Below, piece after piece: positions 1-64,000 of a stretch of 64,000 nucleotides of DNA. The notes under the pieces are model-generated. The model worked only from the letters and a program-made list of their open reading frames with translations. It did no database searches and was not told where the DNA came from. The translations under genes were made by a program, and so were the position numbers. Positions within the stretch are counted from its first letter, which is position 1. Each line of letters opens with the position of its first letter. Location: contig CAYQKV010000001.1 in assembly GCA_964418255.1 (NCBI GenBank), positions 150,901-214,900 on the forward strand, in the 5' to 3' direction. This DNA comes from an uncultured Christensenella sp. Its GTDB lineage: Bacteria > Bacillota > Clostridia > Christensenellales > DTU072.

Positions 1-236
1 AAAAATTTTTTGGCTTCGGGTATTCCGTCAAGCAAACCGTAGTTGCGATAGTCGGTTCCGTTCATTTTTTCTTTAAGCGTTCCGAAAACTTCAAACAAAC
101 CGTCCGACACGTCAAGTTGTTCGGGGTTCGGCTTTCCTCTGCTCATATCGAGTTTCAGATTGAGTTTTTTGTAGGAATCGTATCTTTCTTTTTCCTGTTC
201 GTATATTTTTTTTGCGTTTTCAGGCGTAAATTTCAT
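1..236 (-). CDS. PLP-dependent aminotransferase (class I/II fold), N-terminal 78 codons only; the gene continues past the window start
   Basis: ATG at 236..234 with GAGG 6 nt upstream. Hand translation MKFTPENAKKIYEQEKERYDSYKKLNLKLDMSRGKPNPEQLDVSDGLFEV... stays open to base 1. The LDMSRGKP..QLD signature recalls aspartate-aminotransferase-like enzymes. Confidence 0.5.
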   Translation of the reverse strand, partial: MKFTPENAKKIYEQEKERYDSYKKLNLKLDMSRGKPNPEQLDVSDGLFEVFGTLKEKMNGTDYRNYGLLDGIPEAKKF

Positions 237-252
237 AATATACCTCGTTTAG

Positions 253-1575
253 TTAAATTTCTTCCTTGTCTTTGTTTCTTACTTTAAGATTTATCGGCGT
301 TCCGCTGAAATCGAATGCTTTTCTGAGAGCGTTTTCCAGATATCGTTTATAAGAAAAATGCATTATTTCCTCGTCGTTGACGAATAAAACGAACGTCGGC
401 GGATTAGTCGCCGCTTGCGTAGCGTAATATACTTTGAGTTTTTTTCCGTTACGGGTAGGCGGTTCGTTTACGCTCATCGCGTCCTGCAACACGTCGTTCA
501 GAAGTCCGGTCGTTATCCTTCTCGAAGCGTTTGCATAGACCGCTTCCAGCGCTTCAATCACGTTTCCGACCCTTTGACCCGTCAATGCGCTGATAAACAT
601 AGGTTTATAATAACTCATAAATTTGAGTTCGGCGTCGAGTTTTTCGTTAAATTTGTTTATCGTATAACTGTCCTTAACTACCGCGTCCCACTTATTCATT
701 ATAATGACCGACGGCTTTCTGCTTTCGTGCACAAGTCCGCATATTTTGACGTCCTGTTCGCTCAGTCCTTCCGCCGCGTCGATAACGACCGCAACTACGT
801 CCGCTCTTCTCATCGCGTCGATACTTCTTATAACGCTGTAATACTCGACGTCCTCTTCGACTTTGCTCTTTTTCCTTATTCCCGCGGTGTCGATTATCCG
901 ATAATTTTTATCCCCAATAGCAAACGGCGTGTCTATTGCGTCGCGAGTAGTTCCCGCGATATTGCTGACTATTACACGCTCGAAACCGAGAATTTTATTT
1001 ACAAGGGAACTTTTCCCCGCGTTTGGTTTCCCGACGACGGCGATTTTCAACGCTTCGTCTTCTGCCTCGCTCTCCGCACGCTCGTGAAAATGCGCGACGA
1101 TTGCGTCAAGTAAATCTCCTAAATTAAGGCTGTTTTCCGCAGATACGGGAATAGGTTCGCCCAGCCCCAACGCGTAAAAATCGTAAGCTCCGTACGCCGA
1201 GCCGTTGTCGATTTTGTTTACTGCGAGAACTATCGGTTTTTTCGACATTCTCAACATATCCGCAACGTCGTAGTCGTCGGGCATAATGCCCGTCTTCCCG
1301 TCCACGAAATATAAAATCACGTCCGCAAGGTCTACGGCAAGCTCCGCCTGTCTGCGTATATGCGACCACATTTCGTCTTCGGAATGAATTTCTATACCGC
1401 CCGTGTCCACCATAGTAAAAGTATAGCCGCACCACTCTGCGTCCGCGTATACTCTGTCTCTCGTTACTCCGGGCAAATCCTCTACGATACTGATACGTTT
1501 TCCCGCCATTTTGTTGAAAAACGTGGATTTCCCGACGTTCGGTCTGCCGACAATCGCCACTAATGGTTTAATCAT
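253..1575 (-). CDS. der: Ribosome-associated GTPase Der/EngA (two tandem GTPase domains plus KH-like C-terminus)
   Basis: 440 aa. Two P-loops (GRPNVGKST and GKPNAGKSS), DTGG/DTAG and NKxD motifs. The ATG overlaps the upstream stop (ATGA). Confidence 0.95.
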   Translation of the reverse strand: MIKPLVAIVGRPNVGKSTFFNKMAGKRISIVEDLPGVTRDRVYADAEWCGYTFTMVDTGGIEIHSEDEMWSHIRRQAELAVDLADVILYFVDGKTGIMPDDYDVADMLRMSKKPIVLAVNKIDNGSAYGAYDFYALGLGEPIPVSAENSLNLGDLLDAIVAHFHERAESEAEDEALKIAVVGKPNAGKSSLVNKILGFERVIVSNIAGTTRDAIDTPFAIGDKNYRIIDTAGIRKKSKVEEDVEYYSVIRSIDAMRRADVVAVVIDAAEGLSEQDVKICGLVHESRKPSVIIMNKWDAVVKDSYTINKFNEKLDAELKFMSYYKPMFISALTGQRVGNVIEALEAVYANASRRITTGLLNDVLQDAMSVNEPPTRNGKKLKVYYATQAATNPPTFVLFVNDEEIMHFSYKRYLENALRKAFDFSGTPINLKVRNKDKEEI

Positions 1576-2867
1576 CTCTTTTTACTCCTTCCGCTGACTA
1601 TCGCTTCCAGAAAATCCTCTCCGCCGCAATGGCTTACAACAATTCTTTTCCGTAACTTTTTAGATAATTCTTTAAGCGTAATTCCGTCCAAAAATACGTC
1701 TTCGAACTCTTTAAGCATTACCGACGGTATCATAAGGAAATCTTCTTTGAATGTATTTTTTCCGTATTGCGCAATAATATCCGTCGCCGTAACGAGTCCC
1801 GTGACGGTGACGCTTCTCCCGAAAAAATCGTTTTTTACTACGTAAATATTGATTTGCACGTCGGGATATTTCTCGTTTACCGCGTCGCGCGCCCGTATCA
1901 TACTGCTTTCGCCGCTTACGCCGGTTATTATGCCGATTTTCCGCTTAATTTTCTTGTCGGGCGCAAAAGAAATCGCGTCGTTAAGTTCCGACATAAACTT
2001 CGAAATTACGCCCACTCCGTTTTCTATCTGTTCGTACTGTCCGTAGTATTCCGCGTCTCTTACCGGCAACTCGGCTATCTGATACATTTCGTCGGAACAG
2101 TAACAAAAACTCGGGTGACTCCGATAAAAACTTTCCGTAAGCTCTATCGCGTCTCGCGCCTGTTCTTTGGTAAGAGGGTCAATATGATACTTCCCCTCTC
2201 TGTGTCCCGTCAACCCGACGGGAACAACGGCTACCGTAGATACTCCGAGAGCATAAAGGTCGGCAAGAGATTTTTCAAGCTGTTTACCGTCGTTTATCCC
2301 GCCTACGAGGACTATTTGCGCGTGTATGGTTATCCCCGCTTTTATCAACCTGTCTATAAGCTCGGTTTGCGGCGGGCATTTTTTTATTCCGAGTAAAAAT
2401 TTTCTCACTGCTTCATCCGTAGCGTGAACGGAAACGTAAAGCGGAGAAAGTTTGTAATCTATTATTCGTTGAATATCCGTTTCGGTTAAGTTCGTTCCCG
2501 TTATGTAAGAACCGCTTATAAAACTCAGTCGATAATCGTCGTCTTTAACGTAGAGAGTATCTCTAAGTCCTTTGGGTAGTTGTTTTACAAAACAGAAAAT
2601 ACAGTTATTGTGACATTCTCTCGGTTTGATTTCCACGCTTTCGTCAAATTCAAGCCCGAGGGTATCAAATTCGTTTTCCTTTACGAATTTAACTTTTTTC
2701 TCCTCGCCTCGGCGATATATCGTCAGTTCTCCTTCCGAAAGGCTGTCCGCATATATATAATCGAGAATATCGACAAATTCTCTTCCGCAAAAAGCCTTAA
2801 CTTCGTCTCCGACGAAAACGTTGCCGCGAAGAATACTTTCCGAAAGAATTTTCTTAACAAATGCCAT
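1572..2867 (-). CDS. DUF512-type radical SAM protein (the usual upstream partner of der in Firmicutes)
   Basis: CHNNCIFC radical-SAM cysteine motif. 4-nt overlap with der. I prefer the ATG at 2867; the ORF-track start at 2894 is a TTG nine codons upstream. Confidence 0.75.
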   Translation of the reverse strand: MAFVKKILSESILRGNVFVGDEVKAFCGREFVDILDYIYADSLSEGELTIYRRGEEKKVKFVKENEFDTLGLEFDESVEIKPRECHNNCIFCFVKQLPKGLRDTLYVKDDDYRLSFISGSYITGTNLTETDIQRIIDYKLSPLYVSVHATDEAVRKFLLGIKKCPPQTELIDRLIKAGITIHAQIVLVGGINDGKQLEKSLADLYALGVSTVAVVPVGLTGHREGKYHIDPLTKEQARDAIELTESFYRSHPSFCYCSDEMYQIAELPVRDAEYYGQYEQIENGVGVISKFMSELNDAISFAPDKKIKRKIGIITGVSGESSMIRARDAVNEKYPDVQINIYVVKNDFFGRSVTVTGLVTATDIIAQYGKNTFKEDFLMIPSVMLKEFEDVFLDGITLKELSKKLRKRIVVSHCGGEDFLEAIVSGRSKKR

Positions 2868-2944
2868 ACGCCTATTATCGTATATTTGGCGCAAAATGTC
2901 AAATATTCCCTTGTAAAATAGATATAAAATGTTATAATATAATT

Positions 2945-4606
2945 ATGCCGAACGACGTAATAACTCTTTCCGCAGCGGTAAGCGAATTGAAAACTCTGCT
3001 TACCGGCGGACGAATAGAAAAAATTTATCAACCGGAAACGGACGAAATTACGCTCAGCGTAAAGAATTCCCGTAAATCGAACACGCTTGTCATCAGCGCA
3101 AATCCATCTCATCCGAGAATACATATAACCGCGCAAAAAAAGGAAAATTCCTATACCGCGCCTGCCTTTTGTATGCTTCTCCGAAAACATATTTCCGGCG
3201 GTTTTATCGAAAACGTAGAAATATTCAACTCCGACCGCATAGTCAAAATCACCGTTATCAACAAGAACGAACTTAAAGACTCAAACCGCTTTTTTTTAAT
3301 GGCGGAACTGATGGGAAGATACAGCAACGTAATTCTTACTTCGGAAAATTTCAAAATCATAGACGCGATACGGCGTATCCACTTCGACCAGAGCACTACG
3401 CGCTATATCTTGCCTAATCTCGAATACACGCTCCAACCGAAATCGAGAATATCTCTCGACGAAACGGAAAAATTATCGGAATTTTTCGCAAAAAGCGAAA
3501 TAAATAGCGATTCGCTTATTAAAAACATAAACGGAATAAGTAAAGAAACCGCCAAAGAAATCGCCTCTTCCACTTGCCCGAAAGAAAAATTCTACGAACT
3601 TCTCAATATTAACAATTCGGATACCTATTATCCGTGTTTGAGATACGAAAACGGCGTTCTTAAAGATTATTACGTTTACCCATACGAAACGCTTCGCGGC
3701 GAATTTATAATTTATCCTACGCTTAACGAAGCTCTTGACGCGTTTTACGGTTTGTACGACGGTTCCGAAAGAAAAAAGGCGTCGACCAAAACCGTTACCA
3801 CCGTTCTCAAACGCCTTAAAGCAAAGACCGAACGACGCATTGCCGATAACGAAGCAAAACTCGCGGAATTGGACAAGGCTATGTATTATCAGAAATGCGG
3901 CGAACTGATTTTATCCAATATTTATGCAATAAAACCGCGCGACGTTATTCTTAAATGCATCGACTACTATGAAGATAAGCCCGTCGAAATTTCGCTCGAC
4001 CCGAAACTTACGCCTTCCGACAACGCTCAACAATATTTCAAAAAATACGCAAAGCTTAAACGCGCGGCGGAAATAGCAAAAAATCAGCTTGACGCGCTAA
4101 AAGAACAGCGCGAATATCTCGAATCGGTGGAAGTAAGCATAAGCAACTGTTCTTTGAAATCGGAATACGACGAAATACTCGAAGAGCTTAATTCTTTATC
4201 GGGTTTACGAAATCCGCTTAAAAGGCGCACGCTCAAAGAAAAGCCTACGGGACCGACTCGTTTTACCGTAGAAGGCTATTCCGTTTATTTCGGAAAAAAC
4301 AATCTGCAAAACAACGAAGTTACTTTCTCCGTCGGGGACGGCGGCGACACCTGGTTGCACGTCAAAGCGCACCACGGCGCGCACGTCATAATTAAAGGTA
4401 AACCCCCGCAGGAAGTAATCGAAAAATGCGCCCGCGTCGCCGCCTATTACAGTTCGGCAAAAAATTCGGAAAAAGTCGAAGTCGATTACACATTGAGAAA
4501 GCACGTCAAAAAAATTCCATCGGCGATGCCGGGAATGGTGACATACACAAATTACCGTTCTCTGCTCGTTTCTCCGACGGATTATACAACAATATGCGAC
4601 AAATAA
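2945..4606 (+). CDS. rqcH: RqcH / NFACT-family ribosome quality control protein (fibronectin-binding protein A-like)
   Basis: The N-terminus MPNDVITLSAAVSELKTLLTGGRIEKIYQP..., a coiled-coil middle region and a C-terminal NFACT-R-like region (GDTWLHVKAHHGAHVII) are typical of the family. The ATG at 2945 removes a 28-codon extension that overlaps the divergent gene. Confidence 0.85.
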   Translation: MPNDVITLSAAVSELKTLLTGGRIEKIYQPETDEITLSVKNSRKSNTLVISANPSHPRIHITAQKKENSYTAPAFCMLLRKHISGGFIENVEIFNSDRIVKITVINKNELKDSNRFFLMAELMGRYSNVILTSENFKIIDAIRRIHFDQSTTRYILPNLEYTLQPKSRISLDETEKLSEFFAKSEINSDSLIKNINGISKETAKEIASSTCPKEKFYELLNINNSDTYYPCLRYENGVLKDYYVYPYETLRGEFIIYPTLNEALDAFYGLYDGSERKKASTKTVTTVLKRLKAKTERRIADNEAKLAELDKAMYYQKCGELILSNIYAIKPRDVILKCIDYYEDKPVEISLDPKLTPSDNAQQYFKKYAKLKRAAEIAKNQLDALKEQREYLESVEVSISNCSLKSEYDEILEELNSLSGLRNPLKRRTLKEKPTGPTRFTVEGYSVYFGKNNLQNNEVTFSVGDGGDTWLHVKAHHGAHVIIKGKPPQEVIEKCARVAAYYSSAKNSEKVEVDYTLRKHVKKIPSAMPGMVTYTNYRSLLVSPTDYTTICDK

Positions 4607-4618
4607 CGGAGTAACATT

Positions 4619-5815
4619 ATGAAATCACTCAAAGAACTTTATCAAATCGGAATAGGTCCGTCATCTTCTCACACAATGGCTCCCGAAAAAATTGCCAAAT
4701 ATCTTCTAAGCAAATATCCTGAAGCCACGGGTTATAAGATTACCCTTTACGGGTCTCTTGCACTGACCGGCAAAGGACACGGCACGGACGTCGTTCTCAA
4801 AAAAATACTCGGAGAAAATACGCAAATCGTTTTCGATACTTCGAAAAAAAATCTTCCTCACGTCAACACTCTCGACGCGGAAGTTTACAGTCGCGACAAC
4901 TGCATAGCCCGTCATCGCGCTTACAGCCTCGGCGGCGGCGCAATAGAAATCGAGAACGAACCCGTAGTCGTTCCTCCCGAGGTTTATCCTCTTAATACTT
5001 TTGACGAAATTAAGCAATATTGCGAAGACAATGAAATGCGTCTATGCGATTACGTATATAAATACGAACCGGAAATTAAAGACTACCTTGCGGAAATATG
5101 GGAACAAATGTGTCTTTCGATAAAAAAAGGACTTAAAACCGACGGCATTCTTCCCGGAGGGCTGAACGTTAAGCGCAAGGCAAAATTCCTGTTCCAGCAA
5201 AGACATATCGACGAATCCCCCGAAACGCGCGAAAATCGTCTCGTCTGCTCGTATGCGTTTGCCGTGGCGGAAGAAAACGCCGCGGGCGGTTATGTGGTAA
5301 CCGCTCCTACCTGCGGTTCTTGCGGGGTAGTCCCCTCCGCTTTTTATTACATTAAAAATACCCGACACGTCTCCGACGAAGACATAATAAACGGTCTCGC
5401 TACCGCGGGACTAATCGGAAACCTCATCAAAACAAACGCTTCCATAAGCGGAGCGGAATGCGGTTGCCAGGCGGAAATCGGCAGCGCCTGCGCTATGGCT
5501 GCCGGCGGTCTCGCGGAAATCTTTTCATTAAGCGCAGACCAAATAGAATACGCCGCGGAAATTTCCATTGAACACCACCTCGGACTTACCTGTGACCCCG
5601 TCAACGGACTTGTTCAGATACCCTGTATCGAACGAAACGCCGTCGCCGCTATGCGCGCACTCAACGCGCTCAGCCTTGCCGATTTCCTCTCCTCTACCAG
5701 AACGGTATCTCTCGACACAATTATTCAGACTATGTACGAAACGGGCAAAGACCTCTCAAACCGTTATAAAGAAACCAGCGAAGCGGGTATGGCTAAACTC
5801 TATAAAAGAATATAG
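4619..5815 (+). CDS. sdaA: L-serine ammonia-lyase (iron-sulfur dependent, single-chain form)
   Basis: The N-terminal IGIGPSSSHT motif, GSLALTGKGHGTD and the C-terminal cysteine-containing catalytic domain (TAPTCGSCG) are present. GGAG RBS. Confidence 0.85.
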   Translation: MKSLKELYQIGIGPSSSHTMAPEKIAKYLLSKYPEATGYKITLYGSLALTGKGHGTDVVLKKILGENTQIVFDTSKKNLPHVNTLDAEVYSRDNCIARHRAYSLGGGAIEIENEPVVVPPEVYPLNTFDEIKQYCEDNEMRLCDYVYKYEPEIKDYLAEIWEQMCLSIKKGLKTDGILPGGLNVKRKAKFLFQQRHIDESPETRENRLVCSYAFAVAEENAAGGYVVTAPTCGSCGVVPSAFYYIKNTRHVSDEDIINGLATAGLIGNLIKTNASISGAECGCQAEIGSACAMAAGGLAEIFSLSADQIEYAAEISIEHHLGLTCDPVNGLVQIPCIERNAVAAMRALNALSLADFLSSTRTVSLDTIIQTMYETGKDLSNRYKETSEAGMAKLYKRI

Positions 5816-5838
5816 TTTTTCATAAACAATTTCAAATT

Positions 5839-5868
5839 AAAACGGCGTTCCGTCGAGAACGCCGTTTT
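5839..5868. terminator. Bidirectional intrinsic terminator shared by sdaA (+) and pyrP (-)
   Basis: AAAACGGCGTTC-cgtcga-GAACGCCGTTTT: a 10-bp stem flanked by an A-run and a T-run, between convergent genes. Confidence 0.85.
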
Positions 5869-5891
5869 GTTATGTTTAATTTAGTTACTTA

Positions 5892-7430
5892 TTAGTCGGA
5901 AACCGTTTCTTTTTCGGTCGCGCTTTCCGCAATAACTTCTTCCGTTTTCTCTTCTTCAAACGCTTTTTCGTCGTCGATTTCTTTGAGCGCCGACTCCGCA
6001 GTTCCGTCTACGTACGCCGCGGGAAGACTATCTCCGCCCTCTTCTTTATCAGTGTCCTTTTCTTTCTTCCCGAAAATTGCGTTGATAATTATTCCGAGAA
6101 TAAGAGCGGTAGCGATAGAACTAATCGTGACAATCGCTTTACCTTGCGTCGCAAGACCGAACTGCAAGCTCAGTCCGCCGATACCGGATACGAGGATAGC
6201 GCTTACGGTAAACAGGTTTTTGCTTTCGCCGAGGTCGATACCTCTGAGCATATTCAGACCGCTGACCGCGATAAATCCGTACAGAGCGAGGCATACGCCG
6301 CCCATTACGCAGGAAGGTATAGTTTCGAGGAACGCCATTACGGGCGAAACGAAAGCAAGCACTATCGAAAGAACAGCCGCACCGAGAATGCTTACTACCG
6401 ACGCGTTTCTTGTGATAGCTACGCATCCGACCGATTCGCCGTAAGTCGTGTTCGGGCAGCCTCCGAATATAGCACCTACGAAAGAACCGACGCCGTCTCC
6501 GAGGAGGGTTCTGTGCAAACCGGGTTTAACGAGAAGGTCGCGTTCGATAACCGAGCTGATGTTCTTGTGGTCGGCGATGTGTTCGGCAAAGACGACGAAA
6601 GAAACGGGGATGTATAAGAGCGCAATCGTTGCGACAGCCGCGCCGTCGAGGCTTTGAAGTTTGGTAATTCCGTCAAGAGCCGTATCCGTCGCAAGGAAGG
6701 TGAATTTGGGGTAATCGAGGAAACTCTGAATGGTTACATTCTTGAAGTTGTCGATTAAAGGCGTGAAATCAATGATTTTGAGGTAGTCGACTTCGCAGGC
6801 ATAACCGAATATCGAGAAGAACGCCGCAAGCGCATATCCCGACAGAATTCCGATAATGAACGGAATGATTTTCATCGTTTTGTTTCCTTTTACCGAGCAG
6901 AATACTACCACGAAGAAGGTAAACAGACCGCAGAGTATAGCGACGAGGTTGTAAGACATACCCGAGCCGCTTGCCGACGTAAGACTGCTTACCGCGCTTC
7001 CAGAAAGGGACAATCCGATAAGAGCAACGGTAGGTCCGATAACAACCGCGGGCATCAGTTTGTTTATCCATTTCGTTCCCGCAAATTTAACAAGCAACGC
7101 GATGATTACGTAAACGAGCGCCGCAAACGCCGCGCCGATTAAGATACCGAAATATCCGAATACCGCCGCGCCCGCAAGGGGGGAAATAAACGCAAAAGAG
7201 CTTCCGAGGAATACCGGGCTCTTGAATTTGGTAAACAGAAGATAAGTAATCGTGCCGAGTCCTGCGCCTACAAGCGCGGCAGCCTGGTCAAGCACGGGAT
7301 AACCGAGAATTCCGTTCACAACGGCGGGTACCGTTATCGTCGCCGCGATAATCGCAAGCAACTGCTGAATGGAAAACACAATCAGTTTACTAAACTTCGG
7401 TTTGTCTTCAACATTATAAACAAGTTTCAT
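5892..7430 (-). CDS. pyrP: NCS2-family uracil permease with an acidic C-terminal tail
   Basis: 512 aa polytopic membrane protein. NCS2-like glycine-rich helices. Lies immediately downstream of pyrR, as in Firmicute pyr operons. GGAG RBS. Confidence 0.8.
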   Translation of the reverse strand: MKLVYNVEDKPKFSKLIVFSIQQLLAIIAATITVPAVVNGILGYPVLDQAAALVGAGLGTITYLLFTKFKSPVFLGSSFAFISPLAGAAVFGYFGILIGAAFAALVYVIIALLVKFAGTKWINKLMPAVVIGPTVALIGLSLSGSAVSSLTSASGSGMSYNLVAILCGLFTFFVVVFCSVKGNKTMKIIPFIIGILSGYALAAFFSIFGYACEVDYLKIIDFTPLIDNFKNVTIQSFLDYPKFTFLATDTALDGITKLQSLDGAAVATIALLYIPVSFVVFAEHIADHKNISSVIERDLLVKPGLHRTLLGDGVGSFVGAIFGGCPNTTYGESVGCVAITRNASVVSILGAAVLSIVLAFVSPVMAFLETIPSCVMGGVCLALYGFIAVSGLNMLRGIDLGESKNLFTVSAILVSGIGGLSLQFGLATQGKAIVTISSIATALILGIIINAIFGKKEKDTDKEEGGDSLPAAYVDGTAESALKEIDDEKAFEEEKTEEVIAESATEKETVSD

Positions 7431-7455
7431 AGTGTCTCTCCTTTTGTTTTTTAGT

Positions 7456-8013
7456 TTATTTTTTTGTTTTGTTTTTTTCGAGCAGAAGCACTTTGTCTTC
7501 TCCGTCCGTTTCTTCGAGCAGAACTTTTACCTCCTCTTCCCTCGAAGTCGGCATATTTTTACCGACGAAATCCGCTCTGAACGGCAATTCGCGATGCCCT
7601 CTGTCGACAAGCACGGCAAGTTGAATACTTCTCGGTCTCCCCGTCCTTATAAGCGCTTCTATCCCCGCTCTCGCGGTTCTGCCGGTAAACAAAACGTCGT
7701 CTACGAGAACGATATCTCTTCCGACGACGTTAAAATCGAATTCCGGTAAAACAGGCTTTGACATCAGAGTTAAATCGTCTCTGAAATTCGAAATATCAAG
7801 AACACCCGTATCCAACGCGACGTTCTCAAACGATAAAATAAAGTCGCGTATTCTGTTTGCGAGCGGCACGCCTCTTGTCTTTATCCCGACAAGCGCGACG
7901 TTGGATAAATCGTCGTTTTTTTCCACGATTTCGTGAGCAATACGGGCAATAGTACGCCTTATTGCGTCCTTTTCAAGCATTATTCCTTTAATACTTTCGA
8001 CTTCCAGCGTCAT
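7456..8013 (-). CDS. pyrR: Bifunctional pyr mRNA-binding attenuation protein / uracil phosphoribosyltransferase PyrR
   Basis: 185 aa. PRTase motif VLVDDVLFTGRT. N-terminus as in PyrR (IMLEKDAIRRTIARIAHEI). Preceded by a PyrR-type attenuator. Confidence 0.93.
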   Translation of the reverse strand: MTLEVESIKGIMLEKDAIRRTIARIAHEIVEKNDDLSNVALVGIKTRGVPLANRIRDFILSFENVALDTGVLDISNFRDDLTLMSKPVLPEFDFNVVGRDIVLVDDVLFTGRTARAGIEALIRTGRPRSIQLAVLVDRGHRELPFRADFVGKNMPTSREEEVKVLLEETDGEDKVLLLEKNKTKK

Positions 8014-8022
8014 ATCGCTCCT

Positions 8023-8114
8023 AAAAATAAAGCCTGTTGCGAGATACGCAAAACAGGCTGAACAATCGTATGTAATATTTCGATGGCAACTTGTCGGTAT
8101 CTCTGTACCAAGTT
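8023..8114 (-). promoter_or_regulatory. PyrR-responsive transcription attenuator (binding loop plus intrinsic terminator) in the pyrR leader
   Basis: Minus strand: hairpin AACUUGGUA-CAGAGA-UACCGACAAGUU (8114..8088) carries the CAGAGA core of the PyrR binding loop. Downstream, AGCCUGUUuuGCG-uaucu-CGCAACAGGCU followed by UUAUUUUU (8059..8023) ends 10 nt before the AGGAG RBS. Confidence 0.75.
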
Positions 8115-8132
8115 AAAGTTTTATTGTCACCT

Positions 8133-8161
8133 ATATTAGCACACCGTTTTTTCAAAAGCAA
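8133..8161 (-). promoter_or_regulatory. Sigma-A-type promoter of the pyrR-pyrP operon
   Basis: Minus strand TTGCTT-17 nt-TAATAT with TG at -15/-14. Confidence 0.55.
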
Positions 8162-8178
8162 ACGTTTTTTGCAATTTT

Positions 8179-9051
8179 TTATAAATTTTTTCCGAATCTC
8201 ATAAATGCGCTGCAACCGCACGGCAAAGTTATTCCGTCTTCTCCCTTAATTCCGATTTCATCCGCGTCGATTTCTCCGTGAGGAATATCTCCCAATACAA
8301 TTTGTAATATATTTTTCATCGCGCCGGGTTGCAAGCCCGTTGTGTAAGAATTTATCAGATAAAAAGATGGGTCGTCGCTTAAAATTTGTCCGGTGAGTTT
8401 TACGAGAGAAAATATGCCGTCCTCAATTTTCCACGTCTCGCCTTTCGGTCCGCGCCCGTAACTCGGCGGGTCCATAATAACGGCGTCGTATTTCTTCCCT
8501 CTCCGAATTTCCTTTTCCACAAATTTTATACAGTCGTCGACTATAAAACGCGCCTTACTTTCGTCAACGCCGCTCAACGTGCAGTTCTCTTTCGCTATAT
8601 CGCACATAGATTTCGCCGCGTCCACGTGACATACTCTTGCGCCTGCGGCAAGACAAGCGACCGTAGCTCCCCCCGTATAGCCGAACAGATTGAGAACGCG
8701 TACTTCCCTCCCTTCGCTTTTAATAACGTCCGTCATCCTCGCCCAGTTTACGGCTTGCTCGGGAAAAATACCCGTATGCTTGAAATTCATCAGTTTAAGT
8801 TTGAAAGTAAGACCTCTCCAATGAACATAGAAAAAATCGGGAACTTTTTTCATCGTTTCCCACGCGCCGCCCCCGGTTCTGCTTCTTCGATAAACGCCGT
8901 TGAGTCCTTTATATGTATCCAAAGGAAAAGGCGCTTCCCATATAACCTGCGGGTCGGGTCTCAATAAAGTTACGCCGTTGAAACATTCGATTTTTTCTCC
9001 GTTTCCGGTCGCTATCAGTTTATAATCTTTCCATTCAGAGTTGGTTTTCAT
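8179..9051 (-). CDS. Class I SAM-dependent methyltransferase, RlmI/COG1092-like catalytic domain without a PUA domain
   Basis: 290 aa. LNLFGYTGGATVACLAAGARVCHVDAAK (SAM pocket) and IMDPPSYGRG motifs. Its ATG shares one base with the stop of the upstream 923-aa gene (TGATG). Confidence 0.65.
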   Translation of the reverse strand: MKTNSEWKDYKLIATGNGEKIECFNGVTLLRPDPQVIWEAPFPLDTYKGLNGVYRRSRTGGGAWETMKKVPDFFYVHWRGLTFKLKLMNFKHTGIFPEQAVNWARMTDVIKSEGREVRVLNLFGYTGGATVACLAAGARVCHVDAAKSMCDIAKENCTLSGVDESKARFIVDDCIKFVEKEIRRGKKYDAVIMDPPSYGRGPKGETWKIEDGIFSLVKLTGQILSDDPSFYLINSYTTGLQPGAMKNILQIVLGDIPHGEIDADEIGIKGEDGITLPCGCSAFMRFGKNL

Positions 9052-11822
9052 CAGTTGAATATTTTCTTGTCAATATCGGCGACGAGCGAGCCGTATTCGA
9101 GATTAGGTTGCATCTTTTTCAAAACGGAAGCAAACCTTTTCGCTTCGAGATAATTCTCCGCGTTTACCAGTTCTTTGATAAGTTTGACGATAATAAGAGC
9201 AAGTTCTTCCTTTAATTTTTCGTGTATGTCCGCAAAATACGTTATCTTAACGTCGCTCGCGAAACCGTCGCTGTACATACCGATAAGGCGGGTTACCGAC
9301 ATTATTTTCCTGGATAAGTCTTTCTCTTTTTCCGCGCTTTCATAAGTTTTCAAATATGCGTCGTAATCGGTCTCTCCGATTTCTATTTTCATCGTGTATC
9401 TCGAATTCGCGTATTCGAGCTTAAACTGTATTCCTTGCGCAGATAGCGTATTCCTTATTATATTGTTAGTCGTTTTCAGGTTGTTTATCGCGGAAACGTA
9501 AACGTAGTCTCCCCAAAACATTTCTATTATTTCATTCCTGTCTATTCCGCCTTCTCCTTTGAGAACATACAATAAAAACAATTCTTTCGCTTTTTTCGTT
9601 TTCCAGAGAAGTTCGCGACCTCCGACGCTTACGTCGGTATTGCCCATAAATTTGATTTTCAACGCGCCTTCGGTATTTATACGCGCGTTTCTTTCCTTAA
9701 TTTTGCTTTTAATGAAATTAACGTACTCCGTCTCGATTCCGTTTTGTTCTGCGTAAACTATTATAGGATTAAACAGATCTACGCATACGACTTCCACCAT
9801 TTCCATTCCGAAATTCTTGCTTGCGCCTAAAAACTTTTCCACAAGAGTGCGACACGATTTATAGTCGTCGCTCTCGAACATATATATAATGATAATAGCT
9901 GTGGAAATCAACCAGAACGCCGAACGCGAGGACGAGCCGACAACGCATTTACGCGCGTGGAACAAAGCCTTGTCTTTTTCTTTGTTGTGCCAGAAACAGT
10001 ACGCCGCCGCGCCGTGCATAAGCGCAAGATGTTTGCTTTCCGTTATCTCGCACCGTTTAAGATATAATAATACGAGGTCTTTTGCGTATTCGTTCATTCC
10101 CGTTTCCGCGCACATCATCGCTCTTATCGCGATTGCCGTAAGCAAAGTGTTCTCATCGCTCGACGCCTGCTTTACCGCCTCGTTCAGGTAATAAGTTGCG
10201 TCGCTTATTTTATTATGATAAAACTCGGTCAATCCCAGCAAGGCGTATGCGTCGGTAAGATTAGACGTTACGTTGTTGCATTTACTGCCCTCAATTATGT
10301 CCTTCGCCGTTTTTGCGGCAAGCTCCATATCTCCCGCAAAAAAGTACGCTCCCACCATATTAGACGGAATAACGTAAAAAGGAATTAGTTTCTTTATGGT
10401 ATTAAGGTGCCCTATTGCCTTTTTATAGTTTCCCAAATCGAGGTTGCAACCAACAAAGGTCTGCAACATATTGACATACCAAAACTCATCTGAAAATCTC
10501 TTGTCGAGCAAAAAGTTTTCCACCGCGCGAAACCTTTGAACGATTATCGACATATTGAGACTTTTAAGTCCGGCGGCAAGTTTTTCCACAACGGCGGTTA
10601 TCTTGACAAGATAGTCTTCGCCGTATCTCTCAGCTTTATCCCATACATAGTTTCTCGCATATTCCGCGCCTTCCGATTTTTTACCCGAGGAATAAAGCGC
10701 TCTTATCAAACAGCTCGTTATCTGCGGTTCGAGAGGATGCGTTTCGCTTATTTCCGATAAAATTTTGCGAGAAGATTCTTCCGCTTTTTCATACTCGCCC
10801 GCTCCGAGAATTTCGTAAATTATTTTGAAATAGCGCGCGTATAACTGTTCTTCGGTAAAATCGGGGAAGCTAATTTTCCCCACGCACGCGGAAAACTCGT
10901 ACAAGTGGAAAATTTCGCTCTTTTCGTCTACTATTTTTTTCACCGCGTCATTTATCTTTTTCCCGTCTCCGAGGGACAAAGCGATTTTCAATGCTTTAAG
11001 AGCGTTCCTTCCGTTATCTCCGATATAGTAAGCGTACAGCGCGTCGTTGTATTCTTCATCGGTAAAATTCCCGCCCTTTCCTCTTCCTTCCAGAAGCGCG
11101 GCGAGTTTGGAGTTAATGTTATACATATTGCCGCCGGTTTGCATAATCGAACTTCTGTACTTAAGCGACAGTTTATTTATAAGCTCGCTTCCGCCCGGGA
11201 TAACGGAATCGATAAATCCGCTCTCGGCAAATCTATGCTTAGACAGGGCGTGTAAAAATGCAAATTCATCCTCGCTAAGAGGTTCGTCGGCTATACTCTC
11301 GTCGAAATAAGTTGTTTCCGTCTGTTCTTTGCAAATAAGTTTCGGCGTGGCGTCAATAAAAATATTATAATTAAGTTCGAGGAATTTCTCGCTCACCAAA
11401 ACGATTTTCAGGTTCTTCGGACAATTTTTCAGTATCGATTCAATCGTCCTCGTATTGAACCCGCCGCTAACCGTCTCCATATTATCGATTATGAGAAGGC
11501 AGTTATAGTGCAGTTTGGCAATATAATCCAAAACCGCGTTCAGAATGACTATATCTTTCGTAAAATCAAGTTTGCAATAATTGTACTGTTCAAGCGACTT
11601 AGACATTTCCGGGCTGTCTTCGAAAACCTTGTACGCTATGGCAAGCGCAAGCGAATAATCGTTGTCGTATGACGCGTTAACCCAATAAGTCGTTCGGTAA
11701 TTATTCGCGAGGTCCGCAATAAAACCAGCGTTTTCGCCGTCCGTCCTGCTCAATATGATTGTCGAGCTGTTTTTACTCGACATTATTTCGTTTATAAAAA
11801 TACTTTCCGCCGTACTCTTCAT
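9051..11822 (-). CDS. Large regulator: degenerate STAND/MalT-like N-terminus, helical/TPR-like repeats, C-terminal SARP module (OmpR-type winged helix plus BTAD)
   Basis: 923 aa. The C-terminal 220 aa (IKFMGNTDVSVGGRELLWKTKKAKELFLLYVLKGEGGIDRNEIIEMFWGD...NNLKTTNNIIRNTL... then a helical BTAD-like region) fit the SARP pattern. The N-terminus has a Walker-B-like LLIIDNME but no GxxxxGK[ST]. Confidence 0.6.
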   Translation of the reverse strand: MKSTAESIFINEIMSSKNSSTIILSRTDGENAGFIADLANNYRTTYWVNASYDNDYSLALAIAYKVFEDSPEMSKSLEQYNYCKLDFTKDIVILNAVLDYIAKLHYNCLLIIDNMETVSGGFNTRTIESILKNCPKNLKIVLVSEKFLELNYNIFIDATPKLICKEQTETTYFDESIADEPLSEDEFAFLHALSKHRFAESGFIDSVIPGGSELINKLSLKYRSSIMQTGGNMYNINSKLAALLEGRGKGGNFTDEEYNDALYAYYIGDNGRNALKALKIALSLGDGKKINDAVKKIVDEKSEIFHLYEFSACVGKISFPDFTEEQLYARYFKIIYEILGAGEYEKAEESSRKILSEISETHPLEPQITSCLIRALYSSGKKSEGAEYARNYVWDKAERYGEDYLVKITAVVEKLAAGLKSLNMSIIVQRFRAVENFLLDKRFSDEFWYVNMLQTFVGCNLDLGNYKKAIGHLNTIKKLIPFYVIPSNMVGAYFFAGDMELAAKTAKDIIEGSKCNNVTSNLTDAYALLGLTEFYHNKISDATYYLNEAVKQASSDENTLLTAIAIRAMMCAETGMNEYAKDLVLLYLKRCEITESKHLALMHGAAAYCFWHNKEKDKALFHARKCVVGSSSRSAFWLISTAIIIIYMFESDDYKSCRTLVEKFLGASKNFGMEMVEVVCVDLFNPIIVYAEQNGIETEYVNFIKSKIKERNARINTEGALKIKFMGNTDVSVGGRELLWKTKKAKELFLLYVLKGEGGIDRNEIIEMFWGDYVYVSAINNLKTTNNIIRNTLSAQGIQFKLEYANSRYTMKIEIGETDYDAYLKTYESAEKEKDLSRKIMSVTRLIGMYSDGFASDVKITYFADIHEKLKEELALIIVKLIKELVNAENYLEAKRFASVLKKMQPNLEYGSLVADIDKKIFN

Positions 11823-11842
11823 ATTTTTGCCCTATATTGCTT

Positions 11843-11871
11843 ATGGTAAACTATCGGTAAAATTTTGTCAA
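11843..11871 (-). promoter_or_regulatory. Candidate promoter of the regulator-methyltransferase pair
   Basis: Minus strand TTGACA-17 nt-TACCAT. The -10 is weak. Confidence 0.4.
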
Positions 11872-11971
11872 ACGGAAAAGTCCGTTTTTTCTTTTGCCGC
11901 CTGACAATGCGACTATTTTTCGATAATTATTTTTAACTCGCAATCATTGCTTCCCTAACGCGTATATTTAT

Positions 11972-12000
11972 TTGACTATACGCTTTTTTTTTGATAAAAT
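11972..12000 (+). promoter_or_regulatory. Sigma-A-type promoter of asd-dapB
   Basis: TTGACT-17 nt-TAAAAT. A 7-bp stem / 4-nt loop hairpin (12016..12033, TTGCGGA-tata-TCCGCAA) follows in the 5' UTR, just before the GGAGG RBS (12036..12040). Confidence 0.65.
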
Positions 12001-12047
12001 TTAATTTAATCATTCTTGCGGATATATCCGCAAACGGAGGTCAACTG

Positions 12048-13049
12048 ATGAAAGAATACAATATCGCCGTAGTCGGCGCTACCGGAATGGTAGGAAATAA
12101 ATTCCTTGAAGTTTTAACCGAAAGAAAACTGCCCGTAAAGAATTACTATCTTTACGCTTCCGCAAAAAGCGCGGGTAAAAAAATTGATTTTATGGGCAAA
12201 GAACATACCGTTCTCGAACTCAAAGAAGAAAATATCGTAGGCAAAGACCTCGATTACGCTCTTTTCAGTGCGGGCGGCGGCACGAGCAAAGAATTCGCTC
12301 CGATTTTCGCAAAACACGGCATCACCGTAATCGACAATTCCAGTCAATGGCGTATGTATCCAGACGTTCCGCTGGTCGTTCCCGAAGTCAACGCTCCCGC
12401 AAGCCTTAAACACAACCACATAATCGCAAACCCGAACTGTTCTACAATTCAGGCTGTCGTCGCGCTCAAACCTTTACACGACAAATATGGCATCAAGCGC
12501 GTAGTTTATTCCACTTATCAGGCTGTCAGCGGCGCGGGCGTAGCTGGCTATAACGACCTTGTCTCGCAAGCTAAGGAAGGCGAAACCAAAAAGTTCCCCT
12601 ACCCGATTTTCGGCAACTGCATACCTCAAATCGACGTTTTTCTTCCCAACGGATATACCAAAGAAGAAGAAAAAATGATAAACGAAACCAAAAAAATCCT
12701 CAACGATTATTCGATTAAAGTTACGGCGACAACCGTAAGAGTTCCCGTAAGACACGGACACAGCGAATCGATAAATATCGAATTCAAAAAGCCCTGCACG
12801 CTCGAAGGTATCAAAGAATGTCTCAGAGCGCAACCCGGTATCGTAGTTATGGACGACGACGCAAACCTCGGTTATCCTATGCCGATTTACGCGGAAGGTA
12901 AAGACGAAGTTTTCATAGGCAGAATAAGAATAGACGACACCGTTGAAAGCGGTTGCAACCTTTGGGTAGTTGCCGACAATATCCGTAAAGGCGCGGCGAC
13001 CAACGCTGTTCAAATTCTCGAATACCTGATTAGCGAAGAGAATAAATAA
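12048..13049 (+). CDS. asd: Aspartate-semialdehyde dehydrogenase
   Basis: MKEYNIAVVGATGMVGNKF Rossmann N-terminus and IANPNCSTI active-site cysteine motif. ATG at 12048 with GGAGG 7 nt upstream. The ORF-track start at 11991 is a TTG lying inside the promoter. Confidence 0.92.
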   Translation: MKEYNIAVVGATGMVGNKFLEVLTERKLPVKNYYLYASAKSAGKKIDFMGKEHTVLELKEENIVGKDLDYALFSAGGGTSKEFAPIFAKHGITVIDNSSQWRMYPDVPLVVPEVNAPASLKHNHIIANPNCSTIQAVVALKPLHDKYGIKRVVYSTYQAVSGAGVAGYNDLVSQAKEGETKKFPYPIFGNCIPQIDVFLPNGYTKEEEKMINETKKILNDYSIKVTATTVRVPVRHGHSESINIEFKKPCTLEGIKECLRAQPGIVVMDDDANLGYPMPIYAEGKDEVFIGRIRIDDTVESGCNLWVVADNIRKGAATNAVQILEYLISEENK

Positions 13050-13072
13050 TAAAATAAAGATACGGTAAAAAT

Positions 13073-13822
13073 ATGAAAGTTATTTTTTATGGAATAGGCG
13101 GCGCGATGGGAACGATTTTCCGTTCGGTTGCGACCGAAGAAAACGACGTGGAAATCGTATGCGGGATAGATAAATATCCCGAAAAATGCGCTTGCGATTT
13201 TCCCGTCTATTTTTCCTGCAAGCAGATAAAAGAAAACGCGGACTGCATAATAGATTTTTCTATGCACGCCTGCATTTACGACTATCTGCCGTTTGCAATC
13301 GAACATAAAATCCCTTGCGTAATCGCATCTACGGGCTTTGACGAAACGGAAAACAAATTCATTGAAGAAGCGAGCAAAAAAATTCCCATTCTCAAATCGG
13401 GAAATATGAGCCTCGGAATAAACCTTTTGTTGCAACTCAGTAAAATGTGCGCGAAAGTCCTCGGAGACAAAGCCGACGTCGAAATAGTCGAACAGCACCA
13501 TAACAGGAAAATCGACGCGCCGAGCGGCACCGCTCTTCTCCTTGCCGACGGAATCAAAAGCGTCCTTCCCTCTTCCGAATACGTTATAGGAAGAAAAGGA
13601 TTATGTAAACGCGAAAAAGGCGAAATAGGTATTAACTCCGTACGCGGCGGCACTATCGTCGGTAAACACGAAGTTATGTTTATTATGAATAACGAAATAA
13701 TAACCGTTAAACACGAAGCGGAAAGCCGTTCCGTATTTGCTCTCGGAAGTATAAACGCGGCAAAATTTATCGTTAGAATGCCCTTAGGACTCTATTCGAT
13801 GGAAGACCTTTTCAATAACTGA
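13073..13822 (+). CDS. dapB: 4-hydroxy-tetrahydrodipicolinate reductase
   Basis: 249 aa. The EIVEQHHNRKIDAPSGTAL motif is diagnostic of DapB. Follows asd. Confidence 0.9.
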   Translation: MKVIFYGIGGAMGTIFRSVATEENDVEIVCGIDKYPEKCACDFPVYFSCKQIKENADCIIDFSMHACIYDYLPFAIEHKIPCVIASTGFDETENKFIEEASKKIPILKSGNMSLGINLLLQLSKMCAKVLGDKADVEIVEQHHNRKIDAPSGTALLLADGIKSVLPSSEYVIGRKGLCKREKGEIGINSVRGGTIVGKHEVMFIMNNEIITVKHEAESRSVFALGSINAAKFIVRMPLGLYSMEDLFNN

Positions 13823-13852
13823 TTTCGTTTTTTATTAAATTTTTTATAAATT

Positions 13853-13878
13853 AAAAGGCTGTCTTTCGACAGCCTTTT
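13853..13878. terminator. Bidirectional intrinsic terminator between dapB (+) and gap (-)
   Basis: AAAAGGCTGTC-tttc-GACAGCCTTTT. Confidence 0.85.
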
Positions 13879-13897
13879 CTGTATCTATGGATACAAA

Positions 13898-14982
<1,085 letters not shown>

Positions 14983-15003
14983 CTGTTTATCCGCACTTTA
15001 AGC

Positions 15004-15031
15004 AAAAAACGAAAGAATTTTTTTTCCTTCG
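15004..15031 (-). terminator. Intrinsic terminator after leuS
   Basis: Minus strand CGAAGGAA-aaaaaa-TTCTTTCG (8 bp including one G-U) followed by TTTTTT. Confidence 0.6.
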
Positions 15032-15053
15032 CTTTTTCGTAAAAACGCACGAC

Positions 15054-17450
15054 TTATTTTGCGACGATATTCAGTATTCTTCCTTTAACGTAGATAACTT
15101 TAATTATCGTTTTTCCTCCGAGAATTTCCTCTCCTACGAGCGCCATAGCTTCTTCCTGCGATGCGTCTTTTCCTACGACGATTTTGCCGCGGAGTTTGCC
15201 GTTTACCTGCACGGGAATTTCCACCTCGTTCAGAATCAGGTCTTCCTCTTTATACGTAGGCCACGACGCTTCGTTTATCTTCGCTCCGTCGTTTATTTTT
15301 TCGTACATCTCGCTGCAAATATGCGGCGCGACCGGGTACAAAAGCAGTAAAAACGTGTCGAGTTCTTTTTTCGTAATCGAACCGCGCGCGTAAAAAACGT
15401 TTATCGCACCCATAAGCTGCGCAATAGCCGTATTATATTTTCCCGCTTCGTAATCGTCGCTCACTTTTTTGATAACCGCCGCCATATTGATATCGTCGGT
15501 TTTCGTTTCTTTTACAATATCGCCAAGCCCCCATACTCTGTTAAGAAAACGGTAACACCCTCTCGTCCCCTCTATCGACCAGGGACTCGGTTTTTCGTAA
15601 TCGCCTATAAACAATATAAACGTTCTTAACGTATCCGCGCCGAATTCTTTAATGACGTCGTCGGGGTTAATTACGTTTCCGCGAGATTTACTCATTTTTT
15701 CGCCGTCCGCGCCGAGAATAAGTCCCTGCGCAGTACGTTTTTTGTAAGGCTCTTCGTCTTTTACAACCCCAATGTCGTAAAGGAACATATTCCAGAAACG
15801 GCTGTAAATAAGGTGACGCGTAACGTGTTCCATTCCGCCGTTATACCAGTCGACTTGTCCCCAGTACGCGTTGGCTTCGGGAGAAACTACGCCTTTATCG
15901 AATTTGGGGCTCATATACCTTAAATAATACCAACTGCTGCCCGCCCATTGCGGCATAGTATCGGTCTCTCGTTTTGCCATAGCTCCGCATTTGGGACATT
16001 TTACGTTCACCCAGTCCGTCAGTTTACTGAGCGGACTCGTCGCGTCGTCCGTAGGTTCGAAGTCCGCAAGGTCGGGAAGCCGCAACGGAAGTTCGCTTTC
16101 GTCTATGGCGACCTGTCCGCAGTGAGGACAGTTGATTATCGGTATAGGTTCACCCCAGTATCTCTGACGGTTAAACGCCCAGTCTTTCATCTTATAATCG
16201 GTCTTCGGCTTGCCGACGCCGATTTTCTCCATATGAGAAATCATTGCGGGAATCGCCTGTTTAACGGTCATTCCGTTGAGAAAATCGCTGTTTACCATCT
16301 CTCCGCCGTCTTTCGCTATGTAAGGTTCGACCGCAATATCCACGTCTCCTTTTATAACTTCTATAATCGGCAAATCGAATTTTTTCGCAAACTCGTAGTC
16401 TCGCGTATCGTGGGCGGGAACCGCCATAATCGCGCCCGTGCCGTAATCCATCATAACGTAATCCGCGCAAAATACGGGAATTTCCGCGCCGGTAATCGGG
16501 TTTATTGCTTTAACGCCTTTAACCTCTATACCGGTTTTCTCCTTGTTCATCTGCACTCTTTCGAATTCTTTCTTCAAAAGCGCCTGTTTCTGATACGCGG
16601 CTATATCGAGCGGATTTTCTATTTTATCCGCAAAATAATTCAGCATAGGATGCTCGGGACTTACGACAAGGAAAGTCGCGCCGAAAATAGTATCGGGTCT
16701 CGTAGTATATACGATAAGGTCGAAAGATTTATCGTCGGAATTAACCTTAAACGTAACTTCCGCGCCGGTAGATTTGCCTATCCAGTTTATCTGTTCGGTT
16801 TTTATTCTGTCAAGATAATCGAGTCCAGAAAGATTTTTCAAAAGTCTGTCCGCATAATTTCTGATTTTCAGAAACCAAACGTCTTTTTCTCTCTGAACGA
16901 CTTCGCTTCCGCAGCGGTCGCAAATACCGTTCTGGCTTTCTTCGTTGGCAAGTACGACTTTGCATTGCGGGCAGAAATTTACCATAGTTTTCGATTTGTA
17001 CGCAAGCCCTCTCTTGAACATTTGCAAGAAAATCCATTGCGTCCAATGATAATAATCGGGGTCCGTCGTATCAACCGCTCTGTCGAAATCGAAGGAATAA
17101 CCCACGCTTCTTAGCTGTTTATCGAAATTATGAATATTTTCGTCCGTAATAACTCTCGGATGCCTTTTAACTTTCATCGCATAGTTCTCGGTGGGAAGAC
17201 CGAACGCGTCATAGCCTATCGGGAACAGCACGTTATACCCTTCCAGCCTGCGTTTGCGAGCGACTACTTCCAAGCCGGTATACGCTCTGATATGCCCTAC
17301 GTGCATACCTACTCCGCTCGGATACGGGAACTCTATCAACGCGTAGAATTTCTTTTTGCTTTTGTCCTCTTCGGCGTGAAAAATGTTATTCGAATACCAA
17401 TATTCCTGCCATTTTTTTTCTATTTCTTTGAAATTATATGTGTTTGCCAT
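15054..17450 (-). CDS. leuS: Leucine--tRNA ligase
   Basis: 798 aa. HVGH (HIGH) and KMSKS motifs. The CP1 editing domain and zinc-binding cysteines are present. Confidence 0.96.
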   Translation of the reverse strand: MANTYNFKEIEKKWQEYWYSNNIFHAEEDKSKKKFYALIEFPYPSGVGMHVGHIRAYTGLEVVARKRRLEGYNVLFPIGYDAFGLPTENYAMKVKRHPRVITDENIHNFDKQLRSVGYSFDFDRAVDTTDPDYYHWTQWIFLQMFKRGLAYKSKTMVNFCPQCKVVLANEESQNGICDRCGSEVVQREKDVWFLKIRNYADRLLKNLSGLDYLDRIKTEQINWIGKSTGAEVTFKVNSDDKSFDLIVYTTRPDTIFGATFLVVSPEHPMLNYFADKIENPLDIAAYQKQALLKKEFERVQMNKEKTGIEVKGVKAINPITGAEIPVFCADYVMMDYGTGAIMAVPAHDTRDYEFAKKFDLPIIEVIKGDVDIAVEPYIAKDGGEMVNSDFLNGMTVKQAIPAMISHMEKIGVGKPKTDYKMKDWAFNRQRYWGEPIPIINCPHCGQVAIDESELPLRLPDLADFEPTDDATSPLSKLTDWVNVKCPKCGAMAKRETDTMPQWAGSSWYYLRYMSPKFDKGVVSPEANAYWGQVDWYNGGMEHVTRHLIYSRFWNMFLYDIGVVKDEEPYKKRTAQGLILGADGEKMSKSRGNVINPDDVIKEFGADTLRTFILFIGDYEKPSPWSIEGTRGCYRFLNRVWGLGDIVKETKTDDINMAAVIKKVSDDYEAGKYNTAIAQLMGAINVFYARGSITKKELDTFLLLLYPVAPHICSEMYEKINDGAKINEASWPTYKEEDLILNEVEIPVQVNGKLRGKIVVGKDASQEEAMALVGEEILGGKTIIKVIYVKGRILNIVAK

Positions 17451-17483
17451 TAAGTCCTCACATCTTGTTTCGTTTTTCGTTTA

Positions 17484-17512
17484 ATAATATCACAACAAGC
17501 GTCGTTTGTCAA
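17484..17512 (-). promoter_or_regulatory. Sigma-A-type promoter of leuS (no T-box leader)
   Basis: Minus strand TTGACA-17 nt-TATTAT. Only about 27 nt of leader lie before the ATG. Confidence 0.7.
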
Positions 17513-17553
17513 TTTATACGGGCTATAACGCAAAAGTAATACGTTCTTTTCAT

Positions 17554-17593
17554 AACAAAAAACTCGCAAATCCCTTAAAAGAATAAGCGAGTT
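17554..17593 (-). terminator. Candidate terminator after tRNA-Glu
   Basis: Minus strand AACTCGC-19 nt loop-GCGAGTT followed by TTTTGTT. The large loop lowers confidence. Confidence 0.45.
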
Positions 17594-17600
17594 TGTAAAA

Positions 17601-17675
17601 TGGTGACTCCTAGGAGATTCGAACTCCTGTAGCCGCCGTGAGAGGGCGGAGTCTTAACCGCTTGACCAAGGAGCC
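17601..17675 (-). tRNA. tRNA-Glu, anticodon CUC, CCA encoded
   Basis: Hand-folded cloverleaf: acceptor GGCTCCT/AGGAGTC (one G-U), D-arm GTCAAGCGGTTAAGAC, anticodon stem CCGCC/GGCGG with loop CT-CTC-AC, T-arm AGGAG-TTCGAAT-CTCCT, discriminator A, CCA. Near-identical scaffold to B. subtilis tRNA-Glu(UUC). Confidence 0.9.
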
Positions 17676-17686
17676 ACAACGCAAAT

Positions 17687-17715
17687 AATATAGCATAAAA
17701 CTTGCCGTATTGCAA
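17687..17715 (-). promoter_or_regulatory. Sigma-A-type promoter of tRNA-Glu
   Basis: Minus strand TTGCAA-17 nt-TATATT. It ends about 12 nt before the mature 5' end. Confidence 0.65.
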
Positions 17716-17732
17716 GCGTTTTTTATCGAAAA

Positions 17733-20186
17733 TTAAATGCCTCTTATATCGATGCCGATATTTTTCATTTTGTTCTTTGCGGCGATTAGGCAATAAATAA
17801 GCGCATACGCGACAATCGCTATCCCTGCGATAACGAATATTTCCCACGGAAATTTTGCTGTAATATATCTGTCGATAAGTTTGGCAAAAGACGGTATAAT
17901 CGTATTTATTGCCAAAGCCGGAACCAAGCCTATAATCGCGCCGCAAACGGAAATTTCCGCGCTTTCGGCAAGCATAAGACGGAAATATTTCCCGTTGTCC
18001 AGTCCCGCCGCTCTGTAAACGCCGAATTCTCTTCTACGGGTTATCGTCATAGCAATAGTCATATTCGCTATTCCCGCAATTCCGACTAAAATTACTATAA
18101 CCTGCAAAATTCTGAGTAAGTCTGCTATTCCCTCTACTCCTACTCCCGTAGCATACGCCCATTCATCGAACCCGAGTATATAACACCCCTTTTCCCGTAA
18201 TTTGCCTCGAACTTCCGCAAAAAGGTCTTTTTGCGGCATATTGCCGTCCGCATTTACGAAAATGACGCTCGAATCGAGCGGATAATCGAACCCCGCTTCG
18301 TTTACGAAAATAACACGGTCGTCCGCCGTTTTTTCTTCGTTTACGGCAACTATTTTGAAATCGTATTTCTGCCCGTTCAAAGTAAATTCCACACCGTCAC
18401 CGACTTCTTTCCCCAGTCTGTTTGCCAAATCGTAACTCAAAACCGCCGCGCTCTCTTCGTTATCGAAAAACTCTTTTTCCTTAGCCGTAAGGGCAAATGC
18501 GCACGAAAAATCCTCCGCTTTCTCAGCTACATATACCGTTAAATCCGTGTCTCTGTCGTTAAACGTCACGTCGAACGTTTCATACCTTATAAGGACGGAA
18601 GATTTTATTCCCGGCGTTTCGTTGAGCATATCGTTTACGGCGCCCATATCCGCAACGGAAACCGCCTGTACGGTGTAATCCGCCTCAAAACGCGTTAGCG
18701 GCGGTTGCGAAGCGTCGATTATTATTCCGACTATGTTTACCGTAATGAACGCAAACATCAATACCGCCCCGAGCATACACGAAAGGGAAACGGCTTCGAA
18801 ATTACGTTTTATGCTCACGGAAGCGAGCTTGCACGCTCCTTTACTCAGTCCAAATAAAGCCGATACTCCGTTCATAACGTACGGCGCGGCAAGAATAACC
18901 GCCGATACCGCGGATAAAACCAGACAAACGGTAAAAAGCGTCGCCATCCTTTCGGCGAAAATTACGCCCAACACGCTTGCACATACGCATAACAACGGAA
19001 TAATCAGAAATACCGGACGTATTTTTTTAACCGTTTTAACCGTATTCTCCTGCCTCTTCACCGAACCCCTTACGAGGTTGACAACGGGTACGCCCGAACC
19101 CGCCAGAGATATAACAATTCCGAGAAGAACGGATAAAACATAGTAATAAACTTTATAATTCACCGCGTCGGAAAAACCGGGTATAACGCTTTGCACGACT
19201 ATTTCCATTCCAAACCTGCCGCAAACGGTACCCGCTATTCCTCCAGCCAAACCGTAAAAGATGACTTCCGTTATCAAAATCAAAAACAACTGCAACGGGC
19301 TTGCTCCCGCGGCTTTGAATACAAGCATTTCCGAAGCGCGATTTTTGGCGACTACTCCATACGCGCCGAAGAGAATGAAAATAACGAGCGCAACGACGAA
19401 AATCAACGCAATTTCAAGCAAATTCTCATTGTCTGAAACCACTCTGTCGATATAATCGTAATCAACCGCGTCCCCTATTTCGAGTTCGGCGTTATCCATA
19501 TGAGCGGAAAGAGCGTCCGTAAAACCTTCCTTATCCACGCTTTCTTTTAATTTTATATATGCTTCGGTATATAAACCTTTATCTCCGAACGACGATAAAT
19601 CCGTAAGTACGTTATGTACTGTGGAATTCGCAAAAAATCCTTCGTTTTCGAAAATGTAAGTCACGGTAAACGTTTCGTTTCTCCCGTAAAAACCAACGTA
19701 AATTTCCGCCTCGTCGCCAACGTCGCACCCTAATTTTTCCGCAAGCGAACGACTTATCCATATTTCGGGGTAGACGTAATCGGCTTGAGAAATGCCTTTA
19801 TAATAATGTAAAGAAGATTTATGCCGAGCAAGAAACAAGTTTAGGTCGGTCGCCTCTATAACTATCGCCGTAGACTCACGGTTGTCTCCTTCACCGCTTA
19901 TTATTCCCGCCGAAGTAAGATATTTGTCGACGTATTCCACTTCGCTGCTTTTTTCAGAAATAAATTCGTCTAATCTGTCTCCCGAAAACAGTCCGCCTTC
20001 GATTGATACGTCGGCTCCTTGCGCGACTCTCGATAAATTAGCAAGTTGAAAATTATAAAACAAATCTTTTAACGAAAGCGAGGCGAAAAAAAGCATTGTC
20101 GCCACGGTAACCGTCAAAACGATTACTATGGGTTGCCCGATATGCGCTTTTATGCTTCTTAACGTGTGATTTAAGATTATTCTCAT
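17733..20186 (-). CDS. ABC transporter permease with two FtsX (MacB-type) modules and two large extracytoplasmic domains
   Basis: 817 aa. The pattern N-terminal TM, about 230-aa loop, three TMs is repeated twice. ATGA overlap with the upstream ATPase gene. Confidence 0.8.
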   Translation of the reverse strand: MRIILNHTLRSIKAHIGQPIVIVLTVTVATMLFFASLSLKDLFYNFQLANLSRVAQGADVSIEGGLFSGDRLDEFISEKSSEVEYVDKYLTSAGIISGEGDNRESTAIVIEATDLNLFLARHKSSLHYYKGISQADYVYPEIWISRSLAEKLGCDVGDEAEIYVGFYGRNETFTVTYIFENEGFFANSTVHNVLTDLSSFGDKGLYTEAYIKLKESVDKEGFTDALSAHMDNAELEIGDAVDYDYIDRVVSDNENLLEIALIFVVALVIFILFGAYGVVAKNRASEMLVFKAAGASPLQLFLILITEVIFYGLAGGIAGTVCGRFGMEIVVQSVIPGFSDAVNYKVYYYVLSVLLGIVISLAGSGVPVVNLVRGSVKRQENTVKTVKKIRPVFLIIPLLCVCASVLGVIFAERMATLFTVCLVLSAVSAVILAAPYVMNGVSALFGLSKGACKLASVSIKRNFEAVSLSCMLGAVLMFAFITVNIVGIIIDASQPPLTRFEADYTVQAVSVADMGAVNDMLNETPGIKSSVLIRYETFDVTFNDRDTDLTVYVAEKAEDFSCAFALTAKEKEFFDNEESAAVLSYDLANRLGKEVGDGVEFTLNGQKYDFKIVAVNEEKTADDRVIFVNEAGFDYPLDSSVIFVNADGNMPQKDLFAEVRGKLREKGCYILGFDEWAYATGVGVEGIADLLRILQVIVILVGIAGIANMTIAMTITRRREFGVYRAAGLDNGKYFRLMLAESAEISVCGAIIGLVPALAINTIIPSFAKLIDRYITAKFPWEIFVIAGIAIVAYALIYCLIAAKNKMKNIGIDIRGI

Positions 20187-20965
20187 TCTTCGTCCGCTTT
20201 AGAATTTGCCATTTCGATTTCTTTCGTTTCGGAATTATTTTCTGTTAAAAAATCCGACTTCACATCCTTGTCTTCGTCGCCGACGATTAAAGTTCTTTCT
20301 TCGATAATTTTACCGTCGCTTATTCTGATTATCCTGTTCCCGCACAAGGCGTTATGCTCGCTGTGCGTAACCTGAATAATCGTGGTTCCCCTTTCTTCGT
20401 TTATCTGTTTGAGAAGAGCCATTATTTCTTCTGAATTTTTACTGTCGAGATTTCCCGTAGGCTCGTCTAGAAAAATTATTTTCGGTTCGTAAATAAGTCC
20501 TCTCGCGATTGCCACGCGCTGCTGTTCTCCTCCCGATAATTGCGACGGCAATTTGTTGGCGCTTCCTTCAATTTTAAGATATTTCATCAAACTTTCAAGC
20601 GTAGTTTCATATTTTTTTATACTTTTGCCGTCGAGAAACAACGGTAAAAGTATGTTTTCTTTTACCGTCAAATACGGCGCAAGATTGAAAAACTGAAATA
20701 CAAATCCGACTTCGCTTCTCCTTAAAGCGGCAAGGTCTTTTTCTTTTAACATAGATAAATTTCGACCTTGAAATATCACGCTGCCGTCGGTTGCCGTATC
20801 CATCCCGCCCATTAAACTCAGAAGAGTGCTTTTCCCGCTGCCGGACTCCCCGAGTATACTTAGAAAATCTCCTTCATATACTCTCAGGTCGATACCGTTA
20901 AGAACGTTCGTCGTCCCGTTAAAACTTTTCGTCAGATTTTTACATTCCAAAAGAAGGTTACTCAT
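20183..20965 (-). CDS. ABC transporter ATP-binding protein (MacB/LolD-like)
   Basis: Walker A GESGSGKST, signature LSGGEQQR, Walker B IIFLDEPTGNLD, H-loop. Acidic C-terminal tail. Confidence 0.92.
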   Translation of the reverse strand: MSNLLLECKNLTKSFNGTTNVLNGIDLRVYEGDFLSILGESGSGKSTLLSLMGGMDTATDGSVIFQGRNLSMLKEKDLAALRRSEVGFVFQFFNLAPYLTVKENILLPLFLDGKSIKKYETTLESLMKYLKIEGSANKLPSQLSGGEQQRVAIARGLIYEPKIIFLDEPTGNLDSKNSEEIMALLKQINEERGTTIIQVTHSEHNALCGNRIIRISDGKIIEERTLIVGDEDKDVKSDFLTENNSETKEIEMANSKADEE

Positions 20966-22373
20966 TTTTTTCAGCCTCTTGTTTCAATAACGGATATACC
21001 GCGTCCGCAAAACGGAAAGTTATTAAATTCTCGCACAGTCCGCCGAGCGCGTCGTTAATGTCGAAAAAGTCGTCCGCATATCCGAGTAAAAGTAAGTATT
21101 TTTCGTCGTTTTCGTCAAGCGCGCCGATTTCTTCTTCCGTTAAGGCTATCTTTGATAAAGCCTCGCTCGCTTCGGCAAAACCGATAAATAGTTCCGTGTA
21201 ATCGGTCGGCTCCCCTCGTTCAGCATCTTCTACTACCGAATAAATAAGGTCAAAAGCAAGATTTGCAAGGGAAGAAGAAACTCGCGCATAAGCGTTACAC
21301 AATTCGGAAACGGAAGAATAATTTTTATTTCCTATCGACGTAATGCTCTCCACGTCTTCAAACAAGAGTTCGGAAAGTTTCATTGCGCAATATATTTTCG
21401 CGTCGTTTTTTTCCTTTCCGTTTTCATATGCAAGATAGCGACAATACGTCTTCACGTCGTCCGCCGAAAGAGATTTCATTACCCTTCCGATAATCACGAC
21501 AAGTTCTCCTATCTTTCCTTTTATATCCGCGACGTAACTGTTGACGATTTCGTTTTCCTCCTCATAATCAAATGTAAACCCGAATATGTTTTCAACCGTT
21601 TCCCCGCCGCCGGGAAGATTTGCAAGGGAAGAATAGAGGCTGCCGAGCTGATAAAAAACTTCTTTCAAAGAATCGGCTGCGGATGTAAGCAGGTATTCGC
21701 TTTGCGAAGCCACGCGAACGGTCGTTAAAACATATATCGTATCGGAAAGCAGGGAAACGAACGTTTCTTTTCCCATTTGTCCGAGAAGCGCAAGATAATT
21801 GTCGTTCGAATTCTGCGTCAAAAGATAATAAATTACGCTCGCTATTTCATTTTCGTTTAATGCGGTTTCTTCCATTAACCCCGAAAAAAAGCCGCCGAAT
21901 AAATCGATGAATCCCAAATTCGTGAGTTTCTCCGTCAAATATGCTTCGAGTTCCTCTATGCTCGTCATCTCGGCTACGGCGGCTTTTAACGAACCGAAAA
22001 CCGAATTCAAAGAATTGTTTTTCAACGCTTTCGCTGTTTTATTAAGTTTTGTCCCGGGAATTCTCGCCTCGGACATTGCCGTAACAATCCTTTCCGCAAT
22101 GCCGTTTAGATATTCCTGTAAAGCGCCGTTCAGATTGATATATGAAGAAAAAAACTCGCTGAAAAGCGCGCTGAAATAAGTTTTTATTTCTGTTTTGAAA
22201 TTTTCGAGATATTCGAAATCACTACCCGCATAATCGATATTTTCTTCCGTCGACAAGTACTCCCACTCTTTCGCGCTACCGCCCGACAATATGACGGTCG
22301 CAGATATCATTCCAGCAAGGATGAGAATTACCGTCGCAACGGCTATTATGGATAAAACGTTCTGTTTTTTCAT
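20958..22373 (-). CDS. Membrane-anchored, acidic, predicted all-helical extracytoplasmic protein of unknown function (first gene of the ABC operon)
   Basis: 471 aa. A single N-terminal TM (VLSIIAVATVILILAGMISATVIL). No motif I recognise. 8-nt overlap with the ATPase gene. Confidence 0.6.
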   Translation of the reverse strand: MKKQNVLSIIAVATVILILAGMISATVILSGGSAKEWEYLSTEENIDYAGSDFEYLENFKTEIKTYFSALFSEFFSSYINLNGALQEYLNGIAERIVTAMSEARIPGTKLNKTAKALKNNSLNSVFGSLKAAVAEMTSIEELEAYLTEKLTNLGFIDLFGGFFSGLMEETALNENEIASVIYYLLTQNSNDNYLALLGQMGKETFVSLLSDTIYVLTTVRVASQSEYLLTSAADSLKEVFYQLGSLYSSLANLPGGGETVENIFGFTFDYEEENEIVNSYVADIKGKIGELVVIIGRVMKSLSADDVKTYCRYLAYENGKEKNDAKIYCAMKLSELLFEDVESITSIGNKNYSSVSELCNAYARVSSSLANLAFDLIYSVVEDAERGEPTDYTELFIGFAEASEALSKIALTEEEIGALDENDEKYLLLLGYADDFFDINDALGGLCENLITFRFADAVYPLLKQEAEKNE

Positions 22374-22383
22374 AACTTATAAA

Positions 22384-22412
22384 ATTATACTTTATAAAGG
22401 TTACAATGTCAA
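22384..22412 (-). promoter_or_regulatory. Consensus sigma-A promoter of the three-gene ABC operon; near-leaderless
   Basis: Minus strand TTGACA-17 nt-TATAAT. Only 10 nt (TTTATAAGTT, no SD) lie between the -10 and the ATG at 22373. Confidence 0.75.
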
Positions 22413-22475
22413 GAAAACCCGTTTTTCAAAGTTATTTTAAGGGCGATAAAATCTAAGGATACCGTCGATATAGCT

Positions 22476-22690
22476 CTAAACACGCGCAAAGTGGAGAGAT
22501 TGCGTTGATTTTTTTCGTAAGTGAACCGTCGCTGTACTATCGTACAGTAGGTGAAACTTACGGAAAAGTGGAAAAAACTTTAATTTTATCCGCTTTTCAC
22601 AATAATAAGAGGAAAAATTTTTCTTTAATTATTTTCGCATAGCTTTTACGGACGCAAATAAACGCGATATATCCACTCCTAAACACGCGC
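22476..22690 (+). repeat. Copy 1 of a roughly 200-bp TIR-bounded intergenic element (MITE-like), including its flanking direct repeats
   Basis: Direct repeat CTAAACACGCGC at 22476..22487 and 22679..22690. Ends aaAGTGGAGAGATTGCGTTG and CGCGATATATCCACTCC are inverted repeats. Homologous to 51789..52006 in reverse orientation. Confidence 0.7.
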
Positions 22691-22695
22691 TCCGC

Positions 22696-22723
22696 TTGAC
22701 TTTTACTTTTATTTATATATAAT
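22696..22723 (+). promoter_or_regulatory. Sigma-A-type promoter of the RluA-family gene; apparently leaderless
   Basis: TTGACT-16 nt-TATAAT. 8 nt (AAATAAAT, no SD) lie between the -10 and the ATG at 22732. Confidence 0.7.
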
Positions 22724-22731
22724 AAATAAAT

Positions 22732-23469
22732 ATGAAACAAGAATTTACATCGGAAAATTTACAGGTAGTGTACGAAGATAACCATATCATCGCAATAGTT
22801 AAGCCGCAAAACGTTCCGTCGTGCCCCGACGAAACCGGCGATAAGGACGCGCTGAGCACGGTTAAAGATTATCTTATAAAAAAATATAACAAATCCGGAG
22901 ACGCTTACGTCGGACTTATTCATCGTCTCGACCGACCGACCGGCGGAGTAATGGTTTTCGCAAAAACTTCCAAAGCCGCCTCGCGTATGTGCGAAGCTAT
23001 GAAAAACGGCGATTTCGAAAAGCGCTATTTCGCCGTTGTCGTAGGAGTGCCCAGAGAAAAATCCATACTGGGACTTACCAACTATCTTCTCAAAGATTCC
23101 TCTAAAAATATGGTTTACGCCGTCCCTATGGCTACCGAAGGCGCCAAAAAAGCCGTTCTCGATTACACCACTCTCGACGTAAAAGACAATCTTTCGCTTG
23201 TTAGCGTAAAACTTCACACCGGACGCGCGCATCAGATACGCGTACAAATGCAAACTCTCGGACACCCTCTTTTCGGCGACCAGCGTTACGGCGCAAACAA
23301 ATCTCCCGCAGGATACAACCTCGCTTTGTGGGCGGTGGAACTTAAACTTACTCACCCCGTAACCAAAGAACGTATGGTTTTCAGGGTTTATCCCCCCGTC
23401 GACAACGTTCCGTGGAAATTTTTCGACGTGTCGCGCTATCTTTCGATTTCAATTAAAGATAACTATTAA
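22732..23469 (+). CDS. RluA-family pseudouridine synthase (no S4 domain)
   Basis: 245 aa. Catalytic HRLDRPTGGVMVF motif. HTGRAHQIRVQM motif. Confidence 0.88.
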   Translation: MKQEFTSENLQVVYEDNHIIAIVKPQNVPSCPDETGDKDALSTVKDYLIKKYNKSGDAYVGLIHRLDRPTGGVMVFAKTSKAASRMCEAMKNGDFEKRYFAVVVGVPREKSILGLTNYLLKDSSKNMVYAVPMATEGAKKAVLDYTTLDVKDNLSLVSVKLHTGRAHQIRVQMQTLGHPLFGDQRYGANKSPAGYNLALWAVELKLTHPVTKERMVFRVYPPVDNVPWKFFDVSRYLSISIKDNY

Positions 23470-23481
23470 ATTAGCTTAATT

Positions 23482-23508
23482 AAAAGGACGTCGATTTGAC
23501 GTCCTTTT
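23482..23508. terminator. Bidirectional intrinsic terminator between the RluA-family gene (+) and the spo0A-like gene (-)
   Basis: AAAAGGACGTC-gatt-tGACGTCCTTTT. Confidence 0.85.
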
Positions 23509-23538
23509 AATTGTTTATGCATATAACCAGGTTATATT

Positions 23539-24273
23539 TTACAAAGATTCAATCATCATTTTATCGGCGACGAGCGCAATAAGTTCTCCGTTCGTCGGTT
23601 TTTCTCCCTTGTTATAAATTTTAATTCCGAAAATCGCGTTTATGTTTTCGATTTTTCCTCTGTTCCACGCGACCTCGATTGCGTGCCTTATCGCTCTCTC
23701 TACTTTGCTCGGCGAAGTTTGATAAATCTGAGCTATCGTAGGATATAATTTTTTGGTAATCGAATTTATCATTTCGGGATACGCAACCGCCAGTTTTACA
23801 GCCTCTCTCAGAAACTGATACCCCTTTATGTGCGGCGGTATTCCCGCACGGATAAAAATACTGCTTAACCTCTCGTCGATATTTCTTATCCCGGCGTTAA
23901 GTTTTACGCTTACCGTCTGCTGTATCATAAATCTAAGCAGTTGAGTACGCATTTCTATAAAAGAATACGGTTTATAAAGGCATACTTCGTGCGGTATCGC
24001 TCCGAGCGCGCCGTCTACTTCGTCCTCCATATTTTTACTCAGAAGAATAATCGAAGCCCCTCTTTCCCGACAGGCAGTCGCTATCTCCTTGCAACGCTCG
24101 AACGCAACGTCAATTACCAGACCCTTTACGTCCGCCGTCCTCAGAATATCCGAAACTTCTTTTGCCGTTTGACAGGCAATAAGATTTATATCGGCGTCGT
24201 CGGCAAAGAATGCTACCGCGTTTGCCGATAACGACCCGTTTGTTTCGCAAAATGCTACGTTAAATTGTTTCAT
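23539..24273 (-). CDS. spo0A: Spo0A-family response regulator with an atypical receiver domain
   Basis: The C-terminal domain is near-canonical Spo0A_C (GIPPHIKGYQFLREAV...SPSKVERAIRHAIEVAWNRG...KPTNGELIALVADK). ATG at 24273 with GGAGG 4 nt upstream. The receiver keeps the D (VIDV), S and K positions, but the acidic pair reads C-E. Confidence 0.85.
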   Translation of the reverse strand: MKQFNVAFCETNGSLSANAVAFFADDADINLIACQTAKEVSDILRTADVKGLVIDVAFERCKEIATACRERGASIILLSKNMEDEVDGALGAIPHEVCLYKPYSFIEMRTQLLRFMIQQTVSVKLNAGIRNIDERLSSIFIRAGIPPHIKGYQFLREAVKLAVAYPEMINSITKKLYPTIAQIYQTSPSKVERAIRHAIEVAWNRGKIENINAIFGIKIYNKGEKPTNGELIALVADKMMIESL

Positions 24274-24324
24274 AGTCCTCCATAAAAACACATTAAAAGT
24301 TTTTATTCTGTGTTTTGTGACAAT

Positions 24325-24353
24325 ATAATAACACATTTTACGTAACTTGTAAA
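24325..24353 (-). promoter_or_regulatory. Sigma-A-type promoter of the spo0A-like gene
   Basis: Minus strand TTTACA-17 nt-TATTAT with TG extension. Confidence 0.55.
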
Positions 24354-24369
24354 CAATTTTTGTACAAAT

Positions 24370-24411
24370 TGTCGATTTAATTTATTTATATGTTGAACAA
24401 ATTATGTCGAA
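24370..24411. promoter_or_regulatory. Two 0A-box-like sites upstream of the spo0A-like promoter
   Basis: TGTCGAA at 24405..24411 is an exact match to the TGNCGAA consensus. TGTCGAT at 24370..24376 matches 6 of 7 positions. They lie 52 and 17 bp upstream of the -35 hexamer. Confidence 0.5.
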
Positions 24412-24471
24412 ATTTGACGCTTTATGTTTATTTCGCAAATATTTCGTGAGTTATGCTACAAAAATCGACTT

Positions 24472-27087
24472 TTACTCCATTCTAAGCGCGTCGACTACAT
24501 TCTTTTTCGACGCCCTGACGGACGGAATCAAACCGGAGATTACCGCAAGGAAAATACTCAACCCGAATAATCCGAGCGAATAAAACGGATTTACGGCGGC
24601 GAGATTCGGAATTCCGCAAAATGCTTCCGCGGCTAACGAAAGAAGAGGCGCGAACGCAAACGTAAGCGCAATTCCTATTATTCCGCTGAAAACACCTATC
24701 AACAGCGTTTCCGATAAAAACACGCTGAGAATGTCTCGCTTTCTTGCGCCCATACTACGCAATATGCCGATTTCCCTCGTTCGTTCCACGACCGAATTTC
24801 CCGTAATTATTCCTATCATCACCGACGACACAACTAAGGAAATCGATGCCACGATAAGCAAGGCGTACACGCATATATCCGTAATCGTGCTCACGTTGTA
24901 CATAAACATTTCCGTTACGTCGAAATATGAAACTTGCCCGCCGTAAGAATTGCTCCACTCGTCTATGTAATCGGTTATTTTATTTTTTCCGCTTAAATTC
25001 GTTGCGTAGATATTTATATACACGGGCGCGGTATCTACCCCGAAAGATTTCATAAAGGAAGTTTTATCGAGGGAAGCGGAAAGGAGTCCCCATACCGTAT
25101 TATTTACGTATTTATCCGTCACCGTTCTTCGCCCTTTAATTACCGTATATGCCGACGCGTCGCTGTTTTTATATCCGCTCAGATTAAGCAATTTTTTCTG
25201 CTCGGCCGTTACTTCGCTTTCGACCGCCGATGTAAGCGCGTAATCGGCAAGCATATCCGTATAACACAAGTTCGCCCCAACCGCTCTTATTGGAGAATCA
25301 GGTTTAACCCTCAATACGCCGCATATCCGAAGCGGAACGTTTCCTTCCGAATTGTACGTCTCTTCGTCGGGTATTTTCACCTCGTATTCGTTTATTTCAG
25401 GAAAAGCCGACAAAGTGTTTCCCGTTTGCTTATAATATGAGTCGTTAGTTACGAGACGGATTTCGAAACCGCTGTTTTCCGACAGTAATTCATCGAAAGA
25501 AATCGTCCCGTTGCCGTCCTTATCCGCCGTTTCTATATCGAACCCGAAATCTTCAAGCGCGGGTATTTCAAGTTCGTTTCTTTCGTTTACGACCACAACC
25601 AAATCGCCTTTATCCGTAGGCCAGCGCCCCGCCATAAGGTCGTAGTATTTGCTCATAAAATCGCTGCCGCCAACAAGCTGATTCCATCTCGATTTTTCAA
25701 GCCCCTTTTCACCTAATACGTTCGTCGCAATGTTGATTACGTTGGTTTTTACCTCTTTTGGGGAAACGTCTTTATATGTTCCGTCGGAAGATGCGGCTAT
25801 TAAATTCATCTGAACTCCCCTGTACATATAAACCGCGTCGTACCATTCGGGATTCATTTTGTCGACGTAATCGATAAACTCTTCCGTAATCTGATTTTCC
25901 TTGACCGAACCTATGATTTCTTCCACAAGTTCACCCATAAATCCGCTGCCTTTGTTTTCTTCCACAAATTTTACCGTATCGTCGGTCGGGAAATCTCCTT
26001 CCTCGTAGATTTTATCTCCGAAAGACATAAATATATCCATAAGCACGGAATAATCCATACTGTATTCGTATATCCCGACGGGGATGGACGCAAGCAAAGA
26101 ATTCTGCATTCTTTCGAGAAAGATATTTATTCCGTTGGAAAACGCAAGTACAAGCCCAAGCCCTATTATCCCTGCGCTTCCCGCTATCGAAGTGAGCACC
26201 GTACGCCTTTTCTTAGAAATAAGATTTTTGAAGCTCAACCTTAACGCCGTTTTGAAATTCATATAAGAACTATGAAATTTCTCATTCTTTTTCTTCGTTT
26301 TTTTTATCTGTCTCTTACCTTTTTTATTTTTACGAATTTCCTCTTTTTTCCCCGTACCGATTTCCTCTTCTTTTTCATCGGAAAAAACCATATCCGACGA
26401 TTTATCGCGGAAATACGGCGCGGTATCGTTTACCACGACGCCGTCTTTCATTTCTACTATTCTGTCGGAGTATTTTTCCGCAAGCGCCGCGTTATGGGTT
26501 ACGACGATAACAAGTCTTTCCGAAGAAAGCTCTTTAAGCAAACTCATTATCTGCTCGCTTAATTCGCTGTCGAGCGCGCCGGTCGGTTCGTCCGCAAGTA
26601 TAATTTTCGGATTATTCACCAAAGCACGCGCTATAGATACGCGTTGAAGTTGCCCCCCCGAAAGTTCCGAAGGCTTTTTATTTGCCTGGTCGTCCATATT
26701 TACCCTTTTAAGCGCGTCCATCGCGAGAAGCGAATAATCTTTCTGCGAATAACCGCTGAGTTTAAGAGTCATTTCTACGTTTTCCAAAACGGAAATATGA
26801 GGAATTAAATTATAATTCTGAAAAACAAAACCTATGTAAGCGTTACGGTAAGCGTCCCACGTCTCTTCTCCGAATTCGGTTGTGGAAATTCCGTTTATAA
26901 TCAGGTCGCCGCCCGAATATCTGTCGAGACCGCCTATAATGTTAAGAAGAGTGGTTTTACCGCAACCCGACGGACCGAGAATGGAAACGATTTCCTTTTC
27001 CCTGAAATCTATGTTTATTCCGCGCAAAGCGCGCACTGTCCCGCCGGTAGCAAAATAATCTTTGGTTATGTTTTTTACGCTTAACAT
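24472..27087 (-). CDS. Fused MacB-type ABC transporter (N-terminal ATPase, Lys-rich linker, FtsX permease with a roughly 400-aa extracytoplasmic domain)
   Basis: 871 aa. Walker A GPSGCGKTT, LSGGQLQR, ILADEPTGALD. Linker GTGKKEEIRKNKKGKRQIKKTKKKNEK. Four TMs with a C-terminal FtsX-like triplet. Confidence 0.85.
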   Translation of the reverse strand: MLSVKNITKDYFATGGTVRALRGINIDFREKEIVSILGPSGCGKTTLLNIIGGLDRYSGGDLIINGISTTEFGEETWDAYRNAYIGFVFQNYNLIPHISVLENVEMTLKLSGYSQKDYSLLAMDALKRVNMDDQANKKPSELSGGQLQRVSIARALVNNPKIILADEPTGALDSELSEQIMSLLKELSSERLVIVVTHNAALAEKYSDRIVEMKDGVVVNDTAPYFRDKSSDMVFSDEKEEEIGTGKKEEIRKNKKGKRQIKKTKKKNEKFHSSYMNFKTALRLSFKNLISKKRRTVLTSIAGSAGIIGLGLVLAFSNGINIFLERMQNSLLASIPVGIYEYSMDYSVLMDIFMSFGDKIYEEGDFPTDDTVKFVEENKGSGFMGELVEEIIGSVKENQITEEFIDYVDKMNPEWYDAVYMYRGVQMNLIAASSDGTYKDVSPKEVKTNVINIATNVLGEKGLEKSRWNQLVGGSDFMSKYYDLMAGRWPTDKGDLVVVVNERNELEIPALEDFGFDIETADKDGNGTISFDELLSENSGFEIRLVTNDSYYKQTGNTLSAFPEINEYEVKIPDEETYNSEGNVPLRICGVLRVKPDSPIRAVGANLCYTDMLADYALTSAVESEVTAEQKKLLNLSGYKNSDASAYTVIKGRRTVTDKYVNNTVWGLLSASLDKTSFMKSFGVDTAPVYINIYATNLSGKNKITDYIDEWSNSYGGQVSYFDVTEMFMYNVSTITDICVYALLIVASISLVVSSVMIGIITGNSVVERTREIGILRSMGARKRDILSVFLSETLLIGVFSGIIGIALTFAFAPLLSLAAEAFCGIPNLAAVNPFYSLGLFGLSIFLAVISGLIPSVRASKKNVVDALRME

Positions 27088-27232
27088 CTACGCTCCGATA
27101 TTTAGATTACTGTTATATATAATAATATATTGAAAAACGAAAAATAGCAAACGTTAATCCCTTACAATTTATCTTAATGCCCGATATGTATGTCTAAAAA
27201 AAATCTTGCATAACTAAAGGGCGGAAAATTTA

Positions 27233-27261
27233 TTGACAAGAAGCAAACAATATGATAATAT
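27233..27261 (+). promoter_or_regulatory. Sigma-A-type promoter of tRNA-Ser
   Basis: TTGACA-17 nt-TAATAT with a TGn extension. Confidence 0.7.
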
Positions 27262-27284
27262 TTATAGGCAACAAAGTTCAGCAA

Positions 27285-27375
27285 GGAGAAATACCCAAGT
27301 GGCTGAAGGGGCTCCCCTGCTAAGGGAGTAGTACGGTGAAACGTAGCTCGGGTTCAAATCCCGATTTCTCCGCCA
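27285..27375 (+). tRNA. tRNA-Ser, anticodon GCU, long variable arm, CCA encoded
   Basis: Acceptor GGAGAAA/TTTCTCC, anticodon stem CTCCC/GGGAG with loop CT-GCT-AA, variable arm GTAGTACGGTGAAACGTAGC, T-arm TCGGG-TTCAAAT-CCCGA, discriminator G, CCA. Confidence 0.9.
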
Positions 27376-27405
27376 AAACCCGTTCCAATCGGAAACGGGT
27401 TTTTC
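27376..27405 (+). terminator. Intrinsic terminator after tRNA-Ser
   Basis: AAACCCGTTCC-aatc-GGAAACGGGTTTTT. Confidence 0.8.
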
Positions 27406-27501
27406 TTTACCCTCTTTTCACCTTTTATCCGATAAATGAATACGATATAACAAATACCTTCTATATCAAAAATATACATAAAACTATGGAGGTATCAATT
27501 T

Positions 27502-28035
27502 ATGTGTTGTTGTAATTCACAAAACCGTTGTTGTCAGAACCGTCGTTGCTGTTGCAGAAACAGAATAATTTTTCAAAGCGATTCGGTTATTCCCAATACT
27601 ACGGTAATAATTCGTCCCGTCACTCCTGTTCCGACGCCGTTTGCAAACAATGCGCTGTACGCGGTCGGGTCTTCGGGTGCGGTAGCAAATCTTGCCGCAA
27701 TCCCCTTAACCGCAGGCGCAGGCACTCCCGGAACCACTCTCGAAGTGTCGGGAAACGCTCTTATTATTCCCGCGGGAACTTATCAGCTTTCTTTCGGCGC
27801 GCAAGGAAACACCACCACGACTACCGAATCCACGTTTGCCGTTCAATTATACGCTAACGGGCTACCCCTAAGCGGACAGACCGTCTCCGCTAACGGTTCC
27901 ACGACATTGCCATCGTCAGTATCCAAAACTATAATCTATACGATAACCGAACCTACAGCGCTGTCCCTTCACAATGTGTCGGGCGCGACGATAAACATTT
28001 CAAACGCGTTCCTTACCGCGCAGAAGCTTGCCTAA
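27502..28035 (+). CDS. Secreted or surface-type protein: poly-Cys/Arg N-terminus plus a BclA-C-terminal-domain-like (C1q/TNF-like jelly-roll) domain, with no collagen repeats
   Basis: 177 aa. The N-terminus is MCCCNSQNRCCQNRRCCCRNR. The C-terminal blocks ALIIPAGTYQLSF, FAVQLYANGLPLSG and TIIYTITEPTALSLHNVSGATINISNAFLTAQKLA parallel the strand pattern of the Bacillus BclA CTD. GGAGG RBS and own terminator. Confidence 0.6.
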   Translation: MCCCNSQNRCCQNRRCCCRNRIIFQSDSVIPNTTVIIRPVTPVPTPFANNALYAVGSSGAVANLAAIPLTAGAGTPGTTLEVSGNALIIPAGTYQLSFGAQGNTTTTTESTFAVQLYANGLPLSGQTVSANGSTTLPSSVSKTIIYTITEPTALSLHNVSGATINISNAFLTAQKLA

Positions 28036-28045
28036 ACTTCAAAAA

Positions 28046-28076
28046 GAAAAACGGAAGGGTTTCCTTCCGTTTTTCT
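28046..28076. terminator. Bidirectional intrinsic terminator between convergent genes
   Basis: AAAAACGGAAGG-gttt-CCTTCCGTTTTT. Confidence 0.85.
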
Positions 28077-28094
28077 TTATTTGCTTTTTACTTC

Positions 28095-28310
28095 TTACGC
28101 TACGGGAATTTTCGCCGCCTCGTTAAGCGCGTTAAGCATAACGTCGGGGTCTACTCCGTGAACCGCCGCGGCTTCTTCGATGGTTTCGCCGTGGCTGAGC
28201 GCGCAGCCGAGACAGTGCATTCCGAAATCTGCAAGCACTTCCGCCATAGCGTCAACGTTTACGCCCTCTTTACGGAACGCGTCTATCAGTAACATATCTT
28301 TTGTCAACAT
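28095..28310 (-). CDS. DUF1858-type small redox-disulfide domain protein
   Basis: 71 aa. The GMHCLGCALSHGETIEEAAAVHG motif is typical of the hybrid-cluster-protein-associated DUF1858 family. GGAGG RBS. Confidence 0.65.
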   Translation of the reverse strand: MLTKDMLLIDAFRKEGVNVDAMAEVLADFGMHCLGCALSHGETIEEAAAVHGVDPDVMLNALNEAAKIPVA

Positions 28311-28403
28311 ATGATATTCCTCCGTTTTTGTTTTTATATAGTATATATCATTTAATCTTTTTTTTCAAGACAAATTACGCCGTTTATCGGTAACTTATGA
28401 AAA

Positions 28404-30071
28404 TCACTCCGTAATTTCGGTTTCCGTCATCGCTTCGTCAACCGCTTGCAACTTTTCTTTTACCGCCGTAATGTCTGCGTCGTTTTCTTTAACGATTTTC
28501 AATAGGTTGTCGTCGTTATATCTCAGTGAAAAAATAACCTCGTTCGTCTTTATAAAATCTATAAAAGCCTGCACTTCTGGCAAATCCGCAATCGAAGTCT
28601 CGGGGTCGAGATCATCGACGAAAGCGAGCATATCGTCGAAATTGTACCACACCGATGTGAAGAATTCGGGATTTATCAGAAAGCCTATTTCTGTATTGTC
28701 GATTGCAAGATTTCTGAGAAAATATGCTATCAAAGCATAAACGTCTATCTTCTGCTGTCCGCCGAAATCGTTTGCAAGCAGTCTCGTAGCCAAATCCGAC
28801 AAATCGACGTCAAATCGGAAAATACATTCGGCTTCGCTCTGTCCTTCTTTCTTCAGGAAAACATACGCTACGTTGTTATAAATGTAGAGAGCTCTGTCTA
28901 CCATTTCATCGGTCTCATTGTAATATTCCAAGAATATAAAGTTTTCCTGGTTATTATCCTGAAAAACGCGCGTCGTGACGTTGAAATCGTAATTATTCCA
29001 TACCGCCACATCGTTTTCGTCGTATATCTTAATGGGAATACTCAGCGCGTATATCGCTTCGTCATATCTCTTATACTTTTCGCGTTCCTCGGTCTGAGTG
29101 ACAAAATCTATCGACACGCCGTTTCCGTATATATTCGTTATTTTAACGTCCGCTATATCAACGCCTATTTCAAGCGTATCCGAGTCTATAAGCTTACTTT
29201 CGGAATGAGAAATGTCGATTTTTGCTTTTCCTTGAAGGCTTTGTATTTGATTTCCCGATATGACAAAATTCAAGTTCAGACTGCTTTCGGGCGTATCTCC
29301 TTCTTCCAACTGTTTTACGGTAATACCGAGAACGCTCGCAACGAAACTTTTGATGCTTGCTGTTACTTTCGGGTCTTTGGTTATGCTGCTCAATCCGTTA
29401 CAAAGTTTTGCAAGGGTTTCTTTGAGATTTACGTTCACCGAATATTTGAACTCTTCTTTATTGCTGTTTCTTCTCGTATACCCTATGGGATTATCGTTGA
29501 GCACAACGTAAGAAGCCATAATTCCAGCCACATTGCTCAGTTTCTGCGAATTCATCTGTTCCATCTTATAAGGGTAATAATCCGTCCAGTTGCTTCTGGA
29601 AATGTCGAACCTTACTTTATTGTTCCCTATGGCAAGATAAAGTTCGTCTTTATATATAACCGCCGTAATCAATCGACTTTCGTCGGTAACGCTTTCCTCA
29701 GATGAAAGATTTACTTCGAATATCGCCTTATCCCGAATTTTCGACGGGTCGGCGCAATCGTATTTACCTTTTATCGAAATATAAAAATCGTTGTCGTTAA
29801 TTGTAAAAAGAGCTTTGGCGTCAGCCGTCACCGCGCCTTTCGACTGTACTCTGTCCGCAGAAATCTCATAGGCTATGTTTGTAAATCCCAAAAGGAATTT
29901 CGTATACATATCCTTGTTTTCTATCTGCGAAATCTTCTCCCATCCGTCTTTATTCCCTTGAGTCGGTCCGTCGTTCGGTTCGTCGGGATTTTTATCGACA
30001 CAGGCGCATAGGAAAACAGCAAGCGCAACGGTAAGTATAACGGCAAGCACAAGCAAAAAACGCTTCTTCAT
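28404..30071 (-). CDS. Lipoprotein of unknown function
   Basis: 555 aa. Signal peptide plus lipobox (LAVFLCAC). Strong GGAGGGAGG RBS. No recognisable catalytic motif. Confidence 0.6.
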   Translation of the reverse strand: MKKRFLLVLAVILTVALAVFLCACVDKNPDEPNDGPTQGNKDGWEKISQIENKDMYTKFLLGFTNIAYEISADRVQSKGAVTADAKALFTINDNDFYISIKGKYDCADPSKIRDKAIFEVNLSSEESVTDESRLITAVIYKDELYLAIGNNKVRFDISRSNWTDYYPYKMEQMNSQKLSNVAGIMASYVVLNDNPIGYTRRNSNKEEFKYSVNVNLKETLAKLCNGLSSITKDPKVTASIKSFVASVLGITVKQLEEGDTPESSLNLNFVISGNQIQSLQGKAKIDISHSESKLIDSDTLEIGVDIADVKITNIYGNGVSIDFVTQTEEREKYKRYDEAIYALSIPIKIYDENDVAVWNNYDFNVTTRVFQDNNQENFIFLEYYNETDEMVDRALYIYNNVAYVFLKKEGQSEAECIFRFDVDLSDLATRLLANDFGGQQKIDVYALIAYFLRNLAIDNTEIGFLINPEFFTSVWYNFDDMLAFVDDLDPETSIADLPEVQAFIDFIKTNEVIFSLRYNDDNLLKIVKENDADITAVKEKLQAVDEAMTETEITE

Positions 30072-30206
30072 AATTCCTCCCTCCGACCCGAAAGTCGCAG
30101 ATATTTGTTTTTATCCGTTTTCTTTTTTCTTCCGTACTATTTTATTTGCGGCGTTTCCGCCCGACCGCACGATTGAGATAATCGAATGCGGTCGTTATTT
30201 ATATTT

Positions 30207-31931
30207 TTATTTGTTTAACTTTGCTATCTCCGCGTCTATTATATTTTTTATATATTCTACCGACTCCTCGATTTTTACGGAGACATTGAGCGTTTTATCC
30301 CTGGACTGAATTTCAACTTCTCCACGCGAAAGACTTCTCGGACTGATTACCACTCTTAACGGTATTCCCATTAAATCGCAATCGGAGAATTTGACTCCGG
30401 CTGACGTTTCTCTGTCGTCAAACAAAACTTCTATCCCCGCTTTTTGCAATTCGTCGTAATATTTTTGCGCCGCGTTTCTTACCGTTTCGTCGTCAAGTCT
30501 CAACCCGCAAAGATAAACCTGCCACGGAGCGACCGTCATCGGCCAGATAAAACCTTTATCATCGTGGCTTTCCTCCGCAATGGAAGCAAGCGCCCGCCCT
30601 ACGCCTATTCCGTAACAACCCATAATCGGATTAACCGCTTTCCCTTCGGAATTAAGTACCGTCATATTCATTGTTTTGGTGTACTTCGTCCCGAGTTGGA
30701 ATATGTTTCCTACCTCTATGCCGTTTTCAAGCGTAAGAGGTTTCCCGCATACCGGGCAAACGTCTCCTTCTTTGACTTTGGCAATATCGACGTATGTCGC
30801 GCCTTTAACGTCTCTTTCCATATCCACTCCGCAGATATGATATTCCGCTTTGTTCGCGCCCGTCACCATATTGTTTGCGCCTTCGAGCGATTTATCGTAT
30901 AGAATCGTGGCGTTATCGAGTTTAAGTCCTACGCAACCGATATTTCCGGCGTGCAAAACATCCGAGTCCGTCAAGTTTGCGGGCACAATTTGTTTGCCTA
31001 TATATTTCGTAAGTTTGCTTTCGTTGATTTCCAAATCGCCGCGAATAAAGCAAAGCACTATGTTTTCCGTTCCTTTTTCAAAATAACATACGGCTTTAAT
31101 CGATTTCTCCGGTCTGGCATTAAGGAATTCGCAAACGGACTCGATATCCTTTTTATCTCCCGTAAACACTTCGCGCATACTTTCGCTAGTATCGTCTCTT
31201 ACGGACGCGCGGTCTGTAACGGCTACTTCCATATTGGCTTTGTATCCGCACTCGGGACAGATAACTATCGTATCTTCTCCTATATCCGTAAGCAACATAT
31301 ATTCGTGCGCAATACTTCCGCCCATCATTCCCGTATCGGATTTTACCGCGACTACGCGTTTCATTCCTATACGCTTGAAAATACGGACGTAAGCGTCGTA
31401 CATTCTGTCGTAATATGCGCGCAAATCTTCTTCGTTGATATGGAAAGAATAAGCGTCTTTCATAGTAAACTCTCTTACTCTGATAAGCCCGCCGCGGCAA
31501 CGCGCTTCGTCGCGGAATTTTGTCTGTACCTGATAAATCATAAAAGGCAGTTGCTGATAACTGCTTACGGTATCGCGCGCAAACTGGACGGCTGCTTCTT
31601 CGTGGGTCATTCCGAGCACCATATCTCTGCCCGTTCTGTCGCGGAAACGCACCATTTCGTCTCCGATACTGTAATATCTTCCGCTTTCCGCCCACATTTC
31701 CTTAGGCATAACGACGGGGAACATAACTTCCTGTCCGTCCACCGCGTCCATTTCTTCGCGGATAATCTGTTCTATTTTCTTTGCAATCCTTTTAGCGGGC
31801 GCTGCAAGCGACCATATGCCGTTTGCGACGAGTTTGATAAAACCTGCTCTGATAAGCAGAATATGGCTCGCCGCGGTAGCGTCCGCAGGACTTGTTTTCG
31901 TTCGTTCACCGACTAATTTCGACAGTAGCAT
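30207..31931 (-). CDS. proS: Proline--tRNA ligase (bacterial type with INS editing domain)
   Basis: 574 aa. Class II motifs (FRDE..R, GGSIAHEY), an insertion domain between motifs 2 and 3, and a C-terminal anticodon-binding domain. Confidence 0.93.
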   Translation of the reverse strand: MLLSKLVGERTKTSPADATAASHILLIRAGFIKLVANGIWSLAAPAKRIAKKIEQIIREEMDAVDGQEVMFPVVMPKEMWAESGRYYSIGDEMVRFRDRTGRDMVLGMTHEEAAVQFARDTVSSYQQLPFMIYQVQTKFRDEARCRGGLIRVREFTMKDAYSFHINEEDLRAYYDRMYDAYVRIFKRIGMKRVVAVKSDTGMMGGSIAHEYMLLTDIGEDTIVICPECGYKANMEVAVTDRASVRDDTSESMREVFTGDKKDIESVCEFLNARPEKSIKAVCYFEKGTENIVLCFIRGDLEINESKLTKYIGKQIVPANLTDSDVLHAGNIGCVGLKLDNATILYDKSLEGANNMVTGANKAEYHICGVDMERDVKGATYVDIAKVKEGDVCPVCGKPLTLENGIEVGNIFQLGTKYTKTMNMTVLNSEGKAVNPIMGCYGIGVGRALASIAEESHDDKGFIWPMTVAPWQVYLCGLRLDDETVRNAAQKYYDELQKAGIEVLFDDRETSAGVKFSDCDLMGIPLRVVISPRSLSRGEVEIQSRDKTLNVSVKIEESVEYIKNIIDAEIAKLNK

Positions 31932-31949
31932 AATTATCTCCTTAGTTTA

Positions 31950-32303
31950 TTACGCCACTTTGATTTTCCACTCTCCGATAAGCAAATCCTCTCTTTCTTC
32001 GAGTGCGTAAATTTTCACGGTGTATTCCCCCGCTTCGGTAAAATTGCCGTCGTCGTCGAGATTTAACGCGTCTTCTCCAACGAAAACGAGATTTTTAGTT
32101 ATATTTCTCGTTTTGCCGTTTTTAAGTACGGCTACGACTTCCGCATCCGCCTGCTTATAAGCGTCTCCTATGGCGTACGTATCGGCTTCAATCTCCTTAT
32201 AACTTTCGATAACGGGTTCGCCGTCGTCGCTACACGCCACGAAAATACAAACCGCGGCGACCGACAACACAATGCACAATAACAAAACTATCGTTTTCTT
32301 CAT
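31950..32303 (-). CDS. Small lipoprotein, Ig-like beta domain, unknown function
   Basis: 117 aa from the ATG at 32303 (GGAG 7 nt upstream; the ORF-track start is a GTG one codon earlier). Lipobox IFVAC. Confidence 0.55.
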   Translation of the reverse strand: MKKTIVLLLCIVLSVAAVCIFVACSDDGEPVIESYKEIEADTYAIGDAYKQADAEVVAVLKNGKTRNITKNLVFVGEDALNLDDDGNFTEAGEYTVKIYALEEREDLLIGEWKIKVA

Positions 32304-32357
32304 CACTATTCTCCAAAAAATCGCTTATACTGCGATAATATTTTTAATTATATTTTA

Positions 32358-32386
32358 ATTATATATGAATACCGATTTAATGTCAA
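32358..32386 (-). promoter_or_regulatory. Consensus sigma-A promoter of the lipoprotein-proS transcription unit
   Basis: Minus strand TTGACA-17 nt-TATAAT. Confidence 0.75.
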
Positions 32387-32463
32387 TACCCATTTTACGC
32401 CCTTATTCAGGCATATTGCGTTTATTTTCAACAAAAGACGTTATATGTATAAGCGTCCTTTTT

Positions 32464-32505
32464 AGCGAAAAAAGGAGTGTTTTTGCAAACGACTCCTTTT
32501 CGCTT
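32464..32505 (-). terminator. Intrinsic terminator after pckA
   Basis: Minus strand AAGGAGTcGTTTgcaaAAACACTCCTT followed by TTTTTCGC. The A/T flanks make it symmetric. Confidence 0.8.
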
Positions 32506-32518
32506 AAATAACTGTTTA

Positions 32519-34096
32519 CTATTCCGCTTTGGGACCGGCTTTAACAACTTCTTCGGACATATGCGTATATTTCTTGAAGTTGTTGATAAATCTTCCCGCA
32601 AGGTCTTTTGCCGTCGCTTCGTATTCTTTTTTATCCTTCCATACGTTTTCGGGAACCATTATTTCCGAAGGAACGCCCTCGATGTCGACGGGGATTTCCA
32701 CTCCGAAATACGGGTCTTTAACGAATTTGCTCTTTTCGATGCTTCCGTTAAGCGCGGCGGTAACCATTGCTCTCGTATATTTCAGTTTCATTCTGCCGAC
32801 CGTTCCCGCTTTGCCTCCGCACCAACCGGTGTTGACGAGGTAAACGTTCGCTCCCGTCTTTTCGATTTTTTCTTTGAGCATTTCAGCATAAAGACTGGGG
32901 TCGAGGGGAAGGAACGGCGCGCCGAAACAGGTCGAGAACGTAGGAACGGGCTCGGTTATTCCTCTCTCGGTTCCCGCAAGTTTGCTCGTAAATCCGCTTA
33001 CGAAATAATACATCGCCTGGTTCTTGTCGAGTTTGCTGATAGGAGGCAGAACTCCGAACGCGTCCGCGGTAAGGAAGATAACGGTCTTAGGCGTGCTTCC
33101 TATTCCGGGAATAGCCGCGTTGGGAATGTATTCGATAGGATAACCTACTCTCGTATTTTCGGTATATCTGCCGTCGTCGAAATCCATTTCTCTCGTTTCG
33201 TCGTCCATAACTACGTTTTCGACCAGACTTCCGAACTTGATGGCGTTCCAGATTTCGGGTTCGTTTTCCTCTTTGAGGTTTATACATTTAGCATAGCAGC
33301 CGCCTTCGAAGTTGAATACGGTATCATCCGACCAACCGTGTTCGTCGTCGCCGATAAGTTTTCTCGCAGGGTCCGCGCTGAGCGTGGTTTTACCCGTTCC
33401 GCTGAGTCCGAAGAATACCGCGCTGTCCCCGTTGTCGCCTATGTTCGCCGAACAGTGCATCGGGAAAACGCCTTCCTTTGGCATAAGATAGTTCATAACC
33501 GAGAACACGCTCTTTTTGATTTCTCCCGCGTACTGGCTTCCCGCAATGAGAACGAGTTTCTTTTCATAGTCGATTATAATTGCGGCTTCGCTGTTTACGC
33601 CGTCACGTTCGGGAATGCACTTGAATCCGGGCGCGGCGATAATCGTAAAGTCTTCTTCGAAGCCTTCGAGCTGTTCCGCGGTGGGTCTTATAAGAAGCTG
33701 ATGAATAAACAGGTTCTGCGAAGCGAGTTCGTTCACTATTCTGAAACGCTTTGTATGCGCGGGGTCTGCGCCTGCAAAACCGTCGAAAATGAATATTTCT
33801 CTGTTTTGAAGATACGCAATCATTTTGTCATATATCGCGTCGAATTTTTCCTGAGAAATAGGCACGTTTACCTTTCCCCACGCAATTTCGTCGTGAACGC
33901 CCTTGCTGTCCACGATAAACTTATCGTTGGGGGAACGTCCTGTATATTTTCCCGTCAAAACGACGAGCGCGCCTTTATTATTGAGTTTACCCTCTCCTCT
34001 TTCAAGAGCCTTTTCCACGAGAACGGCGGGCGAAAGATTGCGATAAACGGCTTTGGCGTTTATTATGCCGAGCTTTTCGATTCCGTAAGTATTCAT
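32519..34096 (-). CDS. pckA: Phosphoenolpyruvate carboxykinase (ATP)
   Basis: 525 aa. GRSPNDKF, the kinase-1a GLSGTGKTTLS motif and a C-terminal nucleotide-binding region. GGAGG RBS. Confidence 0.95.
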   Translation of the reverse strand: MNTYGIEKLGIINAKAVYRNLSPAVLVEKALERGEGKLNNKGALVVLTGKYTGRSPNDKFIVDSKGVHDEIAWGKVNVPISQEKFDAIYDKMIAYLQNREIFIFDGFAGADPAHTKRFRIVNELASQNLFIHQLLIRPTAEQLEGFEEDFTIIAAPGFKCIPERDGVNSEAAIIIDYEKKLVLIAGSQYAGEIKKSVFSVMNYLMPKEGVFPMHCSANIGDNGDSAVFFGLSGTGKTTLSADPARKLIGDDEHGWSDDTVFNFEGGCYAKCINLKEENEPEIWNAIKFGSLVENVVMDDETREMDFDDGRYTENTRVGYPIEYIPNAAIPGIGSTPKTVIFLTADAFGVLPPISKLDKNQAMYYFVSGFTSKLAGTERGITEPVPTFSTCFGAPFLPLDPSLYAEMLKEKIEKTGANVYLVNTGWCGGKAGTVGRMKLKYTRAMVTAALNGSIEKSKFVKDPYFGVEIPVDIEGVPSEIMVPENVWKDKKEYEATAKDLAGRFINNFKKYTHMSEEVVKAGPKAE

Positions 34097-34123
34097 TAAA
34101 TACCTCCTGTAATTTTTTTTATA

Positions 34124-34152
34124 ATTTTATCACTTTTATTTTACAAAGACAA
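34124..34152 (-). promoter_or_regulatory. Sigma-A-type promoter of pckA
   Basis: Minus strand TTGTCT-17 nt-TAAAAT. Confidence 0.55.
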
Positions 34153-34188
34153 CGATTTGCGCCTTGTTTTTAGTTATTTTACCCTAAT

Positions 34189-36091
<1,903 letters not shown>

Positions 36092-36101
36092 CTCTTCTCC
36101 G

Positions 36102-36173
36102 TTATTTTTTCTCGGTAAAAATTTTTAATATCTTTTTAATGACAGGCGGACAGGTTATACAGATTATTTTCAT
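36102..36173 (-). CDS. Candidate 23-aa small ORF (MKIICITCPPVIKKILKIFTEKK) between rpe and nth
   Basis: Below the ORF-track size cutoff. ATG preceded by AAAGGAG with a 6-nt spacer. The TAA stop lies 10 nt before the nth ATG. There is no homology evidence. Confidence 0.3.
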   Translation of the reverse strand: MKIICITCPPVIKKILKIFTEKK

Positions 36174-36212
36174 AAAACGCTCCTTTTACCGTCCAATATA
36201 TGGAATAACCTC

Positions 36213-36875
36213 TTATTTTGTTACGCCTTTAATCTTGTTAACCGTTCTTCTCGGGTCGTCCGAGCGGAAAACAGCGCTTCCCGCCACTATTATATCCGCG
36301 CCCGCCTCCGCGACCTTAGCGCAGTTATCTTCGGTCACCCCTCCGTCTACTTCGATAAGCGCGTTGACATTGTTTTCCGTTAGTTTTCTTTTGATATAAG
36401 CCACCCTGTCGAGACATTCGGGAATAAGTTTCTGTCCGCCGTAACCCGCGTACACTGTCATAACGACTATAATATCGCACTCGGGGAACAGGTATTCGTA
36501 GTCTTCAATAGGAACGTCCGGGTTAAACGCAATGCCCGCTTTAGCCCCTCGCGCTTTGATTTCCCTTAACGCTTCGGCAGGCCTTTCGGATGCTTCGGGA
36601 TGAAAGGTAACGCAGTATGCTCCCGCGTCCACGAACCTCTCCGCATACTTTTCGGGTTTATCTATCATAAGGTGAACGTCGAGAGGAAGTTCGGTTACTT
36701 TTTTCAACGCCGATACCATCGGCATTCCGAACGTGATATTAGTAACGTACACGCCGTCCATCACGTCGCAGTGTATCCAGTCTCCGCCCCATTTCTTCAC
36801 GGCCTCCGCCGATTTTCCCATATTTGCGAAATCGCCGCTGAGTATCGAAGGCGAAACGATGATTTTTTTACTCAT
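36213..36875 (-). CDS. rpe: Ribulose-phosphate 3-epimerase
   Basis: 220 aa. PSILSGDF, HCDVMDG, DVHLM and VDGG motifs. Confidence 0.95.
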   Translation of the reverse strand: MSKKIIVSPSILSGDFANMGKSAEAVKKWGGDWIHCDVMDGVYVTNITFGMPMVSALKKVTELPLDVHLMIDKPEKYAERFVDAGAYCVTFHPEASERPAEALREIKARGAKAGIAFNPDVPIEDYEYLFPECDIIVVMTVYAGYGGQKLIPECLDRVAYIKRKLTENNVNALIEVDGGVTEDNCAKVAEAGADIIVAGSAVFRSDDPRRTVNKIKGVTK

Positions 36876-37710
36876 ATTTTCTCTTTCTCCTTTCCGTGAG
36901 TTCTTCGTACAGTTTAACGTATCTTTCGTACCGTATCTTATTTATAGTACCGTCTTCCACGCCTTTTTTAACCGCGCAGTCGGGCTCTCCCGTATGCGTG
37001 CAGTTCGTAAAGCGGCACTTGTTTTGCACGGCGAGAAACTCGTCGTAGTAATAAATAAGTTCCTCGGGTTCTATATCTATATTCTCCATAACGGAAAAAC
37101 CGCAGGTGTCCGCTATTCTTCCGTTTTCCAAATCGTATATCTCGACGTGTCTCGTCGTGTTCTTCCCTCGCATTATTTTACGGCTAAGTTCGCCCGTCTC
37201 CAATTTTCTTCCGCCGAGCGCGTTTATAAGCGAGGATTTTCCGACCGCGCTCTGCCCGCAAAAACTTACCAGCCGTCCGTCGATGATTTTCCGAAGCTCA
37301 TCGAGATTATCACCCGTTTTCGCGCTCACAATGACAGTCTTTACGTCGTTTTTATACGGTCGCATAACTTCTTCCGCGTTATCCGTCAAATCGCTTTTAT
37401 TGTACGCAATAACGGGTTCTATGCTCTGTTCTCGGCAGTTTAACAAGAGTTTCTCGACGAGGTTCCAATCGGGTTCGGGGACGGGCGCGACTACGATTAT
37501 CAACGCGTCGAGGTTGGCAATATACGGTCTTATCATACGGTTTTTCCGAGGATAAACGCTTTCGATAACTCCGTTTTCCGCTTCGACGTAGTCCCCGACG
37601 TATATTTCAAAATCCCTTTTTACCTTTCCTCGTACGGAACACGCCTGCGTTTCTTTATCGAATCTGACGAAAAACGCTCCGCCTACGGCTTTTACTACCT
37701 GTCCTTTAAT
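36868..37710 (-). CDS. rsgA: Ribosome small-subunit-dependent GTPase A (RsgA/CpgA), probably initiating at ATT
   Basis: Circularly permuted GTPase (NKSD ... GQSAVGKSSLIN ... DTCG) and a zinc knuckle CRFTNCTHTGEPDC. The ORF track starts at the ATG at 37536, but the N-terminal OB fold (KGQVVKAVGGAFFVRFDKETQACSVRGK...VGDYVEAE) continues in frame up to 37710, with no ATG, GTG or TTG in that stretch. ATT at 37710 has AGGAGG 9 nt upstream. Confidence 0.8.
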   Translation of the reverse strand: MKGQVVKAVGGAFFVRFDKETQACSVRGKVKRDFEIYVGDYVEAENGVIESVYPRKNRMIRPYIANLDALIIVVAPVPEPDWNLVEKLLLNCREQSIEPVIAYNKSDLTDNAEEVMRPYKNDVKTVIVSAKTGDNLDELRKIIDGRLVSFCGQSAVGKSSLINALGGRKLETGELSRKIMRGKNTTRHVEIYDLENGRIADTCGFSVMENIDIEPEELIYYYDEFLAVQNKCRFTNCTHTGEPDCAVKKGVEDGTINKIRYERYVKLYEELTERRKRKYE

Positions 37711-38764
37711 TTTCGCCGCCCTCCTTATTGAGATAACCGTTCCTAAGTTGTCCGCACGCGCCTTTTATGTCGTTGCCCATAGAACGTCTGAGCGTATTGC
37801 TTATTCCTTTTGAACTAAGGGTATCCATAAACGCCTTTACGGCGTCCTTATTCGCTCCTCTCAGTCCTCTTTCCTTGACATAATTGAGATTGATTAAATT
37901 GACGTGACAGTTCATTCCTTTTAGAAGTTTTGCAAGTTTCAACGCGTCGGCTTCCGATGCGTTCTGCCCGTCGATAAGGGAATATTCGAATATAATGCGC
38001 CGTCCCGTTTTTTCGAAATAATATCTCGCCGCGTCGAGAACTTCCGCTATGCTCCATTTGTTGGATATGGGCATAAGGCTTTTTCTCTTTTCTTCATCCG
38101 CGGCGTGTAAACTTATCGTAAGCGTAACGGGAATACCTTCGTCCGCAAGGGTTTTGATTTTATCGGCAAGCCCGCACGTGGAAAGGGAAATATTCCGCGG
38201 GGAAATTCCCATTCCCTCTTCGTCCGATACCGCGTGCAAAAACTTTATAACTTCGTCGTAATTATCGAGCGGTTCTCCACTTCCCATAAGCACGATATTG
38301 GTTATCGCCCTTTTACTTCTCGTCCCGCCTGCTCTCGCATTTGCGGCGAGCACTTCTCCGAGCATTTCGCCCGCCGTAAGGTTTCGGACAAGCCCGTTAA
38401 GCGTGGAAGCGCAGAAAGCGCACCCCATTCTGCACCCTACCTGAGTGGAAATACACAGCGTGTTGCCGTAATTATGCGGCATAAACACGCCCTCTATTAT
38501 ATTGCCGTCGTTAAGTAAGTATAGGTATTTTTCCGTTCCGTCTTTCCCCGTGAACGCCTCTTTAATCACCGCGGACCTGTCGAAATATTTTTCGGCAAGC
38601 AATTCGCGTACGGTTTTCGGCACGTTGCTCATTTCGCCGTACGTTTTATAGTCCGAAACCGCATACATAATCTGTTTGACGCGAAACGACGGCAGTCCGA
38701 CAAGTTCGGCGGCGAGTTGTTCTTTCGTCAAATCCGCAAGACTCAGTCTCTTCTCATCCGACAT
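37706..38764 (-). CDS. rlmN: Dual-specificity 23S rRNA/tRNA A-C2 methyltransferase RlmN (radical SAM)
   Basis: 352 aa. CRMGCAFC radical-SAM motif and GMGEPL-like MGSGEPLDN. Position downstream of rsmB as in B. subtilis. Confidence 0.93.
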   Translation of the reverse strand: MSDEKRLSLADLTKEQLAAELVGLPSFRVKQIMYAVSDYKTYGEMSNVPKTVRELLAEKYFDRSAVIKEAFTGKDGTEKYLYLLNDGNIIEGVFMPHNYGNTLCISTQVGCRMGCAFCASTLNGLVRNLTAGEMLGEVLAANARAGGTRSKRAITNIVLMGSGEPLDNYDEVIKFLHAVSDEEGMGISPRNISLSTCGLADKIKTLADEGIPVTLTISLHAADEEKRKSLMPISNKWSIAEVLDAARYYFEKTGRRIIFEYSLIDGQNASEADALKLAKLLKGMNCHVNLINLNYVKERGLRGANKDAVKAFMDTLSSKGISNTLRRSMGNDIKGACGQLRNGYLNKEGGEN

Positions 38765-39966
38765 ATATAAAACCCCTCCATTCCTCTTCCGTCCGGCAGT
38801 AACTGTATTTCTCCGTCGTTTTCATACGGAATATCTATTTTTTCCTTATGAAAATCGTTGTGTTCGGCAAGAAATTTTTCTACGTTCGCGCCGTTTTCCA
38901 TTTTGAAAACCGTACACGTCGAATAGACCAGAACTCCGCCTTTTTTTACGTAACCGCTTACGTTGTCGAGTATGTTTTGCTGTAAAACCGAAAGTTCTTT
39001 AACGTCATCGTAGGTACGGTTAAACACAATGTCGCGCTTTTTTCCGATTACGCCGAAACCGCTGCACGGAACGTCCGCAAGAACCGCGTCGAACCCTTCT
39101 TTCCATTTATAAACCGGTTTTGTCGCGTCCTGTCTGAATACGGTTACTCCCGTCTTCATACGCTCCGCGTACGCTCTTACGAGTTCGGTTCTGTGTTCGT
39201 ATATATCGCACGCGGTAACTTCCGCGCCTTTTTGCGCCATATACACGGCTTTGCCTCCGGGCGCGGCGCAACAGTCGAGAATTTTCATTCCTTTTTTCGC
39301 CCCTACGCTCTCCGCAACCACGCACGAACCGTAACTCATAAAAGTTATTTTCCCCATACAGGAAAGAAGGTCGATTTCCTTATTCTTCTTTACAAAATAC
39401 CCGTACGGCGTTTTTTCCGCGTTTTTATCCGCGACGATTATCTCCTCTTCCGATACTCCTTCCCTGAGTCTTATATGGGAATACGGATATTCTTTCGCCC
39501 CGATAATTTCTTCGAACCTGTCGGGGTAATCTTTACGGTACATTCCGACGAGCCACGACGGCAGGTTATATTTTACTTCCGCATACCTTTTGTCGCTTTT
39601 CGCCGGCATACGGTATTCTCCGCGCGCCGCTTTCGATATGACGGCGCAAAAAAACCCTTTAAGCGCGCCCTTTCCGAGCGAATCGAGGGTTTCTCCCGTT
39701 TCGCTTATCACCACGGGTTGCGGCGTATCGAGATACTTCTCGGCATAAAGCGCGATTAAAAGAAGAGGTCTTACGTTGTTTTTCACCTTCCCGGCGGTCA
39801 GTTCGTCGACTATGTAATTGAGTTCGTAGTGTTTTTCCAACACGCCGAAAACAAGTTTTTTTACGTGCTTGTTCGCGTTTTCTTTCATAACGATATGTAT
39901 ATAGGCGTTATCCCTGTATACTTCGACAAGAAAATCATAAGCCGCGCGAAAATCTGTCTTAGCCAC
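38743..39966 (-). CDS. rsmB: 16S rRNA m5C967 methyltransferase RsmB
   Basis: NusB-like N-terminus plus MTase (DCCAAPGGK, DVPCSG, YSTCT). I prefer the GTG at 39966 (GGGGAG 8 nt upstream, 8-nt overlap with the fmt stop). The ORF-track TTG at 40050 lies 92 nt inside fmt. Confidence 0.85.
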   Translation of the reverse strand: MAKTDFRAAYDFLVEVYRDNAYIHIVMKENANKHVKKLVFGVLEKHYELNYIVDELTAGKVKNNVRPLLLIALYAEKYLDTPQPVVISETGETLDSLGKGALKGFFCAVISKAARGEYRMPAKSDKRYAEVKYNLPSWLVGMYRKDYPDRFEEIIGAKEYPYSHIRLREGVSEEEIIVADKNAEKTPYGYFVKKNKEIDLLSCMGKITFMSYGSCVVAESVGAKKGMKILDCCAAPGGKAVYMAQKGAEVTACDIYEHRTELVRAYAERMKTGVTVFRQDATKPVYKWKEGFDAVLADVPCSGFGVIGKKRDIVFNRTYDDVKELSVLQQNILDNVSGYVKKGGVLVYSTCTVFKMENGANVEKFLAEHNDFHKEKIDIPYENDGEIQLLPDGRGMEGFYICRMRRD

Positions 39967-40885
39967 GGAATACGCTCCCCTCGGGTATTTTATGTCCGAG
40001 TAAATACGCCTTGCTGTCCATCGCTTTGCCGTTCTCCGCTTGTATGACAAGTAGTCTGAGATAACCCTCTCCGCATTTTACAACCAGTCCTTTTTTTGGG
40101 TCGGACGTAACGACCTCGCCATATTCTTCGCCGCCTTCCGCGACCGTTACTTCGCATTTAATGACTTTCAAAACGCCGTTTTCGCCTTTGGTAAACGCCC
40201 CCGGCCACGGTGTCATTCCCCTTACGAAATTTTTGATTTCATAGGCGGTTTTCGAAAAGTCTATTATCCCGTCCGATTTTGTAAGCATACGGCAGTGCGT
40301 AGCTTTGCTTTCGTCCTGCTTTTCGCCTATAAGGTTACCTCTTTCCGCTTTGTCGAGCACCGAAACTATAAGCTCCGCCCCCAAATCGGAAAGCAATGCA
40401 AGCGTTTCTTCGCTGTTTTCGTCGCCGCTTAGTTCAATGCTTTTTTTCATAAGCATATCCCCCGTGTCCACGCCGAGTTCGGTCTTCATTACGGTAACGC
40501 CGACCTCTTTTTCTCCGTTGATTAACGCCCACTGCACGGGAGAAGAGCCGCGGTATTTCGGTAAAAGCGAAGCGTGAATATTATATATAGGACATATGTC
40601 CAAAATGTTTTTTTTCAGAATCTGTCCGTAAGCGCAAGTAACCATAACGTCGGGTTTTAACGCGCGCAAAGTTTCCTCTCCGAAAGCGGAGACGTTTTCG
40701 AACTGCAACACCTCTATATTTTTGTCTTGCGCATATTTTTTCACCGCGCCGAAAACGGTTTTTTTGTTTCTTGCGTTCACCCTGTCGGGTTGCGTCACCA
40801 CCGCGACTACTTCGTGAGAAGAATTATTTATCGCTTCGAGTGGTTTAACCGCAAATTCGGGCGTTCCGAAATAAATTACTCTCAT
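39959..40885 (-). CDS. fmt: Methionyl-tRNA formyltransferase
   Basis: 308 aa. MRVIYFGTPEFAV and HASLLPKYRG motifs. Confidence 0.95.
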   Translation of the reverse strand: MRVIYFGTPEFAVKPLEAINNSSHEVVAVVTQPDRVNARNKKTVFGAVKKYAQDKNIEVLQFENVSAFGEETLRALKPDVMVTCAYGQILKKNILDICPIYNIHASLLPKYRGSSPVQWALINGEKEVGVTVMKTELGVDTGDMLMKKSIELSGDENSEETLALLSDLGAELIVSVLDKAERGNLIGEKQDESKATHCRMLTKSDGIIDFSKTAYEIKNFVRGMTPWPGAFTKGENGVLKVIKCEVTVAEGGEEYGEVVTSDPKKGLVVKCGEGYLRLLVIQAENGKAMDSKAYLLGHKIPEGSVFRG

Positions 40886-41337
40886 TTCTTTTTCCCTTCG
40901 TATTTTCTCGTATAAAACAGAATTCCTTCGAGGTGGTCAAGCTCGTGGCACACCGCTCTTGCGGGAAGACCGGTAAGCGTTTTTTCGTACGTTTCTCCTT
41001 TTCTGTTCTGCGCTCTCAATTTAACTCTGTAAGGTCTGAGAACCTCGCAGTTTTTAGAAGAATCAACGCTAAGGCACCCTTCTTCGTCTATTTGTTCGCC
41101 GTCCGCGTAAATTATCTGCGGATTTACCATTTCGAGTTTTTCTCCGTCGCATTCGACAACCGCTATACGCCTTAAAAAGCCGATTTGCGGCGCGGCAAGC
41201 CCTACTCCGTCCGCTTTTACCATAGTTTCGAACATATCGTCGATAAGTTCGCCGAGTTTATCTCCGAAATCCGTCACCTCACGGCATCTTTTGAAAAGTA
41301 TTTCGTTATCTTCCTGAAAAATTTTTCTTTTTGCCAT
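40882..41337 (-). CDS. def: Peptide deformylase
   Basis: 151 aa. GVGLAAPQ, EGCLS and HELDHL motifs. Confidence 0.95.
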   Translation of the reverse strand: MAKRKIFQEDNEILFKRCREVTDFGDKLGELIDDMFETMVKADGVGLAAPQIGFLRRIAVVECDGEKLEMVNPQIIYADGEQIDEEGCLSVDSSKNCEVLRPYRVKLRAQNRKGETYEKTLTGLPARAVCHELDHLEGILFYTRKYEGKKK

Positions 41338-41349
41338 ATTGCCCTCCGT

Positions 41350-43524
41350 TTATCTCATATTGGTAGGATTTATTTCCACGAACGCCGTCACGCCTTTTCC
41401 CGTAATTTTGTCCGCCGCTTTATACACGAGAGGAAGCACTTCTTTTTCCCCTTCCTCTTTTATCCATACGACTATCTGAAACCGATATTCGTTGCTGATT
41501 TTTTTTATTGGCGCGCGCATCGCCTGCACTCTGAAAAGTTGCGGGTGCTCGGCTTTTATTCCACGCATAATCTCATATTCTTCTCTTGCTGCGACCAGCG
41601 TTTTTTCTTCGTTTTCCCCTTTTACGAGAACCCTTGCAATTTTCGAAAACGGCGGAAAAGACGTCGTTTCCCTTATATTGTTTTCTTTTTCGAAAAATCC
41701 TCGATAATCGTACTTTCTCGCAAATCTGAAAACGTAATGGTTCGGGTTATACGTTTGTATTACCACTTTACCCTCTTTTTCGTCTCTTCCCGCTCTTCCC
41801 GCGACCTGGGTTATCTGCTGAAAAGTAGTCTCGTTGCTTCGGTAATCGCTCCCGTATAAGCTCAAATCCGCGTCGAGCACGCCTACGAGCGTTACTCCCG
41901 CAAAATCGTGTCCTTTTACTATCATTTGCGTTCCGACTAAGATATCCGCTTCTCTTCTTCCGAACGCACCGAGTATCTGCGCAGAGGAATCTTTACCCGA
42001 AGCGGTATCGTTATCCAGTCGCAAAAGCCTTGCTTTCGGGAAAATTTCCCCGAGTTTTTCCATTACGGTTTCCGTCCCTATCCTGCCTAAGCTCAGATTT
42101 TCGTCTCCGCAGGAAGGACACGCGTCCAAATTATAGAACTGTTTGCCGCAATAGTGGCATTTAAGCAAGTTGTCTTCTTTATGGTAAGTCAAACTCACCT
42201 CGCAGTCGGTGCACATAGGCACGTATCCGCATTTTTTACACCTGATAAAAGAGGCAAACCCTCTGCGGTTTATGTAAATCATCGCCTGATTGCCGTCTTT
42301 GAGGGTTTTGTCGAGTTCTGCGAGCAATTTACGAGAGAAAATGTTGTTATTTCCTTCGCGTATTTCCCTGCGCATATCCACTATGTCCATATCGGGCATT
42401 GCCTTTTTGTTCGCTCTGCCCGAAAGCGTAATCAGCTCGTATTCCCCTTTAACCGCCTTATAATAGGTATCCAGCGACGGAGTAGCGCTCCCCAGCACGA
42501 GTTTCGCTCCGTTGTAATTCCGTCTGAACTCGGCTATATCGTGCGTATGATAACGAGGGTTCGATTCGCTTACGTAACTCGAATCGTGCTCTTCGTCTAT
42601 TACTATTATCCCTACGTTTTTAAGTGGCGCGAAAATCGCGCTTCTTGCTCCGAGCGCGACTTTCGCTTCGCCCGTAAGCAGCTTTCTCCATTCGTCGTAC
42701 CGCTCTCCGTCGCTCATTCCGCTATGCAAGAGCGCGACGCCATCTCCGAATCTTCTTCTGAAAACTCCCAGCATCTGCGGCGTAAGGCTGATTTCCGGCA
42801 CAAGCATAATCGCCGTTTTTCCCTGCCCGAGAATTTTCTCCATAGCCGCCATATACACTTCGGTTTTCCCGCTTCCCGTCACTCCGTGCAAAACGCACGG
42901 TCTGTCGCTTGCAAGAATTCTTTCGACGGCGTTTTTCTGTTCGTCGGTAAGAATTACCGTTTTCTTTTCGGCTACCATACCTTTAAGAGGCACGCGGTTT
43001 ACGGTAACTATTTCTTTATGTAAAATTCCTTTTTCTATAAGCGCTTTTACGCTTCCCGCGCCGAACTCTGCGGCAAGAACGGTTTCGAACTCTCCCTCTC
43101 CTTTTATGCTGTCGATTATCGCAAGCTGATTGGGAGAATTTTTTCTAATCAAAGTTTTCGCTATTTCCTTATCGACGTCGAGTTTCAGAAACCCGCGCGT
43201 AAGCTCTCTTACTTTTCCTCCGCGTAATTTCGACGGGATACAAAGCCTTAGCGTATCGGCATAACGCAAATTGTTATTCGCTTTGAGAAATGCGCTTAAT
43301 TCTATCATTTCGGGAATAATGGGCGTAAACGCGTCGAGTTTACGGATAATATTTTTCGTCTCGATATCCGTTTTTTCTTTCGTTCCCACGACGAAGCCTT
43401 CGATGGTTCGTTTTCCGAAAGGCACGAGAACCCTGCTCCCGACCTCTACGTCGAAGTCGGACGAATAATCGAAAACCCTGTCGACTTCGGCGTTGCTCAC
43501 GTCCACTATCACTCTGTAAATCAT
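41350..43524 (-). CDS. priA: Primosomal protein N' (replication restart helicase PriA)
   Basis: 724 aa. Walker A GVTGSGKTE, DEEH box and a cysteine-rich zinc-binding insert (CKKCGY..CTDC..CHYCG..CPSCG). Confidence 0.95.
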   Translation of the reverse strand: MIYRVIVDVSNAEVDRVFDYSSDFDVEVGSRVLVPFGKRTIEGFVVGTKEKTDIETKNIIRKLDAFTPIIPEMIELSAFLKANNNLRYADTLRLCIPSKLRGGKVRELTRGFLKLDVDKEIAKTLIRKNSPNQLAIIDSIKGEGEFETVLAAEFGAGSVKALIEKGILHKEIVTVNRVPLKGMVAEKKTVILTDEQKNAVERILASDRPCVLHGVTGSGKTEVYMAAMEKILGQGKTAIMLVPEISLTPQMLGVFRRRFGDGVALLHSGMSDGERYDEWRKLLTGEAKVALGARSAIFAPLKNVGIIVIDEEHDSSYVSESNPRYHTHDIAEFRRNYNGAKLVLGSATPSLDTYYKAVKGEYELITLSGRANKKAMPDMDIVDMRREIREGNNNIFSRKLLAELDKTLKDGNQAMIYINRRGFASFIRCKKCGYVPMCTDCEVSLTYHKEDNLLKCHYCGKQFYNLDACPSCGDENLSLGRIGTETVMEKLGEIFPKARLLRLDNDTASGKDSSAQILGAFGRREADILVGTQMIVKGHDFAGVTLVGVLDADLSLYGSDYRSNETTFQQITQVAGRAGRDEKEGKVVIQTYNPNHYVFRFARKYDYRGFFEKENNIRETTSFPPFSKIARVLVKGENEEKTLVAAREEYEIMRGIKAEHPQLFRVQAMRAPIKKISNEYRFQIVVWIKEEGEKEVLPLVYKAADKITGKGVTAFVEINPTNMR

Positions 43525-44696
43525 AAATCGGTTATCCCGTCGAGAATGACGTCCGCAAGCTCGCGTTTCGACATAATCGGCAAACTTTCTATTCTGCCGT
43601 CCGCAAACATAAGCGTAGCTATATTCGTATCGCAGTTAAACCCCGCGCCCTCCCGCGTAACGTCGTTTGCGACGATTAAGTCCGCGTTTTTCGAGCGCAA
43701 TTTCTTTTCAGCGTTCGCAAGCAAATCTTCGGTTTCCGCGGCAAACACGACCAACGGGCGGTTTCCTTTCACCGCTCCGACATTTTTCGCAATATCGGGG
43801 TTTTTGATAAGTTCCAGCGTCAAAGACGCGTCTTTTATTTTATGCGTGTATTTATTTTTCGGTTTATAATCTGCGGGGGCGGCGCTCATAATAAAAGCGT
43901 CGCATTCTTTTTCCGCAGCCATTACGGCTTTAAGCATATCTTCCGTGCTTTCCACGTCTACGATTTCGCATCCGTCTGGTTTTGCCGCTCCTACGCTTCC
44001 GCATATCAGTTTGACTTTTCCGCCTCTGTCCATTACCGCTTCGGCGAGCGCGAAGCCCATTTTCCCCGAAGAGCGGTTTCCGATAAACCTTACTCCGTCT
44101 ATATTTTCCCTTGTTCCGCCTGCGGTAATAAGCACCTTTTTTCCTCGAAAATCGGGTCTCGGCGTAACGAGTTTATCGACGTATTCGGCGATAACCGCCG
44201 GTTCTTCGAGCCTTCCGACTCCCACGTCTCCGCACGCAAGCGCGCCCGAAGCGGGTTCTACGATATGCACTCCTCTCGACCGCAAAATTTCGAGGTTTTT
44301 TTCGTTTGCCTCGGAAAGATACATTTTCGTATTCATAGCGGGGCAGACGATTTTTATCGCTTCCGACGCCATATACGTCGTGGTAAGCATATCGTCCGCT
44401 ATGCCGTTTGCGATTTTTCCTATCACGTTTGCCGTAGCGGGCGCAACAATAAAGACTCCCGCCCATTTGGCGAGGGAGACGTGTTCTACCTCGTAATGAG
44501 GTTTTTCGGCAAACATATCGGTTACAACGGCGTTTTTCGAAATCGTTTCGAAAGTGAGCGGCGAGACGAACTCCGTCGCGTTTTCCGTCATCACTACTTT
44601 TACGTCGTAACCTTTTTTGCGCAAAGCGGAAACAAGCTCGCAGGCTTTGTAAACGGCTATGCCGCCGCTTACCCCGAGCAATACGGTTTTTTTCAC
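43521..44696 (-). CDS. coaBC: Bifunctional phosphopantothenoylcysteine decarboxylase / phosphopantothenate--cysteine ligase
   Basis: 391 aa. Flavoprotein N-domain (GVSGGIAVYK) plus a CoaB domain (ITAGGTRENIDGVRFIGNRSSGKMG). GTG start overlapping the rpoZ stop (GTGA). Confidence 0.93.
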   Translation of the reverse strand: MKKTVLLGVSGGIAVYKACELVSALRKKGYDVKVVMTENATEFVSPLTFETISKNAVVTDMFAEKPHYEVEHVSLAKWAGVFIVAPATANVIGKIANGIADDMLTTTYMASEAIKIVCPAMNTKMYLSEANEKNLEILRSRGVHIVEPASGALACGDVGVGRLEEPAVIAEYVDKLVTPRPDFRGKKVLITAGGTRENIDGVRFIGNRSSGKMGFALAEAVMDRGGKVKLICGSVGAAKPDGCEIVDVESTEDMLKAVMAAEKECDAFIMSAAPADYKPKNKYTHKIKDASLTLELIKNPDIAKNVGAVKGNRPLVVFAAETEDLLANAEKKLRSKNADLIVANDVTREGAGFNCDTNIATLMFADGRIESLPIMSKRELADVILDGITDL

Positions 44697-44893
44697 TTAT
44701 TGTCTACCTTAACTACTATTTTCCCGTCGTAAATTTCCTGCGCGGCGTAAGAAATCGCTTTCATTCCGCTTTCTTCGAGTTCTTTCGCGTTAATCGCGCT
44801 GAGTTCTCTCGCTCTTTTAGCCAGTCCGCACACAAGCGCGTAACGGCAAGGGGTTTTCGTAATCAATTTGTCGATAGGGGGTTCAATCATCAT
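44693..44893 (-). CDS. rpoZ: DNA-directed RNA polymerase subunit omega
   Basis: 66 aa. The PSIDKL-like N-terminus (PPIDKLI..RYALVCGLAKRAREL) is typical. Sits between gmk and coaBC. Confidence 0.88.
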   Translation of the reverse strand: MMIEPPIDKLITKTPCRYALVCGLAKRARELSAINAKELEESGMKAISYAAQEIYDGKIVVKVDNK

Positions 44894-44923
44894 AAGACAT
44901 TTTCTCCTTTATTCACGGCGTTT

Positions 44924-45532
44924 TCAGCCGAGTATTATTTTGTCGATATTTTTTATATTCCGCGATACTTTCTGTCTTTCAGCTTCGATAATCGCGTCCA
45001 CTTTTCTCACGCAACTGTCCAAATCGTCGTTAAGCACGACGTAGTCGTAATCGTATGCGCAAGGCAATTCCTGAATACACTTATTCATTCTTCCTTCTAT
45101 CTGTTCCGCCGTCTCGGTTTTTCTCTCTTCGAGCCGCCGTTTGAGTTCGCTTAGGCTCGGCGGGACTATGAAAATGCTCACGCATTCTCTTGCCGAACGT
45201 ATTTTTTCCGCGCCCTGCGTTTCTATTTCCAGAATTACGTCTTCGTTTCGTCCGAGCTTTTCGTCTACGGATTTTTTCGGCGTTCCGTATCCGCAATTCA
45301 GAACCTCGACGAATTCGTACATCCCGTCGTTATCCGCGAGTTCGCGGAAAGTTTCTTTGCTTATGAAGTTATAATGCACGCCGTCGATTTCTCCCGCGCG
45401 CGGTTTTCTCGTCGTGACGGATACGCTGACCGATATGTCCTTCATATCTTCGCAAACCCTTGACAAAACCGTGCCTTTTCCCACACCGCTCGGTCCGCTT
45501 ATAACAAATAATATTCCTCTTCCTCTACTCAA
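44924..45532 (-). CDS. gmk: Guanylate kinase
   Basis: 202 aa. P-loop SGPSGVGKGT and TTRKPRAGEIDGVHYNF. TTG start overlapping the yicC end. Confidence 0.93.
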   Translation of the reverse strand: MSRGRGILFVISGPSGVGKGTVLSRVCEDMKDISVSVSVTTRKPRAGEIDGVHYNFISKETFRELADNDGMYEFVEVLNCGYGTPKKSVDEKLGRNEDVILEIETQGAEKIRSARECVSIFIVPPSLSELKRRLEERKTETAEQIEGRMNKCIQELPCAYDYDYVVLNDDLDSCVRKVDAIIEAERQKVSRNIKNIDKIILG

Positions 45533-46394
45533 TATTCTGTACCTGTTCCCTGAATTTTTCCAGCTCGTTTTTCGCCGCGAGCACTTTTTGCGTAATCTCT
45601 ATATCGTTGCTTTTCGAGCCTGTAGTGTTTATTTCTCTGTTAATTTCCTGCACGAGAAAATCGAGTTTTTTTCCGACGTCCCCGCTCTCTTCCATTAAAG
45701 AAAATCCGTGTTTAATGTGCGTCCTCAACCTCGTTATTTCTTCGTCGATATTCGACCTGTCGACAAAACAGGCTACTTCCGTAAGAAATCTGCTTTCGTC
45801 TACTTCTATTCCCCCGAGGTATTCTTCTATACGCGTTTTCAGCTTTTTCGCGTAATTCTCGCTTACTTCGGGCGCGCGGACGGCGATTTCTTCGACGATT
45901 TTGTCGAGGTTTTCCAGCCTGTAAATAAGTTCTTTTTTTAGCGCGGCTCCTTCTTTTTCTCTTGCCGCCACGAGATTGCGGCAGGCTTCTTCCGTCGCTT
46001 CGGCAACCAACCGTTCGGTAAGGCTCTCGTCTTCTTCTGCTTCCGCGTTTATTACGTCTGGCATTCTCATTATCTGAGAAACAGTGACGTCGTCGCTTAT
46101 TCCCAGGCTTCCGAGTTGTTTCGCGGCTTCCACGTATTGTTTTGCAAGCGAAACGTCGACCGAGATACTGCGTTTGTTGTCCCTTTCGTCCGCGTAATTG
46201 ACGAAAACGTCCGCGTGACCGCGGGTGACGTTCTTTTTACAGATTTTTCTGATAGCGTCCTCGCAGAAAAAAACGGTCCTCGGCGATTTGACCGACAAAT
46301 CGAGTTGCTTATGGTTTACGGTTTTTATTTCCACCGTTACCTTTACTTTTTCTCTTTCGGCATACCCTTTGCCGAAACCCGTCATACTGCGCAT
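45525..46394 (-). CDS. yicC: YicC/YloC-family stress-induced endoribonuclease
   Basis: 289 aa. MRSMTGFG N-terminus and a C-terminal DUF1732-like EINREINTTGSKS motif. Confidence 0.9.
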   Translation of the reverse strand: MRSMTGFGKGYAEREKVKVTVEIKTVNHKQLDLSVKSPRTVFFCEDAIRKICKKNVTRGHADVFVNYADERDNKRSISVDVSLAKQYVEAAKQLGSLGISDDVTVSQIMRMPDVINAEAEEDESLTERLVAEATEEACRNLVAAREKEGAALKKELIYRLENLDKIVEEIAVRAPEVSENYAKKLKTRIEEYLGGIEVDESRFLTEVACFVDRSNIDEEITRLRTHIKHGFSLMEESGDVGKKLDFLVQEINREINTTGSKSNDIEITQKVLAAKNELEKFREQVQNIE

Positions 46395-46423
46395 ACGCGC
46401 CCCCTTTGCCGTTTATTTGGATA

Positions 46424-46453
46424 ATTATATCACACCCGAAACCTTTCTGACAA
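46424..46453 (-). promoter_or_regulatory. Sigma-A-type promoter heading the yicC-to-rpe gene string
   Basis: Minus strand TTGTCA-18 nt-TATAAT with a TGn extension. Confidence 0.6.
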
Positions 46454-46475
46454 TTATTTTAATATAAATATTAAA

Positions 46476-46509
46476 TAAAAAAGAGACCGTGTTTTATCCG
46501 TCAGTCTCT
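46476..46509 (-). terminator. Intrinsic terminator after ligA
   Basis: Minus strand AGAGAC-16 nt-GTCTCT followed by TTTTTATTT. Confidence 0.6.
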
Positions 46510-46550
46510 TTCTGTTTTCTTTTTGCTATGGCTTCCTTGGCGATTTTTGT

Positions 46551-48503
46551 TTATTCCGCGCCGTATTCCGTGATTACTTCGATAAAACGCGCTTCGTCCC
46601 AGATTTCTATCCCAGCTTTTTTCGCTTTGTCGAGTTTGCTCCCCGCGTCCTCGCCCGCGATGACGAGATTTACCGATTTCGAAACGCTGTCGCTCGTCTT
46701 CCCTCCGAGATTTTCTATAATCGCCGCCGCGGCGGAACGCTTGTATCTTGTAAGCGAACCGGTGAGCACGACGTTTTTACCGCTGAAAACGCCCTCTTTT
46801 TTCTCTTCCGCCTTGATTTTTACTCCGCGTTCGAACAATTTTGCTATCAAATCGCGGTTTTGTTCGTCGGCAAAAAAGTTCACCACGTTTTCCGCCATTA
46901 TCTCGCCGAAATCGTCGAGAGCGCATAATTTTTCCTTGCTTGCTTTCGCTATTTCTTCGACCGAACCGAACTCGTCGGCAAGTTGTTTCGCCGTCTTTTT
47001 CCCTATCGAGGGTATCCCGAGCGCGAAAATGAACCTGTCTAAGGAAACTTCTTTGCTTTTTTCTATTCCCTCTATAAGATTCTTCGCTTTCTTTTCCAAA
47101 AAACCGTCGAGTTTCAATACGTCGTCCACCGTAAGGTCATACAACTGATACGGGAATTTCACTTCCATTTCGTTATATAATAGTTCTGCGGTTTTTTCGC
47201 TGAAACCTTCGATATTCATACACGATTTTTGGGCGAAATGGTCGAGCGCCGCGACTACCGCAGGCGCGCATTTTTCGGGGTTGGTACAGTATAAAAACGC
47301 TCCCTCTTCTTTTACCGGCGCACCGCAGGCGGGACAATGCGTAGGTTTGGGCACGTCCGTAGAATCGGGCAACAGTAAAGCGAGCCCGGTTATCTCGGGA
47401 ATAACGTCGTTGCTTCTCCTTATAAACACCCGCGAATTTAACTTTACTCCTTTTTTTAGGATATCGGAATAGTTATTTAGGGTCGCCTTTTTAACCGTTA
47501 CCCCCATAAGCTCCACGGGTTCGAGCTCGGCGAGCGGATTGAGCTTTTGCGTGCGTGAAACCTGCCATACCACGTTTTTGAGAAGCGTCGTCGTCTCCTC
47601 CGCTTCGAACTTATACGCAAGCGCCCATCTCGGAAATTTTTCGGTAAAGCCGAGTTCGTCGCGCAGATTCAAATCGTTTACTTTAAGCACCGCTCCGTCG
47701 ATGAGAAAATCGAGATTCGGGCGGTTTCCTTCTATTTTTTTAATCGCATTTTTCGCCTCTTCCGCGCTGTTTACCACGGTGAAAGCGTCGTCGCATAAAA
47801 AGCCGTTTTTTATTAAAAATTCGTGAACTTCTTTTTGTGATGAAAATATGTTTTCCGAGACGTATCCGACGTTGTACGCAACGAAATCGAGGGTTCGTTT
47901 TGCGGTCACTTTCGGGTCGAGATTTCTTATCGCTCCCGCAACGCCGTTCCTTGCGTTTTTAAGGAGTACGCGCGCTTTTTCGTTATATTTTTTCAGCGCG
48001 CTCAGTCTCATAAGTCCCTCGCCCTGAATTTCTATTTCTCCCTTAAAGGGTATCGTAAGAGGCACGCTTCTTATCGTTTTTACCTGCGCCGTAACAAGTT
48101 CTCCCGTCGTTCCGTCCCCTCTCGTCGCCGCTCCGACAAGGCGTCCGTCTTTATATGTTATCGAAAGCGTAAGCCCGTCGAACTTGTGTTCGACCGTCAT
48201 AGTGGGCAGATGCCCGAGCGTTCTTTCCAGCCTTGCGAAATATCCGTCGAGCTCTTCGTCTCCTTTTGCTTTGTCAAGAGAATAAAGTCTGAGTTTATGC
48301 GTATACGGAACGAATTCTTTGAGCGGCGCGCCGCCTACTCTGTGCGTTGGGGAATCGGGAAGCGCTCCGTATTCTCTTTCGAGGTCTACGAGTTCATAAT
48401 ACAGCGCGTCGTACTCCATATCGGATACGGTCGGGTTATCGAGTTCGTAATATTCTCTTGCGTAGCGATTGAGTAAATCCACAAGTTCGCGCATTCTTTC
48501 CAT
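46551..48503 (-). CDS. ligA: NAD-dependent DNA ligase
   Basis: 650 aa. Adenylation motif KFDGL, OB fold, zinc finger CPACG...C, HhH repeats and a C-terminal BRCT domain. Confidence 0.95.
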   Translation of the reverse strand: MERMRELVDLLNRYAREYYELDNPTVSDMEYDALYYELVDLEREYGALPDSPTHRVGGAPLKEFVPYTHKLRLYSLDKAKGDEELDGYFARLERTLGHLPTMTVEHKFDGLTLSITYKDGRLVGAATRGDGTTGELVTAQVKTIRSVPLTIPFKGEIEIQGEGLMRLSALKKYNEKARVLLKNARNGVAGAIRNLDPKVTAKRTLDFVAYNVGYVSENIFSSQKEVHEFLIKNGFLCDDAFTVVNSAEEAKNAIKKIEGNRPNLDFLIDGAVLKVNDLNLRDELGFTEKFPRWALAYKFEAEETTTLLKNVVWQVSRTQKLNPLAELEPVELMGVTVKKATLNNYSDILKKGVKLNSRVFIRRSNDVIPEITGLALLLPDSTDVPKPTHCPACGAPVKEEGAFLYCTNPEKCAPAVVAALDHFAQKSCMNIEGFSEKTAELLYNEMEVKFPYQLYDLTVDDVLKLDGFLEKKAKNLIEGIEKSKEVSLDRFIFALGIPSIGKKTAKQLADEFGSVEEIAKASKEKLCALDDFGEIMAENVVNFFADEQNRDLIAKLFERGVKIKAEEKKEGVFSGKNVVLTGSLTRYKRSAAAAIIENLGGKTSDSVSKSVNLVIAGEDAGSKLDKAKKAGIEIWDEARFIEVITEYGAE

Positions 48504-48520
48504 TTATTCACCTCGGATAA

Positions 48521-50743
48521 TCAACAAAGGGACAGCGGCGCGTTCATAAGAGAAAATTTCTTTATTCCTAAGCCCGGAAAAGCGACGCTTACCGTAGTCG
48601 CCGTGCCGCTTCCGCTCACGTTAATTACGGTTCCTTTGCCGTATTTTTTATGTTCGACCTTAGCTCCGGGTTTATACCCGTCCGCAGACACGTTGTAAAT
48701 TCTCGGTTTAATCTGCACTTCGCTCTTTGCTATCGGCGCGACGGGCTTTTTCGAATAATCGAGATTTTTGGGAACCGCGGTTTCGTATTCGTCGTCGTAT
48801 CCCGACGGAAGACCGTAAATATCGTACTTTCTAACTACGGGTTGCGGAGTTTCCCCTTTGGCTTCGCTGAAAAACCTCGACGGGAACGCCGGTTCGGTTC
48901 TGTTATACTTTCTCCGCACGCCTCTGACCGCGGAAACGTAAAGCCTTTCCTGGGCGCGGGTTAAAGCGACGTACATAACTCTTCGTTCTTCTTCCACTCC
49001 GTTCGCCTCTCTCAGGCTCTGCGACGAAGGAATTATTCCCTCTTCGCACGCAATGATAAATACGACTTTGAATTCCAGTCCTTTCGCCGCGTGCATCGTC
49101 GCGATAACGACCGAATCGTCGTCTTCGTCGTCGGAGGCGTCGGTATTGAGCGCAAGAGTCTGCAAAAATTCATCCAGTCCCATTTCCGATTCTTCGAAAT
49201 TTTCCTGCATATAAGTGAGAAATTCTTCGATATTTTCCCATCTGTTTATATCCTCGTCTTTACCCGTAGAGCGGTAATATCTCTCGAAACCCGCGGTCAT
49301 AACCATTTCGCAGACGAAATCGACAAGGCGCATATTGTTCCTGTCCATCTGCATCTTCCCTATCAAATCGCGGAAAACGGCTACTTTCGACTTCGCCGCG
49401 GGCGTTAAATCGGTATAGTCTATATCCATAACCGCGTCGAAAAGCGTACAGCCTTTATCCGCCGCGTATGAAGCAAGTTTCTGAACCGTCGTATCCCCTA
49501 TCCCTCGCGGGGGAAAGTTTATCGCTCGCATAACCGCGTCCGAATCTTTCTCGTTTACAAGCAGACGCATATAAGCGATAACGTCGAGTATTTCTTTTCT
49601 GTCGAAAAATTTATATCCGCCGTAAACTTTGTAGGCAATGCGGCTTTTTTTCAGATTCGTCTCGTAAAGTCTTGTCAGCGCGTTATTTCTTACAAGTATT
49701 GCAAAATCGCTATTTCTGTATCCATAGCTACGTTTAAGCGTTAAAATTTGCGAGACAACGCGGTCTACCTCTTCGTATTCGGTCGAGCTTATCGCAAATT
49801 CTACTTTTACGCCGTCCTTTTTATCCGTATAGAGAGTTTTTTCCGTTCTGCTTTTATTATTGCTTATAAGTCTGTTCGCGCAATCGAGAATTTGTTGCGT
49901 CGAGCGGTAATTTTGTTCGAGTTTATATATTTTCAAATCGGGAAACGCTCTGTCGAATTCGAGGATATTTTTGACGTCTGCGCCGCGCCATCCGTAAATG
50001 CTCTGGTCGTCGTCCCCGACCACGAAAACGTTTTTCCATTCGGACGCTAAGAGTTTCAGCAAGTTGAACTGTATAGAGTTAGTGTCCTGAAATTCGTCGA
50101 CGTGGATATACATAAATTTTCTGCTGTAATACTTCCTCGCCTCGTCGCACTCGGTCAGAAGTCGATTGCATTTCATAAGCAAATCGTCGAAATCCATCGC
50201 GTTATTTTCCACGAGCGCCTGTTCGTATGCGTCGTAAACTTCGCAAATAAGCATCGCGTCTTTTTCGTACGACCTTATTCTTGCGAAATATTCGTCGGAA
50301 GTAAGCCCGGCGTTTTTGGCTTTTCCGATATGGTACGCGTATTTATCCTTTTCGTTTTCTTCAAGTCTTTTTTCTCTGAGCACGCGTAAAAGAAGTCTTT
50401 TCGACGCGGACTCGTCGTAAATGGTAAAACTCTGCGTATAACCGATTTTCTGCGCATATTTATGTAAAATGCTAACGCAAAGCGAATGGAAAGTAGACAC
50501 CCATACGTCGTTTTCGCCGAGCATACCGTTAAGCCTTTCTTTCATTTCTCTCGTCGCTTTGTTTGTAAAAGTAATCGCGAGAATATTATACGGTTTAACG
50601 TTTTTTTCATCGATTAAATATGCTATTCTGTGGGTAAGAACGCGTGTTTTACCGCTTCCCGCTCCCGCAAAAACAAGAACCGCGCCTTCGGTATCCGTAA
50701 CCGCCTTGCGCTGTTCTGGGTTAAGTTTTTCTAAATCTGTCAT
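48521..50743 (-). CDS. pcrA: ATP-dependent DNA helicase PcrA (UvrD family)
   Basis: 740 aa from the ATG at 50743 (ATGA overlap with the upstream stop). LNPEQRKAV, GAGSGKTRVL and DEFQDTN motifs, plus a C-terminal Tudor-like tail. The 36-codon extension in the ORF track lies inside the upstream gene. Confidence 0.93.
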   Translation of the reverse strand: MTDLEKLNPEQRKAVTDTEGAVLVFAGAGSGKTRVLTHRIAYLIDEKNVKPYNILAITFTNKATREMKERLNGMLGENDVWVSTFHSLCVSILHKYAQKIGYTQSFTIYDESASKRLLLRVLREKRLEENEKDKYAYHIGKAKNAGLTSDEYFARIRSYEKDAMLICEVYDAYEQALVENNAMDFDDLLMKCNRLLTECDEARKYYSRKFMYIHVDEFQDTNSIQFNLLKLLASEWKNVFVVGDDDQSIYGWRGADVKNILEFDRAFPDLKIYKLEQNYRSTQQILDCANRLISNNKSRTEKTLYTDKKDGVKVEFAISSTEYEEVDRVVSQILTLKRSYGYRNSDFAILVRNNALTRLYETNLKKSRIAYKVYGGYKFFDRKEILDVIAYMRLLVNEKDSDAVMRAINFPPRGIGDTTVQKLASYAADKGCTLFDAVMDIDYTDLTPAAKSKVAVFRDLIGKMQMDRNNMRLVDFVCEMVMTAGFERYYRSTGKDEDINRWENIEEFLTYMQENFEESEMGLDEFLQTLALNTDASDDEDDDSVVIATMHAAKGLEFKVVFIIACEEGIIPSSQSLREANGVEEERRVMYVALTRAQERLYVSAVRGVRRKYNRTEPAFPSRFFSEAKGETPQPVVRKYDIYGLPSGYDDEYETAVPKNLDYSKKPVAPIAKSEVQIKPRIYNVSADGYKPGAKVEHKKYGKGTVINVSGSGTATTVSVAFPGLGIKKFSLMNAPLSLC

Positions 50744-51720
50744 ACGTTCACTCCGTCCGGAATAAATAATTTTTTCGCTAATCCTATAGCGTAAGTATCG
50801 CTCATCGACGCGAGATAGTCGCACACGAACGTCGTCACGTCGGTAACGCACTCGGGGTGCGGAACTTCGTCGGGGTGAGTGATAAAGTATTTGAAAAGCA
50901 TATTGAGCATTCTGTCCGCTTTGCGCTGCAAGACTTCGCCGTTGCTGGTAAAATAAACCCTCTCAAACATAAAATCTCTGAGTTTATTCATATAGTATGA
51001 ACCTTCGTCGCTCAAAGAAATTTTATTTTTTTCATAGCTGTGCTCGACTATATCTTTTACGAGCGTGTTAATTCTGTCGCCTTTGGTCTTTCCGAGGTAT
51101 TCCACGCAATCGCGCGGCAAATCCTCTTCGCCTATTACTCCCGCTCTTACCGCGTCGCTTATATCGTGGTTTATGTATGCGATTCTGTCGGCGTATGAAA
51201 CAACCTTTCCTTCGAGAGTACAGGGATTTCCGCTGCTCTTATGTTCGAGTATGCCGTCTCTCACTTCGTAAGTAAGGTTGAGCCCTTTGCCGTCGTTTTC
51301 AAGTAAATCTACTACGCGAAGGCTTTGCTCGTTATGATAAAAATGCCCCGTAAGCGCGTTTAAGACGCGTTCGCCCGCGTGTCCGAAAGGCGTATGTCCG
51401 AGGTCGTGCCCGAGCCCTATCGCTTCGGTCAAATCCTCGTTGAGTAAAAGCGCGCGCGAAATCGTCCTCGCAATCTGCGTAACTTCAAGCGTATGTGTAA
51501 GTCGGGTACGAAAATGGTCGTCGAGCGGGCAAAGAAAAACCTGCGTTTTGTGTTTCAGCCGACGGAACGCCTTACAATGAATTATTCTGTCTCTGTCGCG
51601 CTGGTACTCCGTTCTATACGGACAAGGCTCGATTTCCGTCTGTCTCCCTCGCGTTTCTTCGCTCTTCTGCGCATACGGACTGAGAAATTTCCGTTCATAC
51701 TCTAATTGATGCTCTTTCAT
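50740..51720 (-). CDS. dGTPase-like HD-domain deoxynucleoside triphosphate triphosphohydrolase
   Basis: HD motif (RLTHTLEV...HDLGHTPFGH). I prefer the ATG at 51720 (GGGAGG upstream). An alternative ATG at 51744 lies 8 nt after a TATAAT box. Confidence 0.8.
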   Translation of the reverse strand: MKEHQLEYERKFLSPYAQKSEETRGRQTEIEPCPYRTEYQRDRDRIIHCKAFRRLKHKTQVFLCPLDDHFRTRLTHTLEVTQIARTISRALLLNEDLTEAIGLGHDLGHTPFGHAGERVLNALTGHFYHNEQSLRVVDLLENDGKGLNLTYEVRDGILEHKSSGNPCTLEGKVVSYADRIAYINHDISDAVRAGVIGEEDLPRDCVEYLGKTKGDRINTLVKDIVEHSYEKNKISLSDEGSYYMNKLRDFMFERVYFTSNGEVLQRKADRMLNMLFKYFITHPDEVPHPECVTDVTTFVCDYLASMSDTYAIGLAKKLFIPDGVNV

Positions 51721-51752
51721 TCCGCCTCCCGTCCGCAAATTCATTTTTATTG

Positions 51753-51781
51753 ATTATACCAAATACGCCGTCTTTTTTCAA
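51753..51781 (-). promoter_or_regulatory. Sigma-A-type promoter of the dgt-like/pcrA/ligA unit
   Basis: Minus strand TTGAAA-17 nt-TATAAT. Confidence 0.7.
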
Positions 51782-51788
51782 GCGAATA

Positions 51789-52006
51789 TCACTCTTTAGG
51801 AGTGGATATATCGCGTTGCTTTACGCCCGTAAAAACATATATAAACTAATTCAAAAAGAGCGTTTTTTTTGCCAATATTGCAAATAAGCGGATGAAAATC
51901 ATAGTTTTTATGGGCTTTTCCGTAAGTTTCACCTACCGTACGTCGGTACGGCGACGGTTCACTTACGAAAAAAATCAACGCAATCTCTCCACTCCGTCGC
52001 TCTTTA
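51789..52006 (-). repeat. Copy 2 of the TIR-bounded intergenic element (reverse orientation), including its flanking direct repeats
   Basis: Direct repeats TCACTCTTTA (51789..51798) and TCGCTCTTTA (51997..52006). Ends GGAGTGGATATATCGCG (51799..51815) and CGCAATCTCTCCACTCC (51979..51995). A 79-nt block differs from copy 1 at only 5 positions. Confidence 0.7.
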
Positions 52007-52044
52007 CGCTTTCTCATACTTTTATCTTAAATTGCTTTTAATGT

Positions 52045-52073
52045 AAAAAAGGTTCTCTTTCGAGAACCTTTTT
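52045..52073. terminator. Bidirectional-looking intrinsic terminator after the trpB-like gene
   Basis: AAAAAAGGTTCTC-tttc-GAGAACCTTTTT. Confidence 0.85.
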
Positions 52074-52092
52074 CCTTTATTCGGTAACCCTT

Positions 52093-53484
52093 TTAGTTGT
52101 ATAAACTGTTTTGCGGAATGTCGGGCAACTGAGCGATTGACTTAGCCAAATCTTCGTCGGTGGGGATATAGTCCGTCATCGTTCCGTCGTTAAACGATTT
52201 GTATGCGGTCAGGTCGAAATAACCCGTTCCCGTCAAACCGAAGAGAATAACTTTCTTTTCGCCCGTTTCTTTACATTTCAACGCTTCGTCCATAGCGACC
52301 TTGATAGCGTGCGCGCTTTCCGGCGCGGGGAAAATTCCTTCGCATTTAGTGAATTTTTCCGCAGCTTCGAAGACTTTTGTCTGCTCTACCGAAGTAGCTT
52401 CCATATATCCGTCGTGATAGAGTTTACTGAGTATCGGGCTCATCCCGTGGTATCTAAGTCCACCCGCGTGATTGGAAGAAGGCATAAAGTTACTTCCGAG
52501 GGTGTACATCTTTGCAAGAGGAGTCATTTTGCCCGTATCGCAGAAGTCGTATTTATAAACGCCTCTCGTGAGAGAAGGACAACTTGCGGGTTCTACCGCA
52601 ATGAATTTGTAATCCGCCTCTCCTCTGAGTTTTTCACCCATAAACGGCGCAATCAGACCGCCGAGGTTGCTTCCGCCTCCCGCGCAACCGATTATAATAT
52701 CGGGTTTAACGCCGTATTTATCCAACGCGACTTTGCTTTCGAGACCGATAATGCTCTGATGCAACACGACCTGGTCGAGCACGCTGCCGAGGACGTAACG
52801 GGAATTCGGCACGCTCAGAGCACATTCAACCGCTTCGCTTATCGCGCAACCGAGACTTCCGCCCGTTCCGGGGAATTCTTCGAGAATTTTTCTTCCCACG
52901 TTTGTCGTATTGCTCGGGCTGGGCACCACGTTTGCTCCGTAAGTTCTCATAACCTCTTTTCTGAAAGGTTTCTGCTCGCTGCTCACCTTAACCATAAAGA
53001 CGTCGAGGGGAATTTTGTAGAACGCGCACGCCATAGACAGCGCGGTTCCCCACTGTCCGGCGCCGGTTTCTGTCGTGAGGTGGGTAATTCCCTGTTCTTT
53101 TGCGTAGTAAACCTGCGCTATTGCCGAATTGAGTTTATGCGAACCCGAAGTGTTGTTTCCCTCGAATTTATAATAAATTTCCGCGGGAGTATCGAGTTCT
53201 TTTTCCAACCAATACGCTCTTACGAGTGGCGACGGACGGAACATTTTATAAAAATCTCTGATTCCTTCGGGTATTTCTATATACTGCGTCGTCTGGTCGA
53301 GTTCCTGTTTTATCAATTCGTCGCAGAAAACGGGTCTGAGGTCGTCCGCGGTAGCCGGTTGAAGGGTAGCGGGGTTAAGATAAGGCGCGTGTTTATCTTT
53401 CATATCCGCTCTGAGGTTATACCAACATTTAGGCAATTCCTGTTCCGATAAGTAAATCTTTGTAGGAATGTTCTTCTGTTTCAT
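52093..53484 (-). CDS. trpB: TrpB-like PLP enzyme (tryptophan synthase beta chain, long TrpB2-type form), stand-alone
   Basis: 463 aa. PLP-lysine region GNNTSGSHKLNSA, GAGQWG and GCAGGGSNLGG motifs. The long N-terminal extension is typical of TrpB2. Preceded by a Trp T-box. Confidence 0.85.
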   Translation of the reverse strand: MKQKNIPTKIYLSEQELPKCWYNLRADMKDKHAPYLNPATLQPATADDLRPVFCDELIKQELDQTTQYIEIPEGIRDFYKMFRPSPLVRAYWLEKELDTPAEIYYKFEGNNTSGSHKLNSAIAQVYYAKEQGITHLTTETGAGQWGTALSMACAFYKIPLDVFMVKVSSEQKPFRKEVMRTYGANVVPSPSNTTNVGRKILEEFPGTGGSLGCAISEAVECALSVPNSRYVLGSVLDQVVLHQSIIGLESKVALDKYGVKPDIIIGCAGGGSNLGGLIAPFMGEKLRGEADYKFIAVEPASCPSLTRGVYKYDFCDTGKMTPLAKMYTLGSNFMPSSNHAGGLRYHGMSPILSKLYHDGYMEATSVEQTKVFEAAEKFTKCEGIFPAPESAHAIKVAMDEALKCKETGEKKVILFGLTGTGYFDLTAYKSFNDGTMTDYIPTDEDLAKSIAQLPDIPQNSLYN

Positions 53485-53513
53485 TTTTCTTATTCTCCTT
53501 TTATTTTTTTATG

Positions 53514-53760
53514 AAAAAACGGTGAACTCGCTTTGGGACGAATTCACCGTGTTGCCACCCAATTTCATAACCTGTTAAAGCTACCTCTTTACTCGATACT
53601 ATCATATCGATTCCCTGTTACGTCGGAACCACGTCGGAAACTACTCGAATTCTTTCGCCCCCGCCCTCAATAGTCCATTCGGCATATCTCCGCTATTTCG
53701 TCGCACCAACCCGAAACTCTCTGAAAACCTCGAAACGCTTACTACTCTATCTCAACGGTT
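53514..53760 (-). promoter_or_regulatory. T-box riboswitch leader, specifier UGG (Trp), with terminator/antiterminator
   Basis: Minus strand elements: AGTA, the AGAGA box (CAGAGAGT), distal GGTGCGA, specifier loop GAA-TGG-A (TGG = 53677..53675), the T-box sequence AAATTGGGTGGCAACACGG (53569..53551), and the terminator ACGGTGAATTCG...CGAGTTCACCGT plus TTTTTT (53550..53514). Confidence 0.85.
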
Positions 53761-53775
53761 TATTAAGTTATTTTT

Positions 53776-53804
53776 ATATTAACACCGCAAAATTCCGATG
53801 TCAA
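53776..53804 (-). promoter_or_regulatory. Sigma-A-type promoter of the T-box leader
   Basis: Minus strand TTGACA-17 nt-TAATAT. Confidence 0.7.
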
Positions 53805-53822
53805 ACGATTTTACAAAAAAAA

Positions 53823-54596
53823 TTAAAAATTTATTTCCGGCATATTATGGGTTGCTTTTCCACCCATAACGTAATACCCTTCGGCAAAAATCTTTCCGCA
53901 TTTCAACCCGTTTCTTAACGCGGTGAGTTTAATAAGGCTGTTATACGTTCTCATATAGACAAACCTATCCTCGTTTTTTTCGGGCACAAGCGAAACGTTC
54001 ATCATAACCGCGTGCAATTTCGCTTCGAGCGCGCCTCTGACGTTTATGAACACGTTTGGTCTTACTGTATTATAAAACGCAATCGCTTTGACGTTGAATT
54101 TTTCCGTACTAATCTCTTTCTTTCCGCTTCTTAATTCGTTTATAGCTTTGATTGTCGCTTCGGTCGTAACTTTATCGCCGCTCATCAATTCGTTCGGCGT
54201 ATTTATATCGTCGATAAACACCGCGTCGGGTTGAAATTTTGAAATAACCGCGGCAATTTCCTTTGCCATATCTTCCGTTATCTTTTCGCCTATTTTTCCG
54301 TCTTCGAAATCGAGAAATTCGACTTCTTTAACTCCGAGTACGGCGGCGGATGCCAATTCTTCCTTTCTCCGTCTTTCGGTATACTCTTCTTTCGAAACTC
54401 CCTCTTTTCTCGGTTCCGCGCTAAAATCCGTGGTAATTAAAATTTTAACTTCCTTATTTGTTTTTGCAAACTTAGCGACGGTCCCTCCCGCCGCTTTTGC
54501 AATATCTCCCGCGTGCGCCGCAATAAACAGGAATTTATTGTATTTCCTTATATCGGGCGCGGGCACTATTCTTTTTATTAAAAATCCGTAGCACAT
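53823..54596 (-). CDS. PIG-L/LmbE-fold deacetylase-like protein with degenerate metal and catalytic motifs
   Basis: 257 aa. FLFIAAHAGDIAKAAGGTV aligns with the (A/P)HPDDE...GG motif. LGVKEVEFLDFEDGK matches the family's second block. No HPDH-like third motif is seen. Confidence 0.55.
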   Translation of the reverse strand: MCYGFLIKRIVPAPDIRKYNKFLFIAAHAGDIAKAAGGTVAKFAKTNKEVKILITTDFSAEPRKEGVSKEEYTERRRKEELASAAVLGVKEVEFLDFEDGKIGEKITEDMAKEIAAVISKFQPDAVFIDDINTPNELMSGDKVTTEATIKAINELRSGKKEISTEKFNVKAIAFYNTVRPNVFINVRGALEAKLHAVMMNVSLVPEKNEDRFVYMRTYNSLIKLTALRNGLKCGKIFAEGYYVMGGKATHNMPEINF

Positions 54597-54608
54597 ATCT
54601 CTATATTT

Positions 54609-54640
54609 ACAAAACGGTGCGAACTTACGTCCGCACCGTT
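54609..54640 (-). terminator. Candidate terminator after the 93-aa gene
   Basis: Minus strand AACGGTGCG-10 nt-CGCACCGTT followed by TTGTAAAT (short T-run). Confidence 0.45.
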
Positions 54641-54659
54641 ATCTTCTTCAACAGACTTT

Positions 54660-54941
54660 TTACTCGTCGATTTCGTCTTTGAGTTCTTCCGAATCGTCTT
54701 GTTTCGGTTCGGAAACGGGCGAATAATCGGGCAAAGCGCCTTCCGCCTTAAATTTCTTATAGGCTTCGAGGTACTGGTCGATATAGTCGTTTTTGTATGC
54801 GTTATAATACTCGGTAAAATAATCCCTGTTTCCGTTCGCGTCAAAAACCGGTTCGGGTTTTTTCAATTCGAAAGAGTCCAGCGGATTTACGGGAGCCGGT
54901 TCCGCCACGGGTGGGGCTACTTTCTTCTTTTTCTTACACAT
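54660..54941 (-). CDS. Small hypothetical protein, Lys-rich N-terminus, Pro-rich linker, acidic C-terminus
   Basis: 93 aa from the ATG at 54941 (GGAGG 5 nt upstream; the ORF-track start is a TTG four codons earlier). Has its own promoter and a candidate terminator. Confidence 0.5.
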   Translation of the reverse strand: MCKKKKKVAPPVAEPAPVNPLDSFELKKPEPVFDANGNRDYFTEYYNAYKNDYIDQYLEAYKKFKAEGALPDYSPVSEPKQDDSEELKDEIDE

Positions 54942-54970
54942 ACAACCCTCCAATTAACAATTATATTGAA

Positions 54971-54999
54971 ATTATAACATATCGCATCATAAAACGCAA
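54971..54999 (-). promoter_or_regulatory. Sigma-A-type promoter of the 93-aa gene
   Basis: Minus strand TTGCGT-17 nt-TATAAT with a TGn extension. Confidence 0.6.
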
Positions 55000-55021
55000 T
55001 ATGTTTTTTCACAAAATGCAA

Positions 55022-56548
55022 TTAAAACAACGCTTTTCCCGTCATTTCCTGCGGTTGTTCCACGCCCATAAGTTTAAGTAAGGTAGGCGCGACGTCCGCA
55101 AGCGTTCCGCCGCTTCTCATTTCACACTTTCTGTCCGTAACAAGCACGATAGGCACGGGGTTCGTCGTATGCGCGGTAAACGGTCCGTTTTCGTCAAACA
55201 TTTTGTCAGCGTTTCCGTGGTCCGCCGTGACGATTGCCTCTCCGCCGACGGAAATTATCGCGTCGATTACCTTTTTGAGTTGTTCGTCTACGGTTTTCAC
55301 CGCTTTAACCGCCGCGTCGAATACTCCGGTATGTCCTACCATATCGCAGTTTGCGAAATTGAGTATCATTACGTCGTATTCCCCGCTCTTTACGAGTTCC
55401 GCCGCTTTATCCGCGACTTCGATTGCGCTCATCTCCGGCTGCATATCGTACGTTGCGACCTTGGGAGACGGTATCAGCACTCTGTCCTCGTTTTCGTTGG
55501 GTTTTTCCACCCCGCCGTTAAAGAAAAACGTGACGTGCGCATATTTTTCCGTTTCCGCAATTCTCAGCTGTTTCAGTCCGCATTTCGAGAGGTATTCTCC
55601 GAGCGTATTGACGAGGCTTTGCGGTTTGAACGCCGTTTCGAGATATGCGGCAAACGACGCGTCGTACTGGGTCATTCCTACGTATGTAGGTTTCAAATAT
55701 CCCTTTTTGCGTTCGAACCCCGTAAAATTTTCCATAATAAACGCTCTCGTAATCTCTCTCGCTCTGTCGGGGCGGAAATTAAAGAATATGATACTGTCGC
55801 CTTCATCCACGGTTGCGACGGGTTTTCCGTTCTCCACAACGACCTTAGGCACGACAAACTCGTCGGTAATACCTTCCTCGTAGCTCTTTTTTACCGCCTC
55901 TACGGGATTTTCGCAAGTTTCGCCTTCGCCCATTGTCAACGCGTTATACGCTCTTTCCACTCTTTCCCAGCGATTGTCTCTGTCCATTGCGTAAAATCTT
56001 CCCATAACCGAGGCGATTTTTCCGAACTTCTCTTTTCCCATAAATTCGGCGAGCTGTTCCACGAACTCCGCGCCGCTCTTCGGAGGCACGTCACGCCCGT
56101 CAAGGAAGCAGTGTACGTAAATGTTATCGAGTCCTTCCGCTTTTGCCGTTTTGATAATTGCGAACAGGTGTTCGATATGCGAATGCACGCCGCCGTTGCT
56201 AAGCAGCCCATAGGTATGCAATTTTTTACCGTTCTTTTTCGCCGCGCGTATCGCGCCCAAAATCGCTTCGTTTTTGGCAAAATCGCCGTCTTTTATCGCT
56301 TTGGTAATTCTCGTCAGTTCCTGATAAACAACTCTGCCCGCGCCCATATTGAGGTGTCCTACTTCGCTGTTTCCCATTTGTCCGTCGGGTAAGCCCACGT
56401 CCATTCCCGACGCGCCTATCGCCGTATGGGGATATTTTTTTTCGAGACTTCTGAAATACGGCACTCCCGCCGCGGCTATCGCGTTGCCTTTCGTTTCGGG
56501 GTTGATTCCAAACCCATCGAGAATAATCAATCCGTACGTCTTTTTCAT
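55022..56548 (-). CDS. gpmI: 2,3-bisphosphoglycerate-independent phosphoglycerate mutase
   Basis: 508 aa from the ATG at 56548 (GAGG RBS). LIILDGFG, GNSEVGHLNMGAGR and ADHGNA motifs. Confidence 0.95.
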   Translation of the reverse strand: MKKTYGLIILDGFGINPETKGNAIAAAGVPYFRSLEKKYPHTAIGASGMDVGLPDGQMGNSEVGHLNMGAGRVVYQELTRITKAIKDGDFAKNEAILGAIRAAKKNGKKLHTYGLLSNGGVHSHIEHLFAIIKTAKAEGLDNIYVHCFLDGRDVPPKSGAEFVEQLAEFMGKEKFGKIASVMGRFYAMDRDNRWERVERAYNALTMGEGETCENPVEAVKKSYEEGITDEFVVPKVVVENGKPVATVDEGDSIIFFNFRPDRAREITRAFIMENFTGFERKKGYLKPTYVGMTQYDASFAAYLETAFKPQSLVNTLGEYLSKCGLKQLRIAETEKYAHVTFFFNGGVEKPNENEDRVLIPSPKVATYDMQPEMSAIEVADKAAELVKSGEYDVMILNFANCDMVGHTGVFDAAVKAVKTVDEQLKKVIDAIISVGGEAIVTADHGNADKMFDENGPFTAHTTNPVPIVLVTDRKCEMRSGGTLADVAPTLLKLMGVEQPQEMTGKALF

Positions 56549-56625
56549 ATTTATTTCCTCTATATTTGATAATTCGACCCGTAAAACGCAATGTCGTACG
56601 GGTCGCAAATGTTTAATCGGTTTGA

Positions 56626-57372
56626 TTAGTAGTTTACTACTTTCGCAAAATCTTCCGCTTTGAGACTTGCTCCGCCGATGAGTCCGCCGTCAATCTGCGG
56701 CATAGCCATAAGTTCGGAAGCGTTCTTCGGATTCATACTGCCGCCGTACTGGATACGGATGGAGTTTGCGCTCGCTCTTCCGTAAAGTTTTCTGATAGCC
56801 TTACGAATGATTTTAATCGTGTCGTTAGCGTCCTGAGCGGTAGCGGTTTTGCCCGTTCCGATAGCCCATACGGGTTCGTACGCGATAACGATTTTTTTCA
56901 GTTCCTGTTTGGATATATCTTTGAGCGCGCCTATCGTCTGTCTGGTAACGACTTCCGCGGTCTTTCCGCTTTCTCTTTCTTCGAGCAGTTCGCCTACGCA
57001 AACGATGACTTTAAGTCCCGCGTTAAGCGCGGCTTTCGTTCTGAGATTGACGGTTTCGTCGGTTTCTCCGAAATACTGTCTTCTCTCGCTGTGTCCGGTG
57101 ATAACGTAGCTTACTCTCATTTCTTTGAGCATCTGCGCGCTGATTTCTCCGGTAAACGCGCCTTTTTCCGCCCAATGTACGTTCTGAGCGCCGATTTTTA
57201 TATTAGAACCTCTCGCCGCTTTTCTCGCCGTCACGATGTCGGTAAAGGGAACGCAACAAACGACTTCGCACTTAGCGTCTTTAACAAGCGGAATCAAATC
57301 TTTGATGAGCTGTTTCGTTTCTTCGTTGGTTTTGTTCATTTTCCAGTTTCCTGCGATAATGTTCTTCTTCAT
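56626..57372 (-). CDS. tpiA: Triose-phosphate isomerase
   Basis: 248 aa. AGNWKMN, GHSERR, YEPVWAIGTG and GGAS motifs. Confidence 0.95.
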   Translation of the reverse strand: MKKNIIAGNWKMNKTNEETKQLIKDLIPLVKDAKCEVVCCVPFTDIVTARKAARGSNIKIGAQNVHWAEKGAFTGEISAQMLKEMRVSYVITGHSERRQYFGETDETVNLRTKAALNAGLKVIVCVGELLEERESGKTAEVVTRQTIGALKDISKQELKKIVIAYEPVWAIGTGKTATAQDANDTIKIIRKAIRKLYGRASANSIRIQYGGSMNPKNASELMAMPQIDGGLIGGASLKAEDFAKVVNY

Positions 57373-57414
57373 TTCAACTTTCTCCTTTTTATAATAATGT
57401 ATATTTAGATAAAA

Positions 57415-58725
57415 TTATTTTTCGTTGAGGCACGCGATGCCGGGCAAAATCTTTCCTTCGAAGAGTTCGAGGGACGCTCCGCCGCCGGTGGAAATATGCG
57501 TCATTTTATCTGCAAAACCGAGCTGTGCAACCGCCGCCGCGCTGTCTCCGCCGCCGATAATCGTCGTCGCTTCCGCGTCCGCCATAATTTTCGCAATCGC
57601 TTTCGTTCCTTCCGCGAGTATCGGGTTTTCGAATACTCCCATAGGTCCGTTCCATATCACGGTCTTTGCCGTCGAAATAACTTCCGCATAGAGTTTTCTC
57701 GTCTTTTCGCCGATGTCAACCGCCATCATATCGGCAGGTATCGCGTTTACGTCCACCGTTTTGACGTCGATAACCGCGTCAATCGGGTTCGGGAATTCTT
57801 TGGTGACAACCGCGTCTACGGGAAGATAAATCTTTTTGCCGAGTTTTTCCGCTTTTTTAAGCATATCCGCGCAATATTCGATTTTTTCGTCGTCTACGAG
57901 AGAAGTTCCGATTTCGTATCCCTGCGATTTGAGGAAGGTATAAGACATACCGCCGCCGATTATGAGCGAGTCGCATTTTTCGAGCAAATTGTCGATAACT
58001 TTAAGTTTATCCGCAACTTTCGCTCCGCCGAGCACGGCTACGAAAGGACGAACGGGATGTTCGAGCGCGTCCGCCATAACGGAAAGTTCTTTTTCAATCA
58101 GGAATCCGCAAACAGCGGTCTTGACGAAACCGTATTCTACGATTGCCGCGGTGGAAGCGTGCGAACGGTGAGCGGTTCCGAAAGCGTCGTTTACGTAAAC
58201 GTCGCAGAATTCGGACAGCGCTTTGCAGAACGCTTCGTCTCTTCCTTCTTCGCCCGCGTCGAAACGCAGGTTTTCGAGCAGGACGCATTCTCCGTCTTTA
58301 AGCGCGGCGACTTTTGCTTTTGCGTCTTCGCCTACGATATCGGTTGCAAAGGTAACTTTGCCTCCGAGCAGTTCGTTAAGTCTGTCCGCTACGGGTTTAA
58401 GCGTGAATTTTTTGATGTCTTTTTTCGCCTTTTCCAGCGCGGCTGCTTTCGCTTCCGCCTGTTCCGCTTCGGGAAGCGCGGCGATGGCTTTCTTTTCTTT
58501 TTTGTTCAATCCGAAACCGGGAGTAAAAATATTGTGGGGTTTTCCCATATGCGAGCAAAGTATTACCTTCGCTCCTTGTTCCATAAGATATTTGATGGTG
58601 GGAAGCGCGCCGTTGATACGGTTTTCGTCGGTAATTACCCCGTCCTTCATCGGAACGTTGAAATCGCATCTAACAAGGCACTTTTTGCCTTTTACGTCAA
58701 TGTCACGAATTGTTTTTTTGTTCAT
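57415..58725 (-). CDS. pgk: Phosphoglycerate kinase carrying a roughly 40-aa Lys/Ala/Glu-rich insertion in the N-domain
   Basis: 436 aa from the ATG at 58725 (GGAG 8 nt upstream). [16 protein letters not shown] and GGGDS motifs. The insertion follows SHMGKP. Confidence 0.93.
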
Positions 58726-58782
58726 AAATCGTTCTCCTTTCAAAGGGTAAATATATTGCCGCCTTTACTTGCGGTCGATTAT

Positions 58783-58811
58783 ATTCTACCATTTTTTTTC
58801 TCATTAGTAAA
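58783..58811 (-). promoter_or_regulatory. Candidate promoter of pgk-tpiA-gpmI
   Basis: Minus strand TTTACT-17 nt-TAGAAT with a TGn extension. Confidence 0.5.
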
Positions 58812-58922
58812 CTGTTTATCGGACTTTTTTAAGTATTTTCTTTCGAAAAACCTCTTTTTTGCCATTATTTTATCTTTTAATTCCCGCTCTTTCCGCCCTT
58901 ATATTTATGCGTTTTATCTTTT

Positions 58923-59546
58923 CTACTCTATGCGGCTTAGTTTAAGGAAGTTGACGGGCGGTCTTAGGGCGAGTTCTTTATTCCTGAAATCAAACCTTTC
59001 TCCTATCTTTACGCACTCCGTTCTTCCGTCGCTTTTAATCGCGGTATCGTCGTAGAGTCCTACGAATTCCGTCCCGAAAACCGCGTGTCCTTTCGTCGCG
59101 CACATATATTCGCACCCGAACCTGTCGAAAGTGTGGTGAATAATAAAATCCGCTCCTCCGCAAACGCAATTTCCTACCTGCGGGCACAGAAAATCTTTCC
59201 CCACGCACACGCCGAACTTTCCCGCGCTCGTAGTATAAACTTTCTGACATTTTCCCATTGTTTCTTTTTCCGTCATTGCGTCGGAAATGCCTAAAAAAAT
59301 CCCTTTGTCGAACACCGCGACCGAATAATAATTGTCCTCTTCGATTTTCATTTTAGCGCAAAAAGTGATGACCGAACCGCTATCGAACGACATCGCTCTT
59401 GCAACCTTTATAGGTTGTGGAATTTCGTAATAAGACGCAAAAAGTATTTCTTTACGGTAATTTACCATTAAAATATCGCATTCCGAGCAGTCGAGCGTGG
59501 TCAGTTCTCCTGCGCTTCCTACGTTAGCCGTGCGCAATCTAATCAT
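58923..59546 (-). CDS. Hypothetical protein with weak, degenerate carbon-nitrogen hydrolase (nitrilase superfamily)-like pattern
   Basis: 207 aa. KFGVCVGKDFLCPQV loosely resembles the G..ICYD..FPE cysteine block. The Glu and Lys triad positions are not convincingly present. Confidence 0.3.
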   Translation of the reverse strand: MIRLRTANVGSAGELTTLDCSECDILMVNYRKEILFASYYEIPQPIKVARAMSFDSGSVITFCAKMKIEEDNYYSVAVFDKGIFLGISDAMTEKETMGKCQKVYTTSAGKFGVCVGKDFLCPQVGNCVCGGADFIIHHTFDRFGCEYMCATKGHAVFGTEFVGLYDDTAIKSDGRTECVKIGERFDFRNKELALRPPVNFLKLSRIE

Positions 59547-59570
59547 ATTATTAGATATGGCGCGACCTAA

Positions 59571-60215
59571 TTATTTGTTCTTCTTTTTCCTTTTCTTTTT
59601 ATTGATAACTACGATTACGCCGACCGCAACCAGCGCCGCGAATACTCCCGCCGCGATAATTACCGCGAGTTTCTGATTATGGGTAAGTCCCGCCGTCAGA
59701 TTTTCCGCTTTTACAAACCCGAAATCGCCGCCTATAACAATCTTTCGGAAATCTCCGTAATCCTGTTCCTGTTCGATAATAACGTTTACCTTTTCTCCGT
59801 CTCTGATAATCGCTATAACTTCGCTGTTTTCGTCGTGATAACGGTACACTTTTATCTCTTCGGAAGAAGATTTTCCCGTAGCCCGCACGACCTGTATGTC
59901 GTACTCGTCCTCGCCCGCTTTCGAGTACAGATACCCGCGCGGAACAAACCCTTCGTAAAACGAATTATACTTGATTTTTATCCACTGCACGTTGTCGGCG
60001 TCCTTTATCGTTTCGCCGATTATTTCCACGGTTTCGTTGGCGTTTATGTATTCCAACACTAAATCGCTGTCATACGCCGCGTCCAAATACAGAGGCGTTT
60101 TCACAATCGTTTTTACTATATAGTTCGCGGAAGCCGCTCCGCCCGCCGCGACACAAAAAACGACGAGCAAGATTACAGCTATAACCGCAAAACCCACGCG
60201 TCGTCTATTTTTCAT
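59571..60215 (-). CDS. Membrane protein with TM helices at both ends and two SH3b-like beta domains
   Basis: 214 aa. N-terminal TM, two roughly 60-aa repeats ending ...GFVPRGYL and ...GFVKAENL, C-terminal TM plus KKKRKKKNK. GGAGG RBS. Confidence 0.5.
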   Translation of the reverse strand: MKNRRRVGFAVIAVILLVVFCVAAGGAASANYIVKTIVKTPLYLDAAYDSDLVLEYINANETVEIIGETIKDADNVQWIKIKYNSFYEGFVPRGYLYSKAGEDEYDIQVVRATGKSSSEEIKVYRYHDENSEVIAIIRDGEKVNVIIEQEQDYGDFRKIVIGGDFGFVKAENLTAGLTHNQKLAVIIAAGVFAALVAVGVIVVINKKKRKKKNK

Positions 60216-60240
60216 ACTATTTTCCTCCTGCTTCTTGCCT

Positions 60241-61395
60241 TTATTTCTTCATAAGGTCGTGAATTCTCTCGGAAGAACTGAGCAAATCCGCGACGGACTT
60301 ATTCTGATTGCAATAAGCTACGATATACGCTATATATTTACTTACGTCCGCTTCGATAAACCATTCGCACGCTTTTACTTCGGGACTGGTATACGTCAGA
60401 TTTGTGCTTAAAACCGCGGTAAACAAACCTTCTTCATATGCTTTCTGGAATTTTTCTTTACCTTCGGTGAAAATCGCAAACGTAGCGTTGAGGAAAATGC
60501 GTCTTGCTCCGTCCTCTTTGAGGTGACGGCACAATCTGAGCATAGAATCGCCGGTAGCTATAATGTCGTCCGCGACGAAAACATCCTTTCCGTTGACGCT
60601 CGTACCGATATAATCGTGACTGACTATCGGGTTTCTTCCGTTTACAATCGTAGTATAATCTCTTCTTTTATAGAACATTCCCAAATCGAGTCCGAGCACG
60701 GAAGCATAGTAAATATTTCTGTTCATCGCGCCTTCGTCGGGGGAAACAATCATAAAGTTATCTTTTGAAATTTCTTCGTCCGGGAAACGGTTTCTCAATG
60801 CTTTAAGTATCTGATACGTTGCGAAAAAGTTATCGAATCCCATAAGCGGAACCGCATTCTGCACTCTCGGGTCGTGCGCGTCGAAAGTAATTATTTCGCT
60901 TACTCCCATAGCGTAGAGTTCCTGCAACATCTGCGCGCAGTCGAGAGACTCTCTCGAATTTCTTCTATGCTGTCTTCCTCCGTAAAGGATAGGCATAATT
61001 ACGGTAATTCTTTCCGCTTTGCCTCCCGCCGCGGAAATCGCTCTTTTTAAGTCGGCATAGTGGTCGTCCGGTGACATTCTGTTCGGACTTCCGAGCATAT
61101 TATACGTTACGTTATAATTTCCAGTATCGACAAGTATATACAAGTCCATTCCCCGTACGCTGTCGTTTATCATCGCTTTGCCGTCGCCCGTCGTGAAACG
61201 CGGGAAAGAGGAAGACAAAATAAAAGTATCTCTTTTAACAAAGTTCGCGTTGTGTTTCGCTAAATCTCTGTTATACCAGTTGACGAGATACTTATCTACG
61301 AGTTTTCCCATTTCTTTCGCTCCGTCAAGGACAATCAATCCGAGCGGACCGACCGAAGAGGGTTTATCAAATACTTCTGTAAAAAATGTTGGCAT
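60241..61395 (-). CDS. Ribose-phosphate pyrophosphokinase family protein (long, divergent form)
   Basis: 384 aa. PRTase PRPP loop VFVADDIIATGDS and FDAHD. The canonical ...YARQDR... stretch reads YGGRQHRR. Has an N-terminal extension. Confidence 0.7.
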   Translation of the reverse strand: MPTFFTEVFDKPSSVGPLGLIVLDGAKEMGKLVDKYLVNWYNRDLAKHNANFVKRDTFILSSSFPRFTTGDGKAMINDSVRGMDLYILVDTGNYNVTYNMLGSPNRMSPDDHYADLKRAISAAGGKAERITVIMPILYGGRQHRRNSRESLDCAQMLQELYAMGVSEIITFDAHDPRVQNAVPLMGFDNFFATYQILKALRNRFPDEEISKDNFMIVSPDEGAMNRNIYYASVLGLDLGMFYKRRDYTTIVNGRNPIVSHDYIGTSVNGKDVFVADDIIATGDSMLRLCRHLKEDGARRIFLNATFAIFTEGKEKFQKAYEEGLFTAVLSTNLTYTSPEVKACEWFIEADVSKYIAYIVAYCNQNKSVADLLSSSERIHDLMKK

Positions 61396-61426
61396 ACCGT
61401 ACTCCGATTATCTTATGATATACCCG

Positions 61427-61455
61427 ATTATAACATATCGACGAATATTAAGCAA
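61427..61455 (-). promoter_or_regulatory. Sigma-A-type promoter of the prs-like/SH3/CN-hydrolase-like gene string
   Basis: Minus strand TTGCTT-17 nt-TATAAT with a TGn extension. Confidence 0.65.
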
Positions 61456-61488
61456 ACGTTTGCGCGAACTCGCGCCCTTGTTATTTCC

Positions 61489-61521
61489 TTTTTTACACAT
61501 TGTTATTTTTTTTTACACATT
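61489..61521. repeat. Two 13-bp direct repeats TTTTTTACACATT spaced 20 bp apart, upstream of the prs-like promoter
   Basis: Identical 13-mers at 61489..61501 and 61509..61521. On the gene strand they read AATGTGTAAAAAA. Confidence 0.6.
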
Positions 61522-61523
61522 AT

Positions 61524-61548
61524 AAAAGCGGCGCGCCGCGCCGCTTTT
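61524..61548 (-). terminator. GC-rich hairpin terminator after the ABC exporter pair
   Basis: AAAAGCGGCG-cgccg-CGCCGCTTTT. The T-run on the minus strand is only 4 nt. Confidence 0.6.
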
Positions 61549-61558
61549 ATTTTTTCCG

Positions 61559-63487
61559 TCAGGTCTGAATGAACTTCGCTCCTTCTCCTTCGTCGCTTTC
61601 TCCCGCCTGTTTGCCCTGGAACTGGGACAGATACAAATCTCGGTAGAAACCGCCTTTTGCCATAAGCGTTTCGTGATTACCCTGTTCCACTACGTCGCCG
61701 TGGTTCATTACGAGAATTACTTCTGCGTGTTTTATAGTGGAAAGTCTGTGCGCGATAACGAAACTCGTCTTGCCTTTCATCATATCGAGCATTGCGCTCT
61801 GGACGTATTTTTCCGTTCTTGTGTCGACCGAGCTCGTCGCTTCGTCCAGAATTATAATCTTCGGGTCTTTCAGTATCGCTCTCGCTATGGTAAGCAACTG
61901 TTTCTGTCCTTGCGAAATGTTCGTACCGTCGTCGTTAAGCTCGGTATCGTACCCGTGCTCCATACTTTCGATAAATTCGTGCGCGTGCGCTTTCTTCGCC
62001 GCTTCGATGACGTCTTCACGCGTAGCGTCTTTCTTTCCGTAAGCGATATTGTCCGCTACCGTTCCTTTGAACAACCAGGTATCCTGCAAAACCATTCCGT
62101 ACAGACTGCGCAAGTCGTCTCTGTGCATAGTCTTAATATCCACGCCGTCTACCGTAATAGTTCCTTTGTTGGTTTCGTAGAACCTCATAAGCAAGTTGAC
62201 AAGAGTGGTCTTTCCTGCGCCGGTAGGTCCGACGATTGCTATGCTGTCACCCGAATTTACGTGCAAGTTCATATCGGTTATCAACGGTTTATCTTCCGAA
62301 TAACTGAACGCGACGTGCTCGAAATTGACTTCGCCCGTCATCATACTGACGTCGGTATGTTCTCTGTCGGGTTCCTGTTCTTCGAGGTCGAACATCTTGA
62401 ACACACGCTCCGCGCTCGCTATGGACGACTGTATCGTGCTCGCTATGTTACTGATATTTTCGACCGGCTGAGCAAACTGTTTCGTATACTGTATGCACGC
62501 CTGAATATCGCCTATACTGATTACGCCGAGTCCCGCGCGATAACCGCCGAGAATACAGATGCTGACGTAAGTCGCGTTGTTGACGAGTTTTATAAGCGGC
62601 AAAATTATACCCGCGAGGAACTGTGCTTTTCTCGTCGCTTTCAAAAGCGTAGCGTTGATTTCCTCGAACTTCGCTATACTGTCTTCCTCGTGGTTATACA
62701 GCATTACTACGCGGTGTCCCGCATACATTTCCTCTATATGTCCGTTAAGAAGACCTATGAGCTGCTGTTGTTTTGCGAATTCTTTCTGGCTCTTTTTTAT
62801 TACGAGCATACTTACGAGCAACAAGAGCGGCACGCTGCAAATCGTGACGACCGCCATTACCCAGTCCAGTCTCGCCATCATAAATATAACGCCCGAAACC
62901 GTCGTAACAACGGTAATCACCTGGTTTACGGTATCCTGCAAAGTAACCGAAACCATTTCTACGTCGTTGGTAAGTCTCGAAAGAATTTCTCCCGTAGGCG
63001 TGCCGTCGAAGTATTTGAGCGCGACGTTATCGAGTTTTGTCTTTATATCGTAACGCATTCTTCTTACGACGTGCTGCGCCATCGTGGCGGCGATAAGACC
63101 GCCTACGAACGTGAATACCGCGTTAAGGCAATACAGCCCGCCTGCAATCAAACATATTTCTCCGACGTATCCCATATCCATAGAATCCGTTTTGAAATAC
63201 TGGATACTTTCCGCCATATAGTTGGTTACTTTTTTGAGAATATCGGGTACCCACACCGCGAACCACGCGCCTACCGCGCTTATAACCATCATAAGGATAA
63301 GTGCGACGAGCTCGGGTCTCATATACTTTATAAGCCGCACGACGGTTTTGCCGAAGTTTTCCGCGCCCTGAACTTTTTCGACGTTAATCGAACTCGCTCC
63401 GAACGCGCCCGACATATCCATTTTGCCTACGGCGGAGACCTTCTCTTGTTCTACCTTAAATATTTCTTGACCTTGCTCTTCGTTCAT
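61559..63487 (-). CDS. ABC exporter half-transporter (N-terminal six-TM domain plus C-terminal ATPase)
   Basis: 642 aa. Walker A GPTGAGKTT, signature ISQGQKQL, Walker B IIILDEATSSVD. ATGA overlap with the upstream partner. Confidence 0.9.
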   Translation of the reverse strand: MNEEQGQEIFKVEQEKVSAVGKMDMSGAFGASSINVEKVQGAENFGKTVVRLIKYMRPELVALILMMVISAVGAWFAVWVPDILKKVTNYMAESIQYFKTDSMDMGYVGEICLIAGGLYCLNAVFTFVGGLIAATMAQHVVRRMRYDIKTKLDNVALKYFDGTPTGEILSRLTNDVEMVSVTLQDTVNQVITVVTTVSGVIFMMARLDWVMAVVTICSVPLLLLVSMLVIKKSQKEFAKQQQLIGLLNGHIEEMYAGHRVVMLYNHEEDSIAKFEEINATLLKATRKAQFLAGIILPLIKLVNNATYVSICILGGYRAGLGVISIGDIQACIQYTKQFAQPVENISNIASTIQSSIASAERVFKMFDLEEQEPDREHTDVSMMTGEVNFEHVAFSYSEDKPLITDMNLHVNSGDSIAIVGPTGAGKTTLVNLLMRFYETNKGTITVDGVDIKTMHRDDLRSLYGMVLQDTWLFKGTVADNIAYGKKDATREDVIEAAKKAHAHEFIESMEHGYDTELNDDGTNISQGQKQLLTIARAILKDPKIIILDEATSSVDTRTEKYVQSAMLDMMKGKTSFVIAHRLSTIKHAEVILVMNHGDVVEQGNHETLMAKGGFYRDLYLSQFQGKQAGESDEGEGAKFIQT

Positions 63488-64000
63488 AGTCCTAATTCCT
63501 CCGGGCTCATCTGACTTAGAGCAATGTCACGGTAAAGCTGACAATTTCTTATCAATTCCGAGTGTTTGCCCTTTCCTACCATCTTTCCGTCGTCCATAAC
63601 GATGATTTCGTCCGCGTCCATTATGGTTCCTATACGTTGCGCGACGATGATAACTATACTTTCTTTCGTCACTTCTTTAAGCGCGGTACGCAAACGTTTA
63701 TCCGTCTTGAAGTCGAGCGCGCTGAAACTGTCGTCGAATATGTAAATTTCCGGTCTGCGGGTAACCGCGCGCGCTATGGAAAGTCTTTGTTTCTGTCCGC
63801 CGGAGAAGTTCTGTCCGCCCTGCTCTACCGTGTAGTCGAGCTGTCCTTCCTTTTCTTTGACGAACGCGTCGCTCTGCGCTATTCTGAGCGCGTCCCACAT
63901 TTCATCTTCGGTTGCGTCTTCCTTTCCGTAACGCAGGTTGTCCGCAATCGTACCGCTGAACAGTATGCTCTTTTGAGGAACGAAACCGATTTTCTTTCTG
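63484..64000 (-). CDS. ABC exporter half-transporter, C-terminal ATPase part only (partner of 61559..63487); the gene continues past the window end
   Basis: The frame is open to base 64000 (hand translation ...IGFVPQKSILFSGTIADNLRYGKEDATEDEMWDAL...). FSGGQKQRLSIARA signature and IYIFDDSFSALD Walker B. Confidence 0.85.
   Translation of the reverse strand, partial: RKKIGFVPQKSILFSGTIADNLRYGKEDATEDEMWDALRIAQSDAFVKEKEGQLDYTVEQGGQNFSGGQKQRLSIARAVTRRPEIYIFDDSFSALDFKTDKRLRTALKEVTKESIVIIVAQRIGTIMDADEIIVMDDGKMVGKGKHSELIRNCQLYRDIALSQMSPEELGL

Follow-up and report, generated by a model that had tools for sequence, protein, structure and literature searches.

Bacterial MITEs, among them the Correia elements of Neisseria, RUP of Streptococcus pneumoniae, Bcr1 of the Bacillus cereus group and MITEAba12 of Acinetobacter, measure 100–300 bp, have no coding capacity and are bounded by terminal inverted repeats and target-site duplications. 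They reside in intergenic DNA near genes, are predicted to form a long hairpin by pairing of their ends and are present in some genomes and absent from related ones. The element described here, which was found in a 64,000-nt stretch of DNA from an uncultured Christensenella species (hereafter the window), shares these traits. It differs from the known families in several respects. Judged by the family descriptions known to us, there is no sequence similarity to Correia, RUP, Bcr1 or MITEAba12, and the duplication is 11 bp long as against TA in Correia and RUP and 9 bp in MITEAba12, Bcr1 having TTTAT as its target. By the same descriptions, the initial annotation of this DNA was right to keep the element apart from BOX, RUP, REP and Bcr1: sequence similarity is lacking and the duplication is different. 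Known bacterial MITEs are found in tens to hundreds of copies, compared with three known copies in the present case, and, unlike them, this element has asymmetric conserved ends and a fixed distance to a promoter.

Among insertion sequences, 11 bp is an uncommon duplication length across the family tables. The target duplications of the IS4 family are typically ∼10–13 bp, and its member IS231 has given rise to non-autonomous derivatives in Firmicutes (MIC231). The 11-bp duplication of the element fits the IS4 range, and it is the only trait that does so: the ends of IS4 and IS231, as we know them, start with CA(T) as against GGAGTGG here. With such termini and with no IS4-type transposase found, an IS4/IS231-derived cassette is not supported. 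To our knowledge, no IS family has GGAGTGG termini. REP/BIME sequences and IS200/IS605-derived palindromes are 20–40 nt long and display neither terminal repeats nor duplication; they do not correspond to an element with 20-bp terminal inverted repeats and 11-bp duplications.

A different set of systems integrates at a fixed distance from a genomic feature. These include Tn7, directed by TnsD to attTn7, and Ty3 and the Dictyostelium TRE5-A element, which insert at Pol III genes; in addition, IS30 and IS911 insert beside sequences that resemble their own repeats. Their likeness to the element in the window is an analogy of mechanism only: orientation is specific, the distance is constant (within 1 nt) and the feature is left intact. 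Unlike the situation in Tn7, Ty3, TRE5-A, IS30 and IS911, the feature is here an ordinary housekeeping −35/−10 promoter, at three unrelated genes and in three cases. Among the bacterial transposons described so far, we know of none whose integration keeps a constant distance to ordinary promoters; nor do we know of a tethering protein for this element.

The element is likely to be one copy of a MITE, a non-coding remnant of ∼195 bp in which only the ends of a DNA transposon survive. Five properties that define MITEs are observed: terminal inverted repeats that sit at the exact ends, a duplication that is constant in length and varied in sequence across the two full copies, a small size (192 and 197 nt), no coding capacity, and variable occurrence across genomes, with empty sites at both loci in several relatives. 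The initial annotation had proposed a MITE-like non-autonomous element, and both the empty orthologous sites and the different 11-bp repeat at each full copy lend support to this proposal. The family, set apart from the named ones by their descriptions as known to us, is undescribed. As MITEs go, the element is unremarkable, its contribution being one new family from Christensenellales, gut bacteria that are uncultured and little studied. Selfish DNA of the ordinary kind, it stands out only by the position of all three copies relative to promoters. The interest of the element rests mainly on this position, which is fixed and oriented beside three unrelated, pre-existing, near-consensus promoters.

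Anatomy of the Two Complete Copies

A 12-nt direct repeat, CTAAACACGCGC, had been reported at 22476–22487 and 22679–22690, and it is indeed present and exact at both places. Its interpretation as a target-site duplication stands as far as the duplication is concerned; the length does not, and is best read as 11 bp (TAAACACGCGC) because the C that precedes the right-hand repeat forms the final base of the terminus ...CCACTCC, shared by copy 2. The longer repeat includes one extra C, at 22476. The termini of copy 1, AAAGTGGAGAGATTGCGTTG on the left and AACGCGATATATCCACTCC on the right, are as originally described. In both copies the terminal inverted repeats, ∼20 bp long, can be written as GGAGTGGAGAGATTGCGTTG and GGAGTGGATATATCGCGTTG, with GGAGTGGA... 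as the terminal motif of the element ends and ...ATATATCCACTCC as the terminus common to both copies. Copy 2 starts with GGAGTGG, and copy 1 opens with AA where copy 2 carries its terminal GG. The inverted repeats match at 18/24 positions in copy 1 and at 20/24 in copy 2, where 17 of the first 20 positions pair, the figure given in the initial annotation.

The diverged second copy, in the opposite orientation, had also been correctly recognized (Table 1). The two copies are 81.5% identical over 200 nt (E = 5e-46). A block of 45 nt at the left end (GGAGTGGAGAGATTGCGTTGATTTTTTTCGTAAGTGAACCGTCGC) and another of 23 nt at the right end (AACGCGATATATCCACTCCTAAA) are identical in copies 1 and 2, whereas the AT-rich middle is far more diverged and contains small indels. 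Identical ends around a diverged middle are the pattern expected where mobilization needs the ends only. The conserved ends are asymmetric, extending over 83 nt on the left as against ∼25–40 nt on the right. A degenerate inverted-repeat pattern occurs four times in the window, at both ends of both copies, compared with 0.1 occurrences expected by shuffling. The motif RGTGRA is present 4–5 times per element (0.25 expected), and these sites could be bound by a transposase.

Copy 2 is flanked by direct repeats as well, which are absent from the initial annotation. Its two flanks, TAAAGAGCGAC and TAAAGAGTGAT, match at 9/11 positions; the chance of a match of at least 9/11 at fixed spacing is ∼1e-4 analytically and 3.5e-4 when determined empirically in the window. 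The flanking repeats of copies 1 and 2 have the same length, 11 bp, differ at 5/11 positions and both start with TAAA. Being equal in length and unlike in sequence, they correspond to a target-site duplication and not to the core site of a recombinase. An attachment-site remnant of an integrated element was considered and rejected, since the flanking repeats differ between copies.

Table 1. Features of the element and of the adjoining promoters; positions refer to the window
Feature	Position	Strand	Remarks
Copy 1, left target-site duplication (best reading), TAAACACGCGC	22477..22487	+	11/11 identity to 22680–22690
Copy 1 of the element	22488..22679	+	192 nt, non-coding; 81.5% identity to copy 2
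Copy 1, left terminal inverted repeat, AAAGTGGAGAGATTGCGTTG	22488..22507	+	Tip AA instead of GG
Copy 1, predicted left-end hairpin	22510..22568	+	13 + 3 + 7 bp, GA-rich internal loops
Copy 1, right terminal inverted repeat	22660..22679	−	GGAGTGGATATATCGCGTTT on minus strand
Copy 1, right target-site duplication (best reading), TAAACACGCGC	22680..22690	+	
Promoter of the RluA-family gene, pre-existing	22696..22723	+	TTGACT, 16-nt spacer, TATAAT; 11/12 consensus; end of copy 1 lies 16 nt upstream of −35
Promoter of the dGTPase gene, pre-existing	51753..51781	−	TTGAAA, 17-nt spacer, TG-TATAAT; 11/12 consensus; end of copy 2 lies 17 nt upstream of −35
Copy 2, right target-site duplication, TAAAGAGTGAT	51788..51798	−	
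Copy 2 of the element	51799..51995	−	197 nt
Copy 2, sub-parts	left inverted repeat 51995–51976, hairpin 51973–51915, right inverted repeat 51818–51799	−	
Copy 2, left target-site duplication, TAAAGAGCGAC	51996..52006	−	9/11 match to 51798–51788
Promoter of the HTH-cupin regulator gene	downstream of copy 3	same as copy 3	TTGATT, 17-nt spacer, TATAAT; 10/12 consensus; gap to −35 of 16 nt

Empty Sites in Related Genomes

At the locus of copy 1, relatives whose RluA protein is 77–83% identical share the gene order ABC-operon gene, RluA, Spo0A. Their intergenic region spans 156–162 nt compared with 358 nt in the window. When 22488–22690, that is the element and one repeat, is removed from the window, 183 nt are left, which align end to end with 184–190 nt of the relatives, and the alignment takes in the conserved divergent promoters. 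Copy 1 is missing from the orthologous intergenic region of L026, L028, L030 and L031. With regard to the affiliation of the window, Spo0A is among the neighbouring genes and homologues of the window proteins are labelled Clostridia or Christensenellales by their sources.

At the locus of copy 2, the region upstream of the dGTPase gene is devoid of the element in L032, L036 and L059. L032 displays the same PALP–dGTPase order, the two proteins being 88% and 91% identical respectively, and its intergenic region measures 195 nt compared with 372 nt in the window. L059, with a dGTPase that is 95% identical, keeps GATATTCGCTTGAAAAAAG and ...GGATAGGGATATTCGCTTGAAAAAAG... and has no element. In L036 and L037 (dGTPase 85% identical) the element is likewise missing. 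Empty orthologous sites, which the initial annotation had put forward as a check, are thus found at both loci, so that both full copies must have been inserted in this species alone.

Within the species, copy 1 has been found in at least five independent assemblies (ENA, Logan). A strain variant (L001, 2757–2948) differs from the window at 4/192 element positions, corresponding to 97.9% identity, and its flanking duplication is intact. Two of the four changes break pairs at the tip of the left-end hairpin (GTACAG to GCACTG).

A Third Copy

A partial third copy is located ∼3 kb past the right end of the window, at the start of the same-species contigs L054–L057. The right-hand 115 nt are seen and are 79–82% identical to copies 1 and 2; the terminus reads ...AAACGTGATATATCCACTCT and lies upstream of a gene for an HTH-cupin regulator. 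All available contigs break inside copy 3, whose left junction is expected to repeat TTTACCATTTT. Short-read contigs repeatedly begin or stop inside the element, which is the expected effect of a sequence that the genome carries more than once, and the element therefore explains the contig breaks at these places in this species.

The three known copies belong to one species, in ∼78 kb of whose sequence they were found, and are a small number for a MITE family. In ∼273 kb from the species and related genomes, neither nhmmer with all filters off nor a covariance model built on the 83-nt left end detected a further copy, and profile and covariance-model searches of ∼200 kb of relatives returned no copies.

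Position Relative to Promoters

The three insertions are independent and point the same way: each copy ends a short way upstream of a near-consensus −35 box (16, 17 and 16 nt, respectively), the promoters being scored against a sigma-70-type consensus. The RluA promoter is conserved in element-free relatives, and GCTTGAAAAAAG of the dGTPase promoter is conserved in L032 and L059. Because relatives without the element have the promoters next to copies 1 and 2 as well, the element landed beside existing promoters and did not bring them. Such positions are scarce: only 14 intergenic sites in the window reach a consensus match of at least 10/12, and only 0.16% of the intergenic positions and orientations in the window lie 16–17 nt upstream of a promoter of this kind. 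The 16–17 nt criterion was chosen after seeing the data, and three out of three is still far from chance. The promoter is the only sequence that the three targets have in common. The left repeat contains TTGATTTTTTT, beginning 17 nt in from the tip; in the targets TTGA(C/A/T) begins 16–17 nt from the junction, mirroring this offset.

The fixed, oriented position suggests promoter-directed insertion or selection. Targeted integration is preferred here because the 1-nt spread looks like a mechanical outcome, even though three copies cannot separate the two. It is conceivable, if somewhat less than an even prospect, that this transposon family integrates by design beside housekeeping promoters, in one orientation and with its right end 16–17 bp upstream of the −35 box (∼−52). 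To find its sites it would either recognize promoter DNA that resembles its own inner repeat or be tethered to promoter-bound RNA polymerase. If the position does reflect an integration mechanism, the element would be a bacterial counterpart of eukaryotic promoter- or Pol III-tethered integration and would offer a ready-made natural means of inserting DNA at a set point upstream of promoters.

If selection is responsible instead, the element would be a MITE recruited as a promoter-proximal module: mobile in origin, its three copies would have been kept for their action on the adjacent promoter. The right inverted repeat, centred near −61, could for example bind an activator or a repressor, or the element could insulate the promoter. 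The identical orientation of the three copies and their equal distance to a strong promoter would be accounted for in this way, as would the fixation of the copies in every sampled strain and the identity of the ends in copies 1 and 2. Retention by selection is nonetheless rather improbable. An RluA-family synthase, a dGTPase and an HTH-cupin regulator make up no obvious regulon. Between strains the element differs at 4/192 positions and the flanks at ∼6/109, which reveals no clear purifying selection, and half of the element changes disrupt the hairpin. Moreover, a regulatory function would tolerate shifts by whole helical turns, whereas a spread of 1 nt is more like a mechanical outcome. With regard to its effect on the host, the element in place looks like a neutral passenger; it could alter promoter strength, as the DNA from ∼−52 upstream is replaced.

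Two features of the downstream genes may be recorded. At the RluA-family gene (22718–22734, +), the −10 box ends only 8 nt before the ATG, a layout that is the same in relatives, and the mRNA may be leaderless or nearly so. The 334-aa ORF of the dGTPase contains a second ATG at 51720 (−), which gives 326 aa and is preceded by GGGAGGCGGA (51720–51744). The homologues are 324–327 aa long and cover 96–98% of the 334-aa ORF, and the second ATG is probably the start.

Folding and Coding Potential

In comparison with shuffled sequences, the whole-element fold attains z-scores of −6.7 and −6.8. The 59-nt left-end hairpin reaches z = −6.2 in copy 1 and −4.9 in copy 2, and the remaining 89–94 nt, comprising the middle and the right-hand part, are no better than shuffles (z ∼0). 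The strong predicted fold stems only from the paired terminal repeats and one left-end hairpin. The sense strand is 7–11 kcal/mol more stable than the antisense strand, and the comparison of copy 1 with copy 2 discloses one compensatory pair at the hairpin tip, U-A to C-G.

The whole-element z-scores, the compensatory pair and the greater stability of the sense strand speak for a duplicated structured non-coding RNA gene or cis-regulatory RNA, in which the paired ends would serve as a closing stem. Such an origin is nevertheless highly unlikely. A search of Rfam 15 with both copies gave no match at the gathering threshold, and a permissive search (E up to 10) returned best E values of 0.64 and 0.16 for unrelated families, whose scores remained far below threshold. 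The element is situated upstream of the promoter and not in the 5′ UTR, and a consensus scan inside it revealed neither a promoter nor a terminator of its own. Outside the inverted repeats and the single hairpin the fold signal vanishes, the strain variant carries two hairpin-breaking changes, and the element is missing in close relatives and flanked by duplications. The structured cis-acting module that the initial annotation had kept as an option loses its footing for the same reasons: no Rfam match, a fold close to that of shuffles beyond the repeats and hairpin, and the changes in the strain. Among specific candidates, a 6S-like or other closed-stem RNA was rejected, as was a riboswitch or leader RNA, which would have to lie downstream of the promoter and not upstream of it. 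We take the hairpin to be a cis feature inherited from the end of the parent transposon, and do not regard it as a sign of an RNA gene. A constraint beyond simple repeat recognition is hinted at by the conserved left end of 83 nt and by the compensatory pair.

A protein-coding mini-gene was likewise rejected, because copies 1 and 2 do not share a conserved reading frame. A spurious 73-aa ORF over copy 2, which has no true homologue, served as a proxy for copies translated by gene callers elsewhere and revealed none among called proteins: it matches only itself in a word-indexed protein search. An exhaustive search adds two giant repetitive proteins, aligned through 128 and 33 separate short stretches, and we read both matches as spurious.

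Search for a Transposase and Proposed Mode of Insertion

The initial annotation had stated that the window is free of mobility genes, and this holds as far as tested: neither transposase nor integrase was detected by precomputed Pfam annotation of the same or syntenic genes or by Pfam scans of unannotated ORFs. The annotated genes are housekeeping genes only, and the ORFs left unannotated turned out to be PEPCK, RsmB, a Big_3 protein and conserved unknowns. Neither a transposase nor an autonomous element with the same repeats was found in ∼273 kb of this and related genomes. Copy 1 produced no blastn match in phage and plasmid collections, and three exact patterns (left repeat, right repeat and hairpin core) yielded 0 matches in viral contigs. 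The degenerate repeat pattern GGAGTGGAKAKATYGCGTT gave 19 single matches in 185,579 representative genomes and 13 in JGI metagenomes, none of them paired or beside a transposase. The matches outside this species are consistent with chance. An autonomous partner was therefore not encountered in the genome, metagenome or viral scans, which required an exact match, to 19 nt in the case of the degenerate pattern, and would miss diverged ends such as that of copy 3, so that a diverged partner may have escaped them. Literature on the repeat sequence and on bacterial MITEs with 11-bp duplications offered nothing relevant.

In two sequences, L009 (a Christensenella MAG) and L039, the GGAGTGGAKAKATYGCGTT match continues into an element-like T-rich run, with no second end within three mismatches and no transposase nearby; L039 was dropped. 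In L009 the region 521–576, just after the stop codon of rdgB/Ham1, reads GGAGTGGATAGATTGCGTTTTATTTTTTTTAAGT...TCCGCTCC and resembles the left repeat and T-run, with a near-complement of the tip at its end. This region could be a heavily deleted relative or due to chance, and is a weak lead.

Judging from the arrangement of repeats and duplications, insertion may be envisaged as follows. A transposase made elsewhere would bind the 20-bp terminal inverted repeats and probably also the conserved 83-nt left end with its extra AGTGRA motifs and hairpin. The element would be joined to target DNA cut with an 11-bp stagger, and repair of the stagger would generate the 11-bp duplication. Our preferred reason for the choice of site is that the DNA-binding domain of the transposase would recognize promoter-like DNA similar to the inner stretch of its own repeat. 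Mobility by a non-DDE route, through either a site-specific recombinase whose core site becomes the flanking repeat or reverse transcription with variable duplications, can be largely discounted: the TAAA at the start of both duplications, the lack of a DDE partner in the searched collections and the large, asymmetric left end with its hairpin would accord with it, but the flanking repeats differ at 5/11 positions, unlike a recombinase core site, the constant 11 bp and the repeats starting exactly at the junctions are marks of staggered-cut transposition, and neither end bears a poly-A or other tail.

Other Features of the Neighbourhood

The PALP-family gene next to copy 2 (463 aa, 52093–53484) is preceded by a T-box leader at 53531–53764 (−), which scores 113 bits against a threshold of 93, and is followed by a terminator at 52046–52073, just before copy 2. 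A gene for PEP carboxykinase (32519–34096, −; Pfam E = 6e-223) is situated between the gene for the 118-aa Big_3 protein and obg. L026 and L030 have no gene at this position, which constitutes a second gene-content difference from relatives. In the JGI relatives L036 and L037, the first 4500 nt (1–4500), upstream of the MFS and dGTPase genes, accommodate small ORFs of unknown function together with PcfJ and a MutS_I-domain protein. This block differs between the two samples and is probably a mobile island. Two tRNA genes, at 17604–17675 (−) and 27285–27372 (+), the second with a long variable arm, are present in the window, neither adjoining a copy of the element. A large bacterial SRP RNA (L051, 15422–15685; 164 bits) is found ∼4 kb to the left of the window start, in a 500-nt gap between hflX and an M3 peptidase gene at which one Logan contig breaks.

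Follow-up and report, generated by a model that had tools for sequence, protein, structure and literature searches.

Bacterial MITEs such as Correia/NEMIS of Neisseria, RUP of Streptococcus pneumoniae and ERIC of enterobacteria are elements of about 100-400 bp that contain no gene. They have terminal inverted repeats (TIRs) and a target-site duplication, and lie in intergenic DNA in multiple copies that are present or absent between related genomes, with ends that pair as a long stem when folded as RNA. Bacterial MITEs often adjoin genes and promoters (PMC3184786, PMC2229807), and the duplications of prokaryotic MITEs are usually TA or 2-10 bp in length (PMC11602168). The bcr1 repeat of the Bacillus cereus group, in the Firmicutes, is about 155 bp long, has the traits of a mobile element and 5-bp direct repeats, and has been shown to be transcribed (PMC3184786). 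It adopts a cruciform-like fold with independent stem-loops, in which there are some compensatory changes together with repeated loss of stability among the copies (PMC3184786). Elements of the IS4 family, including IS231/MIC231, make duplications of 10-13 bp and are conserved at the left extremity beyond the inverted repeat, and IS231/MIC231 has non-autonomous derivatives in which the ends are conserved and the middle is variable (PMC2266710). Derivatives of the family are recognised by 5'-CA(T) or -AATR termini combined with duplications of 8-13 bp.

We have analyzed a hairpin in a 64-kb stretch of DNA from the Christensenellales (the window, meaning the whole stretch). The hairpin sits within the conserved left arm of a repeat of ~195 bp, and the repeat occurs twice in the window, as copies of 192 and 197 bp in inverted orientation that were found as inverted-repeat pairs and by alignment. 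Probably the repeat is a small, non-autonomous, MITE-like DNA transposon of 192-197 bp, and the hairpin is one internal feature of its left arm. In common with the MITEs above, the element has TIRs and a target-site duplication, is small, gene-free and without a transposase gene, is intergenic, has ends that pair as a long stem in the RNA fold, and is dispersed in copies that are present in one genome and absent from another, where dispersal is judged from three loci with empty syntenic sites at two of them. It differs from most MITE families in the length of its duplication (11 bp), from those that are simple long palindromes in having an asymmetric internal three-tier hairpin in one arm, and from MITEs generally in that searches of plasmids, phages, species-representative genomes and JGI metagenomes yielded no similar sequence.

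In behavior, bcr1 is the closest described element, with a similarly mixed structural signal. Unlike bcr1 with its 5-bp repeats, the element has 11-bp repeats, and blastn searches of plasmids and phages, with B. cereus-group records among them, detected no relationship to bcr1, though this is not a direct comparison with bcr1. The 11-bp duplication is like that of the IS4 family, the likeness being one of duplication length; the termini begin GGAGTGG.. or AAAGTGG.., with neither the 5'-CAT nor the -AATR of the IS4 subgroups with 10-13-bp repeats (PMC2266710). No IS4-type transposase was found, and no transposase of any kind is listed in the Pfam annotation of the fetched loci, from the same species and from relatives, that together correspond to most of the window.

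Two further classes were considered and rejected. The ends of IS200/IS605-type elements have subterminal hairpins, lack TIRs and do not duplicate the target, inserting instead 3' of a fixed tetra- or pentanucleotide. Ends of that type (PATE, solo omega/reRNA) do not fit an element with inverted repeats and an 11-bp duplication, and no HEARO or omega-RNA Rfam match was obtained. REP/BIME sequences are G+C-rich palindromic units of 20-40 nt, often clustered and without target duplication. The element is ~195 nt long, A+T-rich and single, and has duplications.

Architecture of the element and its empty sites

Reading copy 1 from its left end, we find the left inverted repeat, a conserved left arm that carries the hairpin, a variable middle, a conserved right arm and the right inverted repeat (Table 1). 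The ends, which begin GGAGTGGA..., are imperfect 20-nt TIRs of consensus GGAGTGGAkAkATyGCGTT, and they pair as a closing helix in the predicted folds. The end pattern GGAGTGGAKAKATYGCGTTG has four matches in the window against an expectation of 0.02, and these four are the ends of the two copies. The target-site duplication of 11 bp is perfect for copy 1 (11/11) and imperfect for copy 2 (9/11), in identical register. Between the two copies the left arm (81 nt) has 91% identity, rising to 100% outside the apex of the hairpin and the first three bases. The right arm (40 nt) is 82% identical, and the middle (~75 nt) is 65% identical with indels. Similarity ends abruptly at the boundaries of the element. 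The element is A+T-rich and contains no gene, having only ORFs of 45-73 aa without homologues. CGTAA in the 5' strand of the lower stem can be aligned with the CCGTAA at the right end as a continuation of the inverted repeat, and TTACGG recurs as the 3' strand of the stem. Judged from these alignments, the hairpin may be built from repeated end motifs.

Table 1. Features of the two copies present in the window, and of the adjacent promoters
Feature	Position	Strand	Basis or remark
Copy 1, 192 nt	22488..22679	+	inverted-repeat pairs; alignment of the copies; absent from relatives' syntenic rluA loci
Copy 2, 197 nt	51799..51995	-	inverted relative to copy 1; alignment of the copies; absent in relative L029/L030
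Left terminal inverted repeat, copy 1, AAAGTGGAGAGATTGCGTTG	22488..22507	+	end-pattern match
Right terminal inverted repeat, copy 1, GGAGTGGATATATCGCGTTT on the minus strand	22660..22679	-	end-pattern match
Left target-site duplication, copy 1, TAAACACGCGC	22477..22487	.	identical 11-mer on both sides
Right target-site duplication, copy 1, TAAACACGCGC	22680..22690	.	identical 11-mer; removal of 22488-22690 restores the relatives' length
Left target-site duplication, copy 2, TAAAGAGCGAC on the minus strand	51996..52006	-	9/11 against the right side
Right target-site duplication, copy 2, TAAAGAGTGAT on the minus strand	51788..51798	-	relative L029 has a single TAAAGGGAAT here
Three-tier hairpin, copy 1 (22516-22562 plus U/A extension)	22511..22567	+	predicted fold
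Apical helix and tetraloop, copy 1	22532..22547	+	sole variable part of the 79-nt block
Three-tier hairpin, copy 2 (apical part 51936-51951)	51916..51972	-	predicted fold
Native rluA promoter, TTGACT-16-TATAAT	22696..22723	+	16 nt downstream of the right end of copy 1; kept in element-free relatives
Native dGTPase promoter, TTGAAA-17-TGnTATAAT	51753..51781	-	17 nt downstream of the right end of copy 2; kept in L029/L030

Sites lacking the element are found in relatives at both loci. The rluA intergenic region is 358 nt long here, and 156-162 nt in three relatives with 83, 82 and 77% identity in RluA, whose syntenic loci contain no trace of the element. If the element and one copy of the repeat (22488-22690) are removed, the window becomes collinear with the relatives, the two divergent promoters and the rluA start being part of the alignment. 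In the relative L029/L030, with a dGTPase of 91% identity, the second locus has the trpB-like terminator followed by ~100 nt and then the same promoter, with no element, and L029 contains a single copy of the site where the window carries the duplicated TAAAGAG.. sequence. Since the syntenic loci of close relatives lack the element yet have the same promoters, we conclude that the elements are insertions. No diverged copies were detected in the relatives, whether by nhmmer over all loci or by searching 297 kb of fetched loci with a covariance model built on the left arm. In a further relative, with an 88% identical dGTPase, there is a divergent gene at the contig end (L031:1-225), ~145 nt upstream of the dGTPase start. 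Its first residues read MARKKQFNTRYSPEFKISVILDMREHG. By eye the gene resembles an IS3-type OrfA, and if this is correct it would be a second, unrelated insertion at the same promoter-proximal spot.

A third copy lies ~3.5 kb beyond window position 64000 (L037-L039:1-115; nhmmer E 6.5e-20). It is present on three contigs from different samples, each of which starts inside the copy and carries the middle, right arm and right flank; copy 3 is known without its left arm or left flank, from short-k-mer contigs that stop inside the element. It is upstream of a gene for an HTH-cupin regulator that is followed by two ABC-exporter genes, and besides L037-L039 the copy is seen in L040, from block B. The middle of copy 3 is a mosaic of stretches like copy 1 and stretches like copy 2, and its right arm has three C-to-T differences. 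There are thus at least three loci within about 45 kb, in three unrelated genomic contexts, a number that with copy 3 lacking its left arm yields no family-level statistics. Short-k-mer (Logan) contigs stop inside the element at all three loci, as expected of a repeat. The contig ends (L002-L005, L028, L037-L040) vary in position, falling at 22513, at 22540, within the T-run of copy 2 and, for copy 3, immediately after the left arm. From these varied ends we deduce that those samples contain additional copies or alleles with 30-nt stretches in common with these copies, some of them differing only in the apical loop.

Could the copies have arisen by segmental duplication or recombination rather than by transposition, with the flanking direct repeats a coincidence? 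The duplication of copy 2 is imperfect, at 9/11, and both targets begin TAAA, as such an origin might allow. Yet at copy 1 the 11/11 repeat adjoins the inverted repeats with no gap and the register is unchanged at copy 2, the similarity is lost abruptly at the boundaries of the element, the genomic contexts are three and unrelated, and the relatives have clean empty sites. We regard this origin as very improbable.

The element was not found more widely. A scan of species-representative genomes with the hairpin pattern GTGAACCGTCGN{12,24}TAGGTGAAAC found no true copy. It gave one match, in an Acidobacteriaceae MAG, that lacks the lower stem and was dismissed as a chance match. The end pattern had 13 matches in JGI metagenomes, none with the element by nhmmer, and two pattern scans of viral contigs found nothing. 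Blastn with the element against plasmids and phages returned only chance fragments of ≤37 nt. A cognate autonomous IS with matching ends was not found among viral or JGI contigs using the end pattern, nor among plasmids and phages using the element.

The neighborhood of the element consists of housekeeping genes. Copies 1 and 2 are inverted repeats 29 kb apart that share a 41-nt identical stretch and flank housekeeping genes. A composite transposon made of the two inverted copies was considered and dropped on inspection by eye, the intervening 29 kb being syntenic housekeeping DNA. The trpB-like PALP gene (52093-53484) ends in a good intrinsic terminator (52046-52073), and upstream of the gene is a full-length T-box leader (53531-53764, minus strand; 113 bits against a gathering score of 93). 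The dGTPase likely starts at the ATG at 51720, in view of an RBS-like GGGAGG upstream and the 326-aa length of the closest homologue. Directly downstream of rluA is a gene of 265 aa (23539-24336, minus strand) for which the only domain listed is the Spo0A C-terminal domain (PF08769); its called length in relatives is 244, 264 or 265 aa, and in L012 the gene is split. There are two tRNA genes, at 17604-17675 (minus strand) and 27285-27372 (plus strand), the second with a long variable arm.

The three-tier hairpin and its variation

The original prediction described a lower stem in which CGTAAGT (22516-22522) pairs with ACTTACG (22556-22562), and an apex of CTGTAC-TATC-GTACAG in copy 1 and CCGTAC-CGAC-GTACGG in copy 2. 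On re-reading the sequence, both are present as described. The predicted fold has one three-tier shape that is common to both copies. The lower helix comprises 12 bp, with UUUUU/GAAAA pairing extending the 7 bp seen previously. Above this lies a 2x3 internal loop (GA/GAA) and a 3-bp tier (ACC/GGU), followed by a GUC/A internal loop and a 7-bp apical helix that is closed by a G.U pair and capped by the tetraloop. The calculated energies are -26.0 kcal/mol for copy 1 and -27.2 kcal/mol for copy 2 (z of -5.2 and -5.1 respectively), and none of 200 dinucleotide shuffles folds as well. The predicted fold thus exceeds chance, and the hairpin is predicted to form on each of the two strands of the DNA. 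A kink-turn in the GA/GAA internal loop was dropped on inspection by eye, there being no 3-nt bulge, and boxes for Spo0A, CcpA, CodY and LexA in the hairpin were likewise dropped by eye, the consensus being unmatched.

The hairpin is not an intrinsic terminator, in agreement with the original prediction. A terminator scan found no terminator-like site on either strand of either copy. A terminator has a G+C-rich hairpin and then a U-run; here the T7 run comes before the hairpin on the sense strand, and on the antisense strand the hairpin is followed by an A7 run.

On aligning the conserved block, we observe five differences between the two copies, all of them apical as had been noted. These are 22533 (T/C), 22538-22540 (TAT/CGA) and 22546 (A/G), and positions 22533 and 22546 together constitute the compensatory swap of U-A to C-G. 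The original prediction read the changes as non-synonymous, and this holds for two of the three codons affected (L/P and Y/R); the third is synonymous (T, ACA/ACG). That the block is not coding was upheld. One might suppose that it encodes a small protein, in the frame ...IFFVSEPS.Y.RTVGETYGK, since an open frame spans the block in both copies. But the 73-aa ORF across copy 2 matches only itself among 5.8 billion proteins, a search that also revealed no spurious ORF called across another copy, conservation of the frame stops at the block, the differences include L/P and Y/R, and no gene is called at copy 1 in L001. The small-protein reading is effectively refuted.

It had further been argued that the compensatory change reflects a structural constraint, and here the additional data do not bear the claim out. 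In a strain allele of copy 1 present in three samples (L001, L002 and L003), GTACAG in the 3' arm is replaced by GCACTG. This introduces A-C and U-U mismatches in place of two of the seven apical pairs, and the predicted energy changes from -26.0 to -18.9 kcal/mol, a loss of ~7 kcal/mol. Two other contigs (L004 and L005) cover the element from 22540 on, and there they agree with the window. Over the three distinct sequences, a very small sample, the 22 pairs comprise 20 that are invariant and one that is compensatory, with two broken cells, and the covariation score is equalled by 149 of 500 shuffles and so is not above the shuffled controls. The question posed was whether further copies break the helix as often as they keep it, and the little extra data obtained go against the structural claim. 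One compensated pair between paralogues, set against two uncompensated changes that break the helix, is weak support for covariation, and the evidence for selection on pairing is too thin to call the hairpin a functional RNA.

All seven variable positions of the 79-nt block are apical, five of them between the paralogues and two between strains, in a region that makes up 16 of the 79 nt. The chance of this is (16/79)^7, about 1e-5. As all the variation lies in the apical 16 nt, the apex is free to vary or hypermutable, and the rest of the arm is constrained. Replication template switching generates clustered and mirrored changes in inverted repeats, and can keep stems perfect without selection (PMC8794818, PMC7202029). 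The apical changes are like template-switch (quasipalindrome) hotspots in that they are clustered within a short inverted repeat and mirrored between its arms. In copy 2 the loop and the base after it read CGACG, a perfect reverse complement of the CGTCG that immediately precedes the helix on its 5' side, and from this sequence the three loop changes look like one event, the direction of apical change not being polarisable from two paralogues. Unlike the functional classes, template switching is a mutational process, and it accounts for the differences and not for the existence of the element. There is a general caution here, that one compensatory pair between two paralogous repeats is no evidence for RNA, because such elements are palindromic in DNA and palindromes mutate symmetrically.

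The original prediction therefore finds support in a hairpin that is real, thermodynamically exceptional and non-coding. It missed the transposon-like context of TIRs and target-site duplications, which accounts for most of the pattern.

Folding at the level of DNA or RNA

When folded in full, the sense strands of both copies have strongly negative scores (z of -6.5 for copy 1 and -6.4 for copy 2), with the paired ends closing a multibranch that includes the hairpin. For copy 1 the sense strand is at -61 kcal/mol and the antisense strand at -49.7 kcal/mol. For copy 2 the two strands are close (z of -5.9 for the antisense and -6.4 for the sense), and the helices of the middle differ between the folds of copies 1 and 2. 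In these predictions, folding on both strands is as expected of inverted repeats at the level of DNA, and not of a strand-specific RNA.

No Rfam 15 family reached its gathering threshold; when hits with E up to 10 were admitted, the best of them were to unrelated families, with scores far below threshold. There is no conserved or consensus promoter before the element and no terminator after it. Two divergent promoters flank copy 1, and a good terminator precedes copy 2; since the copies are also upstream of the adjacent promoters, no known transcript covers them. A cis-regulatory leader or riboswitch was rejected, the element being upstream of the -35 in all copies and absent from the orthologous loci. 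A T-box or other leader was dropped by eye as being on the wrong side of the promoter.

We have weighed whether the element might nevertheless be a functional structured RNA of ~190 nt, either an sRNA or a cis-acting RNA on a mobile unit. The T-A to C-G swap would then be a true covariation, with selection on RNA structure keeping both the long closing helix formed by the ends and the three-tier hairpin. This would accord with the sense folds of both full copies (z of -6.5 and -6.4) that place the hairpin in a multibranch, the much greater stability of the sense strand of copy 1 over its antisense strand, the one compensated pair, the perfect conservation of the left arm outside the apex, and the transcription of bcr1 (PMC3184786). 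In addition, two of the three C-to-T differences in the right arm of copy 3 would change G-C to G.U in the sense fold. Against this, there is no Rfam match even at E up to 10, no conserved promoter before or terminator after the element, and no element at the orthologous loci of close relatives. Moreover, copy 2 gives almost as good a fold from its antisense strand as from its sense strand, three samples carry an allele in which two apical pairs are broken, the covariation is within the range of shuffles, and the helices of the middle are not kept between copies. We consider such an RNA unlikely. Inverted repeats at the DNA level explain the folds, and nothing requires RNA.

Transposition and the proximity of promoters

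Returning to the MITE-like transposon, we can suggest how the features of the element might have arisen. A DDE-type transposase encoded elsewhere by an IS would bind the inverted repeats and the adjacent subterminal sequence, cut the target with an 11-bp stagger and insert the element. Between old copies the left ~80 nt and the right ~40 nt are near-identical while the middle has drifted to 65%. The arms are probably conserved because only copies with intact ends still transpose, or because gene conversion keeps the ends uniform. Within the hairpin, the lower two tiers would belong to the constrained end sequence, and the apical 16 nt would be dispensable and free to vary. The symmetric T-A to C-G change could be due to weak selection favoring a hairpin in RNA or in single-stranded DNA, or to a template switch that mutated a perfect palindrome; it is not a demonstration of a functional RNA. 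Several observations count against a transposon, among them the unusual length of the duplication, the small number of loci and the constant spacing to promoters described below. No autonomous partner with the same ends was found, and we infer the dependence on a transposase. In addition, the identity of the non-apical positions of the left arm (74/74) exceeds what a transposase binding a 20-nt repeat should need.

The position of the element relative to promoters is regular. The distance from its right end to the -35 hexamer is 16, 17 and 16 nt in copies 1, 2 and 3 (22679/22696, 51799/51781 and L037:115/132), and the orientation is the same in all three. The promoter-like sites are strong, matching at 11/12, 11/12 with TG, and 10/12, and the right inverted repeat thus falls at about -71 to -52. 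The rluA and dGTPase promoters are native and not carried by the element, as they are kept in relatives that lack it. In the rluA promoter the -10 hexamer ends 8 nt before the ATG (22696-22734), an arrangement that is conserved in the relatives, and from this short distance the rluA mRNA is probably leaderless or nearly so. The spacing is tighter than expected, though three cases noticed post hoc are no proof. To our knowledge, a fixed spacing of 16-17 nt to the -35 hexamer is not a described property of families of the Correia/NEMIS, RUP or ERIC type, and a constant spacing in one orientation is not accounted for by simple transposition.

Such spacing would be explained if the element were a promoter-homing transposon, or a cis-regulatory module of mobile DNA, that inserts or persists at just one fixed position upstream of sigma-A promoters. 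The right inverted repeat (centered near -61.5) or the GTAC-N4-GTAC apex would then bind a protein that modulates the adjacent promoter or directs insertion. All three copies are 16-17 nt from the -35 in a constant orientation next to promoters that are native and not carried by the element, and with ~60-80 nt of usable intergenic space we make a rough, post hoc estimate of about 2e-4 for the probability of this. However, the pattern was spotted post hoc in only three copies, and the genes downstream, for an RluA-family synthase, a dGTPase and an HTH-cupin regulator, have no obvious common regulon. No binding protein or family of sites was identified, and in a compact genome purifying selection against other sites would alone enrich positions just upstream of promoters. 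On balance this explanation seems to us improbable. We attach a similarly low probability to the stronger proposal that the unit inserts or survives only 16-17 bp upstream of a sigma-A -35 in one orientation, with the invariant 80-nt left arm as a functional structure. If so, the left arm, including the lower tiers of the hairpin, may act in the choice of target or in control of the adjacent promoter.

As a MITE-like transposon, the element would represent a previously uncatalogued family in an uncultured gut-type lineage of Clostridia, the Christensenellales, and its recognition is of use in annotation. Short-k-mer assemblies break at every copy of the element, and the inverted copies 29 kb apart could mediate inversion of the chromosome. 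If the spacing were to hold genome-wide, it would suggest either that insertion is directed to promoters or that the element has been recruited for regulation. Were promoter homing true, the element would be a mobile cis-regulatory module of a kind not described in bacteria.

Follow-up and report, generated by a model that had tools for sequence, protein, structure and literature searches.

A Spo0A paralog with a degenerate receiver, probably phosphorylation-independent, as the only Spo0A-type regulator found in a Christensenella genome with sporulation genes

Introduction

The central paradigm of the sporulation decision in Firmicutes is that kinases or a phosphorelay phosphorylate Spo0A in a graded manner. 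The 64,000-nucleotide stretch of DNA from an uncultured Christensenella sp. analysed here (the window) carries a gene for a 244-aa Spo0A homolog with an unusual receiver domain, which raises the question of whether such a regulator is still switched on by phosphate. The first-pass annotation offered two readings, a Spo0A phosphorylated with altered metal chemistry or a phosphorylation-independent paralog. The evidence presented below favours the second over the first and adds the paralogy itself, visible in a 100/100 tree split and in synteny. Judged from its residues, its relatives and its genome, the 244-aa protein is probably a phosphorylation-independent Spo0A.

Results

Structure of the gene and protein

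The Spo0A-like gene at 23539-24273 is real. Its frame is intact, its N-terminus reads MKQFNV, and a common start Met is shared by all homologs in the MAFFT alignment; a longer in-frame start at 24336 finds no support, since the same Met begins every homolog. The source genome (G000, whose contigs are cited below as C1, C5 and C6) is a 1.78 Mb MAG of 21 contigs, 97.7% complete, from an uncultured gut member of the Christensenellales, and the Spo0A-like gene lies on C1. The gene and its flanking signals are as follows.

23539..24273, minus strand: CDS of the Spo0A-family regulator, 244 aa plus stop, from ORF and translation, with the start fixed by the RBS and homolog N-termini
24276..24281, minus strand: Shine-Dalgarno GGAGGA, 2 nt 5' of the ATG, read from the sequence
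24325..24353, minus strand: sigma-70-type promoter-like site TTTACA-17-TATTAT with TG ahead of the -10, 10/12 matches, in a region where the count of such sites does not exceed the shuffled expectation
24370-24376 and 24405-24411, strand not given: 0A-box-like heptamers TGTCGAT and TGTCGAA, respectively, weak hits of a motif scan
23482..23508, no strand: GC-rich hairpin (AAAAGGACGTC...GACGTCCTTTT) between the Spo0A-like gene and a convergent rluA-like gene, read from the sequence

The hairpin is likely a bidirectional terminator, and the terminator scan did not flag it. The promoter-like site is of the sigma-A type. The exact heptamer TGTCGAA is present 5' of both the Spo0A-like gene and spoIIE; as evidence for 0A boxes this is weak, since a TGNCGAA is found roughly once in every kb of the source genome. 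We dropped 0A-box enrichment as evidence, the boxes near these two genes being close to chance frequency, and the same motif scan of the source genome found no 0A box upstream of spoIIAA, spoIVA or sigK. Three ORFs near the Spo0A-like gene, at window positions 9051-11822 (minus strand, 923 aa), 27502-28035 (plus strand, 177 aa) and 28404-30071 (minus strand, 555 aa), had no Pfam match at E<=1e-5.

The C-terminal part of the protein is a near-canonical Spo0A effector domain, as the first-pass annotation had recognised.

23560..23862, minus strand: Spo0A_C DNA-binding/trans-activation domain, residues 138-238 (PF08769, E 1.6e-38, 131 bits, cut-off 25)

The motifs HIKGY, ERAIRHAIEVAW and KPTNGELIALVADK are all found there. 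Foldseek aligned the domain with 1FC3/1LQ1 (Bacillus Spo0A-C) at TM 0.86-0.92 and 50-53% identity, and the same entries were its PDB sequence matches (E ~4e-47). Together with the recognition helix, it is near-identical to the canonical a-type relatives described below (67-74%). For the Spo0A equivalog model TIGR02875, the 244-aa protein scored 147.3 bits, less than the 200-bit cut-off, and the match covered model positions 141-258 only, that is, the C-terminal part; canonical a-type and b-type relatives scored 265-412 bits, above the cut-off. BLASTP against a canonical relative likewise gave an alignment restricted to the C-domain (67%).

The N-terminal part had no match to PF00072 / Response_reg in Pfam even at E<=1, and its identity had to come from structure and from a profile.

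23914..24273, minus strand: N-terminal pseudo-receiver, residues 1-120, (beta-alpha)5 fold, from AlphaFold topology, Foldseek and a genus profile

The AlphaFold2 model of the 244-aa protein, built on 109 homologs, reached a pLDDT of 90.3, with a short and less confident alpha4, and had the predicted topology E4-9/H13-22/E29-34/H37-46/E49-55/H61-70/E74-79/H83-86/E97-100/H105-125. Foldseek matched the N-domain to solved receivers (PhoP, Spo0A 5WQ0) at TM 0.74-0.80. When a profile was made from 14 N-domains of the same genus only, four solved Spo0A receivers (9PHZ, 5WQ0, 1DZ3/1QMP) ranked first (E 1e-6 to 2e-5) and generic receivers ranked after them (E >= 3.5e-4). This ranking identifies the N-domain, at the level of sequence, as a descendant of a Spo0A receiver. 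The total length is 244 aa vs 246-274 aa in the canonical relatives scanned, and the inter-domain linker is short, in agreement with what had been noted at first reading.

The register of the active site was set by MAFFT with 119 homologs and by HMMER against B. subtilis Spo0A 9PHZ, and both agree on the following positions.

24241..24246, minus strand: E10 (DD1) and T11 (DD2) codons, where the acidic pair is degenerate, from the alignments
24109..24111, minus strand: codon of D55, the retained phospho-acceptor position, from the alignments and present in 50/50 nearest clusters
24085..24108, minus strand: shortened beta3-alpha3 loop V56-E63 in place of IIMPxLDGF, from alignments vs all canonical copies
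24034..24039, minus strand: codons of S79 (T position) and K80 (bulky T+1), from the alignments
23968..23982, minus strand: C98 (K-3, non-aromatic) to K101-P102 (retained Lys and cis-Pro motif), from the alignments

In this register FCETN of the 244-aa protein aligns over VADDN, so that DD1 is E10 and DD2 is T11, and the metal-binding Asp is therefore lost. The first-pass annotation had read the acidic pair as C-E; its hand alignment was indeed shifted by one residue, the pair being E10-T11, but its view of a degenerate pocket stands, and the shift does not refute a degenerate receiver because the acidic pocket is still not intact. C9 was considered as a metal or redox ligand and rejected: it is a hydrophobic core position before the acidic pair, and canonical copies carry A, V or C there. 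The replacement of the MPxLDG segment after the acceptor Asp was read correctly at the first pass, as this segment reads DVAFE-----RCKE, a 4-5 residue deletion vs all canonical copies, and consequently the Pro at D+4 and the Gly at D+8 are gone. At K-3, Cys98 stands instead of Tyr/Phe, so that the aromatic residue of Y-T coupling is absent, and T+1 is Lys80. D55 (LVIDV), S79 (LLSK) and K101-P102 (YKPY) are kept at the canonical D, T/S and K-P positions, again as first annotated.

Bourret, Kennedy, Tamayo and Foster (2025, PMC12632262) define a pseudo-receiver as a receiver without any one of DD1, DD2, D, T and K, and report that DD2, which contacts the metal directly in true receivers, is the catalytic residue lost most often, typically together with the Pro at D+4, the Gly at D+8, a small residue at T+1 and the aromatic one at K-3. 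By its aligned residues, the 244-aa protein fits this published definition, with all the typical companion changes included. It is not an aspartate-less receiver (ALR), since D55 is present.

Evolution of the receiver

We counted residues at the catalytic positions over 93 related protein clusters, comprising the 50 nearest and the next 43.

DD1: E/D in all of the 50 nearest
DD2: T/G/S/P/N/A and never acidic in the 50 nearest; S/P/H/Q/T in the next 43
Acceptor D: present in 50/50 nearest and 40/43 next
T position: S in 39, A in 7 and G in 4 of the 50 nearest; still more variable in the next 43
K position: K in 50/50 nearest; K in 39 and R in 4 of the next 43

Over the 93 clusters as a whole, DD2 was T/S/G/P/H/Q/N/A/R and never acidic. 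The two domains evolve at different rates. Within the genus of the source bacterium the median identity was 31% for the N-domain and 84% for the C-domain; between families, the canonical copies are 36% identical in the receiver and 74% in the DNA-binding domain. In the few unsaturated pairs that gave usable values (dS was saturated in most pairs), omega was 0.055-0.09 in the N-domain and lower, at 0.006-0.03, in the C-domain. These figures indicate that the N-domain is functional, under purifying selection and fast-evolving, with its catalytic constraint partly lifted.

About 20 species of the genus carry the Spo0A-like gene, and its conservation extends over more than 90 protein clusters. When the N-domain by itself was searched across the order, matches came from only 6 of 401 genomes, and such a search is no measure of distribution because the N-domain diverges too fast even within the genus; the 7 matches of a phmmer search of the N-domain against 1.84 billion representatives likewise reflect divergence and not family size.

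The relatives are MAGs labelled Christensenellales, Catabacter or Christensenella, with gut, rumen and digesters as their sources. No family genus examined combines a retained Spo0A_C gene with an intact receiver. All the members examined of the source genus had the degenerate form (in some of them DD2 was R/H, or K was replaced by R), and the other genera were as follows.

Genus g18: DD2 is S
Genus g21: DD2 is K, and Gly stands in place of the acceptor Asp
Genera g19 and g22: almost no catalytic residues left, and g19 is without the acceptor Asp
Genus g23: the sole copy is a 161-aa protein with the DNA-binding domain only (L114, G410)

SpoIVA was intact in g18, g19, g21, g22 and g23. Only g20 among the family genera was without SpoIVA, and Spo0A_C was missing there too; at the order level, G032 had neither a match to the 244-aa protein nor SpoIVA. 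In four genomes of the source genus (G008, G011, G016, G022; one of them 96% complete) SpoIVA was present and no Spo0A_C match was found. These absences are either genuine losses or binning dropouts, the latter conceivable in the MAGs of this genus because the Spo0A-like gene often lies on 3-6 kb contigs. Receiver-less Spo0A_C proteins of 150-168 aa were also seen as second copies in G005, G014, G006 and G007 (L097-L100). One ortholog (L009, G002:C277:391-1110) had an in-frame TAG at the Tyr of KPY, in a MAG 84% complete, and is either a pseudogene or the product of a sequencing error.

Genomic context

Many genomes of the same order have two Spo0A_C genes. A tree of the DNA-binding domains split them 100/100 into two Spo0A clades: the first united the copies directly downstream of spoIVB with the reference proteins of B. 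subtilis and G. stearothermophilus, and the second (a-type) included the 244-aa protein, with the Bacillus references on the opposite side of the split. In the larger genomes both Spo0A types had canonical receivers. By this tree and by synteny, the 244-aa protein is a member of a second (a-type) Spo0A lineage, paralogous to the spoIVB-linked one.

The classical slot downstream of recN-spoIVB was found empty in the source genome, on the intact 141-kb contig C5, where recN (8432-10135) and spoIVB (10214-11245) are followed by unrelated genes. At the place where classical spo0A normally sits there is a 209-aa polytopic membrane ORF (C5:11423-12052), which had no NCBIfam match, and a dacB-like carboxypeptidase gene comes next (recN-to-dacB span C5:8432-13255). 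In other genomes, two ORFs of 115-117 aa with the DNA-binding domain only lie directly 3' of spoIVB (G027:C4:34403-34711 and G036:C3:20262-20585); their families otherwise rely on the a-type, and the two ORFs resemble leftovers of a classical spo0A. In two other small-genome families (G031, G039) the a-types are independently degenerate.

Could a canonical spo0A stand elsewhere in the source genome, with the 244-aa protein as its truncated or pseudogenised neighbour, the case that the first-pass annotation saw as refuting its proposal? The whole-genome profile search found exactly one Spo0A_C match, that of the Spo0A-like gene with its intact frame, and no canonical spo0A beside it. Of the sporulation genes that the same annotation had named for a search, sigF/E/G/K, spoIIAA/AB and a spoIIE-like gene were present. 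SpoIVA, SpoIVB, SpoVAC, SpoVAD, SpoIIAB and YlmC/YmxH scored above their family cut-offs (the SpoIVA gene lies 1 kb before the window start), SigF, SigE, SigG, SigK and SpoIIAA were assigned by best match, SpoIIGA was assigned by its position in an ftsAZ-spoIIGA-sigE-sigG cluster, and the SpoIIE-like gene was full-length. No SigH-like sigma factor was recognised in the source genome; the sigma-type genes besides SigA and SigF/E/G/K were a 189-aa ECF-type gene (C6:99655-100224) and one for a YlxM-like 110-aa protein.

Only two HisKA/HATPase histidine kinases were found in the source genome, each adjoining its own OmpR-type regulator. The other seven HATPase_c matches were GyrB, ParE, MutL, HtpG, SpoIIAB and two small proteins of a hydrogenase-linked cluster. 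Neither an orphan histidine kinase nor a Spo0F-like single-domain receiver was detected in this genome. The stand-alone HATPase proteins at C1:225-229 kb were considered as hidden Spo0A kinases and rejected, as they lie inside a hydrogenase/PHP/DRTGG regulatory cluster. The region C1:223342-228747 encodes a NuoF-like subunit, a 182-aa stand-alone HATPase protein, PHP, DRTGG, a HydS-like sensory hydrogenase and a 142-aa RsbW-like kinase. Per genome, HisKA matches numbered 1-4 in the genus and 0-3 in some small-genome relatives with canonical receivers (none in G040, which has a canonical a-type receiver, and 2-3 in G034 and G036), and kinase number showed no clean correlation with receiver state. 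In G029 (C2:310910-312820, L030), a 384-aa HisKA kinase gene lies directly upstream of a canonical a-type spo0A, and the two are a possible cognate pair for the paralog lineage.

Discussion

Key catalytic parts are lost in the only Spo0A-type regulator of this bacterium, and the sporulation decision therefore probably lies outside the textbook kinase-to-Spo0A route. We consider it rather likely that the a-type paralog with its pseudo-receiver, as the sole Spo0A, drives a retained sporulation programme without His-to-Asp phosphotransfer. The broader proposal, that the whole gut Christensenellales family launches endospores via a phosphorylation-independent paralog that replaced classical spo0A, is made tentatively and may well prove too wide.

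In the mechanism that we propose, the 244-aa protein descends from the a-type lineage, which in larger relatives stands beside the classical spoIVB-linked spo0A, both with canonical receivers. In the family of the source bacterium the classical copy would then have been deleted from the recN-spoIVB-spo0A slot, and the receiver of the surviving a-type would have turned into a pseudo-receiver while the DNA-binding domain stayed almost invariant. The 244-aa protein is predicted to bind 0A-type boxes and to drive spoIIA, spoIIE, spoIIG-sigE-sigG and sigK, its activation bypassing Mg-dependent His-to-Asp phosphotransfer. Its activity might depend on its own expression level, on autoregulation, or on a partner or ligand that engages the N-domain, which is still under constraint and in which E10, D55 and K101 could form a structural salt-bridge network that locks the domain in one conformation.

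The pseudo-receiver signature and the losses of the Asp, the Lys or the whole domain in sister genera speak for the phosphorylation-independent paralog. This independence is nevertheless an inference, since the close clade has D55, K101 and an acidic DD1 without exception; D55 and K101 in 50/50 of the nearest clusters with DD1 always acidic is what would be expected if phosphorylation still mattered, and the retention of S79 also counts against this reading. On the same side stand the missing clean correlation between kinase number and receiver state, the weakness of the 0A-box signal and the fact that the genome is a MAG in 21 contigs. Further, a machine-learning study (PMC12536801) called most Christensenellales MAGs non-sporulating, which counts against phosphorylation-independent sporulation.

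The alternative that survives best, unlikely in our judgement yet deserving serious weight, is that the protein is still a phospho-switch, in which D55 would be phosphorylated with altered metal chemistry, through E10, D55, the backbone and water or another cation, with cross-talk from a paired kinase or acetyl phosphate as the donor. None of the 50 nearest clusters departs from D55, K101-P102 or an acidic DD1, S79 is present, the N-domain is under purifying selection and the source genome has two histidine kinases, all of which fits such a switch. However, DD2, a direct metal ligand in true receivers (PMC12632262), is here freely variable and never acidic, the D+2 to D+8 loop is deleted and T+1 is Lys; the T position is gone in about one fifth of the close relatives and K is replaced by R in some; sister genera without D still keep a Spo0A-like protein and SpoIVA; and both kinases adjoin their own regulators.

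A second alternative, to which we give a distinctly low probability, holds that the 244-aa protein is not the master regulator of sporulation, the a-type controlling something else and sporulation being started by another factor or being defunct, with relic genes. In many relatives the a-type stands beside classical spo0A, and this coexistence implies partly distinct roles; the Spo0A-like gene is unlinked to spoIVB, and the four genus members with SpoIVA and without a Spo0A_C match (one 96% complete) also fit. Against it, the recognition helix and the whole C-domain differ little from those of canonical a-types (67-74% identity) and share 50-53% identity with Bacillus Spo0A. Within the family Spo0A_C and SpoIVA are retained or absent jointly, at the order level G032 has neither a match to the 244-aa protein nor SpoIVA, and the sporulation genes are intact, several above equivalog cut-offs. 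Galperin et al. (2022, bioRxiv 10.1101/2022.02.25.481979) indicate no known sporeformer that is Spo0A-less, and the absent Spo0A_C matches may be binning dropouts, the gene often being on 3-6 kb contigs. Lastly, a decaying pseudogene or an annotation artefact, which the TIGR02875 score of 147 bits below the 200-bit cut-off and the in-frame TAG of one relative (G002) might suggest, is highly improbable and, on the selection and conservation data, already contradicted by omega values of 0.006-0.09 and by conservation in about 20 genus species and more than 90 protein clusters, as well as by an intact frame with an RBS and a promoter-like site and by a confident structure model.

The phosphorylation-independent paralog, if it is what it seems, would place this lineage in apparent contradiction with the paradigm: it retains its spore machinery, has lost classical spo0A and is left with a paralog whose receiver appears kinase-blind. 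If true, commitment to sporulation would proceed without input from any histidine kinase or phosphorelay, the receiver would have taken on a new use as a regulatory module that works without phosphate, or have been frozen in such a state, and the decision could be rewired to another input, for example an expression level, a partner protein or a ligand. Sporulation prediction in gut MAGs often takes the presence of spo0A as a marker, which ignores which paralog is present and whether it can be phosphorylated. The family also offers a natural series of receiver decay, from loss of DD2, to loss of Asp and Lys, to loss of the whole receiver.

Comparison with known systems

Like canonical Spo0A of B. 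subtilis and G. stearothermophilus (1LQ1, 1FC3, 1QMP/1DZ3, 9PHZ), the 244-aa protein has a two-domain plan and a Spo0A_C domain 50-53% identical, the SKVERAIRHAIEVAW recognition helix included; it co-occurs with the sporulation sigma cascade, and the nearest solved relatives of its N-domain are Spo0A receivers. Unlike canonical Spo0A, it is without DD2, the beta3-alpha3 loop and the K-3 aromatic, its T+1 is bulky and its linker is short; it falls below the TIGR02875 cut-off, is not beside spoIVB and belongs to a clade separate from the Bacillus copies, and the source genome is without orphan kinases or a Spo0F-like regulator.

Laboratory alleles of Spo0A, such as the sad67 receiver deletion and the isolated C-terminal domain, have shown that a protein with a crippled or absent receiver still activates sporulation genes without the phosphorelay. 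Receiver-independent activation of the same kind is proposed here for the 244-aa protein and for the 161-aa form of g23; whereas the sad67-type alleles were engineered in the classical gene, this would be a natural variant, family-wide and under purifying selection.

Examples of pseudo-receivers include ChxR, HP1043, BldM/WhiI and C. difficile CmrT. The 244-aa protein resembles the pseudo-receivers of Bourret et al. 2025 (PMC12632262) in the missing DD2, in the companion changes and in being an orphan regulator without a partner kinase, and differs from them in that its output domain is Spo0A_C and that it is the sole family member amid a full sporulation set. We found no description of a pseudo-receiver Spo0A in the open-access and bioRxiv papers searched.

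Two spo0A paralogs were reported in 10 of 118 Spo0A-positive genomes, all Clostridiales, by Galperin et al. 2022 (bioRxiv 10.1101/2022.02.25.481979), and the a-type/b-type pair of Christensenellales is the same kind of situation. Receiver degeneration and loss of the classical copy are not mentioned in the searched passages of that study; here the paralog is the survivor and, by its sequence, appears kinase-blind.

Follow-up and report, generated by a model that had tools for sequence, protein, structure and literature searches.

The DNA between a TrpB-like gene and a dGTPase gene holds a short repeated element, and the question it raises is what this element is and why both of its copies in the window (the whole stretch of 64,000 nucleotides analysed here) stand in the same place relative to a promoter. 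Copy 2 (197 bp) occupies 51799..51995 on the minus strand, with its left end at 51995 and its right end at 51799, toward the promoter of the dGTPase gene. Copy 1 (192 bp) occupies 22488..22679 on the plus strand, and its right end at 22679 points to the promoter of an RluA-family gene. Both were delimited by alignment of one copy to the other, by end patterns and by nhmmer; the pairwise alignment gives a size range of 192-197 bp, or roughly 195 bp. Each copy starts at its 5' side with (AA/GG)AGTGGAGAGATTGCGTTG and ends at its 3' side with CAACGCGATATATCCACTCC. Pattern scans and nhmmer found no other copies inside the 64-kb window. The initial annotation had described a two-copy element with these coordinates and sequences, with copy 2 placed between the terminator of the TrpB-like gene and the dGTPase promoter and flanked by a 10-bp repeat with one mismatch, and sequence and alignment confirm all of this.

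The ends of the element are those of a DNA transposon. Its terminal inverted repeats (GGAGTGGAGAGATTGCGTTG / GGAGTGGATATATCGCGTTG) are 20 bp long and imperfect, with 17 of 20 positions paired in copy 2, and the same ends are present in copy 1. In copy 2 the left repeat (GGAGTGGAGAGATTGCGTTG) lies at 51976..51995 and the right repeat (...CAACGCGATATATCCACTCC), which is the promoter-side end, at 51799..51818, both on the minus strand. Direct repeats abut the inverted repeats at both copies. Those of copy 1 are identical over 11 bp (TAAACACGCGC at 22477..22487 and again at 22680..22690, plus strand; 11/11). Those of copy 2 (TAAAGAGCGAC at 51996..52006 and TAAAGAGTGAT at 51788..51798, minus strand) agree at 9/11 positions over 11 bp, at 9/10 as a 10-mer, and at 8/9 in a 9-bp reading of the duplication (AAAGAGCGA versus AAAGAGTGA). 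The flanking repeats differ in sequence from copy to copy, as is expected of target-site duplications.

The copies are most alike at their ends. Positions 3-81 are identical at 74 of 79 sites and the last 22 nt at 20 of 22, versus 44 of 71 in the middle (Fisher p = 2e-6 for the left block against the middle). The conserved left 79 nt contain a subterminal imperfect hairpin (CGTAAGTGAACC...GGTGAAACTTACG; 51921..51967, minus strand), recognized by folding. Within a family of transposons, constraint falls on the cis-acting ends alone, and it serves continued mobility rather than a function in the host; copies descended from diverged masters thus have their ends in common but not their interiors. 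The left block exceeds the inverted repeat in length, and the excess is probably subterminal transposase-binding sequence or former regulatory sequence of the parent element. Gene conversion between copies is an alternative explanation of the conserved ends.

Neither copy has coding capacity for a transposase. The sole open reading frame that spans a copy encodes 73 aa and covers all of copy 2 (51796-52017, minus strand). It appears as an annotated gene in a public ENA assembly (L013, 5001-5222), so that the element is called a 73-aa hypothetical protein in at least one public assembly. Among 5.8 billion proteins its only homologue is itself, and the reading frame is not kept in copy 1; the gene call is an artefact of the element. 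The element is very probably a MITE, that is, a non-coding, non-autonomous DNA transposon.

Sister-species contigs, retrieved via orthologues of the flanking genes, show what these sites look like without it. The copy 1 site is empty in three sister species (L014, L016 and L018; 82-83% RluA identity), in which the intergenic region measures 144-162 nt, versus 359 nt in the window. The copy 2 site is empty in the sister species represented by L021/L022 (91% dGTPase identity), with an intergenic region of 195 nt versus 372 nt in the window. At these levels of amino-acid identity in the neighbouring genes (82-83% and 91%) the sister intergenic regions are about 180-200 bp shorter. The empty sites in sister species demonstrate that the element was inserted, as the initial annotation had supposed in describing copies of a mobile element. 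Both promoters are present in the element-free relatives: the rluA promoter (GCTTGACTTT...TATAAT...ATGAAACAA) is kept in the three sister species and the dGTPase promoter (GCTTGAAAAA...TATA(A/C)T) in the other. The promoters are therefore host features that predate the insertions, neither delivered by the element nor dependent on it, and the element is an insertion beside pre-existing promoters. A promoter carried by the element itself was rejected on the same ground. Within the species, a strain with 99.4% identity overall (L001) carries copy 1 at L001 2757-2948 with 4 substitutions in 192 nt, about equal to the ~7 in 166 nt of flanking intergenic DNA. Two of the four (GTACAG to GCACTG) break the upper stem of the subterminal hairpin. 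The same strain also shows several changes in the spacer of the rluA promoter.

A third copy lies about 3 kb past the end of the window. It is partial, comprising positions 1-115 of contigs L034/L035/L036 (~66,926-67,040 in window numbering, minus strand). One of these three independent contigs, SRR6824176_12740 (L034), terminates on one side in copy 2, of which it includes the first 27 nt, and on the other inside copy 3, so that it spans exactly from copy 2 to copy 3 (15 kb), and the contigs of two other samples break at the identical base. The visible part of copy 3 is the right 115 nt only, which share 79-82% of their positions with copies 1 and 2 and form a mosaic of both. Its right tip is followed by 16 nt and then by TTGATT-17-TATAAT, upstream of an HTH/cupin regulator gene (L034 179-775), and its orientation to this promoter is that of copies 1 and 2. 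There are, then, three copies in about 78 kb of DNA. Logan contigs from several samples (L002-L006, L009 and L034-L036) end inside the element or at its edge (at window positions 22513, 22540, 22676 and 51969); short-read assemblies break inside the element, as expected of a repeat, and the element thereby fragments metagenome assemblies.

The host promoters were identified by promoter scan, each with a score of 11/12. The sigma-A-type promoter of the dGTPase gene (TTGAAA-17-TATAAT with a TG extension) lies at 51753..51781 on the minus strand, and that of the RluA-family gene (TTGACT-16-TATAAT) at 22696..22723 on the plus strand. Copy 2 shares its intergenic space with an intrinsic terminator hairpin (52046..52073) 3' of the TrpB-like gene, which bounds the far side of that space; its neighbours encode a TrpB-like PLP enzyme (52093-53484), preceded by a full-length T-box leader (Rfam RF00230, 113 bits; 53531-53764, minus strand), and a dGTP triphosphohydrolase. 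On either side of copy 1 are the genes for the RluA-family pseudouridine synthase and for a 471-aa protein without a family match. The host is an uncultured gut Clostridia bacterium; proteins encoded in the window have their matches among uncultured Clostridia, and some sources assign these relatives to Christensenellales.

From the right tip of the element to the -35 hexamer the distance is 16 nt in copy 1, 17 nt in copy 2 and 16 nt in copy 3. The same end of the element faces the promoter in all three copies, which by itself is weak evidence with n=3, as such agreement has a chance of 0.25. Taking sites of at least 10/12 as promoter-like, the window has 14 of these in ~4.7 kb of ancestral intergenic DNA, and the chance that a random intergenic insertion would show the matching offset and orientation is ~0.003 per copy. 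Three of three copies at 16, 17 and 16 nt are far beyond chance. The initial annotation had noted a right terminus 16-17 bp upstream of the -35 hexamer and a non-random position and orientation relative to promoters; the measured spacings agree with the former, and the spacing and orientation of copy 3 extend the latter to a third promoter, contrary to the random placement of further copies that the annotation had named as a refutation. Its proposal of an insertion preference for A/T-rich DNA upstream of promoters stands as to the preference and fails as to the target: the duplicated targets contain CACGCGC and GAGTGAT, which rules out A/T-rich targeting alone, and what the sites have in common instead is a fixed distance upstream of a sigma-A -35 box.

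Placement of this kind has been described. In their account of prokaryotic Mutator-like DDE transposases, Guerillot et al. (2014; PMC3942029) reported that TnGBS and ISLre2 (p-MULT 3) insert 15-17 bp upstream of the sigma-A -35 box, with a peak at 16, and in fixed orientation, with the right inverted repeat (IR-right) beside the promoter. Some ISKra4-group elements also target promoters, but in both orientations. The authors ascribed the fixed orientation to the asymmetry of the two inverted repeats and proposed, by analogy with Ty3, that the transposase touches the RNA polymerase initiation complex. In the p-MULT families the inverted repeats measure 18-39 bp and end in C, and the direct repeats measure 8-9 bp (PMC3942029); ISLre2 is nearly restricted to Firmicutes (PMC9208149). 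The promoter-side placement of the present element is thus behaviour already published for ISLre2/TnGBS, and in this respect it is largely explained.

The ends of the element were compared with nine ISLre2 repeat pairs (PMC3942029 Table S1; left repeats ...AGTGTAAAAT..., right repeats ...AGTGTCAAG...) in ungapped, terminus-anchored alignments. Extended by 1 nt (CGGAGTGGAGAGATTGCGTTG...), the left repeat agrees with the nine ISLre2 left repeats at 14/30 positions on average and at 18/30 at most; AGTG occupies positions 4-7, and GCGTTG occupies 16-21, its exact place in ISTco3. In other registers the score is 7-10/30, and the IS256/ISAzba1 controls reach ~9/30. In a shuffle test that allowed the best of six registers this weak left-repeat similarity has p ~0.009. 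Over the first 22 nt, each end of either copy aligns best in the register extended by 1 nt. Were the termini indeed 1 nt longer, the element would read (C)GGAGTGGAGAGATTGCGTTG ... CGCGATATATCCACTCC(T), copy 2 would lie at 51798-51996 (minus strand), the distances to the -35 box would be 15, 16 and 15 nt (3/3 copies) and the duplication, which is 11 bp strictly (10 bp in the earlier reading), would shorten to 9 bp, the length in ISLre2: AAACACGCG with 9/9 identity at copy 1 and AAAGAG[C/T]GA with 8/9 at copy 2. A terminal C, with both strands of copy 2 ending in ...CCACTCC, is obtained under the boundaries of the 11-bp duplication only; in the extended register the right tip is T. The right repeat of the MITE is near background, and the CTTGACAC (TTGACA) motif that is conserved near the tips of ISLre2 right repeats is absent from the right inverted repeat of the MITE. 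Kinship with the ISKra4 group, IS256 or ISAzba1 by inverted repeats was rejected, with similarity at background.

The same table of ISLre2 repeats permits a side observation. The right repeats carry the consensus -35 hexamer CTTGACAC 4-5 nt from the tip, and the left repeats have TTTTACAC. The end that lands beside promoters thus itself looks like a -35 box. In the MITE, TTGATT lies 17 nt inside the left end, and the same spacing of TTGA recurs in its targets.

Taken together, the MITE resembles ISLre2/TnGBS elements in its position 15-17 bp upstream of a sigma-A -35 box, in its fixed orientation with one particular end on the promoter side, in its Firmicutes host (Spo0A is encoded in the window), in its imperfect and asymmetric inverted repeats of ~20 bp with a terminal C, in the weak in-register similarity of its left inverted repeat and, should the termini be 1 nt longer, in a 9-bp duplication. 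It differs in size and content, as ISLre2/TnGBS elements bear a transposase and are insertion sequences of 1.5-1.8 kb or ICEs of up to 52 kb, whereas the MITE is ~195 bp and encodes none. It also differs in lacking CTTGACAC in the right repeat and in its strict duplication of 11 bp versus 8-9 bp. The functional resemblance is strong; judged by end sequence, membership of the ISLre2/TnGBS family is plausible but unproven.

We consider it likely, if by no means certain, that the element is a MITE of ~195 bp moved in trans by a promoter-targeting ISLre2/TnGBS-like transposase, and the targeting mechanism itself is probably of the ISLre2/TnGBS type. On this account a DDE transposase supplied in trans would insert the copies, the enzyme most likely being a Mutator-like p-MULT 3 (ISLre2/TnGBS) transposase or one that behaves as such. 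It would set the element 15-17 bp ahead of the -35 hexamer in a sigma-A promoter, with the right inverted repeat on the promoter side, and the insertion, falling just outside the host promoter, would disrupt nothing. The left 79 nt (inverted repeat and subterminal hairpin) and the right terminus would be the cis-acting parts needed for transposition, and the interior would drift. We infer the identity of the transposase, and likewise that targeting rather than selection produced the spacing; the spacing is tighter than selection against promoter disruption would give, since copies 2 and 1 had ~57-80 nt of free spacer to land in. Neither the window nor ~14 kb of same-species DNA next to it contains a recognizable transposase gene; a p-MULT 3 (UPF0236) transposase is absent from the Pfam annotation of ~50 kb of DNA that is same-species or syntenic, and from the open reading frames and targeted scans of the rest of the window.

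The spacing might have another origin if the MITE belonged to a different DDE family that does not target promoters, in which case the distances would reflect survivorship or a preference for local sequence (TAAA). The strict 11-bp duplication, unlike the 8-9 bp of ISLre2, would fit such a family, as would a right inverted repeat unlike those of ISLre2 and the fact that two of the duplications start with TAAA. Intergenic space in this compact genome is also scarce, at about 5.1 kb in 64 kb. Selection, however, predicts a broad spread upstream of the -35 box, not 16, 17 and 16 nt in one orientation; the third flank starts with TTTA, not TAAA; and the known ISLre2/TnGBS mechanism gives the observed spacing exactly. 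We regard a non-targeting family as unlikely. We think it quite unlikely, too, that the copies are the footprint of an undescribed lineage of promoter-targeting elements from uncultured Christensenellales, with an 11-bp duplication, inverted repeats of its own and independently evolved targeting, or else co-opted regulatory modules upstream of promoters.

The last of these possibilities deserves separate treatment, as the initial annotation had suggested that the element may supply something to the promoter, such as a binding site or an insulator. Co-option by the host would make the promoter-side end or the left 79 nt a site for an activator or repressor, an UP-like element or an insulator, with selection keeping both the spacing and the conserved blocks. 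The promoter-proximal end lies at about -52 to -73 and contains the palindrome GATATATC; by its promoter coordinates the right terminus would be centred near -62, where class I activators typically sit. The copies are unevenly conserved along their length (the comparison of left block and middle given above), and the hairpin shows one compensatory change from copy 1 to copy 2. Any active transposon is expected to keep its ends, however, and the downstream genes (for the RluA-family synthase, the dGTPase and the HTH/cupin regulator) are without obvious common regulation. The promoters are fully conserved in element-free sister species, which leaves the suggestion of a contribution to the promoter unsupported. 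In strain L001 the element varies about as much as its flanks, and two of its changes break the hairpin. The initial annotation had also argued that near-identical ends around a diverged middle are not what neutral decay of a dead transposon would give. The pattern is as described and does speak against simple neutral decay; as evidence of a host function it does not hold, being the usual pattern of a transposon family. Co-option is, in our estimate, distinctly improbable.

A structured small RNA gene or a cis-regulatory RNA present in several copies, with the pairing of the ends as its closing helix, would account for the folding, as both copies fold much better than shuffled sequences on both strands (z = -4.4 to -7.5). 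DNA with inverted repeats folds strongly on both strands anyway. The alifold covariation term is unfavourable (+1.56), the middle helices are not conserved, and the two pair-breaking changes in L001 outweigh any support from the one compensatory change by which copies 1 and 2 differ in the subterminal hairpin. Rfam gave no match at gathering thresholds, and relaxing E to 10 added only noise; promoter and terminator scans found no strong promoter or terminator inside the element. Copy-specific direct repeats and empty sites in sister species also argue against an RNA gene. We hold this explanation to be very improbable.

Several other known systems share features with the element. Classical bacterial MITEs such as Correia/NEMIS, RUP, BOX, ERIC and MITEAba12 (reviewed in PMC10969869) are likewise short, non-coding and intergenic, with terminal inverted repeats and a target duplication; they too fold into strong hairpins, occur as multiple diverged copies and vary in presence or absence among relatives. 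A fixed distance to the -35 box is not reported for them, in contrast to the present element, and several carry promoters or IHF sites of their own, of which this element shows none. The same review of prokaryotic MITEs (PMC10969869) makes no mention of a MITE derived from ISLre2 or TnGBS. Elements of the ISKra4 group (p-MULT 4) resemble the MITE in that some insert upstream of sigma-A promoters, with 9-bp duplications, but they have near-perfect inverted repeats, insert in both orientations and occur in hosts that are mostly not Firmicutes; their repeat tips (GGGTGC..., GGGCGT...) do not resemble the element in register. Eukaryotic Pack-MULEs are also non-autonomous and Mutator-type, have duplications of 9-11 bp and favour the 5' end of a gene. 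The textbook example of an element that integrates at a constant distance from the transcription start, through contact with the initiation machinery, is Ty3. Pack-MULEs and Ty3 belong to another domain of life with other polymerases, and their likeness to the element is an analogy of mechanism only. Brochet (2009) and Guerillot (2013) are further references on ISLre2-family and TnGBS elements.

Relatives of the element were sought in several collections. A profile of the copies run with nhmmer against the window and 36 loci (~0.4 Mb) recovered no further and no degenerate copies. In the GTDB species genomes, among which the genome of this species is absent, the hairpin pattern had 0 matches and a degenerate inverted-repeat pattern had 3 chance matches, in Bradyrhizobium and Methylacidiphilaceae. 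A 20-mer of the element had 2 chance matches in JGI metagenomes, within a high-GC coding region, and three patterns searched against IMG/VR gave 0, 0 and 2 chance matches, the last pair in phage coding sequence. The element had no blastn match among plasmids and phages. As the searched collections hold no related element, they offer no intermediates that would join the MITE to a known insertion sequence.

If the preferred reading is correct, the element is the non-autonomous (MITE) counterpart of the ISLre2/TnGBS promoter-targeting transposons, of which none was found in the literature searched. About 200 bp of end sequence would then suffice for precise and oriented targeting 16 nt upstream of a sigma-A -35 box, and the element would offer a minimal substrate for the study of promoter recognition by these transposases, for which contact with RNA polymerase is the proposed mechanism. 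Its copies would also flag active sigma-A promoters in the genomes of uncultured bacteria, the host promoters themselves being independent of the element.

Two further observations concern the neighbourhoods of the copies. In a related species (L026/L027, positions 1-4600; 85% dGTPase identity) an MFS transporter gene replaces the TrpB-like gene upstream of the dGTPase gene. The small genes clustered beyond it (PcfJ, MutS_I, DUF7222) are not the same in the two samples, and the region looks like a variable mobile or phage-like one.

The second concerns the starts of the genes that the copies adjoin. The dGTPase gene probably starts at ATG 51720, with GGGAGG ahead of it, rather than at 51744, and a leaderless dGTPase gene was rejected in view of this downstream ATG and its Shine-Dalgarno sequence. 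The divergent genes around copy 1 have near-consensus promoters (22384-22412, minus strand, 12/12; 22696-22740, plus strand, 11/12), their -10 boxes end 8-10 nt before the annotated ATG and a Shine-Dalgarno sequence is absent. The TATAAT-N8-ATGAAACAA layout of rluA is kept in the three sister species, which suggests that the divergent genes flanking copy 1 give leaderless mRNAs.
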